From the NCBI GenBank assembly GCA_012026655.1, contig JAAILG010000467.1, forward strand, positions 1 through 64,000: 64,000 nt of DNA, given 5' to 3'. Both the position numbers and the translations under genes were made by a program. The stretch comes from Hydrolagus affinis (Eukaryota). Under the pieces are notes generated by a model. It had not been told where the DNA came from. It saw only the letters and a list, made by a program, of their open reading frames with translations, and searched no databases. Of this stretch, positions 1 through 64,000 are shown in pieces (position 1 is the stretch's first letter; every line of letters begins with the position of its first letter).

Positions 1-39
1 TGGTGTCCTACAAATATTAATGTTTTGGAAGTAGTAATT

Positions 40-420
40 GGCATGCCTGTGCCCAGATGTAACAAATTAGGCGGAGTCATGCATCATTTGTCACTGTGCT
101 ATAACGGAGAAGGGGATTAAAGCAAAACACGAGAATGATAGATTTTGTCGTATGTTGGTGACGGTATCGACGCAATTAGCAGCCTAATGAAGCGCTGCAC
201 ATCAGTATTAGTGTCACCACTGAAGACTGTGATTCCACATGGGGCAGCCCTCAGCTTGTAGGTAGCTCATTCCCTAATTACATCTTCCTATATATCAAAT
301 CGGGTTTAACATCCGGTCGTCGCCAAATTACAATCTTAAATTGCACCTAATTTGTCAGAGGAATTCCAGGGCAGGTAGTTTCTACATGTATTTAATGTGC
401 CGACTTGTGAACGACACGGA
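40..420. promoter_or_regulatory. Candidate enhancer / conserved non-coding element
   Basis: Unique, CpG-retaining sequence with homeodomain cores: CAATTAG-cagc-CTAATG (173-189), CTAATTA (274-280), CTAATTTGTCA. Function inferred from motif content only. Confidence 0.35.
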
Positions 421-493
421 AAGTCGTGTTCGTCACCATGAGGCTATCTGACCTCAAGTCAAGTGCCCACCAAGAGAATACTCTACCGCCCAT

Positions 494-518
494 ACACACA
501 CACACACACACACACACA
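494..518. repeat. (AC)n microsatellite
   Basis: Direct reading. Confidence 0.95.
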
Positions 519-882
519 CCCAACTCTGCCCCATTCCTGACCCTGGCAGAGAAAGCTTTGGACCGCCCAGAAGAGGAGGTGTTTGTTTGCCAAACTTTCC
601 AACATTTCTGAATACAGATTTGTGAAAGCCAACTGGATAGCTGTCTGCAAACTATTCAGGTGGTCGTTTTTAACCATTGCTTCCCACAGAAATATTAACC
701 CATTTGGTAGGAAATAAGCGAATGTGCCAGGATTTCACACGTCGTTCTCTCTTGGTCTCAAACACTGCACCCCAACCTGCTCAGTACCACACTTTAGGAG
801 TTACCAACGAGTAATTCAGTTGGAGCATTTTGATGCATAACTTTTATATATAATAGATCGATTGTCTTACATTTGCCGTCAA

Positions 883-960
883 TTACAGCAACAAATTATA
901 TTTGTATAGCACCTTTCATGTCAGGAGTAAGTCCCAAGACACTGGACTGTCAGGGATCTG
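883..960 (-). mobile_element. L2 LINE 3' tail fragment
   Basis: caacaaattatatttgtatagcacctttcatgtcaggagtaagtcccaag matches the tail of the longer L2 copies at 49048, 53322 and 60188. Confidence 0.7.
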
Positions 961-1689
961 GCACTTCCCGCGATATCATCCTTAATGTTGATAATTTGGG
1001 TGTACCTGCCATACTTCTAACATCTAAACTAACATATCTTGCAGTGTTAGAACCAGCTAATTTTGACCATTGCATACAGAGGCACCAACAACCAGCATCA
1101 AAGACATTGTCAGATTTTGACAGTCGTTGTCTCTTCAAGTATGTTCAATTTGCACAAAACTCTGAAATACAGAAACCAACTTCATAAACCCACATCTCCC
1201 GCGAGGCATATATATATATATATTTTGCATTAAACGAATACACTGGTTTTACACTGTAAACCACTGGGATGGATGCTGCATTCTATTCGTTGTGGACTGG
1301 ACATTAAAAGTGGAGTGTTAACAGACAAGCCAGCACCACCACTGTAATCAAAGCAACTGGTGTCACACAACTACATAAAAAGCAGCTTGTGAAAAAGGCC
1401 CGCTTAGAAAGCGACATATTTAAAGTTAGCAAAATGCTGGTCTGCTGCTTCAATTATAAAATGTCCCTGGCAATGAGAGGCTGGTGACCGTATCTGTATT
1501 TGAGTGCACTCTCTTGGAATTCTGCCTTCTGCAACTTCGCGGTTATGTGAAGACAGGAACAAAATGTCAGCCTAATCATTTTTGACCTCAATGAAACCAA
1601 TTTAGCACTCAGAATTGTGTGGTGAGGGTACCCTTAACCGTACAGTACTGTGTTATTACACTGTGGAATTGGATCTAGGACTGAAGAAG

Positions 1690-1769
1690 TGTGTGTCTGT
1701 GTGTGTGTCTGTGTGTGAGGGGAGAGAGTGAGATAGAGAGAGAGTGAGATAGAGAGAGAAAGAGAGAGA
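1690..1769. repeat. Compound (TG)n/(AG)n microsatellite
   Basis: Direct reading. Confidence 0.9.
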
Positions 1770-1891
1770 TGACAACCACTCAAAGATATAATGCTTACCT
1801 GCGATTGGAAGGGTCCATTTTTTGAATGTGCAATTAACGAACTAGTCAGTGACAGTCCCCTCTAGTGCCAATACGTACCCAAATTCTCCAA

Positions 1892-2164
1892 CAAAAACAG
1901 AAGTCGTTGGGAACACTCAGCAGGTCAGGCAACATCTATGGAGAAATGAAAGTCAGTCAACGGTTCGGGACCACGACTCTGCGTCAGAACTGGGGCATGT
2001 GGCGAATAAGAGGCTTTTAAAGACCAAAAAAAATGTTGGGAGCCTCTCCCTTCCAACTTGCCCCAGTTCTGACGAAGGGTCGTGGATCCGAAACGTTGAC
2101 TCACTTTTCCCTTCTCCATAGATGCTGCCTGACCTGCTGAGTGTTCCCAGCGACTACTGTTTTG
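1892..2164. mobile_element. Fold-back (inverted) Penelope-like terminal repeat, copy 1
   Basis: Arms 1892-1997 and 2059-2164 (about 105 bp) are reverse complements around a 61-bp spacer. The same family occurs at 6966, 12316 and 31790. It contains the CTGAnGAAGGG...CCGAAACGT motif typical of PLE termini. Confidence 0.75.
2065..2101 (+). ncRNA. Minimal type-I hammerhead ribozyme motif (PLE-associated)
   Basis: AGTT-CTGACGA-A-GGGTC-GTG-GATCC-GAAA-CG-TT-GACT. It has the CUGANGA and GAAA cores, 5-bp stem II, stem I AGUU/GACU, and palindromic AACGUU in place of stem III. Predicted cleavage after GUU (2097). Confidence 0.65.
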
Positions 2165-4809
2165 CTAATGAATTAAATCACTAACAAATTGAACATTTGT
2201 TCTTGAACTAGATCAAACACCATAGAAGTTAAAGAAACCCTTGGATCAAGTTCAATTAATGTTGGCATTAAAAAGCTGGAAAGATGACCACATTAAAGTG
2301 AAAGATTGGTCTGTATAAAAAGTTAAAACAATCTTTGTAAAATATGTCCTGACATACAAATTTTAGAAAACCATTATATTTTAAGAGTATCAGATTATAG
2401 GTTTGTAGTTTCAATTTGGCCTCAATTTCAGTATTTCTGTTTTGTTTATGTTTAAACATCCATTCCTATAAAATACTATTGTTCCTGACTCTAGATTTTT
2501 GGTGGTATAAATCCATATGGAAATCATTGAAACAACCATCATCATCAATTATTCTTTAATGAATTTAATATGTTTCTTTTTAATGTGATGGCAATTATCC
2601 ATTTTCTTGGATTTCTATCCCTAGATATGTATGGTTCCCGATCCTATCATTTGAGTTTATGAAGTTGAAAGCTAGAAAATTCTGAATGTATGAAATGTAA
2701 AATCACTAAACAATAAAAGATTGGAATAAGGAGCATTGTGAAAGAAAAGGACGAATTATTAATTCATGTGCAAATTGTTTTAAATATTTTGCTTTTGTAT
2801 TGCTGTTCACTGGATAATTAATTAATTAATTTAGAAGTCCAGCAGAGGTGAGGGATACCACATGTGAAAACTAACAGAAAGATTTAGCCTAGCACATCTG
2901 TGTCTCATTCTATTGAACTTCGCTACAATGCTCTTCTACTTTAGGAATGGAATACTGTGGCAGTGAGACAGTATTTAGGATGGAGGGGGTTCTAATCGGA
3001 TTGGTAGCTGAATGACAAAATACATATTTGATTTGCTGCTGGCTTTCAATTGGAATTTAGTTGGGATTTAGTCATGATTGACGAACTCCATTGACAATCT
3101 TCTTTTAATTTGCTAATTAAATTTCGTGGTTATTTTCAATGCTGAAAATGTCTTACAATCATTTTAAGTAATGATCAGAATCGATGGTGGGGATCACTGG
3201 AGGCACATTTTAGGGTGACTTTAGATCACATTTCAGGGTGACTATGAGTCTTGTGTGAGAAACAATGACTTCCACAAGGGAAACAGAGACATTCAAAATA
3301 GATAGGTGTAGGGGCTGCAATCTTTCCAAGTGGTTAAATCTATCCACTGTAAATGACATTGTTGTGAAAACACATGCATGGTATGTAAAGCATTTTCGTG
3401 AGAGCATTCCGAGCTACTTTGCAAAAAAAAATCAGCTAGTTCCTAAAACCCAAACATTCTGAAACCAATGTTTCAAATAAAACACAGGATTTTATATAAA
3501 ATATGCTCCACCTGTAATATGGTTTTTTACAGGAGCCATAAAAACTTATTGGAATGTATCACATGCAAAGCAGAAACTTTATCTTGGGTTATCCACAAAA
3601 CATGTGGCCAAAACTTACAACTTTTGTTTCCCATCCAAACCCCCACTCTGCCATTCCCCCCCAAATTGGAGCTCAAATACAGGGGGCCAACGGTGGCGTT
3701 GGATCAGTCAGTGCAGTCACTTCTTGTTTATCTACATTCCAATCCCCCTCGCTGTTAATAATCTCTTCCAGCAGTCAATTCTTTTTTTCTCAGAAAAGAA
3801 CAGGAGTTCTGACTGCTAGTAAGGGTACCGCCACATTAATGCATTGAAATCAAGGTTTCAATGCATTTTTGAGGGACTTTAATGGTTTGTCCACCTCAGG
3901 GTGTAATGCAGCCGAAGTAGACCTGCTATGTGTTGCCTAAGCTTACATTAGCAATGGCTCATTGGCTGCTGCTGCATGTGGGAATTCTCAGATTTTCAAG
4001 CTGTCATCCAGACAGTCTTGAGGACATATGCAATCTCTGCGAAACGGTCTAGTTAGAATTAGAACACCGGAAGCAAGACAAGGAACCAGGGCAGTATCTT
4101 GAGTGTGTTGGGGGCAACCTTAAGGAAGTATATACTCTTTGAAGCAACAGAAGCAACGACCAAATATTGGTATTCCACTGAGAAAGCAGAATGCCTCCGC
4201 ATCTGGGAAGCACAGACAACCATGTGCACACACACCACAGTGCACTTAGCACTCATATCAATGGGGTTCACCACACACAACTTGTGTTTTTCTAAATCAA
4301 AGCTTTTTTAAAAAAAACAGCATTGTATCTATTTGTATTTACTATATTGACTGTAAAGCAGCAAAGATTATCCCATGCCCGATCCCATTCATGTATATTG
4401 AAAAGCGAGAAGTGAGAAGACTGTTGTTGACTTTACATAAGCTTTGTTGACTTTACATATTGCATTTTTGTGCTCCTCTAGTTAGACAGGGAATCGATTC
4501 ACTTGAGGGAGCATTCCTTTAAGGAGCATAACTGCTGCCAAATGAAACGACTCCTGCCACAATGTTAACAGTTTGAAGCTTGGAAATGTTTTGTAGTTTT
4601 GTTTCAAATTTGAATCAATCTTCATCCCTTAGGTATTTTTAAATTTGGGGAGTTCAGGCTTCTAAACAACTAAATATTCTTGGATTACAATGTTTCTGCT
4701 TTACCCTGCTACCACAGGGGGAAAACAAAACTCTGTGTAAAGACTGCGGAAAATCCTTCTTTCTCCGTAAACTAGGGCATACATCCTATCTTCAAAAACA
4801 TCAAGGCTG

Positions 4810-5340
4810 ATGCCCCTCCGGATTGTGATGTTGCATGACTAACAGTACACCACAAAGATCTTACACACTTTTTGTGGTGCATACTGCAGGGTGCCTTTCA
4901 ATCCATTCAAGCTGTCCGATCTGTCTGAATCTTTAACTTCAGCATCTCAAATGTTCTTTCTGTGGTTGCTGTGGTGGCTTTGTGTGTCTTATTATACCAT
5001 TGCCCTGCTGGAGTTTGCAGATTATTGGGAGGCATTATGAGCCAGGATTTTAGAGCATAGTCATTGTCACCCAGAGACCAGCCCTGAAGACTGCTATCTT
5101 TCTTCAAGCCATTTGGGAGTGTGGATTAACGCAATGCAAAAGTTCATGGTTACCTCAGGATGCTCAGCACAAAACAAAAACATTTTTTTCTTTGGGAATC
5201 ATAAACTATGTTCACAAAACGGTCGCCCTGTGGGTCTGTATATGTATGATCCGCTGTATGTCAGAGCAATATTTTTTATGCTGCACGGAATTCCACGTGG
5301 GTCATACCTAGGATGTACAGAAGCCCCACAATTGCAATAA
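4810..5340 (-). pseudogene. PIF/Harbinger DDE transposase fossil (C-terminal half, frameshifted)
   Basis: Minus frames give GWSLGDNDYALKSWLIMP..QTPAGQWYNKTHKATTATTERTFEMLK, then LKGTLQYAPQKVCKIFVVYC*SCNI. This matches Harbinger/HARBI1-type motifs (LLGDSGY..W L.TP..YN..H..R..IERTFG.LK..GG.LQY.P.KV..I..C.LHN). Confidence 0.85.
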
Positions 5341-5354
5341 AAACATGGCAACTT

Positions 5355-5693
5355 CACGGGCTAGTAGGTAAAGGCAACTCCCAGTGTGGTGTAAATCCAT
5401 CCAGACCAGAAAGTCGCAGGTTTGAATCTCTCTCTAGGGTGAGTAGCTGATGCGAACTGGGGCAGTATTGGATTCGGATCGAGTGTCTAGCCTAGACTAG
5501 TACTGTTGTCCCATTTGATACAATCATCGCGTTACCAATCCATAGAACATGTGTGTGTGAACATTGGCTGTGATACCTGCGTAACTCAAATAGCCCGCTG
5601 GCGTGTTCCCGGCATCAGATCCGACATAAAAATGGACAACATGGACATTTTGTGAACAGAAGGCAGCTCAGAGCCTGTGGAACTCTACTGTAC
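5355..5693 (+). mobile_element. Ancient tRNA-derived SINE, MER131-like, near full length
   Basis: Head gggctagtaggtaaaggcaactcccagtgtgg...cagaccagaaagtcgcaggtttgaatc; body ggctgtgat..aatagcccgc..aaaatggacaac. Colinear with copies at 26015, 26700, 29935 and 57235. Family name from recall. Confidence 0.65.
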
Positions 5694-5739
5694 CACAGTG
5701 GCTGGGTTTTTTTTTGAAAAAAAAGAAGTGGGAAATAGA

Positions 5740-6560
5740 AAAATAAATGACAGGTTAAGTATTGCCTGTTGCTTCTCGGATTTTAGAAAATGAATAAATC
5801 GAGAAGCTTTCAGCGGCGTGGGCCTGTGGAGGCAATTCAACATGATGAATTGCCAGCTCCCAGTGTAATCTCTCCCCGATGTCAACCTGTTGAAATTCAT
5901 GGCTGTATAATTCGTATACCTACAGATAATGTCCTGACTTGTCAGGGTTTAATAGATGACCCATAACCTTGAACTTGTCTCTGCCGACGTGAAGACAACC
6001 GCGCGCGTTGCTATTTAATTACCGCAGAAAAAAAATCCATTCTCTCTCACCCCGAAGATTCTTCGCAAAGGACGATCTCTCCAACTTCCAGATTATTTCT
6101 CCTTCTTCTGTTCCTCTCCGCGCTGCCGTTAGACAGCGCCAAGTCAAACTCCAATCTCATGTGGCAGCTAAATTCAATAACATGGTTACAGAAGCGAATG
6201 GGTACCGAGGCCGATTTAAACGCAAACCGTGATTTACTGCTAAGGTGGAATGTGGGAGTGTTGATACGGGGAAAAAAAAACGCAGATTGGCTTGATTTGA
6301 TAATTGGTTAAAATGGCATTTATTGGCCAGTTATACCTCAGTTGACAAGCTGCCCGCACCAGCCAACAGACCAGGCTCTTTAATACACTTTGCTCCACAC
6401 TCCCATTTGGCTCAGTGCAAGTGATGGGGAGTCTTTGCGCTCGAATGGTATTTAAATGTTACCTTTCTTGAGGATTAGGAGACCCATCAGCTCGTTAATA
6501 ATGTCACATCCCTTAAAAGGGCGATCCAAGGTTTCACCCCAGTCATGTTTGAACTGAATT
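5740..6560. promoter_or_regulatory. CpG-retaining unique block, candidate enhancer
   Basis: Many CpGs (e.g. accgcgcgcg near 6000), TGATTTAC near 6230, several TAAT/TGACA sites, no repeat similarity seen. Confidence 0.35.
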
Positions 6561-6965
6561 CTTTAAAATGCAAAGTCGAAAAAGGGTGTAGGACGCTTCT
6601 CTGGTGGTGGGGGGTGGGCACTGAAACTTTAAGGAGTTTATACCACTGCAGATGTTGTATCAGTTTAAACTCCCCTCGCTCCCTCCCCCCCAAATTCTAT
6701 TAAACCAACAATAAACAGATTTGTGTCTGTGTCCCAATCCTTTACCCCGTTATATTCAAAAATGTAAAAAAAAACACAAGCAGACGTGTAAAATGTACCA
6801 TATTATTAACAACAGTGGGTTTCCAGATTGAACTGTTTCAAACGAAGCCATGAGATGCTGTATGTGATCACGATAATCTAAAAAAGATTTACCAGGTTGG
6901 GTCGGTGATCACATTATTCAGTTCCCTTCTTCAGAATACGCGGAATATATTTCGCTCTTCAAACT

Positions 6966-7146
6966 AAACGCCAAAATACTGCAGATGCTGGAAATCTGAA
7001 GCAAAAACAGAAGTCGCTGGGAACACTCAGCACGTCAGGGCAGCATCTATGGAGAAAGGAATGTCAACTCACTTCGTTGACTCACTTGCCTTTCTCCATC
7101 AATGTCGCTTGATTTACTGAGTGTTCCCAGCGACTTCTGTTTTTTT
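6966..7146. mobile_element. Fold-back Penelope-like terminal repeat, copy 2 (centre deleted)
   Basis: aaatactgcagatgctggaaatctgaagcaaaaacagaagtcgctgggaacactcag ... ctgagtgttcccagcgacttctgttttt. Same arms as copy 1; the hammerhead core is missing. Confidence 0.75.
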
Positions 7147-8254
7147 TTGTGTGTTAGTTATTCCTCTTGATCACATTCGTTTCAGTATGAAAAAAAGGTA
7201 GATCGGTTCAAATACTGGAAGTCAAAGCAAAAGTTCCGAGGAGGGAAATAAATGAATTTTTATTTACACTTCAGGGTAGAATGATTGAAATTTAGCTCTC
7301 CTTTTTCGAGCGAGATTATCAAGCACACAAATCTGCAGCTAAACCACCGAGCTGCCTATTTACATACATTTTAATAAACAGTACCACACAGGAATGCAAT
7401 TAAGTTAGTAACACCCGTTAATTCAATTGGATTCAGCACCTGTGGCCTTTGAATGCATAACAATGAAGCTAACCATTTTGAAACCTTAAAGTGGCATTTC
7501 AAACGCTTTGCAGTTTCAAACATGGATTTCACCACCCAACATGGTCCCACGTTAACGTTTGTGAATTATTGTGGGAGAATCTATTTGCAACAATTCATAC
7601 AAATATTTTACAAGGAGCTAACATAGCTGATATGAATATTACAAATCTGTTTAGGACCATCAATTGTCATCCTGTTATCCCTATGGAACACATATCAATC
7701 GAATTTGACCAAAGCATTTCTTTTTATATTAGAGTGACGAAGACGAAAGCATTACTAAACACTCAGGTTTAATTATTTGACTTATGGATCTCTATATTTC
7801 TTTTCAAGGGAAATGTTAACATCTTTCTTGTTTCCTGTACTCTTGAGTAGGTTGATTTTAAGAAAATGCACACTGAAACAAGAATGACTAGGAATGGTGA
7901 ATGAAAAGAACGTAGATTATCTAATTACTAATGATGAATTGTGAAGCAGTACTCTAAGGTTATTAGTATGTGGTAGTCATCATTGTCTACCATCTAAAGC
8001 TCTGTGTAAGGGTACTACTTTTGAAAGTTATTTTATGTAATTATGGGATTATCAATCAATTGTCAGATCTATTGCCTGATGATTTCCCAGTTGGTGGGAA
8101 AGAGTGAAAACTGATTTTAGTACATGATATCAATCCTGTGTAATGATGCATTATACATAGGAATAATAGATGTCCTGGGAATGCTTGCAAGGCTATAGCC
8201 TCATCATTGCATCATTACCCTCACATGTATAATTTCTATGGTGGCAGGGATTGT

Positions 8255-8365
8255 TACTCGATAGTTATCTGGATAATTTGATCTCCTTTTTGTTAGGAAT
8301 TATTAACAAGGGTCACAGTTTCAAGATAGTTAAAACAAAGAAGTTTGGGAGATGTTAAGATGATG
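8255..8365 (+). mobile_element. Degenerate CR1 LINE ORF2 C-terminal fragment
   Basis: aacaagggtcacagtttcaagata resembles the TRGHSLKI motif seen intact in the CR1 copy at 61140. Confidence 0.45.
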
Positions 8366-9723
8366 GAGTACCAAATAAATATTTAATTTATACTGTGCAG
8401 GTTGGCTAAATGAAGTTAACTGAACATATTCTTGTGCCCTCGTTCAGAGTGACTTTTGCCTACATTGCTTTAAAACAAGCCAATCCTCTTCATTCAATTA
8501 ATCATTCCAGATATATTGGAAGAAACATCACTATATTTCTCCCTTTCTCTCTAGAATTGCACCACAGTGAACAATAATAACTCTATAAATGTATAAATCA
8601 TCAGTCAATAAGCAAAAATAATAGGGCAGATTTGTAACTCAGCATCAGTTAAAACTGGTTAAAACAGGTTATGAATTTATGTTTATTTCCAATCTAACAT
8701 ACCATACCTGTTTAACAGTTTTTTTTAAAAAAAACAAAGTTTTCCTGTTAATATTTGTGTTAATTGGTGTTTCTCGTCATTGGGCACTTATCTGCTGTGG
8801 CTGTTTTCAATTCTCTGTGGAAATATGACATTGTCTGGTAATTATGGTGAAGGTAACGTTGCCATTGGTAAGTGCATACTTCTTTAAATGGATAAGAACA
8901 TGGTGATGTTAACAAGCCCATTCCAGCTACTAACTTTGTCGATAGCAACTCACCTTAATTGTCTGTGTGTGCGGCTCAAATCCAAGTTAGGACCACCATG
9001 ACATTGCTTATTAAATGTGGTGACTGTCTTCTTTGTTTCTTGATGTTTCAATGTCAATGAGGGTACTTTGCTAATCATTTGAATCAGAGGAAATCATGCT
9101 ACAATCCAGATCCCTATCATTAAATGAGTCATCGGAAAAGGCCATGACAAGCCAGTCAGGTGTATTTCTCCATTACTCCTACTGTCCTTTAAACCCTCTT
9201 CAGATGGATTAGTTGACAGCAACATTCTCCCACTGAAATAGAGTTGGAATATGATTCCCCCAACCCAAACTTGTCACAATTCCCACCAACATCATTTAAT
9301 TGAAGCAGTGATTGTGTTAGAGTTAATTTCCTGACTACCCCATGTCAGCAGTGATGATAATGCACTTAGTTATTTTACTTAAAAGTGTGATATCTCCGTT
9401 TCTAAATGTCTTTTAACCAGAATACTGTAAGCAAAAATTCTTTATTATTTGCATACCTCAAACAATTTATTCACTTTTGCCTGTTCGTACAATACTTAGA
9501 GGATGTTGAAGATGCAGCTTCCTTTGTTTCCATGTTCATGGGAAACTCTGTGTGATGCATTAGTGATGAATTAGAGGAAGCGGATTACACAGATAGAAAA
9601 AGCATCAGTAACACAGACACAGAGATTTAGTGTTATATATTAAAAGCAGCATATAGATTTCTCGTCACATCATGACATATTATGTTATCACCAAATTGCA
9701 TAATTTTTAAAACTGTCATGAGA

Positions 9724-9785
9724 CAAACAACAAAATTACACTTGTATGGTGCCTTTCACATAACAAGGAAGTCCCAAGGCACTGA
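9724..9785 (-). mobile_element. L2 3' tail fragment
   Basis: caacaaaattacacttgtatggtgcctttcaca..aggaagtcccaaggc. Confidence 0.7.
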
Positions 9786-9814
9786 CAACTTATCTATATG
9801 CCTAAATTATTATT

Positions 9815-10045
9815 ATTAATAATAATATTTGCACTTAACATCAAAGTGCTTCACAAGCTTTGAGTAAACTCTAGTAACTATGTATTTGTAGATAAATGCC
9901 TCAACCAATTTGCTCACAGCAATGTCCCACAGGAAGTGAATGATCTATTTTATCTGAAGGTTTATTGACTAGTATACTGGTAGAATTCCACTTCTCTTTT
10001 TGAATAGTAGAATGGGATCTTCAAGGTTCATCTGTTCAGGAAGGC
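9815..10045 (-). mobile_element. Old Deu-domain SINE fragment (AmnSINE1/SacSINE-like)
   Basis: ccaatttgctcacagcaatgtcccaca and tttgaatagtagaatgggatcttcaaggttcatctg resemble the Deu core in reverse. Confidence 0.55.
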
Positions 10046-10124
10046 ATATTAAACATAGAGGGAATGAAAAATGAAGTCATCAATATCATGATTATCTTTA
10101 GTTTTAACTATGACTTCCTTTACT

Positions 10125-10255
10125 CCTTACACCTGTCCTCTATCCTTCCCGATCCCTACCCCGAGCTCAGGTCTGAAATACCATCTGTCCAGCACTTTGT
10201 GACATCCTCCCAACATGAAATGTGTTATACAAACATATTGTTTGTTGTTGTTGCT
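10125..10255 (+). mobile_element. L2 3' end
   Basis: C-rich 3' UTR, gtccagcactttgtgacatcctcccaacatgaaatgtgttataca, ending in (TTG)n. Confidence 0.7.
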
Positions 10256-10336
10256 GCCTTTCTCACGTTTCTTTACTATTCTTTTACAATTATTGTACAA
10301 CAACAACAAAATTACATTTGTAAAAGGAGTCTCAAA

Positions 10337-10581
10337 ATGATAATAATCCTTGCATTTGATAAAGCGCTTTTCACATCTTATTGACATCCCAAAGCGCTTC
10401 ACAGAATATACTGTAAAGTGAATTGACTGTATATTTGTGGGCGAATCGTGGCAGCCAATTGCGCACAGCAGTGTCCCACAAATCCAGTCATGGATTGAAA
10501 TGACCAATTTTATTATTGTGTTTTTTTGGGGGGACGGATTATTATTAGGCGTGTGGAGTAAGGAAACTTACCCAGGGTTTC
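10337..10581 (-). mobile_element. tRNA-derived SINE (SINE2-1_CM-like), 5'-truncated
   Basis: taataatccttgcatttgata..cacagaatatactgtaaagtgaattgactgtatatttgtgggcgaa..cagccaattgcgcacagcagtgtcccacaaa, shared with 12 other copies. Confidence 0.9.
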
Positions 10582-10865
10582 TTGAGTCATGCTTTCAAGG
10601 AGTCAAGGGAGGGAGCAAGGCAAAGGGATTGTGGGATGGGGTTCCAAAGGGTGGGGGCAGAGAAGCTGAAACCCCAGAGGCCAGTGCGAAGGCAGGGTGG
10701 GCAGGTGGTATGGAGCACGCTGGAATCTGCTGAATGAGGGATGGTTGATAGAGGGTTAGCAGATCAGAAAGGTAGGCCTTGAAAGTAAATGACAAGAATT
10801 TGAATTCTACCCTCTGAAGGGTGGGGAGCCAATGGAGCAAGGCGAGGGTGGGGGTGATCGATCAG
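10582..10865 (-). mobile_element. L2 LINE ORF2 C-terminal fragment
   Basis: Minus ORF LHWLPTLQRVEFKFLSFTFKAYLSDLL is the typical L2 LHWLP..RI.FK motif. Confidence 0.85.
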
Positions 10866-11221
10866 ACAATAGTATGTGGAGGGGAAGAAGTTTCAGAACA
10901 ACATGTAAAAATAATAATATTTGTTGGGAATCAGAAACTATGATTTATGTCAAGGGTGAAAAGGAGATGAAGGTTAACAGAGAGACGATGATGTTGAAAG
11001 CAACCTAGAAAAGGACATAGAATGCTCTGTAGTTAAATCAAAAGGCATGGATCAGATTGATGTTAAACTTTCAGATGAGGTCAACAAGTTTCACAACAAT
11101 GTTTTAAGATACTTCAACAAATATTAGATATGTTTGAACAAAACGTATGATGATGAAATGAAATATAGCCCCAAACTAATGAAGTTCAGTTCATGTTGGT
11201 TTCCATTCTTGGACACTGAAA

Positions 11222-11290
11222 ATAACAACAACAACAAAATTACATTTATAGAGTGCTTTTCAGGACAGGAGGACATCCCAAAGCACTGAG
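11222..11290 (-). mobile_element. L2 3' tail fragment
   Basis: (AAC)n aaaattacatttatagagtgcttttcagg..ggaggacatcccaaagcac. Confidence 0.7.
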
Positions 11291-11461
11291 GGAAACCTAC
11301 TATATGTGTTAATTATATCATCGAATGCTGATTTAATTGCCTGAAAGTCATTTTCTTGATCGGATTTGGTTTCAATTTAATACAATAAAATGTGTAAACA
11401 GTGGCTATTATCAAACTTCTGAAAAGGAAAAAGATAGATGATGTTGAATATTTTAACATCA

Positions 11462-11538
11462 TGTGGGTGGATGTGGATCTTGAACCTACAGCCTTCTGAG
11501 TCTAAGGCCACAGTGCTACCAACTGAGCCAATTGGCTT
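11462..11538 (-). mobile_element. tRNA-like SINE head (Deu-SINE type)
   Basis: Reverse strand tggctcagttggtagcac..agactcagaaggctgtaggttcaagatccac has Pol III A and B boxes; no tRNA acceptor stem. Confidence 0.6.
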
Positions 11539-11681
11539 ACAAACAGCAAAGAACCAGATAGCAAATAAATCTCTTGCCCCACAGCTCAACATTCTTTGAG
11601 ACTACAAATGGTACAGTTTTACACTCTGCTTTCTCCTCCAGTAGAATTTTGTTATAAATACTGACACCTATTGGATTTATG

Positions 11682-12000
11682 ATAATACTAATAATAATCA
11701 TTGCATTTGATATAACACTTTCCGCAGCTTCTAGACATCTCAAACTGCTTCACAGCATATACTGTAAAGTGAATTGACTGTATATTTTGTGGGCGAAATG
11801 TGGCAGCCAATTACACACAGAAGTATCCCACAAACCATCATGGAATGAAGTGATCAATATATTATTGTGTTTTTTTCTTGAGGGATTATTATCAGGCATG
11901 TGGAGTAAGAAAACTTGTTCAAGGTATCGTCCTGCCTGGAATTGAAACCAGGTCTCTTGCTTGCAAGGTGAGTGCTCTAACCATTGAGCTACAGGACTCC
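11682..12000 (-). mobile_element. tRNA-derived SINE (SINE2-1_CM-like), full length
   Basis: Head ggagtcctgtagctcaatggttagagcactc..ttgcaag..ggtttcaattcc (A and B boxes), conserved body, (TTA)n tail. Confidence 0.92.
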
Positions 12001-12315
12001 TCAATTTGTATCCTATGCTTGAAAAAGTATGAATATTGAATTAATTATTAGTTGTCGAATTGTTCAGATTACAATTGAAAACCTTCCTCTTCGACCATGC
12101 CTATGGTCAGCTTCCATTTACTCTGGCTTCAGATCAAACTACTCCATTGATAAGCGCTCTGAGTTGCTACTCCATGTACTGAAGAAATGCAAGTTATTGT
12201 TGAATTTGGGCAGTTGATATATTCATTAGGAATGTAAAGATCAGGCTAATAGTTTCAAATATCTTTCTCTTGTTCTAATCTTATGCAGACATATGCAAAT
12301 ATGTACATATGGAAT

Positions 12316-12547
12316 AAAACCAGAAGTTGCTGGAGAAACTCAGCAGGTCAGGGTCAGGCAGCATCCATGGAGAAAGGAAAAAGAGTGAATGTTTCGGGTC
12401 TACAACCCTTCATCAGAACTGGGGCTTGTAGACCTGAAACGTTGACTCTTTTTCCTTTCTCCATGGATGCTGCCTGACCTGCTGAGTTTCCCCAGCAACT
12501 TCTGTTTTTGTTTCAGGTTCCCAGCATCTGTAGTAATTTGTGTTTTG
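12316..12547. mobile_element. Fold-back Penelope-like terminal repeat, copy 3
   Basis: Near-perfect inverted arms (cagaagttgctggagaaactcagcaggtca.. / ..tgacctgctgagtttccccagcaacttctg). The minus strand carries CTGATGA-A-GGGTT-GTA-GACCC-GAAA at 12384-12420. Confidence 0.8.
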
Positions 12548-14409
12548 TACATCTAGACTGTTGCTAATATACTTTAATTATTCAATATTCATAACAGTGA
12601 GTCACTTAAAGGGAAAATAGCTTAGTAAAGAGTTACCAGGTGTGGAAGGTTAGGCATATGTATAAATACATAAATAAATGCAGCGAGGATGTTGACAGCA
12701 TACTGACTTAAGTGGTAGTAAAAAGTTATCAGGAGTTTAATGTAGCTTAGGACTAGTAAGAAGCAGTAATTGTGTCTTATGGTTAATTCCAGTTACACTT
12801 CAGGCCCACTTCGATGCAATGCCTAGAATAGTCATTTTGAGTGACAATCCATCGCTAATAGTACTCACTCCCAATTACTTTCATTATGGGTTGAGTTCAA
12901 GTAAGGATTCATGTGAATTCGTGATTAAAAACATTGTGTAGGTGATTAACTGCGGGAGGTATTTAGTTCAAAAAATATTAAAGAGACAGAAATCCGATTG
13001 CCTGACTACCGCTAAACAGACAAATATCAGTCCAAAGGACCACCTACTTTTAAAACCTTTTTATTTATACATGTTTAAAAAACACAGAAATATTCCTTTT
13101 GTCGTTTGCTGGAGTAAAACTGGATCCTACCTCAGCCACTCATTCACATGTTTGAATCGCAAAGCTACTACCTTGAAGTGGGTTCTGGAGTGCGACTGCA
13201 GATTAAATTATGGCCACTTTTAGGAGCAAGTGAGCGCAAAAACGCAATGGGTCAACTGAATCCTTATAGTGTATAGGCGTTAGTATTAACATACATATAA
13301 TATGTAAATATATAGTGATCCCTATCTTTTGCAGGGGTAAAAAAAACAGTAAGATTTAATCCAAATCTAACATACTTTCATACCACCCTCAATAGACATA
13401 GCAGAACCAGACCAAATATTGTAAATCATATTACAATTCTTATTTTTGAGGTAAGTGTTCTTTCGAAACGTTGCTTTCCCGATAAATCAGTGCCGAACGG
13501 GTTAAACGCGAGACCTTCGTTCTTTACTATTCTCATTTGACAGCAGGAGTCCAGGTCAGGTTTCGAGCACAGATCTGAGTCACCAGCAGGGAGGTGGGGG
13601 TTGCTATACAAAGCCAACGCCTTAGACTTATTCATGTGGGTTTCCCTTGATTTACCGAACCTTAAAATGAGGGGGGGAAAAAATTACATTCCCAACAGCT
13701 GAACACAAACACGGTGTCAACCATGTTTCACCATTTTTCACTTGGCCGACGCCAAGTGAAAAATCCTGTTTCTCGATGTAAAAATATTCAAAGTGGAGAA
13801 AATATTCTCCCCCCACCCCCCCCACCTCCCACCACCACCTCCATCGATCAAATCCCACCAGATTGCAAGCAAGCAAGAAAAAAAAATGGATGAGTCGATT
13901 CCTGCTCTAATCTCTTTGAAACGAAACACACACCAGTTCGCCCAACAAAAACCTACCCAACCAGAGTAGCCTGGTGCCTGTAATTAACCCTGTGTGTGCC
14001 CTGCAGGTTTCCATTGGAACATAACGTTCTGTAACAACCAGAATAATACTTGTAAAATCACACCGATTGAAGTCTCAATGCTGCAATAACGTTTACTGAG
14101 ATACAGCAATGAGCAAATCGTGCAAGCTTTGAATATGATTGATTATCATGGCAATGGATCATACTGATGTGTGTATATAGATATACATACTATATTCCGT
14201 GCGAATATATACCAGTGAAGAGTGAATTGTGATTCATATTTCGAGGCATTTATTCCAATATAATTCTTTTGAGAGGCGCCAGGACATCTTTTTGAGATCG
14301 TGTTTGTATTAATATTCCATACGAAATTATTTAAAGGACTGGCATAAAAGTTACTGACAGGAATATACATATATATATATAGATATATATAGTGTATATA
14401 TAATATATT

Positions 14410-15070
14410 CAAGGCTCATTGGTCAATATTATTTCATGAGCGTTGAAAGTTCATTTCGCTTCACTTGTCCGCCTTGATGGGAGTGCCATCTTTATATGGA
14501 ATTGACATTTGTACAATGGTATGCTGTTTGTATCGTTACATAACTGCGATTTCTATTTTTGCTGTTTCTTGTAGCTGAAAAGTAACGCGGAAATTAATAT
14601 TGTTTTCTTCAAGAATTCTTTAAGACCGCGGTCTAATTGCTTGTTTGGTGTGTTTTTTTTGTCTCAGTGAGGCTGTTTTCAACCACAGGGGTCTAATCCT
14701 CAGAAATCAGCGGCTGAGATTCAAAACAGCTCCAGTAATTAGAAAGTGCGCTATTTGTAGCCACTTGCCATCGCATTAATATGCAAAGCAGGAGTCAGCT
14801 AATCTCACAAAACCGTTTGTTTCTTTAATTGCCCTCTTAGGACAGAAGTAGAAAAGGGGGGTTGGGGTGAGGGGGGGTGAGGGGGGGGGGGGGGGTGTTC
14901 GAATTACGTAAAAGGGAAAGCGCAGTCTCGTCGAAAAGTATTGATTTTCCATTCTTTACGAATATCAGCCGCTTCCATATGAAATAATTGCTGCCAATCT
15001 ATACATAGATTATGGCACCCAGGCATTCTGTCAACTCCATCCGTAATGCTCTGTGTTTATTACTATTACT
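14410..15070. promoter_or_regulatory. Candidate developmental enhancer (homeodomain/POU/SOX motif cluster)
   Basis: TAATTG 14634, TAATCC 14694, TAATTA 14736, CACTTG 14762, GCATTAATATGCAAA 14773-14787, TAATCT 14800, ACAATGG near 14513. Confidence 0.45.
14856..14895 (+). repeat. G-run tract (potential G-quadruplex)
   Basis: Four G-runs of 4-15 nt separated by 2-3 nt loops. Confidence 0.8.
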
Positions 15071-15612
15071 GTTATTATTTTTGCAAAATTAATTTTCAGA
15101 CTAAAATAACCTCATCATCGGCAACATTTGGAAATGACAGAATAAGGGGGAAAGGGGCTGTTATTTACATGCAAGACACATTAAAAATGTAAGGCGACGT
15201 TATTATTTGTCGGATAAATAATACATTCGAAGCCATCCCAGTCGATCCGGTGTGCTTTCTCTGCGAATCTGTACCCATCCGCATTAGAGGGCATCTTAAC
15301 GCTGGTGCGGGTTATAAAGATCTTAACCGAAGAAAGACGAGTATTATTACATATATTTGGAATGAACGAGGGCTGAAGGTTGTTGAAGGAGAAGCTGAGT
15401 GGCTAGGGCTGCTCTCACAGCTAAGGCCTCTGTGAGCGACTTAAGAAATCACAGCCATTTCTGACATGTCACCTCGTGCAGAATAACAAAATATAAACCT
15501 CTCCTTCCATATCTGCGACAGTGATGCTCGGGTCCTTAACACGACTGAGAAACGAGGGTTATACAGTCAATTTCGAGTTGTTTTTATTTCCAGTAAGGGT
15601 TTATTTTTGAAC

Positions 15613-15916
15613 GTGTATGTGAGTGTGTATGTGAGTGAGTGTATGTGTGTGTGTGTGTGAGTGTGAGTCTATGTGTGTGTGTATGTGAGTCTATATGTGT
15701 GTGTATGTGAGTGAGAGTCTATATGTATGTGTGTGTGAGTGTATGCGTGTACGTATGAGTGTATGTCTGTGTGTATGTGAATGTGTACTTGTGTGTATGT
15801 ATATGTATGAGTGTGTGTGAGTGTATGTGTACGTGAGTGTGTGAGTGTATGTGTACGTGAGTGTGTGTGTACGTGAGTGTGTGAGCGTGTATGACTGTAT
15901 GTGTGTGTATGTGAGT
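15613..15916. repeat. Complex (TG)n/TGTA/TGAG low-complexity repeat
   Basis: Direct reading. It is the source of the His/Thr-rich ORFs on the minus strand. Confidence 0.95.
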
Positions 15917-18900
15917 GTTTCTTTGTGCTGTGGCATGGCATGGGGTCCCGAGCGGAAGCCGTGTGAGACTACATCCTCCAGGTGGTCTCACACCTCAGGG
16001 GGAAACGCCGAATCCAAGTGACTTGGGCACAGTATATACAGCTCATCTTACATCACTGCCGACCCCCCACCCCCCCGCCCTTCCCCTGGTATCAACACAA
16101 TATGTGCAACCTATCTGCACCACCCCCCCCCCCCCACCTCCCCTCCCATCCCACCCCATCCCTGTCAAATGACTTCCATTTCACATCTGAGGAATGATAT
16201 GTACTGTATGTATATCGAGAACATATTATATTGACATCTATATTGTTCTAAGACGTGACCAATATCTTATATTTAGAACATGGTTGAATGAAGCTCCCAC
16301 TAATTTACTGTCAACTTGACACACAATGGCAGCCTCTTTATAAGGAACACCTGGAGGAGGCAACCGGAAAGTGTGCTTTATCCTGTTCAGCAAACGGCGC
16401 ACACAATACAATACAATACAATATAATACAACACACGATTCACGGCTGAAACCAATTCACCGCGTTCCCAATAACAGGTTCCCATTAACCTGTGTGCACT
16501 GCAGCTTCCCCGACACTTCATTCACAGACTGTGTTTAACTCGTCAGTTCTTCCTTAAAATGGCGCAAAACACATTTGTGGTTCTGAGTGTTATTATATTA
16601 TTTAAAAAACCAAACCGCAGACAGAAAGCGAGTGTTACAGTGTTTGGTGTGTGTTTGATCACATTTACTTATATAAACAGTTACGGTTCTTTCCTCGATC
16701 CCTATTGATTCCACTGACATCCTTTTGTTCGCCAGGACTGCGCTCAATGGCTTCATTATTGCAACGATGGGAATCGGTTTGAATTAAAACTGGTAATGTT
16801 TGCACAAACTCATAACAGCGTCTGTGTGCTGTCTGCCAGCCAAGAGGCCCTCCACCAATCATTATAAATACTCCAATGTGCTCGTGGGATAATAACGTGT
16901 TTCTGGATTTTTAATTGTCATTATATCTCATTTTTTTGAATAATTAATCACAATATGATGCATTCTGTATTGAAAACGGGTTGCTTCGGTTTACAGTGTG
17001 TGTTTCACTCTCTCAAGCTCTCTAATGATAATACGCCACATAGGTACACAGCGCTGTTGGGTGTAAATGAATATTATCCCGTAATATGAACGGATCAGGC
17101 CGTTTAAGGGATTTTTTATCTATTTATCTAATAGATGTGATTAGATGTCTGAAAATTAAAACACTTATCATGTTCAGAAAGTAGCGACATATTTCAATTC
17201 CCTCATAAATTATGCGCGCCTTCGTAGACAGTGGATTTAATGCCACGGTTGTATCAAATAAAATATAGTATTTCGCAAATGATTCGTTTTCTTGTAGGTT
17301 ATCGAATCATATATTTGATTTTTTTTTAAAATACACTTTAATTTCGCAGTTAATTTCAATCGCCGTGAGTGAATCCTTCCTCCTTCATACAAAAAAACTG
17401 CAATAGTCAATGTCCAACTTTTTGGAGTAATTTTAGAGGGTGAATATATTCGTCTTGTTTAAAAACTACTACATTGATTAAACACTTCCAGAATTGTTTG
17501 AACTCAGCCCTATTCCGCCGCTGGTATAGTTTTACAAACAGTACATTATTGAGTTGCATCCTCTGGATTTGATAAACAAAAATGACGTGAGATATTGTGT
17601 AGAAATCACTTTGCTACGTTTGGCCTTTTTTTTTCAAATCCCGAGTGGGAATTAAGTTCAAGTTTTAAAAGCTAGGTCATAATTATTTATTACAATCAAC
17701 AATGAACTGAGCCACATCAAACAATTTCCAAAACTCTGTAGGAAAAACGAATAGTAAATATATCACCACAGTCCGGAATAATAGTAATTGCTTAGTGATC
17801 TGTAATAGTGGGCTTCCGAAACACATGCCTAAAATAAACATTTCTATCAATATTAATGCCTACACTGTATCGGGACATACACTATTTATTACAGTGTGTA
17901 CTTAAATATATGTTTTAATGACACGTAATTAGCTTATAGATAGAAAAAGAAGAAGAATGAAACAAAAATAATCCCCTACAGTAAAATAACGAACGCATCG
18001 ATTTTATGGAAATTATTTAGATCCATATAATCGGTCACTGTAAGTAATGATACTAATTTAAGAATAATATTCAGCATTATTCTCACAGCAAATTCTTTTA
18101 ATAAAGAAAAATTCTCTTAATAATTCTCTTAATAAAGAAAATTAAGATTAAAATGAACTTTGCACGCGTGCTAACTAATCACACAAAGGATTGCAAGAGA
18201 CAGGTGAAAATTCTGCCACAATGTGCAATTACGTGTAATTAGATGACATAACTTTCACAATGAGTGAAACATTTCCATTTCTATGTTCTGCCGATTATCT
18301 GCCGCTTAATTATGGAAAATAATTGTTTCCAATCGAATTTGTGTACACATTTGCACATCTTATAACTTTACACCGCCGAAGAAAGTGAGTGAAATTTGGG
18401 ACTATCCAAACATTGAACGCGGCTGATCTGCTTTTACAAGTCTGGCAATTTAAAAAAATAATATTTATTTCAAACATGGCATGATTTACGTGATGTTTAT
18501 CCACAGGGCGTTTCGAATTCATTGCTGTTATGTTGCTCAGGTCGCGTTTTATATTCTCCGCCGCCTAATTGTTCCATAATTTCTACCAATACATCTCTCT
18601 GGTACCCGGTTGAAACTTTTTGGAAGCGTTCCCCCCGCAACATCTGCATAAGTGGTAGAATATATTGCAAAAGAAAACCCACAGAAATCTATTTACGGAC
18701 TAGTGGAAAGAATTATGAGGCGACAAAAAGTAATTTGGTTCCAGAAACCGTTTATGTTGGCTGGGTTTGGCGAAAAGCTTAGAGTGAACGAAGGAGTCTA
18801 GAGAAGTGTTGTGTTTCAGCTGGGAAAATATTCTAAACAATAATTTGTCTATAGTTCTCTCCAAAACAAAATTCAGGAATGCAATCTGCTATTATTTCCG

Positions 18901-19317
18901 TTGGTAACTGTAATATAATATAGTATATAATATAGGAACAATATTTATTGCGTAAACTAGTTATTTGGGGCTAAGCAATTCTTTGATTAAACAGCGGCAG
19001 AAAGTTTCGCCATAAACTAATTTATATAGTTCACGTATAGACCACATATAGACTAAAGTAACCCTCGCTCTTTATTTCAGGTGTGAGGAAGTTTGCAACA
19101 AATGTCAAAATATTTATCAAGTAACTAAATTAGCTTCAGAGCACTTTGCTAGAATAGAAGACAACGCTAAGATTGATAAACAATTATATTTGTGCCACAA
19201 AGACTGCAAAAGAATAAAACTGATTAACGTTAACTTGCACTTTCACACACAGGTAAACACTACATAATAATAATTATAACTAATTTACTGGCACGATATA
19301 TTCAATTTGTTACCCAA

Positions 19318-19338
19318 AACACACACACACACACACAC
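19318..19338. repeat. (AC)n microsatellite
   Basis: Direct reading. Confidence 0.95.
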
Positions 19339-20479
19339 AATATAATATATATTTATAATATATTTTAATAAATTTATTATAACAAGTAAATTAACCCATC
19401 TCGATTTATTAAAGCCGAATTTTGATTCCATTCCGGAATACTCCAATTACTTTACAAACAGCAATGATTTCAGTTATGTAACTCACAGAGGTGAAAGTGA
19501 ACCTGGTTCATGCAAAAAGGAAATTGTTGATATTTTATAATAAATAGTTAGAATACACCTGTTTTGTCGTTCATTAGATACATAAATTGAGGTTTCTGAG
19601 ATTGTGTTATGTAAAAGAAAATATATAATTCGGTGTGTTTTTTTAAAAAAACTTACCAAACAAACATTTTATGGTTGAAAATTTATTTAAAAAGAATCGT
19701 ATTCAAAACTTTTGTTACAGTTTGCGGAGGCGTTGAGGATACCTGTAAAGAAACGTGCAGAAACACAAGAGTGTGCTCTTAAGTGTTTTAATTAAAGGCC
19801 TATTTAATAACAAACATTTGGTTCAGTTTCTCAATAGTTAATATATTTTACAGCACTTTTTGTTGAGAATACTGTGTATACATTTGAGGACAAACCGTGA
19901 TCACATATCTCTAAATACAATAGTTAATTTTATTGCACTTTTGATGAGTTTATAGATTCCAGTTCAGTCGCTTGACATACAGGTATTTAACATATCTTTT
20001 GATTTTATAATTTAAACATTTATTTTCCTATGAAGTGGTTTAGTATTTTGATATGTTCAAAGTGCAGAGGGCAGATATTTATATAATATCAATATATAAT
20101 AATCCTTGTTTGTATATTTGTAACAGAGTATGGTTAAACTAGTCAAATAATTCAAATCATACCATTGCTGCTATTTTTTTTCCTTAAGCTTGCAGTACGA
20201 ATGCTATTACGAAATGTTTTTTTTATTATATATAAATCCATGGCCCTGTGGAATAATGAAAACACAACACATCACCAGGAAAAATAAAGCGAGATTAAAG
20301 GAACCGAGAATCGCGTGGGTAATTCGCATCATTTGAAACTCTGCGACACTGTGTAACGATTGCAGCTGTATTATTTATTACTTGACTAAAATTGGGTTGA
20401 TTGTAATCATTGCTCAACATGATGTGGGACAACCATTTTGTAAAGCCTAACAGATCAGTCGCACACCACACCCAGCAAG

Positions 20480-21340
20480 GTTATAATTTACCGCTCCTCA
20501 GAGCAACATTAAGTGAGTAAATTGCGGGGTGGTGGTGGGGAGGGAGAGAAACGACCAATAAAGTCGTTAAAACTGCATGATTTTACTTTTGGTGATTTAT
20601 TTCAGAATTAACCTCCCAGCTTTATATATCATTTTTGTTTAATGATTTATAGCATCATATATTTTTCTCTCCCCCCCACACCCGCCCACCCCCCCTATCT
20701 AATTTCCTTAGGATTTTCTCCCCCATTCCCCGTCCAAAGCATTGCAATTGTAGAGCAGTATCGAGATAGTTCAATGCCACAACATGCAGAACGTACAGTG
20801 AGTGTATTGGCCGAGAGCTGGCGGGTGGGTGAGGGTTGGGATATGATTACATTTTATTAATGAACCAACTCATGAACAATGTAAACCCACCCAGCCCTTC
20901 TCCTTCAGTCACTGGTTAAGCAAGTTGCCTCATATCCTTCCCCCCATTTAGCTTATAGAACGGTTTCCGATGGATGGTAGCCTGGTCTTTTTAGTGACAA
21001 CATTGCCAGCTAACTGCCTTTGACAGCTCTTCATCCTTAACACGAGAGGCAAGCGAAACGCTTGTTGCTATAAAAAAAATTCTGTCCACCATTGCTCTGG
21101 TTTTGATATTGCTGCTGATCTGTGTGAACTTTTCCCTGGTTGGGGTGGATGGGGGATGCGGGGGTTGTGGGGGGGGGGGGGCGGGGGTTTCAGGGAAAGG
21201 TTTGGAGCCTTATAGGGAAAAAATAAGTTGTGGAGTCCTGATTTAGAAAGGACTTTGCATCTGTGCGTGTGTCTGTTTCCATGTTGCATCAAAAGGATGG
21301 ATTATGGCAAAGATACATTCCAGGCAACGGTCACCCGGGG
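20480..21340. promoter_or_regulatory. Candidate enhancer cluster with HOX/PBX/MEIS-type motifs
   Basis: CCAATAAA 20555, GTCGTTAA 20563, TGATTTAT 20593 and 20643, TGACAG 21021; unique and CpG-retaining. Confidence 0.4.
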
Positions 21341-22198
21341 GGGACTTGAGAACTGCAAGCTGACTGCAACATTAAAAACAGGATATTATCATGTGGCTAA
21401 TATAGCCTATATATATATATATATTGGAAATATGTTAACTAACTCCTTTTATCTGATGTATCATTTTCATTTGATTTGTTGGTAGAACATTTTGTAAGCC
21501 ACAAATGTGACTATATATGCTGTGTGTATATATATATATATATTAAAGTCTTTATTTTGAAGTTATTTAATTGAAAATATATATAGAAAAGTAACCTGGC
21601 AGATTTTCCTGGGATTCAAGAGATATCACCAGGAGAGTGAGTGACTGCTTGCCAGAGAATCGACGGATATTTATGCTGATGTTGTGTTATGATGGCTGGT
21701 GATGATATTCAAAGGTGAAATGAGTTTAGACAACTCACTTTGACATAACATCAAGGAAGAATCACGTTATGAAATGATGCTGCATAAACAATACAGAAGG
21801 TCATAGAGACTTGTACCACAAGAGGAAGTTAACATTTCTTAGTGAGAATTTTGTTTGCCGAGGTGATGGACGTAAATAGCCCTTCATGTAATGCTAGATA
21901 AGCCTTTCGCACAGATCTGCGATGTTAGCTATTGTTATTCTCTCTGAGCAACACTCCTTTCCAAATGATTCTGCTCATCTTAAACATTGGAAAGGTTCTC
22001 ATTAAATTGATGTAAAAATGATCCTAAATTAGAACTATTAGCTTCCTCTAAGCATTTCCATTTTTATATGAATAGTAACTCTCAGTAAACTAATTCTCTA
22101 ACTTTCCTTCCTCATAAAATAGCAGTGTCAGTTTATTTTAAACATTGGTCATTCACTATTTAACCCTTCCTATCTCTATTGTACATTCACCTTTTTAA

Positions 22199-22497
22199 AT
22201 AATAATAATAATCCTTGCATTTGATATAGCGCTTTCACATCTTCTAGTCGTTTCAAAGTGCTTCACAGATTATACTGTAAAGTGAATTGATGGTATATTT
22301 TGTGGGTGAAACGCAGCAACCAATTTGCACAGCAGTGACTCACAAACAGTCGGATTGAGATGACCATTTTATTATTCTTTTGAGGGATTATTATCAGGCG
22401 TGCGGCGTAAGGAAAGTTGCCCAAGATTTTCCCCTGCCTGAAATTCACCCCAGGTCTCTCGCTTGTAAGGCGAGTGCTGTAACCGCTGAGCTATGGG
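22199..22497 (-). mobile_element. tRNA-derived SINE (SINE2-1_CM-like), full length
   Basis: Tail, body and tRNA head (reverse: tagctcagcggttacagcactcgcc) all present. Confidence 0.92.
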
Positions 22498-24769
22498 AAT
22501 TAGATGATTTTTTGAAAACGTATTCTTAAGGTTACGTAGGACGACAGAAATGAATGCACCCAGATAATTATTCGATTTCTCCTAAAATACTGCTGTTTAA
22601 TTTTTTTAAAGTTACTTCATCATATGACACCCATGATTAATACATTTCTTGTTAAATCTCGGTTTGTAAATCTCAATGCAAAAAAAAATGATTTTGAAGT
22701 TTTTGTGACAGTTAAGCGTCAAAGTTTCTACTTTACAAATCAAGTTATTGAATACAAAGGGCGCATGACTGGAACATCTAAAATGTCGTATTACATTATT
22801 TGCGTATAAATCCTTCCTATGGATTCAGTAGCTAAAATTAACAAGAGCGATTTGGGTTCTGGAGTTGTCAGTGCTATGCGGACAGAAATATGGGTGCATT
22901 TATCCCAAAAACATTTGCCAAAAATGGTATATATTTGCTGAATCAATGTTTTCTCATGCTACTTTCCCCTCATGATATGTCATTCTCAGCCAAAACAGGG
23001 AAAGGAACATTTTTCTAGGCTTCTGACTGAGTTGCACTTGAAATCAACCACTATGGCTCCTACAGTGAAGTTACAGATTAAATCTCTCTCTCACTTTGTT
23101 TGGAAGCAGCACAACAATTGGCACAGTTAAAATGTAAGAGAATGCAAAAATATAACGAACTAGTGGAAAGAATCTGTGTTCCACACAATGTTTCTGTGTA
23201 CCAACTGCCTCCAGCTAAACTGCATGATAGAGCTGGGCTGGCAATTCATTAAAAGTTAAAAGTGGAAAATAGTCAGTGAATAAAAACAGAGTGACTTTTT
23301 CGTTCATATCCTGGCATTTGTAAATTAATGTTGGCCAAGTTCCTTTAAGTACCTGTCATCAGAACACCTTAAATTGCATTAATTCTGACTCATGTGGAAT
23401 TATATCAAATCCAATGAAATAAATTGGGGAATCAGTTTTGCATAATAATCACTAAGTAAAAATATACCTGCAGTATTTGGTAGATAGATAGCAGGTACCA
23501 GGAACTTCTAACTTGACTCTTGGTGATTCCCCACCAAGTGAGGGCTCAAACCAGTACTTGTGGGATGTCCAAGGATGAATTAGTAACTACCCTGGCAGAG
23601 TCTTCTTGGGTATGAGTTGGTTTAAAAATCATTGTCCCTGCAACAGAATATCAGAATTGAGTCCATCAACTGTGGTTGCCTTGCTCATCTAGTTTCTGGA
23701 CCTGTCAAGTCTACAGTTTTCCAATTTACTATTGCTGAAAGACAAGACACACCAGACTCAACTACAGGACATGCAGAGGCATACCAGTCACTGGAGGCAA
23801 GAAGTCTTCCCATTTGGCTCCTGTTAACACCAGAAGCCAAAGCCTAACAAGTGATCCTACTTGGACAAGCAGTGGGAAGCTTGCCAGAACAGTGTTTGCA
23901 ATGGCAAGCTATGCCATCTTAGTTGGTTAAATTCCAGCAATATTCCCAAGGCACTCTCTGGGGCCCTGAAGCCTTTACTCCTGGCAATCTCGATTGAATA
24001 ATTTTCAGAATTAGATAACCAGGGTAAGTGCTCTAGGAAGAGATTGTTCAAGATTTAGGGATATTGCCATGTCATGCTTAGCTGGCGTGATCGTGTGCAA
24101 ATTTCTACGTGGTTTGAACACTCGTAAACACGGTGAGAGGTTTCCATTTATGTTTAGACACATGGTTGACCTTCAAGAATAATCTGTGAACCATTTGTTA
24201 AATATTGTAATAAAAGTGGTGAAAGCAAATATTTTAAGTCTGAATTCATTCATTTCTCTGTTTTTCCATTTGCCGTGCAAAATTGATTGTTCTATCATCT
24301 GTCAGATGAATACAGATTTTAATTTGTGTTCTGCAGGACAGGAGGCAAACTCATCTATTTGTTTTGATAAATATTTTTTGCAACATAAATGGAAATTCAT
24401 GTGTAGGTGGGATGCATGGAACCTCAGCTTGGTTTGGCTGCTTTTACGCATGGTTTCTGCATGTGTTAGGCGCTGGGCTAACCCCAATTTTTTTTATTTT
24501 TAATTGTGCTTGTGAGAGAAGACATGTTTCCAATTCAGCCAATGTCAGCATCAAGAACTCTCAAGTGAGGCACAACACGGTCAGATTCAGAGATAAAACT
24601 CTTTCAATTTGCCTCAAGTCAACCTAACAAGGTCATGACATTTTTTTCACTTGCTTCATTAGTTATCCTATGGCCTGTGAGTAAGATTGTCTATTTAGTG
24701 CAAAACGTAGGTCATTTTTATACTGTGAGCCATTGCATCACCAAGGAAATAGATTGAGACACCAAATGG

Positions 24770-24828
24770 AACAACAACAACAAAATTACATTTATAGAGC
24801 ACCTTTCACGTCGGGAGGATGTCCCAAT
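24770..24828 (-). mobile_element. L2 3' tail fragment
   Basis: (AAC)n aaaattacatttatagagcacctttcacgtcgggaggatgtccc. Confidence 0.75.
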
Positions 24829-26014
24829 GGAAGAGACTTCCAAGCCATCAGTTTAAATTTGGCCTTAGATGTGACATACAGCAACAGCAAAGTTTATCAT
24901 GCCATGATTTCCAAAAGTAACAATCTTTTCACCACCTCTTCATAGAGGGAAAATAGTTTATAAAGATAGATGTAAGATTGTTATTTTTAGCTTAACAACA
25001 CTTGTATGATAGACCTTCAGGTCTAATCCACTGTAGAAAGTATCTAAGTGCAAATGTGCAGCTGTGCTGTGCAAATAAGCAGTTGGAAATTAATCTACAG
25101 CAAATTCTATGCAATGAAATGGTTTAAATGGTATAAATATATTAACATAGCAAACATTTGTGGAATATCAGTGCTCTGTATCTTCATAAACAGCACTGCT
25201 GAGAGAGCTTAAGTGTTCTGTGTGAAAGTGCAAAATCAGCTTAGCAACCAGAAACCGGGGCCAGTGTTCCAAACTACTCTAACCGCTGATAAGTTGATTG
25301 TTATTTACTTAAGTATTATACAGGTTTTTCCATTGTTGCATAACAGTACAGTGTTGGATCACCATAGAGCAGGCACATTTCTGAAGCAGTTAGGGGAAGA
25401 TTTATCATGTGTATAACCCAAGTTACACATACATACACCTGATTTGGTAGTGATTCAGGCTGAAGCTGAAGCAGTGGAAAACGTTAAACCGCTGGACTGA
25501 CGTGCTTCATCCTAATAACACGAATTCAGAAGTAAAAACATCCTGCACGCTGAATGGATCCTTTTGAAGGCTGTTCAAGTAAGTGAAAGGACTTGTGTAG
25601 TGTGGAGTCAATATGGAATGTTCCATTTGTTTTACAAGTTAGCTTATAAACACATTCTGGCATACATTGGCGTACACTATATTCATCAATAATTAACTTT
25701 GTTGTTTTGATTTCCATTGCATGGTCCTTGGCTGTGGGATTATTTTTGACACTCATTTAACAACAGCATTAGTTTGTCAGTAAATACCATCAAGATCATA
25801 ACCAGCTCGCAACTGTTTTTTTTAAATGTTCGACGCTGAGCAGTCTAATAGCAACATGTTCATGTTCATAAACTGTTTGTTGTCTCAGGCAACCAGTTTG
25901 CCTTGATTCCATATAACCCCATCCAATGACAACTGTTGCCTTGTCTTCAGTAGCTGTAACCAATCTGGAAAGGAGTAGCAGAATGCTATTACAGTTAATC
26001 CATACTTTTTTGTC

Positions 26015-26350
26015 AATCTTCTTCGTTCCTCTCCAGAACACACTGACTCTTGCAGTGGTGTCCCAAGTGGCCATTCTGCATGTGTGAAGCTTGGCAGTTA
26101 ACTTTGGGAAGCTTCACACTGGGCCTGATGGTGGCCTCATCTGATATACGCTCTTCAACAGATGTCACTGGAAAACTTACCAAAAGTAAAATCACTAACT
26201 GTGATCTCTCTCGTAAAGAAGCAACTGAGGACAATTGTAGCTGCCCTATATAAGCTCAGCTAACTCAACACGTACACATTTGAACATTGCAACCTTCTGA
26301 TCATTTTAGCTTAATGATGGTACGGGGCAGTTCATTTACCTACTAAGTCA
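26015..26350 (-). mobile_element. MER131-like ancient SINE
   Basis: Reverse strand: ttagtaggtaaatgaactgccc..tgttgagttagctgag..gctacaattgtcctcag..ttcacacatgcagaatggccacttggg..caagagtcag..ggagagg. Confidence 0.7.
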
Positions 26351-26562
26351 ACAGGTGAACCTTTTGTTAAAAATGAATAAGGATCTAAAATGACAGGTAA
26401 TTGAAGCCATCACCACTGTTTGGAGATCGACAACATATGTTTTAAATAGAACTTCTTTGACAAAGCAACAAACAGCAATGGAGGATATTAAAGTGAATCA
26501 TGCCATATTTATATATCATATTGCGTCCTGGTTTATGTTCAAATAGTTCAAATGTGTAAATT

Positions 26563-26620
26563 GAACAACAACAAAATTACACTTATATAGCGCTTTTCAT
26601 GTCAGGAGGACATCCCAAAA
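26563..26620 (-). mobile_element. L2 3' tail fragment
   Basis: aacaacaacaaaattacacttatatagcgcttttcatgtcaggaggacatccc. Confidence 0.75.
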
Positions 26621-26699
26621 GGCTGCTGTGGAATGGAGAAGAAAAAATGATAAATGCGTAACCGTAGAAGACGGAAATAACATTTTTCAATATTAACGG

Positions 26700-27075
26700 A
26701 CCACATAGTGTTGTACTGAGTTAAACAATTCAGGAAAATCCTGGTCTGTGCTGAATTAGCTCATCTCAACCAAGGCAACAGTGTGGCCACTACAATTGGC
26801 ATCATTGTGCTCAGGGACAGGGAGAGAAGTAATCAGAAAGGGTTTCTGACTCTTACCAGGTATCCAGTGACGATCCCTACCCCCTCATCACTAGAAAATG
26901 TTCATGAGTGAATTTAGAACAGTCAGTCTTGATTATGACGTCCTCCACACTGAAATTGCTTGTCATGTGTAAGTCCATTGGCTCAAATAATAGAAAATAT
27001 TCTTGAGAAAGTCAGTGAATTGCTGCTGGCTAGAGAAACCATGCTCCAACCTGGGTCATTGCTATCCTGCAAAAA
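26700..27075 (+). mobile_element. MER131-like ancient SINE
   Basis: cctggtctgtgctgaattagctcatctcaacc..ctacaattggcatca..tatccagtgac, colinear with the 29935 copy. Confidence 0.7.
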
Positions 27076-27080
27076 AGGTT

Positions 27081-27290
27081 AATAATAATAATAGTAATCC
27101 TTGCATTTGATATAATGCCTTATCATGTCTTAAAAATGTCTCAAAGCATTCACAGAATATACTGTGAAGTGAATTGGCTGTAAATTTTGAGGGCAAAATG
27201 CGGCAACCAATTGCGCACAGCAGTGCCCCACAAAACAATCGTGGATTGAAGTGATCAATTTATCATTATTATTTATTTTGAAGGAATTGT
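27081..27290 (-). mobile_element. SINE2-1_CM-like SINE, 5'-truncated
   Basis: Tail plus body up to ttttgaaggaatt. Confidence 0.88.
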
Positions 27291-28874
27291 TACTTCCGTA
27301 AAAGCAATCTGCAAATCAGCTAACAACTGGGTTCCCATGGCTAGGAAGATCTACACTTCCTAGCCATACAATTATTCTTTTTTAAATAGTTATCTCAAGA
27401 GCAAAAACATTTAGCGGGAGAGAAAAATTATAAAAGCATTTGAGACAGCTGGTGACTGAAAAATCAAACAAGCATCTTGAAAACTGTTCGTATATTGTGA
27501 AATACCTTTTTTTTTGACTGTTTTCAATTATTTTTGATACTGTCATGTGCGATATTCCTGCTGATTTTCAGTGAGACTATTTGGAGATACTTCAAATAAA
27601 TTGTTGGAGAATGTCAAAAAAAAGTATTGGTTTCATCGTGAAAAACTTTCATCCTTTCAAAGGTTGCTGGAGAAAAAAATTAATTCAGGTGGAGAAGTTT
27701 TCAAGACAGGAGACGAGTGGTGTTCAAATGCGTGCACCTTTGCTTCTATTTGTCAGGTGAGGTTATTCTTAACTGTGTTGAAGGGTCAGATTTTCTGTAA
27801 ATGAAGTTAAATGTTAGTTGGAATTGAAGCATTCTTACAGTTCTGATTTCATCGTTGTACATACTGACAAATGATCAGTCATTCTTTCTCTGCTCTTGAC
27901 AACAAGCTACGGAATTGCATGTTCTTTAACAGTTTCACAGAGTTCCTTTCCTCCTGTGCAAAATGTACCGAACAATAAGTGAATTGCTCCAATATGATAT
28001 TCATTTGGTTTAGAATAAAGACAAGAGGAATCTTTTTTTAAAAAAAACTGCTTCTAGTGTTTGATTCAATATCAATCCAGAAAAAGCTAGCACATTCAGG
28101 AGAGAAAGAGAGAAGATATATAAGAGATAGCACAACTCTAACTGTTTTGTCTACAATGGCTTATTCCAAAAGCAAACACAGTGAAATGTTGCTATAAATG
28201 ATTCGAGATCAGAACAGGCCAATGTTGCATTAGAACAGGAATAGCTATGGTTCTTCTTATAAAATGCAGAATAAATTGAGAGACTTCATGGAATTAATGT
28301 GTCTAACTTTTAAGGAGGAGATCAAACTACAGTACTAAATTAGAATCTGGAATGAAATCTCCATTCAGTTTCAAGTCTTGATTGGGTCATCGGGGTCTGG
28401 GGATGAAAATTTTTGGGTGAGAGGATTCTAACATTTCTCTGGCTGGTTGTACAAGCTGTGAAAAGCTTTGTGTTAAATTCTGGGAAGATTGCAATTATGT
28501 CTAGCCTTTGCAAAACACTAAAAGCTGGGCTGAAAAAACTATCCACACTCTACAACCTTCCTTTTGTCACCATAATAAGCACAAAAAAGAAAATGGAAAT
28601 ATTGAACTATCACTGCTTGGCAAGGTTTCTATTCCGTTTCCATGCCACTCATTAACTCCACAGAGGTAACATATTTGATGTCCAGTGCTTCATTATTTCC
28701 CTTGAACTTCCAAAATTGCTCACAGCTTGTTTGCACACATTCCAGGACTATTATAGAAGAGCTTTATCTTCGCTTGTAACTTATTTGGCAAGATACTACG
28801 GAAATAAAATGTTGCTAAATTAATAAACAATTTTAGATACTGTTAATTTGCTATAGATGATCAATGATAAAATG

Positions 28875-29170
28875 CTGTAGCTCGGTGGTTAGAGCATTCG
28901 CCTTGCAAGCGGGAGAACTGGATTCAATTTCGGGCTGGGCGAAACCTTGGGCGAGTTTCTTTACTCCACATGCCTGATAATAATCCCTCAAAAGAAAATT
29001 GGTCATTTGAATCCACCACTGTTTGTGGGACACTGCTGTGTGCAATTGGCTGCCACATTTTGCCCATAAATATGCAGTCAATTCACTTTACAATATATTC
29101 TGTGAAGCTCTTTGCAACATTTCGAAGACATGTGAAGCACTACTTCAAATGAAAGTATTGTTAATATTTT
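28875..29170 (+). mobile_element. SINE2-1_CM-like SINE, full length
   Basis: ctgtagctcggtggttagagcattcgccttgcaagcgggagaactggattcaatttcg head (tRNA-Ala-like TGC loop), body tttgtgggacactgctgtg. Confidence 0.92.
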
Positions 29171-29934
29171 TATTAATGAAGGCTTCTGCATGAAAAACTG
29201 GGAGCATATTCACCAGCATAATTAGACAATGGGGTCCAATTTGTGATATTTCTTAATAATAATCCTTAATAATAAGGAATTTCTTAATTCCTTTATAAGA
29301 AATCCAATTGGAATTCCCATCATTCCAAGTGAACACCACTCCAGAAGTAGATTATACCAGATCAGAATTCTTGTGGCTACTGGGAGGATATTGTATTTGC
29401 AAAATCTCTGGTTCCATATTATGGAATCCAGTTAAGAAATACAACAAGTTAGACCCAAATATGTCTCCACCGTGACATGTGACAAGAGCATTAGAAAAAA
29501 TCTGCAAATCTTCCTTTCCAAGCTGCAAAATCTGGGTACTTCTGAATTCAAATTTAATTTGGCAGCAATTTGTTTTGAAGAAGTTTCTGAGGCTTTCAAT
29601 TTATAGGTTAAAATATGGTGGCTTGTTCTCTGATTAAAAACAGAGCATTGTTTCCTGTTGATATCATTACGAACATTCATGCGATACACAAAATAGAAGC
29701 TTCAATCAGAAACCATATCCAACAGTGTTCAAATTGAAAAGAAAATAACAATTTCCTACTCAAGTTTTATTTCTTCGACTGTTTTGTTCAACTTGTATAT
29801 ATTTGCACGCATCAACCACACTCTTGCTCACATACATATCGGGTCTCTTCCATGTGAGATTTTGTCTCAGTCCATACATGTGAACCTAGCACATAAACCA
29901 TAAACTTAATATATGATTAAAACAATTGCTTGAT

Positions 29935-30223
29935 CCAGCACTGATCTCATCAGGGCAACTGTAGTGTTGTTACAATGGGCTACATTGCCCCTGGGCTAGG
30001 GAGGGGGAAAAATCAGCCCACTTCTAATTGCTATCCAGTGACCCCCTGCTGAAACATGTGTGTGTGTGGATGTTGGTTGAGGACATGATCGAGCTCAGCT
30101 GTTCCCTACAGATGAATAGCCAACCGACACTCACTGTCTACTCACACACAAAGAATGACCATTTCAGCAATGTACCAGCCCTTACAAGATTCAGCATCTT
30201 CAAGAGAGAAGAAGGGAGAGAAA
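29935..30223 (+). mobile_element. MER131-like ancient SINE (best-preserved body)
   Basis: gcccctgggctagggagggggaaaaatcagcc..gctatccagtgaccccctgctg..gaatagccaaccgacactcactgtcta..aagaatgaccat. Confidence 0.8.
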
Positions 30224-30699
30224 ACGTCAAACAGATTGTGTAGGTAATTTAAATCATATTACGGTATTTATGGTTCTTAAGAGATTCGCATTTGGATTGT
30301 GAGTTTTATTTGTCAAAGATGTTCAGTTTGCTCTTTTCACTTGCCATTATCACAAAACAGAAAATCACTGTGTGGATAAAGGATAATTGAAGGGATACAA
30401 CTTGAACACAGCTATGATTGTGAGCTGCTTCTCAAATAACTTCTTAAAGCATGGTGTACAAAGAATCTAAAGAGACCATATCAGAGATTGGAGACAGAGT
30501 GCTGGTGTGATAATGACTCTGAGAAGCATCCCTATGATGCATGAAAGAGCAGTCTGCACATCACTTTCAGGCATGCTAATAATGCAATGATCAGGAGAAA
30601 TGTTCAAGAATTCTTTTAGAACCTGGAGGTAACTGGTAAGCAAATTATTCAAACTAGTGATACAGATGTGTGACTCGTACTGTATTCTTGGAAACCATG

Positions 30700-31025
30700 A
30701 ACAACAACAAACATGTATTTATAAAGTGCCCTTCAACCGGGATAATGTTGGAACACTGTAAAGAATTGGAGGCTTGGACACTGAGCAAGAGGGAAGGGGA
30801 AGGGGGCAGTGACCATAAATGTAGTGGAAGAGGTAGATCTTAAATAGATAGATTTTAAAGATAGATAAAGAAGGGGTGAGGAGGAGGGAATGAAGCAAGC
30901 AGTTCCAAAGCTTAGGGGAGTAGTGGCTGATTGCGCCAACCCTTCAGAAGGGTTGAAGGACACACCGTAGGCCTGTGTTAGCTATGCGAAGGGGGTGGGC
31001 AGAGGAGTGGGGTATAATAGGGTCA
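30700..31025 (-). mobile_element. L2 3' fragment
   Basis: (AAC)n tail, G-rich UTR, gcagttccaaagcttagggg (WN.LP region in reverse). Confidence 0.7.
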
Positions 31026-31789
31026 GAGGTAGACATGATATGTAATGTGAGTAGTATTAATAAACAGCATCAGGTATTTCACTACAAGTTTAATGCAATA
31101 TAAGTGATGTATGATCAACGGGAATAAAATATAAGGAGTTACCCTCACCAGATGATTAGATTGAATTTTCGACCTAGTTTCATTACTGCCAACTCAATCA
31201 TTTTAAATAATAGTTCCCTCCCCGCCCCCTCATCATCTTAGCCATTTCCTGTTCAAAAGGAGTGTATCAATTCCACTGATACTTCATGAAGCAATATGAT
31301 TAAATTTCCTGAAATTGTTGCTTGTGTGGGAACAATTCATATGTAAAAGTTTTGAACAGACACTTAATAAAAAGTTTCAGTGGGAATATTATGTGGAGAA
31401 AATAATTGATGTGTTTCAGCTAGTACAAGCCAAGTTGCATTCCACACGAGCATTGTTAATGAAAACAGAACTCAAAGAATGTTACTGGTAACAGATGATT
31501 CTTGAAACTTTAAGACACCCCAAGATGGGTGTACATGCCACATGCTGGACATAGTGAAACGTGCAAGTGCAATAGAAATGCAAACATGTCCTAATTTACC
31601 TCCACAATTTGAGCAACACCGTTCAGACCTGCCCTGCTTACTTACATACAATGGCTGGTGATATGTACATATATCGTTGCTAATTACTCAGCCTTAGCTC
31701 TCCATGGATTTTCACTTGGAGTTTCCATTGTAGTTCAGTCGGTGCAGCAATGCCATGCTATTACCCAGAAGCACGTTTCTATATAAACA

Positions 31790-31835
31790 AAAAGGCAAAA
31801 TACTCCAGATGCTGGAAATCTGAGTGTATTCCAGA
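31790..31835. mobile_element. Fold-back Penelope-like repeat remnant, copy 4 (outer ends only)
   Basis: caaaatactccagatgctggaaatctg-agtgtattc-cagatttccaac. The outer ends of copies 2 and 3 are joined directly into a short hairpin. Confidence 0.6.
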
Positions 31836-32014
31836 TTTCCAACACATTTATAAAGTTGTGCACTATCATCTCTGAATCAGAAGGTTATGGAAACCGACAA
31901 CCAGGATGACATTCCAATGAATACCGAGAGTACCCTAACAATGCTCGGATGAGATGTTAAGTCAGCTCTCACTGTGTAGACATAGTTTAAGGCAGACTTG
32001 AAAACCGCTGGACT

Positions 32015-32150
32015 GGAATTGGTGGTTAGGAATTGTGATCGAGGCCAGAGCGCTGGACTCATTTAAGAAACAGTTTGTTGCTACAATGGTAGGGTGTCAG
32101 GATGCATATTCTGGAAGCATGGGATCAAATGGTTCTTTATCCGAACCTCT
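32015..32150 (+). mobile_element. Degenerate CR1 3' fragment
   Basis: gtgatcgaggccagagcgctggactcatttaagaaacagtttg..gggatcaaatggttcttt resembles the CR1 end (V.EA.SL..FK..LD). Confidence 0.45.
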
Positions 32151-34910
32151 TTGACGATCTAGTGATATTGCAACTGTGTTAATCAACAAACTGATAAGCC
32201 TGAGAAATGTTCTTTAAAAAAGTTGCACCCACTTTTTCGATGAGGGCTTTAATACATGCTCTATATAATGCAAAGAAGTCAAAGCACTCATTTAGAATTA
32301 TAATTAACAACAGCATCAGGGGACATTGACAGTCAATGTAGAAAATTAAATTAAATTGAAAAGGATGTACTGTACAATTTATCTTGTAAGTTGATACCAG
32401 CTGTCTCTCTCACATAAGCACATAAATGCTGAGTATCCTCATTCACGACAGTCAACACAAATGCTTGAATATTATACTATCCCAAGTCCAATTTGCATGG
32501 ACTATTGTTTCTCAGTATACCAAAATAAACAGCCATAAAAATATCATAAGTGGTAAAACAGAGAACAGCCTGTTCACTTAAAATTACCGAAACTTTTATT
32601 GGAATCAATGAAAGCTGTTTTGCAATGGAAGGCATTAACAAACTTGACATTTGTTTTAAATAACTTGTATCAGTTAAACATATAAAATGTCATCGTGTTC
32701 AGGTATGTAAATTGCTGCAAACATGGCCTGTACAGCTACTTGAATATTATTAGTGTAATTGATTGATTAATTATTGATTATTAGAAGAATTAAATATACA
32801 TTTGAGCATGCAAACATTGGGTTGTGTCATTCTCTCCTTGCATGGTTTAAGTGGGTGCTCCCCAATTACACCACTGCACAATCAGTGTACAAAGTCAGCA
32901 TCACTCACGTACCTGAAGCAGAAAATACTTTACCTGCCCTAATCCATTTTAATTTTTTAATGAACTTACATATAGCTTATCAATTGAGTTACAATAAATC
33001 TATCCTTTCTCTTATTCTCAGGATATATTTGTGTCCAAATAAAAATTGACAGTGTGTGAATAATTGAAAATTTTTCACATGTGTTTTCCAATTTTTCTAC
33101 AACTTCCTTTTGTAAATATTTCACCTGACCTCTTATTTTTACTTATTTCATTTCCTTTACATCAATAATGGTCTTTCCTGTTTGTTTCATGTGTCCACTT
33201 GTTACCTTTTATAATTGACTGCTAACTAAATATAATAATAAATCACTGAATTTGTATAACTGTCTCATTTTATATAATACTAAAGCAGTTGTTTAATACA
33301 CATCTCTGATATAATCTCTTGTCAGCAGCTAAAATTATTTTCTTTTTTTAAAAAAAAGATTTTGGTGTAAATCTAAAGGTTTGATAAGTACTTGAACACA
33401 AAGAGCTAAATTTAACCTCGACAAATCTCCTAGGTGATTTAATTCCATAATATAAAAAAGTCTAACAGATCAAATAGTGCAAAATATCAAAGTAAATTAA
33501 CTTTTTTTAAAAAACACACAAAGCTGTTTTTTCTGGTATGTGTACCAGAAACTATGTTTTGGGGGTAAAAATTATTTTCTGTAAAGATATTTTTATATAC
33601 AGCTCTTATGTTTTTTATGTAAAATGAATATGGATTTGGGACAGATGGAAAATACTATTTGATGGAATATACTATCAAACGGAAACTATTATTGCATTTT
33701 AAAATCCTCAAATTAAAATCGAACAAATTTGAACAGACCAGAAACTCAAACCAATGGAGCATAAGTTTATGACAACCGCATATTTACTGAATAAAGTAGA
33801 CATGTTATCTTTATGGTTATTTTGCCCTTGAGTATCAATAAGCATTAAAATGCTTACTATAAGAGCAAGTTTTGTGAAATGTGTAGCATTTGTAAATTGA
33901 AACAATGTGCTCAGAAATTCACAGTTTATGGTGTATCAGACAAATGCCTTCAAATTATTTCCTGAGGCAACGTTATAAGGAAAGTTTTTTTTTGTGATTG
34001 TCAACTGGTAATAAATTTGGCATTTTTATATCTAATCCTGGGGCCAGCTGAATAGGTTTGCCTGGATGTTGGCCCTAATGGCTGGCTTTAATGCTTAGCA
34101 ATAGCACAACAGGTCTTATTCACAATTAAGCATGCATTACAGTCACTAGTTTTGACAGAAACCTGACACCTCGAGCACAATTTTCTTCAAAGCAGTAGCC
34201 TGTTGTGCTTTGTACCCATGGTACTGTCAATCTAATACTTTCAAAGCCTAATCTTTTTGTTACTCTCGGTAAGCTGGTCATACATGTTCCTACTAAGTAA
34301 ATTAAAGAGAAATCACTCTGATTCCATGTGAGTCCCCAATCTCCACAACAGATTTGAAAGACAGCCCAAACACACAGGTACAGAAGAGTATCACTATAAC
34401 CATCTATTCCCTACAACTTAAGTAATTAAAAACATTTCCCTTCTTGATCTATGTGGAGGGCTGCAAAGACAGGAAAGTTGTGACATGGACATGAAGAAAC
34501 AAGGAAAAATAAACATTGCCTGTGGCAGTATATTAAGTCTGAAACTAGTTATTGCTGGAAAACCAATTTGAAAGTTCAGAACTGTTCTGACCTTACACAG
34601 TCAGCGTTCAGAAGATGCATCGCCAATAAATATGTTGCTGACTAAATACACATTTATTTCTTCCCTCACTGTGAGTAAAAGAAAAAAAAATCTCTTAAGT
34701 GTGTGATCTACAACTTAAGAGTGTTCACATCACCATGGCCTCTTACTAAAGCTCACATTGGAATAAGCTTGGCGTTCATTCTTAAAAGCTTAAATCATAT
34801 TTCAAAGATTTTTGCATAAATATGAACCTATTTTCTGGCTTCAAAGGGGTTTTCGTGACTCTTTAGCTTTGTACTGTAGTCATCACAGGTCACAACCCTG
34901 CAGGAATAAA

Positions 34911-34924
34911 GTTGCTATGGCAAC
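34911..34924. promoter_or_regulatory. RFX X-box
   Basis: GTTGCTATGGCAAC, 13/14 match to the palindrome GTTGCCATGGCAAC. Confidence 0.55.
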
Positions 34925-37194
34925 GTTAAAATGACTGATAAAGGCTTAGCATAATGTTCTCTTAATAGAAAAATAACAGCAACAAATCCTTTTTCAACGG
35001 ATTCAGCTTATAGCGGAGCAGTCACATTTCCACCTTGGAGCTGGGACCCAACAATGGAAAGTCTAGAAGCACAATTCTCACGGAAGCAATGGTCAACTTT
35101 CATATTGATGCAAATGCAAAGTCCAATTCATTGGACTGAGAATTCATCACTTTTTCAAACAGCTTATTGGAATATAATTGAATTTATTCAGCTTTTTCCA
35201 GCACTTTCTGAAACATATGCCGGTATAGTTTTAAAGAAGGAATTCTCTGTTGATTCAGAATTGGCTGATCTGGATGAAAAAATATTAACGAGAATCACAC
35301 ATGAGTCAAACTTGCATGAATTGGTTGGTGTTCACAATATTTTTTTTTAAAAAAAGGCCTTCTGCTTTAGGTACAAAATCCTACCAAGTTAGACTTAAGA
35401 TGAGAGGGTTATTTATATCTAACAAACTACACAACACATTTAATGTAATGAAAAGCCTTCTTAATAAAGAACAAAGTTTGCAAAACAATCCTGTATTCTG
35501 TGCACAATGACACTGTCAAATACAGATATGTGTATGAATAGTGACAATATTTCAAATTGAAACTGTCATCAGAAACTAAAGTATCTTGTTTTAATGTGTA
35601 CTGCTGTTCTCGGTGTTTTATTTGATTTTTAATGCTACAAAGTAATTGCTGCTTGAGATGTGTTTGCTACTAATAGCAACTAAATAATTATATCCTTCAA
35701 ATGCTGTGCATAAGTGCCTTTGCAACTCTGCCATTAGCATCTGTATGACCCTCATATATAGGATAATGTACTTCTGCACTCAATAAAGAGTAAAATCAAA
35801 GTAAACTGAAATTTGATTTGGCAATTTTTACTTCAGCTTCAACAAAATCATCTTAAATTATGGTTTTCATCTTTTATGTTTGCAGCTTGTGTGACTATTG
35901 ATGTTAGCAGGGGTTCTATGATTTGTTATTTCTAGGCTTACAATTAGCCAACTGAGAAAGGGGATGGAAAATCATGCAAAAAAAATCAAAGTTAAAAATA
36001 AAGTACTATGTAAATGAGTACTTTGGCTGAAATGATATTTTATTAAGTGAATATTAAAGAGAAAAACTTGCAAGCACAAACAAACTGCCTCAGTTAATAA
36101 GATGCAATTACAATGATGTGAATAAACTATTTGATTTTGCTTTGTGTAAAGTAGTGTATTTACTCTGACCTACATTTTGGAAAGACACCTGTAAGAAATT
36201 ATGTGTAGTGGGATGTAATGAGGTTTTGTGGCTCAGGAAATGCTATCCACCGGATTTAATTAAACACAGAAACTGAAGCTTCACTACTAAACTTCAAACA
36301 GCTCATGCCATCCAATTCCCTAGATGCACCACTGTTTTGTGGCTTAAAAGAGGACTGAATGGTGTCAGGACCTTCCGGTGTGACCCACACCTCAGTCCAT
36401 ATCTTCTGTTGTTTGGCCAAATTCAGTACTAATCTGTGCACTACATTATCTATCTTTATATCATCATTGTGCACTGTGATTTCAGCAACTATTCTGCTTT
36501 ACACCACCGAGTAAGACATGACTTGTCCCATCCAGATTGAGTGAATGTAATGAGAGGCAGTGTAAATATTTTTCTTTAAAAATTAATTTGGAATAAGCTT
36601 TGGAAGAACAGAATTTTTAGTTCACACTTCAAGAAGACTTTTCTGTTTTATTCATTGAAATATCCATTCCAGCTTTATATTAATTTTGTATTGGTTTGAA
36701 ACATAAAGTATACAATTTGACTTTTTAGCTTTGTAATTATTCACTGATTTACACTTATTTGTTTCCTTATGGTATATCATAATTATATATAATTATGAGT
36801 ACATTAAATATGAAAAGTCGATGAATACTTCAGTATAACCTAACATGTATTTGCTGTTACACATATTAAGGCATGCTTTATTTGTACAAATTCCATTCTC
36901 CAACTTTGCCTAAATTACACTAAAAAGTGTCTGAAAATGCTTCCATGCATGTAGACTATCAATGGGATGTGTTCACTTCTTTATCCAAGACTTTAAAATG
37001 GAATGATGAGGACAACTTTGTTATTTCTTCAACTGGGGCACCCGATAATATAAATTTATTAAAATCATTACCTGAGAATTTGTATTGTAAGGTGGTCCTG
37101 TTTGTAATAATAAACAAATACTAGATGCATAACCAGTCCCCAAATCACACTAAAGCAAACTTTCACAGAACCATGGAAATTTACAGCACAGTTA

Positions 37195-37460
37195 AAGGCC
37201 ATTCAGCAATTTATGTCTGTGCTGGTTTATTTAAGAGCAATTTTTCAGTCCCTTTCACCCACCCTTTTCCTATATGTTTTAGGTACTCGTTCCCTTTTGG
37301 ATACACATATAGATTCTGCCTCAACCACTGTTCCTGGTAGGGCATTCCATATCCTAACTCCTAACCTCCCCCATTTGTTTGTTTGCTAACTACCTTAAAT
37401 TGATGCTCTTCTACTCACAGACTCAGCAACCTTCCTAGCTATACATTTGAAAAATCTTAG
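37195..37460 (-). mobile_element. Degenerate CR1 3' fragment
   Basis: aggccattcagc..tctgcctcaaccactgttcctggtagggcattccatatcctaac, the reverse of the CR1 RVV..WN.LP..VVEA region. Confidence 0.65.
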
Positions 37461-38773
37461 TGACACAAATGAAAACCTTCACCACCAACAGATTTGGCAA
37501 CTACAACCATGGAACATTTAACACGCCTATCCTTTATGTTCTGTTCATCTTCATCAATTCATCTCCCTGCACTCTGCATTACCATCATTCTGATTTAATG
37601 CAGCTGAACAAGTTGAATCTATTGCAATATTTATTTTGTTCACCGATTAGCATCCTCCCCTCTCTGTACATACATACAGAGTGAATGAACTATTTATTGA
37701 AATACTGTGATTTATTAAATTATTCCAGAAGTGAATGCGTGGTTTTTCATGTGAAGGGGTTTGCACACAGAATGAAATACTTCTATTCTTTCTGGATGTA
37801 GTCTGTAGGGTTTGGTAATCTTATAGATGCTGTGCCATTGATAAAGGGAGCGATACTATAAGAGTTATTTCCTTGGGTGGATATGACTGTTGGTGCTTTA
37901 CCTGCATATGTATGTACAATACATGTGAAATTCACACAAACAACTGTCTCACATTGAAGCGTGTTACAATAAAAGTGATAAATCTTATCCCAACATCTGC
38001 CTTTTTTTGTTTCCATGGTAGGAGGTGCAAATTGCAAAGTAATAATACCAGCAGGATAATCCCCACATTTGTAATTTAAAATGAGTGGAAATCCTCTAGC
38101 ATCTATATTGGCATTTGCTTTCAATTAGAGATATAGAAAAGTAAAAGCACTACAACTACTTGCCTCAATGATTCAATATAGGTGATATTGAATACATCAC
38201 TCCAATGTTAATACACTGTAATAAGATTAAACAAAATAGGTAAAAATAAAATAGGGAGCAATCTTTTAAGCAGTGTATTAATATGAGGATATTATTTCTT
38301 TCTAGAATATAATCTCTCCTTTCTAATGGAGTCTCTCATTTGATTATTATATATTGTATAGTTAATAAAATGAAGTGGTTGCTTGTAGGTATTATTGTAA
38401 AACCACTCATTCTATGTGTGAATCTGGTTACATCTGGTGGAGCAAGGGGGTTCCTCTGTCCTGATCTACTGAACGCACTGTAGTTCCCGAGATAAGGTTA
38501 ACTCAAAGATAAGTCAAAGACTCTAAAGACATACATGTGGAAATGTTACATTGGTCCCGTTTCTACCAGTCATATGGACAAAGAAGTCCTTGATAAAAAC
38601 ACATTCAGTTTACTCACACAGCCACTTCCAACATTTGGACTAGTCAGGAAGGGAATGAAATGTTCCCTAAAGAAAGTCTGGGAAATATTCATACTGTGCT
38701 GCATCCTTGTAATTCTTGCCATGTACAAAAGCATCACCATGAGTTTGCAAGAGTACTTTCACATCGTGGTAAC

Positions 38774-38887
38774 TAATAATAATAATCATTGCATTTGATA
38801 TAGCGCCTTATCACATCTTCTAGAGATCTCAAAGCGCTTCACAGAATATACTGTAAGGTGAATTGACTGTATATTTGCGGGAGAAAC
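38774..38887 (-). mobile_element. SINE2-1_CM-like 3' fragment
   Basis: Tail plus about 100 bp of body. Confidence 0.88.
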
Positions 38888-39251
38888 TAACAGGAGTATT
38901 GTGAACAGCAACCACCACCAAAAGAGACTCTCCAGCTAGGTACAAGAGAGAGAGGACCTTAGATTTCTACCAAGCTCTGCAATTCGTATTTTTGTATTAG
39001 TGACATATTTATAATCCTGGAACTGCCTTATCGGCCAAACTTCAGGGAAAAAAACAAAGTTTATAGAATCTTATACAATCAAGTGAAATACTGGTCTGAT
39101 TCCACTAAAGTTCAATGAATCAAATTATTTCATGCTATTTGGAATCATAAATTTCCAAGTTAATATTAAATGATTTGGAAAGCAGATGGGACTTTTGCGT
39201 GGAGTTTTGATGACAGCAAAAGCTTTTCCAATGTATTTCATTGTAATAGAT

Positions 39252-39376
39252 AAATAATAATCCCTGCATTTGATATGAAGCCTTATCAACTCATAGAGAT
39301 GTCTCAAAGTACCTCACAGGATATACTGTAAAGTGGTTTTAACTGTGTATATTGTGGGTAAAACGCTTTGCCAATT
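39252..39376 (-). mobile_element. SINE2-1_CM-like 3' fragment
   Basis: Tail plus about 110 bp of body, more diverged. Confidence 0.8.
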
Positions 39377-40782
39377 CAATTAATTATCAGTCAAAAAATT
39401 AGTAAAAATGTTAATGCCCTGAAGTAGATTTATATCCAAGCAAGCTAAATTAATCTTGTACTTTTGTATTCAATTTACTGGATTATCACTTTATGATTAG
39501 ATGCACACACTACCTTATTAAATACTTCTGATGTTAGGAAATCCATCAATTAAAAATTTTACCCACTTCACTTTCAAAATATGATGGATTTTGCACTCAA
39601 AGCAGCTTTCATTGCTGGTCCTCAGCTCAATAACAGGTATTGGCTTGGCCGAAGGTAGTCAGTATAGAAATCACAAGAAATTTAAGATTCTTCTGCAATT
39701 CAGATCAAACAGCAAAAGGTCATTGCAACCTTTGCTTGAAATCTCAATTACATGAACTCAAATAATATTTAATGAAACCTAAAATTCCCTTTGTACAGTA
39801 AATACTCCATGTAAGGTCATGTCCAGACCTGATCTGTCTTCATAATCTGCTATTAAAGGTAATACACAGGCTAAATATAATGAAAGTAGTGTAATAGAGG
39901 GCAGTGTGTCACTTCTGATACTTCCAAAATTAGTATAGGATTCATAGATTTAATGTGATTTTTTTAAGTGTGTTAATAAAACTCACCATGACATTGTAAC
40001 CCATATTGGGTGTGATCTCACATCTGCTCTCCTGAACTGATCACTGTAAAATGGGATGCAGACTAAAATAGTCATTATGTACACAGCAAGTACTTCAACC
40101 GGCTTTGGAGCAAATAATGTAAAGCATCCATTTTATATTTATTTAAGTGACTTGCATCCAGTTACTTTAATTAACATAATAGTGAATTATTTGTTCTGTT
40201 TTAACCGATTAAATGTATTTATGCCTATTTAAAGGACGCAGGACAAGTTAAAGATGTTTTGTGTATTTTCAAATGCGCTATTGCATTGTTCACCAGTAAC
40301 CTTGTTTAGAACAATAATGTCATGGTATAGTAGGATATACGGCTATTTTTTTCACATCAATTGTCACTAGAAATGATTAAAGCAAGCAATCAATTACTAC
40401 ACTATCCTTATTCCAATGTTGGCAGCAAAGTTGGATTATCAACTGATTAGAAATAGCAAAACATCGAAAGGAAATATAATTGCATAATTCTGTACACCAA
40501 AAATTACTTACATAGTATGGAAACAACTTTATTGGACATTTGAACAACAGATATAAATCAGACAAAATAAAAAATATTGAAGTGTTGCATAGAGACAGTA
40601 ATTGCATCTGGTTTTTGAGATGATGTTTGAAAATCATTCTCACTGTCCTGAATTAGAATGTCTTCTGATTCGGTTGATTAAATTTCTGTCTTGTAACTAT
40701 CTGGCCCTGAATCTATCATTCTATGTACGAAGAGAACTTAAAACTCACAGTTTGGGTTTTGGAAAGGTATGAGGACTGAGGT

Positions 40783-40810
40783 TCTCTCTCTCTCTCTCTC
40801 TCTCACACAC
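40783..40810. repeat. (TC)n(AC)n microsatellite
   Basis: Direct reading. Confidence 0.9.
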
Positions 40811-41112
40811 CCTTTTTCTTTGATAGAGAGCTAATCTCAAGTAGGTTTGTCCCAGAACAATAATAATATCAGAGCTCAATTAGAGGGCCAATCAATTTGA
40901 TGGGAGTTCCGTGTTGTTTGAAAATAGAGTCCTAGAGGTACGTAAGCTTGAGAACAAGGCTGCGAGATGTCAACCGAGTCTCATACAACACAGTGTGTCC
41001 TCACCAAATGTCAGCACCTTTGGTTTGTGGGTTACAGCTCCCTTTCCTGGCCCAATGATTTCAGAATTCACATATTATCCCCACCAAATCCAACCCTGGA
41101 ATAAGTCTACAG

Positions 41113-41125
41113 GTTGCTTAGCAAC
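41113..41125. promoter_or_regulatory. RFX X-box (13-bp form)
   Basis: GTTGCTTAGCAAC, inverted GTTGCT/AGCAAC half-sites. Confidence 0.45.
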
Positions 41126-41639
41126 ACAGGGTAAAACGAATGACGTTGAGGATGCATGTTTTCATTGTTGAGAGAATAGATTTTACTGTTGCTGCTGATT
41201 GGTTTACTGTGACATCATGATTTCTAAAAAAGAAAACAGCATTGCACGGCATGGCTCCATTATCAACTAAAATCTCCCATATCACCCCACAAATGTTAGC
41301 ATTTTGTCGTGTCGACAACATCTGTATGCATTGTGTGAGGTTTTAATGTTTGCGCCCAGGGTATTCATAAAATAAAACAAGATCCACACACAGGTTCAAT
41401 CGGTCGTTTTAAGAATATTATAATTGAATTTCCAACCTGATTAAAATTCAACATTTTTAAAAAATTAGATACATATTAGAAATAAACAGAATTGGTCACC
41501 AGTGTTCTCTGGTGCCTGCGTAACTTGATTTCAGCAGAAAAATTGAGGTTTCAGCACAACATGGATTTACCTAGAGAAATAGCAGCAAGGATTTATAAGA
41601 AAACCCAAATTGATAGGAAATTCCATTTTCGAACAGATT

Positions 41640-41900
41640 TCTTTCTCTTGCTGGCCTCTTAATCCTCATAGAGCTGGAACCCCACAGACTGACATTACCC
41701 ACACCCAGGGTGAGCAGGTCTGCTCCATTAACAAAAAACACAATAAATCGCTGAGGAACAGCTCTTGAAAATAGTAGGCGAGTCACTGCCTTTTAACAGC
41801 AATATTGTGAAACGCTATCTTGCCTGGCGATAAATGAGGTTAATCTTTGGATATTTTTAGTCTCAAATTATAAATAGCATTCATTGGATGAATATTCTTC
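41640..41900. promoter_or_regulatory. Candidate conserved non-coding element
   Basis: Unique block with local CpG retention; TAATCC, CAATAAATC, GAGTCA, GATAAA and TAATCT motifs. Confidence 0.3.
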
Positions 41901-43147
41901 TCAAATTCTTCCTTTGGTTCAGAATAACAAATGTGTACCGACTTCCTATATGATGACAAGGAACAATACATCGACGTTCTGCATGGAGTATTAGTACAAA
42001 TCTATCTGCTCTTATGTTTTTAACTGATGGAGACCCTGTAAATTCATAATAATGATTTGATATGATGGGCCGAAAGATCTTCGCTGGGTGGGCTGAAAAT
42101 AATGCTTTGATTGTTAGTAAATAAAATATCAACTCTAAAACCAAAGCCACACTGGCATCGTCCTAAATGTAATCAACCAGTAGGCTTCTAAAATGGCATA
42201 TCTTTTCTTAAATACAAAATAAACCTCTGATAGCATTATCCAGAATGGTAATTATTCTTATTCAGAGTGAACAGAATGCTTCTTGTTTCAAGGATTGTGC
42301 TCCATTCTGCAAACTGGAAGTGACTTTCCAAACTAATAAAAGAGGAAGCAATAACAGGGGTTGGTGGGGGAGCAAGAAAGCAAACAAAATACTATTACAA
42401 AGACCTGGTTTATTTTTTCAAAGCTCATTCAATATATCCAACCCTCCTCTAATCAGTGCTCTGCAGGTAAATAGCAGTATCTTGCCTGGTAACAAGTGAC
42501 CTAAAATAAAAGGACTATTTGCCTTCTTTTCTATCCCTTTTGTCCTGAATTATTGCTACTCCAAATGCACATCTCTGAATTAACGGTTTACTTTAAGTGC
42601 ACTTTAAAATGACTTCACAAATTATTATAGTTGTTTTCCTTCTCTATATTATAGTTGGCGGAAAATTGTGATCAAAGGCATGAGTTCCAGTAGATTAACA
42701 GGTTAAAATTTTAGTTATACTGTATATAGGATTATTTATAATATTTATCCAATTATTTTATCTCTTGCCTTAGTCTAAATATTTTTTAGATACTCTCATT
42801 CACGGGTGTGAGAGAGATAGACAAACCATTCAGGTTGTTTTTTTAACCTGATCTTATCATTTTACCATTACAAAATAATATTTTCTATTTTTACAAAAAG
42901 CACTTTTAATATTCTTACTTTCAAATAAGGACTGAAAGAAACATATCTCATTGCTAATCTGTCACTGACCATTTGTCTGTGTATGACTGTGTCTTTAATA
43001 CTTTTCCAACACTGGCTTACTACATTACATTGTATAATGACTCAACTTAAAAATGTTCTTCCATGGAGGTAAAGCAAAATAATTGTCTTGCAGTTATTTT
43101 GGAGCATCTCAATCACATAGATCAAATTTAGAATAAAACACTGTCAA

Positions 43148-43258
43148 AAAATATACAGTCAATTCACTTTGCAGTACACTCTGTGAAGCACTTTGAGATG
43201 TCTAGAAGATATGAAAAGCACTATTTCAAATGCAAGGATTATCATCGTTATTATTATT
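43148..43258 (+). mobile_element. SINE2-1_CM-like 3' fragment
   Basis: atatacagtcaattcactttgcagta..caaatgcaaggattatc..ttattatt. Confidence 0.88.
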
Positions 43259-44964
43259 AAGTAGACCTTCATCAATGGTGAGAGCTGCTTAGCTCTAGCT
43301 GGTGAAGCAACATCACAATGAGTTCATGCATCTGTTTGGTTTGATTCTGCCATTTAGTGTGACAAAGACAAAAGCATGTACTGTAATAGAAGTCACCAAC
43401 CACAAGGAAGTGGAAGCATGGAACTGTTGTCATATGGAATTACAGACAGAAAGAGATATACAGAGGAAGACTGAAATGAAAAGAGTGAAATAAAGTATAA
43501 ATGGATGTGTAAGGACAGGTGCCATTATGGACTGGAAACAAGCCAGCTTTTTACATTGCTTTCACCTTTCCTTTACTCCTTTTTTAATTTTAAAAACAAT
43601 GTGCCTTCCTTTCTGTTTTGGTCACAATTTTTTTAATTCCATTATTTCATTCAGTTTACCTTTTTTTCCCCCCCTTTTTGTTACTGGAACATGCAAGATA
43701 CAGGATGAATTATTAGGCCCAAAGTAAGGTATGTTGTATCACGGAATTTTGTAGTTGGCTCAATTTTCCCAGCAGCTCTGAAAACATAGATTTCCCTGAA
43801 TATTCCTCATGGAATCTCATTTGATTAAACTAAATATAATTAATAATAGTGTTCTACATTTAATGTGATATCCGCTTGTAGCCAGAACTACTGCAATGTG
43901 TTTTTCACATGTATCGTTTTTTATTAAAAGAGACAATCAGTGGTGTGATAATGTCATTACAGCAGATTGGATACAGCTTGTTAAAGCTTGAATCAATTGA
44001 TTTCCCATTCATATTACCAGCACAATCCTACATTAGTGTTACTGAGTGGGAGAACAGAAAATGTCCTACTCTTCACCATCAATTTTTGTCATAATGGTTA
44101 CATAAATTAGATAATAGCATTGGAAGTTGGCATGTGCTGAAAAGCTTCCTTGCAAAATCATAATAATCTTTGCGTCTGATATAGTAAACACAAGAAACAA
44201 AGACTAAATGGTCTTTAAAACAGGAATTATAGTGGATTTGGTTTCTAAATTAGGTTGAACAATTGACCTACTGAGAAACATCTTCTGTGGTTTCTTCCTG
44301 AATCATGGCACCCCCTTTCTGTCTGTATGTGCAAGTACTTCCTTGCTTTTCAAAATGTTGCAGTGACTAAAAGGATCACAGCAAAAGGTAATATTTGAAG
44401 ACTCTGAGACTACCTTTAAATTCTTGACACCACTAAAATTCTCTGTCAACTCCCAAACTGACAATTTGCCAGTATATTTTTTTGTCATTTTTTTCCATTG
44501 GCAAACAGCTGTATTTGATTTTACCCCAGTTTAATTTCAAAGCTATCATATGGTATTGTAACCTAGAAGGCATACAAGCTGTGTTCATTCCAAAAGGAGA
44601 CAAAACTGTCAAAATTACTAGTAGTCAAGTAGAAAATGAATTGACCTAGCATGTCGCTTGCTTGGAGCTATTAATTCTGCTAGGGAAACGAGATCCATCC
44701 ATGCTATACTCCAGTGTTAGAGGACTGGCTCATTCGCAGCAGGGATGTGCAGTCTCGCCATCTGAAGGACCAATCAAGTGTGAAGTACAGTGTAGTTTTA
44801 GACCTTATTCTTTGGCAGAAGCTTGGCTACTACTTCAGTCCTCTGCAACTTTCAAGGATTAGTCCAGACGCTATTCTGCTCTCTGAAAGGGTAACACAGC
44901 ACGAAGGCAGGCTTCAATGCATTAAACTTTAACAGCTGGGGTGGAGAGCAAAAGCCTTCTTTTT

Positions 44965-44978
44965 GTCACTATAGAAAC
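44965..44978. promoter_or_regulatory. RFX X-box
   Basis: GTCACTATAGAAAC fits GTNDCYATRGHAAC. Confidence 0.4.
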
Positions 44979-46129
44979 AGCATATCTAAAAGTTCAGGCA
45001 AAATTAAGATAGTTTAGTTGTAATAGCACCATTTGTACTGCGCTCATTTTAAAATAGTTTTTCTTTAGAAACATGTTTTTAACATTTCTAAGCTTTATTT
45101 CCTTCTCTGAAAACATCATGCTTTGGCATGATGAGAATTTTCAAGTTACCTCTCAAATTGAAATGTGTTTTTTTTTCAGTCTTTTTTCCATGAACAAAGT
45201 TAGTTAAACTTGGATATTCAACAGTAGTTAAATCTTGCAATACTGTCATTTCGACTACAATATTTACAGTATTTGGAAATATGCCTCAAACCCCATTCTT
45301 TTAATTGATTACTTTGATACGATATAAAACAAACTCTTAACATAAAGCAATCAATTGGCTTTATGAACAAAAGGGTGCATCATGTGGAGCTTACTTTAAC
45401 AAAGTTCCTTTTTAAAGTTCAAGAGATCTTCAGTTACCACTGTAAAAAAATCGTGATTTGAATGCATTTGGGGCTTTTGAGATATCAGCACAGAAAGTTT
45501 GACGAATCGTATTGAAAATAATTACTTTCTATTTTGGTGGCATCTCACATTCCAGTCTCTAAATCTTGATGTCATTACGCTACAGCGGGAATCAACATCC
45601 AGGGTGTTTTGGGCTGAAATGAGTGCAGGTCACACATTCTAAATTTTTCCTGTGATCTTTGTGGGTGGAGCTAAGTGGCTACAAAGCAACTTCAGTTTCA
45701 GAGAAAATAAACAAAGTGCTGCCGCTAGCAGCCTCCCATTTCAAGTTTTTTTTTTTAAAAATTGAAATGTCGTCAATATATTTTTCAAGGTCTGTTAATA
45801 TTTTTAATCCCAAAACAACCCTCAGAATTAATCGAGTTTCCAATTTGAAACTATTTTTCAAAAGACAAAATTTGGGATATACCGTATTGTCAATTATTGA
45901 ACAAATTTTATTATTACATACAAGGTGCTGTTAAGAGTTTTACACGCAAGAAAATGGTTAGAACTGAAGTTGATCAAGTATATCTTACCTTTATGTTTTT
46001 AAAAAAATGAAATTGTCATTCGATTTTCTGTAAAGTATAACTAACTTCAATCTGTAATCCAAATGTATTGTTTAATCACAATGCTGCAATATATTGTAAC
46101 ATATGAACCAAACCAATCCTACTCCTCCA

Positions 46130-46330
46130 ATGAAATCTTGGTCTCCATAGCCTTGACCCCCACCTACCTCTGTGACCTCCTAACCCCTTACTAACCTGTC
46201 CATTGCCCCAGCTCAGCGTTGTTCTAGGTTTACACTTTCAATATCCTTTAAAATGTCATGCACCTCTATAAGGCCACCTCAGGGACACCTTTCAAAACTG
46301 AAGAGTCCTAGCTCTCCATGCACTGACACT
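46130..46330. mobile_element. Adjacent L2 (+) and CR1 (-) fragments
   Basis: ctccatagccttgacccccacctacctctgtgacctcc (L2, LH.L.P.YL.DLL) followed by cacctctataaggccacctcag..ctgaagagtcctagc (reverse of CR1 LGLFSL..RLRGDLIEV). Confidence 0.55.
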
Positions 46331-47190
46331 GTCTATACTCGTTCCACTGAGTGGGTCCAACTTCTCTTCTCCAAACCTGCATAATCTATTCCTAATTCCC
46401 ATTCAATTTACCAATTACTACTGTTCTGTTTAACAATTATTCCAAGTTTTTATACTTTTATTGTGACATGTCATGCAAAACAAGAGTTCTATCGTATCTG
46501 TCTTAAAGTGCCAGACCTGCAATAAGAGGAACGACTACCAATAGCTCAAAAGAATTCCACTTGAGGTGACAGTGCATGTCATGTAAGTGAAATGCTCAGC
46601 CAGCACTGCATTTACGGGGGTGGAATTGTTAACAAACAACAGGAAAAAAAGAAACAAACTTGTCTCAATTAAGGCTTAATTACATCCCAATCTGATCAAA
46701 GTTGTCAAATTCATGAATGTGAGTCTTTCATTCCTTTACTGCGTACAACCTGTATAAGTATTTAAAGAAAATTATTTTAGCAGCCAGCGGAATTTTTTTT
46801 AAAATAAGTGCTATGAATCACTGGTAAATTTCACAGTGCTTTGTCAGCTAGGACTCTTGTTTGCAGGTATGTCTACAACACCAAATATCAACATCAATGA
46901 GCTAAACAGGCTGTGCTACTATTGAAAACACAGAAACTTGTAGCAGACCGGTTGGCTTTGCCCGGAGTGTCACTTCTGATGCCAGTTGTACCCTAAAGAA
47001 AGCCTATTTACTTTCTTCAATGAATTGACTTTGAAAAGGACAGAAGGGCAAAGTTTATATACTCCCAGACATGAACCGACAACCTATGTACTGGCTCCAA
47101 ATCTATTGCTTAGGGCTACCCATTATACTGAACTATTGAATAAAGTGTACAAGAGTGGTATTTGCCAGTCAGCCTCAACAGTACCATTTA

Positions 47191-47338
47191 CTGTTTGTGG
47201 GACACTTCTGTGCGTAATTTGATGCCGCCTTTCGCCCACAAATATACCATCAATTCGCTTGATAGTATATTCTGTGAAGCGTTTTAAGACGTCTAGAACA
47301 TGTGAAAATCGCTATATCAAATGCAAGGGTTATTATTA
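47191..47338 (+). mobile_element. SINE2-1_CM-like 3' half
   Basis: ctgtttgtgggacac..ttcgcccacaaatata..tatcaaatgcaagggttattatta. Confidence 0.9.
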
Positions 47339-47895
47339 CAACAACAACAACTTCGATTTATATAGCGCCCTCCACCCCAGACGGCGTCTCAGAGCGCTTC
47401 ACAATAGCGGATCCCAGGACCGAGCCAGGGGCAGGGGTAGGAAGGTGACCAAAGGCACAGTCAAAGAGAAAGGTCTTCAACTGGGACCTGAAGCTGAGAA
47501 AAGATGGGTCGAGGAGAAGGTAGTGAGGAAGGGAATTCCAGTGCCTCGGGGCATAGTGGCTGAAGGCACGGCCGCCAAGGGTGGAGCAGAGGATTCGGGG
47601 AACATGGAGGAGGCCAGACCCAGTGGAGCGAAGGCAACGGGTGTTGGTTTGAGGAGAGAGGTCAGAGAGGTAGGGGGTGCAGAGGAGTGGAGGGATTTGA
47701 AGACGAGGGTGAGGATCTTGAAGTCGATCCTCTCTGGGACAGGGAGCCAGTGAAGTCTGGCAAGGACTGGGGTCATGGGGGAGCAAAGTTTGACGCGGGT
47801 GAGAACGCGGGCGGCAGAGTTCTGAATGAGCTGGACTCTGTGGATTGTGGAGGAGGGGAGACTGGCGAGGAGGGCATTGGAATAATCTGAAGTAG
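47339..47895 (-). mobile_element. L2 LINE 3' 550 bp (ORF2 C-terminus + UTR, one frameshift)
   Basis: DYSNALLASLPSSTIHRVQLIQNSAARVLTR..TPVLARLHWLPVPERIDFKILTLVFKSLH, then YLSDL..RAFSHYAPRHWNSLP..SFRSQLKTFLF; (GTT)n tail. Confidence 0.95.
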
Positions 47896-48094
47896 TCTGC
47901 ACCACTTGGTGCTGTGAACCTGAAGTAAGCAACAGAGACCAGCTTTGAATGGCTATTGTTGTTGCAACTTTTAGAGAATATCCGGCACTTTTCACTCCTT
48001 GGTGCTGATTTATATGAATGATATAGAAGCTCGGTGATTCAGAATACATTTGTACAATCTGAAATTGCAGGATCTGGTGACAGCAATCACTTAC

Positions 48095-48243
48095 AATAAT
48101 AATAGTCCTTACATTTGATATAGCACTTTTCACGTCTTCTAGACGTCTCAAAGCACTTCACAGAATATACTGTAAAGTGCACGGTCTGTATATTTGTGGG
48201 CGAAACACGGCAGCCAGGTGCGCACAGCAGTGTCCCACAAAAC
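48095..48243 (-). mobile_element. SINE2-1_CM-like 3' half
   Basis: Tail plus body to gcagtgtcccacaaa. Confidence 0.9.
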
Positions 48244-48874
48244 TATCTTTGAGACTTTAAACTGATCATTAGATTGTCTAGGAATGCCATTTCTTTTAAA
48301 ATCATATGTTTTTAGCCTACTTATAAAATGTGTTTTTCACTAGTCTTTGTTACTACTGCAAGAAAAATAGCACCAGACAGGTACTATATTAAAGTGAACG
48401 GCCAATTTTTGAATCTTGTGTCAGTCTTTCTTCTCTTTCCCCCTCCATCAATAGGCAGTAAAACATAAACATCACAATATCATGTAAACAGCTATTTTTG
48501 GTGAATAATATATCTAAACCACATTTATATGGTTGAAAATATTCTAGAAAATTAATCTGACTAAATTCGGCAATCTTTTGCATCAGAATGTGAAATGGAA
48601 AGCATATATTACATATAGGATTGATAAATGTTGTTAAATAATTGGCTTATATAAAACTCCACTCCAAAGTCCAGAAGACATCAAAAGATATCTGCAGTCT
48701 ATTCTGTCATAAATGAAAATGGATCATCTGAAATGACCTGATTTGTCCTACACCATGACAATATATCTATTTCCCACATTCTTCCCTAAAGTACAGTATA
48801 ACTGGTTCCGACCCTTCCTATTGCAGCCCCAACTGGTTTCTAGCAGATCTGCATTCCTTGCTGGTCTACTCCCA

Positions 48875-48888
48875 GTTTCCATAGAAAC
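48875..48888. promoter_or_regulatory. RFX X-box
   Basis: GTTTCCATAGAAAC within the near-palindrome CAGTTTCCATAGAAACTG. Confidence 0.5.
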
Positions 48889-49047
48889 TGTCTGCAGTAA
48901 AAACTGCTGGCTGTTTCTCACTGCTCGTGTAGGTCCCACAATGTTTTGCGAGCTTTCCAGCACACTATTTATACCAATAGAAAAGCGGGTTTGAAAACTT
49001 AATAGAAAAGAGACACAAGCAGTGTGTGTGTGTATGTGCGCAATTTA

Positions 49048-49245
49048 ACAATGACAACAAAATTGCATTTGTATTGCGCATTTCACATTGGGAGGACGTC
49101 CCAAGCCGTTAGACAATCAGTGTTTCGAACCCGTGATGAGGATTGGGATCAGGGAAGGGAGGGGGCCATGGGAGGGGGTCATGGGAGGAGGGTGGAGTAG
49201 AGGGTGACCAAAGGTATGCTCGAAGAGGAGGGTCTTGAGACTGGT
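49048..49245 (-). mobile_element. L2 3' end
   Basis: aaattgcatttgtattgcgcatttcacattgggaggacgtcccaag, G-rich UTR, gctcgaagaggagggtcttgag (reverse LKTLLF). Confidence 0.8.
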
Positions 49246-50149
49246 CTATTATATAAAATATAGTTGCTGGGTATACTTTCTCAGTGGTCTTGTGGAGTAA
49301 ACAGAACAATACATTGTCGGGAACTTGGCAAGATCGAATGATCTCACGATTCCAACTCTGACATTATTGTCAGATAAATGGGTCCAGTTGATCAATACAG
49401 CCGATACTAGATCGATCTCCAAAATCTGGTTAAATTTAGAACACAGTAGTTCTTGATCTAATATCTTTACGTGTACATGATCCACAGTCAAACTCAAAAT
49501 CACAAAAAAAAACTGGCAGCATGAGCAGCAGAGAACATCTGAAGAGACTCACCACATCTTTAAAGTGACTCGACAGTGAACAAGGAAGGACGCAGTCAAA
49601 CGAGTCAGGACTATCTGAAATCATTGACTGTTGACATTTGTAGTAATGGCTGCACATCAAAGCATACATAACTGACTCCACTGAGGACATCTGCTGGGGC
49701 TCCTAAGTCAGTGGTGATCATTACCTTGTCCAAGAATGATAAATGGCACAACTCAGCAAAGCCTAAAATGAAGATTTTGAACAGTATTTCTTGGCTCTAA
49801 GTCTCGACCGAATGTTGAAAGTGAGACAGCCCCAGATGTCCAAATAAAAGACAACAGTGTTATTATGAGAGTTCATAAGGTGAAATGCACACTCTCTTGA
49901 TGCAGAAAGCAAACAGCCAAGAGAGAGTCATTGGCACGCAGCTGAAGATGCATTCACCTAAACCACCACCACCCGTTCTGAGTTTTCGGAGCTGAGCCTA
50001 ATCAAGCATCAGACGAGTCGCATCAAAATTATGAGGAATATCATCTGTCAATAGTCATCTGCTTCATTTGGCAGACGATTCCTCAAGCCACTGAAGGCAG
50101 CAACTGTGCGACAGTACATAGGAAGGCCAGAATATCCATGCTGTGGTCA

Positions 50150-50235
50150 GAACTATTGTTTCTATCTGACGTTCCCAAGCTCTATGGGATGCTGCCCCGT
50201 GTGAAGGGCGCCATAGAAACGCAAGCTGTTGTTGA
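50150..50235 (+). mobile_element. L2-type tail fragment
   Basis: gggatgctgccccgtgtgaagggcgccatagaaacgcaagctgttgttg. Confidence 0.6.
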
Positions 50236-50826
50236 TATTCCAATAACAGCCAATTTGATTAATTTCATTAATGCATCAATGACAAAAGATGAAATCGCAT
50301 CACTTTATCCTGCCAAAGGTAATCATTACACAAGCACTTACCACATAGCTTAGTGCTGCATGTACAAAAATGGTAGCAAGTCACTGCTCTACGCTTATCA
50401 TGCACTGTCAGGCTCCTTTTGAAAGTGATCTGCAGGTCAGTGGGGGCCACAATCTCTCTAGGCCTTTGCTCTATGCCAGGCATTCTTCTACACTACTATC
50501 CTTCCCTTGCCAATGTCCAGCTTCTTACTACAACTCTCATGAGTAATATCCAAATCTCCCACAGTGGATACCATTAAGCTGCTGCTTGCTTCATTCTGGA
50601 TGGTGATGGTTTATGCTTGGGCGCAGGATGCTCTTGATATACAGAAGACACTTCATTGCTTTCTTCTATCTCTGTGGAGAGAGCACATGGAATGGTTTCA
50701 GCACAGATGCAAGTACATTTTGCTACTGCCTTACATTTGCATAATAATTTAATGTCCACATTGCTCAATCATCCTGTCTCAATCTACATTGCACTTATGT
50801 CCTAACCTAATCCGAAATTAAAGGTT

Positions 50827-51107
50827 ATAATAATAATAATCCTTGCATTTGATATAGCACTTTTCACATCTTCTAGACGTCTCAAAGTGCTTCACAGAAT
50901 ATACTGCAAAGTGAATTGACTGTAGACTTGTGGGCGAAATGCGACAGCCCAATTGCATACAGCAGTGTCCCACAAACAATCGTGGATAAAAATGACTAAT
51001 TTTATTCTTGTTTGTTTTTTTGGAGGGATTATTATTAGGCTTGTGGAGTAAGGAAACTTGCCCAAGGTTTCGCCCTGACTTGGCTGGATTCGAACACAGG
51101 TCTCACG
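50827..51107 (-). mobile_element. SINE2-1_CM-like SINE, nearly full length
   Basis: Tail, body and B box (reverse gtgttcgaatcc); A box lost. Confidence 0.92.
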
Positions 51108-51459
51108 ATTATTGTTAACGATGTTTAATTTATGATAAAAAGGTAGCATTAACAGCAACTCATTTGTCATGTTCAGAAACGCTTAATTTCAGACGTAAGT
51201 GAGATGTTGTTATCAAGTAATTACAAAAGGCTGTGATTACAATCAAAACATCAGCTTTTTTGAGGGAAAGTTTCATCCCATTCCCAACACTGAGGATCTC
51301 TGTCAATGCACCAACCTATTTTTCAGCTGAGCTCTTGAACCCCTGACTATCGAGCTCATCACATTTGCTAGGGAGAAATTATGAGACAACTTGAGAGTTA
51401 TTAGAGTAGTGCCACTTGATGTAAGCAGAGCTGACAATGGTGCACGGTGCAAAGGTTGA

Positions 51460-51780
51460 TAAGAAAGTTACAGGCTTGCAATTTTTGTGGACATTTCCTT
51501 GAATAACAATTAGCTTCCATCAAGAGAGTTGACAGCACTAGACAATAATCTTCAACTGCAGCACACATTAACCCTGTAGTCCCCTAAGGCATGGTCCTTG
51601 ACCCTCTCTTCTTTCCAATTTTCATTGAAGATCTAGAACAAGTGATTAGAGATTGATCTTGTTGCAAATGACAGATGATTCTGCATCAAACTATTGTAAC
51701 CCATTAGGATTGTGAGGTGGCTGCTCAGATAATTAAAGACTTCCAGACAATTGTGCATTGAGCAGCTAAGTGGTGTTGTC
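51460..51780 (+). mobile_element. Degenerate non-LTR (CR1/L2-clade) reverse-transcriptase core
   Basis: From 51576: VVP*GMVLDPLFFPIFIEDLEQ..CK, then a frameshift to TDDS. Matches GVPQGSVLGPLLFLI.INDL..KFADD. Confidence 0.7.
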
Positions 51781-53321
51781 TACTCAGTAGCGTTACAGCT
51801 GCTTACCAGCAGCTAGGTCTGTAATTTGACCTCATCTACCTACATATTTCATTGGTCCTCAGTATCAATCATCCGGATATGGTTGTGAACAGAAAGCTGC
51901 TCTGTAAGGAGCACATCAAATGTTACGCTTTCATTCAAAATGGGAACAAAGCAGGGTTCATTTTTAATGAACCACAGATATAATCATATTAGGGCTTCTA
52001 CATCCCTAAATGCTTTTGTGAGACAAGCAGTTTTATGGAGCATTACGGACAAAACAACAATACATTTGCAAGAATTTCTGTCAGCGATCAAGGCACACAT
52101 TGAGCATAACACACATAACACTTGAAAATTCTGCAATTACGGGTGAAAATATCCATATCACAGATTTGCAAAGGTCAATATGTGGATGAGGGCCTATAGT
52201 CACGGCAAAGACGCCTTCTCAATCAGACATTCCAGGCCTGAAGACTCCAATTAACTTTGATAAAAGTTAATGTTTTTGGCCTAGGAAAGCAGAGATAGGT
52301 AAAGAAAAATAGGAAATTAATATTGAACAAAGAAGCAACACTCGACTCAATGCAGACTCTACAATTCACAAAACAGAATTGCTCCCCTCGGAGTTCAAGA
52401 ATAATAGCAGCCCTTTAGACCTGGAGTAGAGTAAACTACTTAACTACAAAGTGGGGGGTGGGGGAGAATGTGCCACCAAAGCTGCTCCTAAATGTATTCC
52501 TAAAATAAAACTTCTTTAACTTAGAAATGTAGGAATTGCGTAAATGTTATCCCTTTACAACAGACAGCTCACACTGTCTGTGCCACTTAAAGGATCTGGC
52601 CCAGGCTATGCAAGAAGCTACTTGACTAAAAGAAAAGCAGTTCGGTAAAATGTTGCTCAGTGGCATGACAGTACATGAATGTGTAAGAGGGAAAATTGAA
52701 GTTTCAAATTACACAAAAAGGAATTTCACCCCCACGGTTCTTTTGCACCATGGGTTGCTGTCAGCCCAGCAGCTTGGTTTTCAGACTGGCTTCTTCAACT
52801 GTCGAATCAAAAGGTGCATTGACAGAGAGAAAACTGCTAGCGATAAAGAAGCAAAGCATCGAAAATAACATGGTTATGCAAATAAAACTGAAACAAGGAC
52901 AGCAGTTCTGTTTCTAAATAAGTTCATATTGGTGGGCTCAATGGAAAAACTGGGTAATGAGGCTTGCTAGCCACCTACTTCCCTGCCAGCAGGGTTGGTT
53001 CTGATCCTGATAGCTGCTCAAATGCATGCAATCAAAATGTCAATCAATACATTGCTTCAATTGCCTCCTTACTGCAGTGGGGCACATTAACCCAAGTGAC
53101 TCACAAGATATCTCCTGTGGATGCTGGAAACTAAAAGTGACATACTACTTTTCTGTGGGAAAGGAATTGTACTGCAATCAATTAAAGTCTCCCTAGTGAA
53201 CACCAGTATTCTCATGCACTGCTTCACAGTCATGCCTGGTGTAGGCGCTTGGTGGATGTTGAGTAGACATGCTCAGATGCATCGCAGAGGTCGCAGAGGC
53301 CTCTGGTCTATTGGCCACATC

Positions 53322-53649
53322 AAGCCATCCGCTCCCTCCACTCAGTAAGCCTGCTCTACATCCCCCACCCAACACGCCCCACCATCGGCAGCCAGCCCTT
53401 CAACCTCTGCAATTCTATGCCATAGCCCCTTTGCCTTGATCTCTCCCTTTTTTCCTTCAAGGCATGTCTTAATACCCTCCTCTTCAACCGCGCCTTCAGT
53501 CACCCTCCTACTCCTACCTTCCTGCCCCTCCACCCCTCCCAATTCCAATCCCCAGCTTGGGTCCAAATCCTTGATTGTCCAGCAACTTGGAACATCCTTC
53601 TAATGTGAAAGGTGCTATGCAAATGTAATTCGCTGTTGTTGTTGTTGTA
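53322..53649 (+). mobile_element. L2 3' end
   Basis: ccttcaaggcatgtcttaataccctcctcttcaaccgcgccttc (FK..L.TLLF), C-rich UTR, (GTT)n tail. Confidence 0.85.
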
Positions 53650-54047
53650 GTATTGGAGATGACCTCCTGAGATGCATCTGAGCATAAATGCCCAACCTCC
53701 AACAAGAACTCGCACCAGTCACAGAATGCCATCGATGCAAGTTATCCAACCAATTTTACACTATAAAAAGTACTTACAAGAATTTCTAGAATGTGACTAG
53801 GTACATGTTAAGCAAAGTGAAAAGTACTGTATCTTCTCAGCTGCATAGTTCCTCCTTATTAGCCTTTAAAGGCGTAACAACTTACCAAATTCCTGCACAA
53901 CAATTCTGATCCTATATGTGAGAGGTAGGAATAGTGAGAGTTGGAATCGCTAAAGCTAATATGTGTAAGCCTTTGATGATATCACTCCTAATATTTTTTT
54001 AAACCAAAGTTACAAAGTTAGCAAAAAACAGTCATTATGAAAAAAGA

Positions 54048-54110
54048 TACAACAACAACATTACATTTGTATTGCACCTTTCACGATACAAAATCTGGCT
54101 TAAAGCGATC
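54048..54110 (-). mobile_element. L2-type tail fragment
   Basis: (AAC)n attacatttgtattgcacctttcacg. Confidence 0.6.
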
Positions 54111-54779
54111 ACACTGAAGACCGATTGCCATACCACCTCAAGGAGGTGGTTTCAGTTGGACACCAATTTGCACCATCGGAGTGTAAAGGAATATATTTAT
54201 TTTAAGCGTGACTGATTCTTTATTAAAATTAAAAGGCCCACACCATCAGCAGCTCTCCGAATGCACTGAGTTTAAGTTTGCAGAGGTCTCCTCAGTCCCT
54301 GGGGTAGAGCGACTAGGAACAAGAATAATAATTGCGACTCCCCCACTCTGAATCACTCAATTGCTCTCAATATCACTTCACTTCTAGTAGTAAAAACCAG
54401 GCACAAGCTGGCTGTGTGAGAAGGCACGTGATCACAGTCTATTGAAAAGTCAGCATTTGATTTTCTCTCCCATCCCCCATCCTCTACTCAGCATCCCCCC
54501 CACCCCCCCCCACCCCAACAGCATTGAGATTAAAAACTCAGCAGAGCAGCGAATCAAACCTCTGTTGCCAATTGAAGAGCTACACATTGTTGCTGTAACA
54601 TATAGTGACTCCACAGCGCTGACTCCAGGTTTTCACGTGTTGAATGCTAGAAATTTTAAAACATTCACTGGTTCATTCTCACCAGGTTTTCTCTTCCCTA
54701 GATTATAAATTGCTGCCTTTCAGTTTTTGTAACTTGGCTACTAGTGGGGCTTCTGAAATCGACACTATATGATTATCTG

Positions 54780-55600
54780 TGCCAACCTGTAATGCAGGTA
54801 TGAAAGACAAAACCAGCATACCACAAAGTAGTTGCTTTTATTGCCAAACTTGAAGAGTTTCGGAGCTGATGTGTGCTTATACTGATTGCTTTGTGCTTAT
54901 TCACCACTGATTGCGAGGGTGAACTTCCACCGGTTAACTGTGATGGTCGTCACCCTTAACTGTGTCAGATTTTGAAAGAGAATTTTTTATTTTTTTTTAA
55001 CCGTTTGGTGTCTGAAACACCACGAGTGTCAAAACCGTCGAGAAACATGCTGTTTATACTCTTTTCCCCTTCTCCTGTTTGTGGGGATCTTGCAAACAAG
55101 ATGAAGACGAGATGTGAAAGAGTCCAAAATAGGGGAAAAAGGGGAATCTGAAAAATATTCAACTTGATAACCCAAGAAAATCAATCGAATCCTTTGATAC
55201 CCTGAAGCAACAATTGAAGTATCCAGCTGTTAAGTACGACAGAGTTGGTAAATTGCTCTGGTATATAATACAATATTCCCTTTCTTGTGCACATAATTCA
55301 TGACGTTACTTTTAATATATAATTTATCTTTCAAAGTCATTGTGGTGCAAAGAAGACATCTTGCTGCGAAGTAAGCTGCACTGAAAAGAGAGACATGATT
55401 AACCGTAGACCTAAAAGGAAAGTTTCGAGCAATCTCTAAAGAGGTTTCCTCGTAAAGCTGTTAATAAAATGGGTTCATTCCTCCTCCAACATCACCTCTG
55501 CCTTGTGTAGTTTGTTTTCACTTCGGTTAATCACTGACCAAATCTGTAGTGCGGACCAGCAGTTTCCAATAAACTATAAAAGGCAGATCTGATGCCATTG
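54780..55600. promoter_or_regulatory. Candidate conserved non-coding element block
   Basis: Unique, CpG-retaining; CCTTTGAT (TCF/LEF) near 55191, ATGACGT (ATF/CRE half-site), TAAT cores. Confidence 0.35.
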
Positions 55601-56619
55601 TTCTTTTCTGTGGGGCTTAGCTGGCAACAGCTGAATCAACCAGTTCAGAGTCAGCACAGTCAAGCAAGGGAAACAGATTTTAAACAATGACACACAGCAA
55701 ATCCCGAAGAAAGGGAAAAATCTGTTGTGACATCATTAAACCTGAAATATTGAATGGATCTGACACAACCAATTAACAATGAACTCACAAATTATCATTA
55801 AAAATACTCATCGATTGATTCACAAGTACTCCTAACAAGTGCTACCAGCACTGTGATCCTATCTACAAAAGCACAACCTCAGTCAGGCTGACTGAATAGC
55901 TACGGACATTTCTTTTTTTTTGTTTAAATGGGCTAAACTACTGGTTGAATGTAATTCAGTTTTCTAATTACTTTTGGTGCATTTGTTTGTTTTTCTTTAA
56001 AAAAAACACCTCACCTGTATACCCACCCTGAGGAAACGTGGGATTGCTTTTGTCTTAATGTGAAGAGGAGAAACCATTCTTGTCCTTTCTGGTTGTGTGA
56101 CTCAAGCTGAGTTTCTTTTCCTCTTTTTGGTCCCAGAGGCAAATCAAGTTCCTTGAAGAGGCACTTAATCCCATCCTTCCAATCAACAATTGCCACTTGT
56201 GTATCGCTCTAATAGATTAAGAACTGGGATGATGCGGTTGTCTGGTCTAATTCAACACCATTCAGGTAACTGCAACTCATGGCACTTTGTAGTGCCAAGT
56301 GCATAGCACTACAGGAAGACTTTTGCTATCATAATTTCCTGGTGAGCTATGCATTTCTCCCACTGAGTACTCTGAATTACTTTTAATTAGGCCAGACAAC
56401 CACAGAGAGTAGAAATTCAGCCAGCAACAATAACTAACTCTTTGAACAGAGTATGTATGGGCTTTTTTTTCTTTTGCAGAATAAAGATAGGAGGAATTGC
56501 AAAACGAACATCTATTCAAATGACAGCAACTTGCTATAAATCAATTGTCAAACAAAGGGGGAAAATACTTTATGTGAAGAAGGAGTGGAGTTGAAAAAAA
56601 TAAATTAAAAATAGTTTCA

Positions 56620-57230
56620 AAAACTTCATAGGCAATGTCTGGGTAGGTGTCAGGATTGCATCACCATAGCAACAAGCAAAGGCAAATACATTGTACTAAA
56701 ATAGCCAGACTTAACTCAGAAGAAGAAATAGACAAGGATATGTTGATCTTACAATAAGTTACTAAACAGGAACGAGTAGTTGTAGCATTTCTATTATTAG
56801 ACGGTTCTATTTGATGACGATTCTCAGTGTAATTCTGTAACCTTGTGCAATGTCACTGTTCCAATGAACTGACAAAGCAAACAAGGAGCAAAATTAAAAC
56901 GGCAGGATATGGGGAAGAAAGCTATAATAAAAACAGCTTTGGGATAAGGAATAAGACAACAACTCAATTTAATACTCATTGGTAGAACACGGTCATCAAA
57001 AATATTCGTCCTATAAATCAGCATATTTTCAAAATTGTGATGATGGTTTAATTACTTTAAAAATAACCAGTTCTGCCGCAACTGTACATCAAAGTGCGAG
57101 AATGAATTTACTGCATGTATCTGTTGTGCATGTCCAAGTAGTACCACTTAGCGCACATTTCGTCAACGTCAAATTCACATTGTTTCTTCAATTTGCTTCT
57201 TTTTCTCCTCCACTTCTCAAGCTAATAAAC
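56620..57230. promoter_or_regulatory. Candidate conserved non-coding element block
   Basis: ATCACCATAGCAAC X-box-like (56660-56673), ACATCAAAG TCF site near 57086, ATAAATCA (reverse PBX-HOX), TAATTA. Confidence 0.35.
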
Positions 57231-57234
57231 TCAA

Positions 57235-57560
57235 GGAGGACTGTTTCCAGGTGATGACAGCTCTCCAAAACCTTACCTAAGTGATCATTCTTCATTGTGA
57301 GTTGAAGCAGTGTACGTCATCAGACCATGGCAGACAGTACAGCCAGGCCCTAACCTCTCCTCTCCTCATCTGACGTCCATTCACATACTTCCTTTAACAG
57401 GTGTCGCTGGATAATTATAAGGAGTTGGAGCATAGATTAATGTTTCCCCTTTTGATCCCATGAACGCCAAGATTAATTGTGGTATCCCCAGTACCCACAT
57501 ATGATTACGTATAGCTAATTCACCATAGAACACAAATTGAAATTGTAACTTCCGAATCTG
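57235..57560 (-). mobile_element. MER131-like ancient SINE
   Basis: tcattcttcattgtgag..cctcatctgacgtccattcac..ggtgtcgctggata..tagctaattcaccatagaac is the reverse complement of the 29935/26700 body. Confidence 0.65.
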
Positions 57561-57887
57561 TTAAAGCATAGTGTTATGCTTTGTTCCTACTGCTGGATGG
57601 AAAGCAGTGTCGTTTCCAGCAATAGAGTAATATGGAACAGAAAGCTGGATTTATACTTCCAGGTTCCCATTGCATCATGGCTGTAACTTTAAAACAAGAT
57701 GTTGAAGTTGTGAGCTAAGCTTATTTGCACAGATGAGGAAATCGGTGTGTTAAAGTTAAAAATAACATTAAGGAATTGGTTCAATGTAGGGAGTATGTTA
57801 CTCAGAGTCCAGAACATTAAAAAATTCTCTAAAGATTTAACTGCAATTCATTTTTTCTTGAGATTACATTTGATTTCATAGAATTGT

Positions 57888-58035
57888 AATAATAATAATC
57901 CTTGCATTTGATATAGCACTTTTCACATCTTCTAGATATCTCAAAGTGCTACACAGAAATGTACTGTAAAGTAAATTGATTGTATATTGTGTGAAACGCA
58001 GCAGCCAATTGCACACAGCAGCATCATACAAACAG
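57888..58035 (-). mobile_element. SINE2-1_CM-like 3' half
   Basis: Tail plus body to cacagcagcatcatacaaacag. Confidence 0.88.
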
Positions 58036-58189
58036 TTGGGGAATGTGGAAAGGATAGTACTGTACAGCCAGGCCCTATCGTTCATAGTGCAGTACAATTA
58101 CAGCCTCTGATCTATATTGTTTTAGCATTGCTGTTAGCTATGGAACTGCACGCAGAAAAAAAAAGTAGAAAAGATAAAGTAAAACAAAA

Positions 58190-58340
58190 AGAAACCTTAA
58201 GAATGTCCTCTTCAACCAGGCCTATGGTCTCCTCCTCCTCCTCTCTTGTTTGGCATCCAACTCCACCAACGTGCAGCGTTTGAAGGTGCTATCCTGCGTG
58301 AAGGAGGCTATATAAGTGCAAGCTGTTGTTGTTGTTGTAA
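58190..58340 (+). mobile_element. L2 3' end
   Basis: ccttaagaatgtcctcttcaaccaggcctatgg..gtgaaggaggctatataagtgcaagc(tgt)n. Confidence 0.75.
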
Positions 58341-60187
58341 AGACTTGCTTGGAACATGGCCACAACAATTTTTAAAAGTTTCATGTCCAAGATCACTTTT
58401 TGAAAAACCATGTGGAGATTGCTAACAGTGGTAGTGTATTCTACTCTATCAGAGAATTTGAATGATACATTGTACATTCAATGCAACTTGTAAAGGGAAA
58501 AAAAATCATTCTGTGGCTTTGGTAAAAAACTACAGTGAAACTTCTGAGTTCTAATTTACTCAATAAAAATAAGAGAGTAAAAATGTACAACTTTTTCACA
58601 AGGAGTGCTCCACCACTTCATCCTAAAAGTCAAACAAGATGTAGATATTCACCCTAGATGGCAGTCAAGTTCAAATGTTCGTCTAAACTGCAATGGAAAC
58701 CCAGATTTCCAGGATCAACGTTCAACTCTCACATGTGTAGGAACAGTTTAATGTGGTTATGGATTTAATTCCCAGGACCCTACCACACTTGTGAAATACT
58801 TCTGAATTCAGACTCCGCAGTATTATTTCAGAAACAATCACACTCTATTTCTCCAGGGTTGGGAGAGGGATGTTGGGGAAAATGACTTAACTTGATGAGT
58901 AACATTTGAGTTATGAAGACAGCCCTATACTAACCAAGGAACAAGTATATTATACTGTATATCAAACCATTGACTGTGTCTGATTAGTGATTTTAATCAA
59001 AACAACATTGTTTCAATATAATATTAACAAGTAAAATAAAATGCTGCATTATAACTTCTGCTCAGTTAGGTTACTTTGATAGCTCCCTGAGAGACCTCTC
59101 TTTATTTGCCCTGGTGTACAACATTTTGCCCTTGCTACAACTCTACAAGGAGAAGCCATAACATTCACCTGGCTGCAAGCTGAAAGGACTTATGTGACTG
59201 AGCCAAAAAGCTAAAAAGGAGGGAAAATAATTGACCAAAATTCAAATAAATATTTAAATAAATAGTGCTACAGCACAGGCTAACTGAAAAGGCTATGAAT
59301 CATTAGGCATGAAAGAGGGTAAGAAATAATCATCAATAGTTTAGATCTTCAAATACATACTGCATCTCTTCTTTAGAGTGCATGCTATTGTGGCTCATTC
59401 TCCTTCACCTTAGTCTGTTCAGAAAAAGAACAAAGACGAAACCCAACTGATTCAAAACTAGCAGAACAGACAACAACTGAGCGCAACTGTTCCCTCATGC
59501 ATGACTGGGATTAGGATAAAAGAAAAATGGACTTCTGAGAGAAAGAAAGCACCAAAGGAAACAGGAGTGCTGACAAAACTTTTCTTTCCTTGTGAGAAAA
59601 AAGGGGGAATGTGGTTTGATATCAACAGATGAAGAAGACATAAAACAAATAAAACTGTCTAATTGTCATATATATTACTTCCACTCAAACATAGCTCAAT
59701 TGGTAAACTCTCCACATCTAAACACCTTTATGGTAGTGCATATTTAAACAAAAAGACTCTCAACGTTTATTGTAAATGCAGATTCTTTTCACTCTAAGGC
59801 AAATAAAAGTTGATTTTGTTCAACACTGGCACATGCAAATAGCCAGATCTATTATGTACTGAGCTGTATCTGGATGTTGACAAGCCAGATTCATCATTGT
59901 GCAGCCACAGCACAGAGCTGAGCTAAAGCCAAACATAAACCCCACTCATTTATTTTTTTCCTGTGCCACCAGTTTTATGAATGTCTGAGGATGTGCCAGA
60001 AAGGAAAGGCTGCATGGAGTGAGTGCCAGGTAAGATGTAGGGCCACTATATGCTATTATGTATCTGCTATTTCACATTGTAAACAATATGACTGGCTCAA
60101 TAGACTCTGTCAATGTTGGGGCAGGTATGTTTTCCCTAAAAGGTAAAATATTGTGGAAAATGGTAAACAATAGACAATAATACCAGA

Positions 60188-60385
60188 CTAAATTACATTT
60201 GGATAGCACCTTTCACATCGGGAGGATTTCCCAAGGCATTGCAGTGTCATGGATTTGGATCCGAGGTGGGGGTGGGGAGTTGGGGTAAGGAAGGTTGGAG
60301 GATGTGGAGTGCAGGAGGGTGCCGAAGGCTCGGTCGAAGAGGAGCGTCTTGAGACGTCCCTTGAAGGAGGTAAGGGAGGGAGAAA
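60188..60385 (-). mobile_element. L2 3' end
   Basis: aaattacatttggatagcacctttcacatcgggagga..tcgaagaggagcgtcttgagacgtcccttgaagg. Confidence 0.85.
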
Positions 60386-61047
60386 GTAAAGATAGTGCAG
60401 CAAGGCAGCATTCACCTTAAAGTAAACTGTTCTGTCTACCCAGTGCCTTATCTGAAATCCCTCTTTATGTGCTTCAATGGCAGGTATTAGCAGCACGCTA
60501 AAAAGGAAAACTTTTTTTTGCTGCAGCCACCACCTTCAATAGGCTGCTCCTCACATGTACAAACTCCACCAGCAAACTGCAAATTGTGTCCTTAGTGTTC
60601 TAATCACTGTTATCTAAGAAAATCTTTATACTATTCAGCCAATGGCACAAAAGCAATAGCAACTAATGTCTGGACACCCTGAGTCTCTCGGACTCCCAAC
60701 AAATTTACCGGCAGTTTAACAACACAATGTATGTAGTACTGAGTGCTACATTCTTTCCTGCTGCTAGAAGGCAGCAGAGATAGTGTCAATTATTTCATTC
60801 TGAGAAACAGGCAGTACTGTCTTTAGAGGTTTGGTTCAAAACCACCTCCTCAAACCAAGCTGTAGAACTTGACTCATGGAGTCACTTGGTTTAGATGCGA
60901 CTTTGTTTGTAACCATCAGTGGTTCTGTCAACAGCAGATCTGTTCCACAAAGGGAAGTACAGTGTAGATGAATGTAAGGAGATGGTTTTAAGGAATAGCA
61001 CATGGATTTTAATATAGACGAATAAAAGCTGATGCATTGGAAATATG

Positions 61048-61105
61048 TGACGACAACATCCACATAGCGCCCTTCACGCAGGGTAGTGTCTCAGAGCGTT
61101 GTGTG
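61048..61105 (-). mobile_element. L2-type tail fragment
   Basis: acatagcgcccttcacgcagggtagtgtctcagagcg. Confidence 0.55.
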
Positions 61106-61139
61106 ATCTGTATGTGAGAAGGGTGTCCAATCACACTCT

Positions 61140-61460
61140 GAACATAAGAACTAGGAGCAGGAATAGGCCATTCGGCCTCTCGAGCCTGCCCCACCATTCA
61201 ATAAGATCATGGCTGATCTTCTAGTCTAACTCCACCTACCTGCCTTATCCCCCATATCTCTTAATTCCTTTATCCACAAGAAATCTATCAATCTCAGTCC
61301 TGAATATATTCAAGGACTGAGCATCTTCACTACCTTCTGAGTGAAGACGTTTTTCTTCAACTCAATGCGAAAGGGCTGACCCCTAATTTTAAGACTGTGA
61401 CCCCTGGTTATAGTTTCTCCAACTAGGGGAAACAGTCTCCCACTATCTACTCTGAGGATC
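61140..61460 (-). mobile_element. CR1 LINE 3' end (shark HER-type)
   Basis: Minus ORF RVDSGRLFPLVGETITRGHSLKIRGQPFRIELKKNVFTQKVV. The 3' UTR reads aacataagaactaggagcaggaataggccattcggcc on the + strand. Confidence 0.92.
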
Positions 61461-63644
61461 AGTCTTGTCATTTTGTCATTGGTTTTCCTGATTAAGCACA
61501 TGACTCCCTTCCAAAATTGAGCTCTTTATCAACCAATATGCTTTATCTGGACCCAACCAAAAATGGTGTTCCTCCTCCATTCATCTAGTCATTTTTGAAT
61601 ATCACTCAGAGCTGCAATTCCAACCCAAGAGAATTTTTCAACTAAAATGTATTTTGCTTTATTGCATATTTTTCACGCTAAGTTCAGTTTTTGCATTATC
61701 CTCTTTCTCTTCTCAGCATTTATTTTTAATTCCACATTCAAAATTGTCTGGTTTACCTTCTCACACATTTCCTATAATATCTTTGTCTCACCATACTTTC
61801 ATTGTTCATCATTTTTCTCATTGAAAACGGCCTCTAATTTATTCAGGCTGACTCTCATAATATATTCCACACAATGGGTTAAAAAGATTTGATGATTTAA
61901 TGTATCCTTGTCTTATTTTTCTTTTGATCTTTGTCCATTTTGTTTTCTCATTATTAAGTCTTGCTGCTGCTTTTGTTTCTAGTAAAGCCTCCTAATACAT
62001 CACATGTCATTTCCCATCAATTCTAACATATTGCAGGATATCTATTAATCTTTTGTGCTTCACCCTGTCAAGCATGTTGTTATGATCTGTAAAAAAAAAA
62101 ATGGAGATACCCTTCTCTCTTCAATCCTCTTGCCCGCTCAGATCATTCTCAAATCAAATATTTTTCACGTCTTCATTTCCATTTCCCACTTATGATACCA
62201 AACCATTTGTTACTTACTTCACAATCCAGCTTTCTTTTTATTCTTTCCAGTATGATTTCTAGCAGCACGTTCTCAGCATGGCTCATGAGCCTGATTGTTC
62301 CATGTTCTCCACATTCTGTGGGATGACTATAAATTATGGCAAGAAAATCAAGACGTTAAATAAAGTTGCACACACCAGATGTTTGCACGCATCAAAGATG
62401 CACACAAGTGGATCTTTCTGCATAGTGACATTTTACAAGGCATTGAGGGTGTTCACCGAATTCTTGAATAATAATTTCTAACAGCGGAATAATTTAGCAA
62501 CCGCGACAAAGCACACCGTGTTTGTACATTCAAAAGGTCTGGTACCACTGCTATTTATATTGCTATTGAAATCAAACAGTTTTGCTTTTAGGAATCAAAC
62601 ATAGCATTTTCCTTAACTTTAGAATGGTGAGATCCAGAGCACATTGTATATGACAGAACCCTGGTGTCTTGTAAATCTATGGTACACAATTATTCTCTGA
62701 GTATCACCATTTTAATCCTCATGGAAGATGGATATTTGGTCAACAGGATATGTAATTAAATGAAAAAATCTGAAAATGTCATTTTTATTAGATAACTGTC
62801 CAATTTCAAGAATGCCTACAATAATATTCAGAATTTTAATTTTAAAATTAAAGGGAATGATATCTCTTAAACGATGCTCCTGACTTGAAAGTTCAACATG
62901 CATTCTATGTGCAGTTCTGTGTAACCAGTGTTTGACCATATGTGGAATCGGATTTCTCATAAACAGATCAGAATAATGCTGCCAGCTGGTTTCTCTGCCA
63001 AGATATACAATGCAACATTAAATGACTACAGATGTGTACTAGAAACAGATAACTAACTACTGCATTCAACCAACGATGTCTTCCATGGATATGTTAATTT
63101 CCACATAGATGAATTTAACACTGCATGAGCAGATTCTATCATTAATTTTACTTTTAGTTGTAGGATTTTTTAAATATTACACAGAAGAAACAAATATACA
63201 GTATTCCAAAACAGTTAAATATGGAGTAAATGTTTGCCAAATTAAGTTTTCTATTCCATAGACGATTCCATCAAAACATGTTGCATATTTCAGAGCCACC
63301 AGAGTAGCTATAAAAAATAAGGCACCCAATAAAATTGTGAAATAATGTTATTACTATAGGGTAATTTTAGCTAAAGTACAAGACCTCTGGGCCTTTTGCT
63401 TCCACAGCTAAACATGTATTTTACCACCCTAATGTTGGGAGTTTACAGAAGATCAGAACAGCTCTGCTGTTGTGTGTTTCAATGTTCAGTAAGTTATGAA
63501 TTGGTGTGGATTTTAAGTGCTTTGTACCCTCTATATAGGTTGAAGCTGTACTGCTGTAAAGAGATACAATTTTTGTAATCATAAAGGTTGTGAAGAGTCT
63601 ACAATGGAATTTCTGTTGGCTCAACTAATCCTGACATCATTATG

Positions 63645-63760
63645 TTCGCCCACAAAAAGACACAGTCAACATGTTTTCCAGTATATCCTGTGAAGCACTT
63701 TAGGAACATCCTCATGAGGTGAAAGGTTCTATTCCAAACGTAAGGATAATTATTATTATG
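63645..63760 (+). mobile_element. SINE2-1_CM-like 3' fragment, diverged
   Basis: ttcgcccacaaa..acagtcaa..cagtatatcctgtgaagcactt..aaggataattattatt. Confidence 0.75.
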
Positions 63761-64000
63761 ATACTTTTTCTGAGACAGAATTCTCCAGGTCAGCAGTAGA
63801 AAAACCTTCATCACAAGTAGCTAGTTCTTTTTTTATAATAAAATGTAAGTTCATTAAATGGTCATCATAGATAAAGAAATTAAAACCGTGGTTAATTTTC
63901 CTTTGCCTCTTTTAAAACTTGGTTTTGTTTTCAAGGCTCCAGGATAGAATTTAAGACTTCATGCATTTCAGAGGACAACAAAACAACAGGAGTAAGACTC

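What the first reader, a model, noticed from the sequence alone, without database searches (positions are those of the whole stretch)
2065..2101. Complete minimal hammerhead ribozyme inside a fold-back element
Seen: AGTT CTGACGA A GGGTC GTG GATCC GAAA CG TT GACT. All conserved hammerhead core bases are present (CUGANGA, GAAA, UH). Stem II has 5 bp with one G-U. Stem I is AGUU:GACU. Stem III is reduced to one A-U pair inside the palindrome AACGUU. Known: Penelope-like retroelements carry such minimal type-I hammerheads, reported to cleave as dimers through the palindromic stem III. Inference: a potentially self-cleaving RNA motif sits here. In a read-through transcript, the upstream inverted arm (1892-1997) would base-pair over it and silence it, acting as a built-in antisense switch.
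Basis: partly seen in the sequence, partly recalled or inferred. Interest (0 to 1): 0.7.

Follow-up and report, generated by a model that had tools for sequence, protein, structure and literature searches.

The report
Relic hammerhead in Penelope retroelement stub
The self-cutting-RNA motif is really there, but it is one of thousands of copies of the end of a known kind of jumping gene (a Penelope-like element), and the mirror-image arm beside it is likely a routine by-product of insertion that is predicted to keep the motif permanently folded shut rather than act as a switch.

Summary
The motif at 2065-2101 is as described: a complete minimal type-I hammerhead. It lies in the 3' end (pLTR) of a high-copy Penelope-like element. 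The genome holds 6,464 exact matches to an adjacent 29-nt anchor and 1,238 to a tight hammerhead pattern, and longer copies carry RT and GIY-YIG coding sequence upstream. The fold-back is the published head-to-head insertion form, seen at 36 of 87 sampled loci. The upstream arm is a second copy with a broken core. Among copies, core bases decay like neighbouring bases (4.4% vs 4.8%); 33 of 66 keep an intact core, so an intact core here shows no selection. A distant relative keeps the core with compensated stems, so the active lineage was likely under selection. The switch reading is not supported: the hairpin beats the ribozyme fold by about 50 kcal/mol, and the motif is predicted to misfold even without the arm. 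One family-level lead: 47 of 93 copies start at the ribozyme's front edge, only 4 near its cut site. The scan has reported this family before in this genome, and that pile-up in other genomes.

The parts
2065..2101 (+). Minimal type-I hammerhead motif, all core bases present, H17 = U, wobble pairs in stems I and II
2041..2164 (+). Direct arm: 5'-truncated 3' end (pLTR) of a Penelope-like element, without the optional tail
   Evidence: the same unit lies about 230-300 nt after the GIY-YIG stop in longer copies
1890..2027 (-). Inverted arm: second 5'-truncated pLTR copy, head to head; 104 of 125 columns identical to the direct arm
1956..1992 (-). Decayed hammerhead of the inverted arm (A9 and A15.1 lost, two stem II changes)
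2028..2040 (.). Seam between the arms: an A run plus a short patch matching the inverted arm; a similar seam occurs at one other locus (L197)
2063..2070 (+). Family position where 5' ends of short copies pile up (initiator-like by the recalled YYANWYY consensus; candidate RNA start); this copy itself extends past it
   Evidence: 177 contig loose ends at 2066 in run X4
7003..7144 (.). Second fold-back of the same family, both arms too short to hold the hammerhead
12313..12512 (.). Third fold-back of the family; minus arm has core boxes but a broken palindrome and stem I, plus arm starts inside stem II, tail on one side

Best explanation
The motif is the minimal hammerhead in the end piece of a high-copy Penelope-like retroelement, and this locus is likely a dead two-armed stub whose ribozyme is predicted to be folded shut. 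Shown: the unit is the pLTR of an element coding RT, a Cys-rich linker and a GIY-YIG endonuclease; the two arms are head-to-head truncated copies; copies lose core bases at the neutral rate. Inferred: the element's RT copied the RNA twice from start points 65-100 nt 3' of the hammerhead cut site and the two short copies were joined at their 5' ends during insertion; the stub has since decayed. In the active parent the hammerhead likely cut the RNA only with a partner copy or the element's protein (as published for other PLEs). In any read-through RNA from this locus the upstream arm is made first and would form a roughly 120-bp hairpin over the motif, so no cleavage is expected.
For: Copy number: 1,238 exact matches to a tight hammerhead pattern, 2,511 to a looser one, 6,464 to a 29-nt anchor outside it, reversed-pattern controls 0. 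Parent: the unit follows the endonuclease exon in 17 of 20 protein-found loci and 19 of 20 long-ORF loci (two loci overlap between the sets). L186 has inverted pLTR + RT + EN + pLTR; its RT hits RVT_1 at E 3e-6 (below cut-off), 210 longer relatives, and its C-terminal piece aligns with the Pfam GIY-YIG region of P0016 (38%, E 5e-37). Fold-back: 42 of 93 anchor-picked copies (36 of 87 loci) have an inverted copy upstream, 0 downstream, 0 direct; of 34 close fold-backs 28 have the tail on one side, none on both, 20 have a 9-16 nt flanking repeat. This matches the insertion form in 10.1101/2021.04.23.441226 and PMC3846280. Decay: core vs non-core mismatch 21/482 vs 59/1224 outside CpG (p 0.80), 19/108 vs 45/266 at CpG (p 0.88); 33 of 66 cores intact. 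Folding. Lineage-level selection: L191 (44% EN identity) keeps the core with different but paired stems I and II about 110 nt after its EN.
Against: This copy has neither tail nor target-site duplication (best shared flank word 7 nt, not adjacent), unlike most fold-backs. Pfam did not hit the local endonuclease fragments directly. No intact full-length parent was found, and none was searched for exhaustively. Only 1 of 5 distant relatives shows an intact hammerhead (2 damaged, 1 without downstream DNA, 1 none). Folding results are equilibrium predictions. One other locus shares the seam, which a strictly one-off origin does not explain. The insertion's right junction is also present in run X4 with 15 differences in 470 nt, so it is old and shared; retention by selection was not tested.
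Confidence: 0.9

Rival explanations
1. The fold-back is a regulated antisense switch: the upstream arm silences an otherwise active ribozyme, depending on where transcription starts.
For: The + arm has a full core while the - arm has lost it; the hairpin is predicted to cover the whole motif.
Against: 50 kcal/mol gap, so one state only; misfolding by 5.9-6.6 kcal/mol without the arm; stem II paired at P>0.5 in only 2 of 22 sampled copies folded with their own 3' flank; half of all copies keep the core by chance; fold-backs at 36 of 87 loci; no host gene found by Pfam in 225 of 228 long open frames.
Confidence: 0.03
2. The whole fold-back is a small non-autonomous unit that was itself copied at least once (passenger retrotransposition or DNA-level copying).
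For: The seam pattern occurs at exactly 2 places in the genome, here and L197; the two align over 198 nt at 81% across the seam with unrelated flanks, and both are followed by the same 8 nt.
Against: n = 2; no derived arm substitutions shared on inspection; the seam patch can be explained by repeated template slippage onto the first arm; no TSD at either locus; seams of other fold-backs all differ. Even if true the hammerhead would still be a passenger.
Confidence: 0.3
3. This copy is latently active: transcribed from inside the seam, it cleaves in trans with another family transcript or with PLE protein.
For: Full core; the isolated 37-mer folds into stems I and II (P 0.54-0.98); family sequence is abundant in poly(A) reads of another organism (6,044 and 5,534 reads laid from X5, X6); an Anolis PLE hammerhead cleaves when its protein is added (PMC11167929); GUU is listed as a cleavable triplet (PMC3138052).
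Against: The intermolecular helix III is worth only -1.7 to -3.5 kcal/mol; published min-HHR monomers show no cleavage and dimers little (PMC4209133); parent copies seen are broken; no reads on this locus's unique flanks in X5/X6, though these are from another organism.
Confidence: 0.07

Closest known systems
[quoted passage not shown]
   Same: Core boxes, extra nucleotide between 9 and 10.1, G10.1-C11.1, palindromic 15.2-16.2, short helix I, thousands of dispersed single motifs, some pairs on opposite strands 100-700 bp apart.
   Different: Family sequence differs; the passages and the two searchable supplement files name no cartilaginous fish (one file not searchable). H17 is U in 62 of 66 copies here.
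Endonuclease-positive Penelope-like elements, Neptune/Nematis type with Zn-finger linker; inverted 5'-truncated copy, one-sided tail, TSD (10.1101/2021.04.23.441226 and PMC3846280, passages read)
   Same: RT + C-terminal GIY-YIG in longer copies; head-to-head inverted pLTR; one-sided 30-40 nt tail in the family; TSD-like repeats in 20 of 34.
   Different: This locus is ORF-less, about 275 bp, and lacks both tail and TSD.
Anolis Poseidon element PAc (Frangieh et al. 2024, PMC11167929; parts 1-2 of 4 read)
   Same: Hammerhead just upstream of two internal RT start points that define the tail; uncut RNA is the main template, matching the lack of copies starting at the cut site here (4 of 93).
   Different: PAc is active and of another clade; a pile-up of 5' ends at the ribozyme's front edge is not mentioned in the parts read.
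Non-LTR retrozymes (10.64898/2026.07.22.740005; part 1 of 5 and passages read)
   Same: Non-coding, PLE-derived, type-I hammerhead.
   Different: Retrozymes are head-to-tail tandems with a hammerhead in each unit; 0 of 93 copies here are in direct tandem.

Membership tests
min-HHR of PLEs | Core C3-A9, G12-A15.1, U16.1, H17 | tested here: met
min-HHR of PLEs | Extra nucleotide after A9 and G10.1-C11.1 pair | tested here: met
   A2076; G2077-C2089
min-HHR of PLEs | Palindromic helix III positions | tested here: met
   2092-2097 is its own reverse complement
min-HHR of PLEs | Located in the pLTR of a PLE | tested here: met
   17 of 20 and 19 of 20 EN loci
min-HHR of PLEs | Compensatory stem changes between families | tested here: met
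   One relative, L191, of 5 fetched; within this genome only one-sided changes were seen
min-HHR of PLEs | Self-cleavage as dimer or with protein | not testable with these tools
   needs an in vitro assay
EN+ Penelope-like element (parent family) | RT followed by C-terminal GIY-YIG endonuclease | tested here: met
   L186; RT hit below Pfam cut-off, EN assigned through a full-length relative
EN+ Penelope-like element (Neptune/Nematis type) | Zn-finger motif in the RT-EN linker | tested here: inconclusive
   Cys-rich motif visible in translations; no tree against named clades was built
EN+ PLE insertion unit | Adjacent inverted 5'-truncated copy, head to head | tested here: met
   this locus and 36 of 87 loci
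EN+ PLE insertion unit | Tail on one end and target-site duplication (both optional in print) | tested here: not met
   absent at this locus; family: tail on one side 28 of 34, flanking repeat of 9 nt or more 20 of 34, not checked one by one
Non-LTR retrozyme | Head-to-tail tandem units, each with a hammerhead | tested here: not met
   0 of 93
MITE-like mobile hairpin family | Many copies with the same length, seam and TSD | tested here: not met
   seam at 2 loci only, no TSD
Antisense conformational switch | Two folds close in energy | tested here: not met
   gap 50.2 kcal/mol

The most novel reading that the evidence does not exclude
The element's RNA begins at the ribozyme's front edge: half of all short copies stop there because reverse transcriptase runs off the start of an uncut RNA, so these stubs are strong-stop-like products and the hammerhead sits at the very 5' end, where cutting would remove a leader of about 33 nt and so separate RNA used for copying from RNA that is cut.
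Probability: 0.4. Interest if true: 0.45.

Novelty: new member of a known kind. Interest (0 to 1): 0.15.

Why it matters
As a single locus it matters little: it is one of thousands of relic pLTR ends, and both the ribozyme and the head-to-head form are published. Its value is statistical. The family's many stubs record how Penelope-like elements insert, and the pile-up of 5' ends at the ribozyme's front edge, not at its cut site, gives a cheap test (5' RACE or CAGE, RT run-off) of where the RNA starts and whether cleavage has any part in mobilisation, which is still open. It also warns that an intact core in a repeat copy is weak evidence of function: half the copies keep it.

Tried and rejected
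Rfam: no hammerhead family at either threshold; weak miRNA hits only reflect the hairpin. Pfam on the local endonuclease fragments and PDB on the RT: no hit. Host gene: 225 of 228 open frames of 62 aa or more were scanned; three weak hits below cut-off, no host gene identified, short exons would be missed. Sequencing runs: no RNA holder listed, which is no evidence on expression; laid reads and contigs of X1, X5, X6 fall only on the repeat and come from other copies or organisms, and no pile of molecule ends was listed, which fragmented short-read libraries cannot show well. A wider lay to look for spliced host transcripts gave no result, so intronic or intergenic position stays open. Spliced-RNA origin of the 5' pile-up: a pyrimidine tract and CAG precede the site, but truncated copies share no upstream exon and many keep bases 5' of the would-be junction; rejected as main cause, not excluded. 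Other hammerhead families in 684 kb held (overlapping loci, chosen for this family): none, all 62 hits belong to this family. Segmental duplication with L197: no flank homology at E<1e-3. Literature: 0 papers hold both 'hammerhead ribozyme' and 'Callorhinchus'; searches listed none on this family by title or abstract start; this covers the open library only.

Full report
OBSERVATION. The quoted sequence is at 2065-2101. Stem I is 2065-2068 with 2098-2101, the core is CUGACGA (2069-2075) and GAAA (2090-2093), an extra A sits at 2076, stem II is 2077-2081 with 2085-2089, and U2096-U2097 precede the predicted cut. A descriptor of my own found this one hit in the window and 4 hits in 100 shuffled windows. 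Rfam has no hammerhead match here. The arms share 104 of 125 aligned columns.

WHAT IT BELONGS TO. The window has two more fold-backs of the same repeat. In the window's genome a tight hammerhead pattern has 1,238 exact matches, a looser one 2,511, and a 29-nt anchor 3' of the motif 6,464; reversed controls 0. Walking upstream from copies led to coding sequence with the LYIGET motif. The unit lies about 230-300 nt after that endonuclease exon in 17 of 20 loci found by protein search (two end at contig ends, one is cut) and 19 of 20 loci chosen for long frames (two loci are in both sets; one has the spacer deleted). L186 shows inverted pLTR, RT, linker, endonuclease and pLTR in order. Its RT hits RVT_1 at E 3e-6, below cut-off, and has 210 longer relatives, the 120 listed being 737-1,358 aa. 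Its C-terminal piece aligns at 38% with the region of P0016 that Pfam calls GIY-YIG. So the repeat is the pLTR end of an endonuclease-positive Penelope-like element. A Cys-rich linker points to the Neptune/Nematis type as defined in 10.1101/2021.04.23.441226 (passages); no tree was built. That the host is a cartilaginous fish rests on recall of similar repeats and on unchecked earlier notes.

THE FOLD-BACK IS ROUTINE. I fetched 90 loci around the first listed anchor matches (longest contigs only, not a random draw from 6,464); after dropping 3 duplicates, 87 loci gave 93 copies. 42 copies at 36 loci have an inverted copy upstream; none has one downstream and none a direct neighbour within about 1.5 kb. 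Two-armed loci have two chances to be picked, so 41% may be a little high. Of 34 close fold-backs, 28 carry the tail on one side, none on both, 6 on neither, and 20 have a 9-16 nt repeat in the flanks (not verified singly). This is the insertion form described for PLEs: an adjacent inverted 5'-truncated copy, a one-sided 30-40 bp tail, head-to-head orientation (passages). The window copy lacks tail and TSD.

IS THE RIBOZYME UNDER SELECTION? Not among copies. In 54 copies spanning the motif, core and non-core positions mismatch the majority at 21/482 and 59/1224 outside CpG (Fisher p 0.80) and 19/108 and 45/266 at CpG (p 0.88); five subfamily or indel columns were left out. 33 of 66 copies reaching the core keep it whole. 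An intact core at this locus is therefore a coin toss. At lineage level selection is likely: of 5 distant relatives, L191 (44% endonuclease identity) has the same core and extra A about 110 nt after the gene with different but paired stems I and II; L193 and L194 have damaged versions, L192 lacks downstream DNA, L195 showed none. This agrees with Cervera and De la Pena (PMC4209133, parts 1-2 of 4 read).

WOULD IT CUT, AND IS THERE A SWITCH? The 301-nt region folds into one hairpin (-192 kcal/mol, z -22.8) in which all nine hammerhead pairs have probability 0.0. Forcing the ribozyme fold costs 50.2 kcal/mol; without the arm it still costs 5.9-6.6, because 2074-2079 pairs with the pyrimidine run at 2109-2114. 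In 22 sampled copies folded with their own 3' flank, stem II exceeded P 0.5 in 2. Only the bare 37-mer prefers the hammerhead skeleton. Helix III needs a partner and is worth -1.7 to -3.5 kcal/mol; none lies nearby on the + strand. In print, min-HHR monomers did not cleave and dimers did so weakly, and the Anolis PAc hammerhead cleaved only with its protein and was not needed for insertion in vitro (PMC11167929, parts 1-2 of 4). A switch needs two reachable states; the prediction gives one. These are equilibrium models, not assays.

EXPRESSION. Poly(A) reads of another organism cover the repeat on both strands (6,044 and 5,534 reads from X5 and X6, one sample) and none of the unique flanks, so the family is present in RNA there but this locus was not testable. 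Pfam found no host gene in 225 of 228 long frames.

FAMILY-LEVEL LEAD. 47 of 93 copies begin at the 2061-2070 equivalent (47 of 77 that start inside the reference, p 1e-20 against uniform), only 4 at 2095-2101 near the cut. In 42 truncated copies from an overlapping set, match to the family falls from 83% at 2066 and 62% at 2064-2065 to 19% at 2063. X4 shows 177 loose ends at 2066. Upstream sequences are unrelated, so a shared spliced exon is unlikely. The site fits the initiator consensus (recalled); D. virilis Penelope has an internal TATA-less promoter (PMC2377424, passages). The simplest reading is RT run-off at the start of an uncut RNA; stalling at RNA structure is the main rival. I noted this before looking at earlier notes; the scan has reported it in other genomes. 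The extra cap G that one note reports was not seen.

A LOOSE END. The seam between the arms occurs at exactly one other place (L197). The two loci align at 81% over 198 nt, have unrelated flanks, and are followed by the same 8 nt. A common parent is plausible but n = 2.

VERDICT. A real minimal hammerhead, a new member of a published kind, in a relic head-to-head PLE stub; the antisense switch is not supported. Interest 0.15. Absence from print rests and the supplement search (one file not searchable; figures and bioRxiv supplements not seen), which may name this family.

Noticed in passing
family-wide; window-equivalent 2061-2070 (loci L051-L170): 5' ends of 47 of 93 copies pile up at the hammerhead's front edge, only 4 near the cut site; candidate RNA start.
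   Followed up: partly
L197 (G000:C7779:18422-18615) and window 2012-2047: Only other locus with the same seam; unrelated flanks, same 8 nt after the right end; possible copied fold-back.
   Followed up: partly
L024 395-1660; L186 3520-6000; L176; L190: Longer insertions with an inverted pLTR directly ahead of a 5'-truncated RT/EN copy, the textbook PLE layout.
   Followed up: yes
family pLTR, window-equivalent 2074-2079 with 2109-2114: A competing hairpin that sequesters the core is predicted in many copies; it could be why such ribozymes need protein help.
   Followed up: partly
family stem II and 3' arm: At least two subfamilies differ at 2081/2084 and in the 3' arm; the stem II change is C-G to U-G (one-sided).
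   Followed up: partly
window 11927-11998 (-) and 28875-28937 (+): tRNA-like Rfam hits, probably heads of tRNA-derived SINEs.
   Followed up: no
window 4910-5125 (-): Weak DDE_Tnp_4 hit (E 2e-4, below cut-off): likely a Harbinger-type transposase fragment.
   Followed up: no
window 47223-48157: Overlapping open frames of 176-226 aa on both strands with no Pfam hit.
   Followed up: no
L191 2103-2148: Intact minimal hammerhead with compensated stems and H17 = C after the endonuclease gene of a distant PLE in a metagenome contig.
   Followed up: yes
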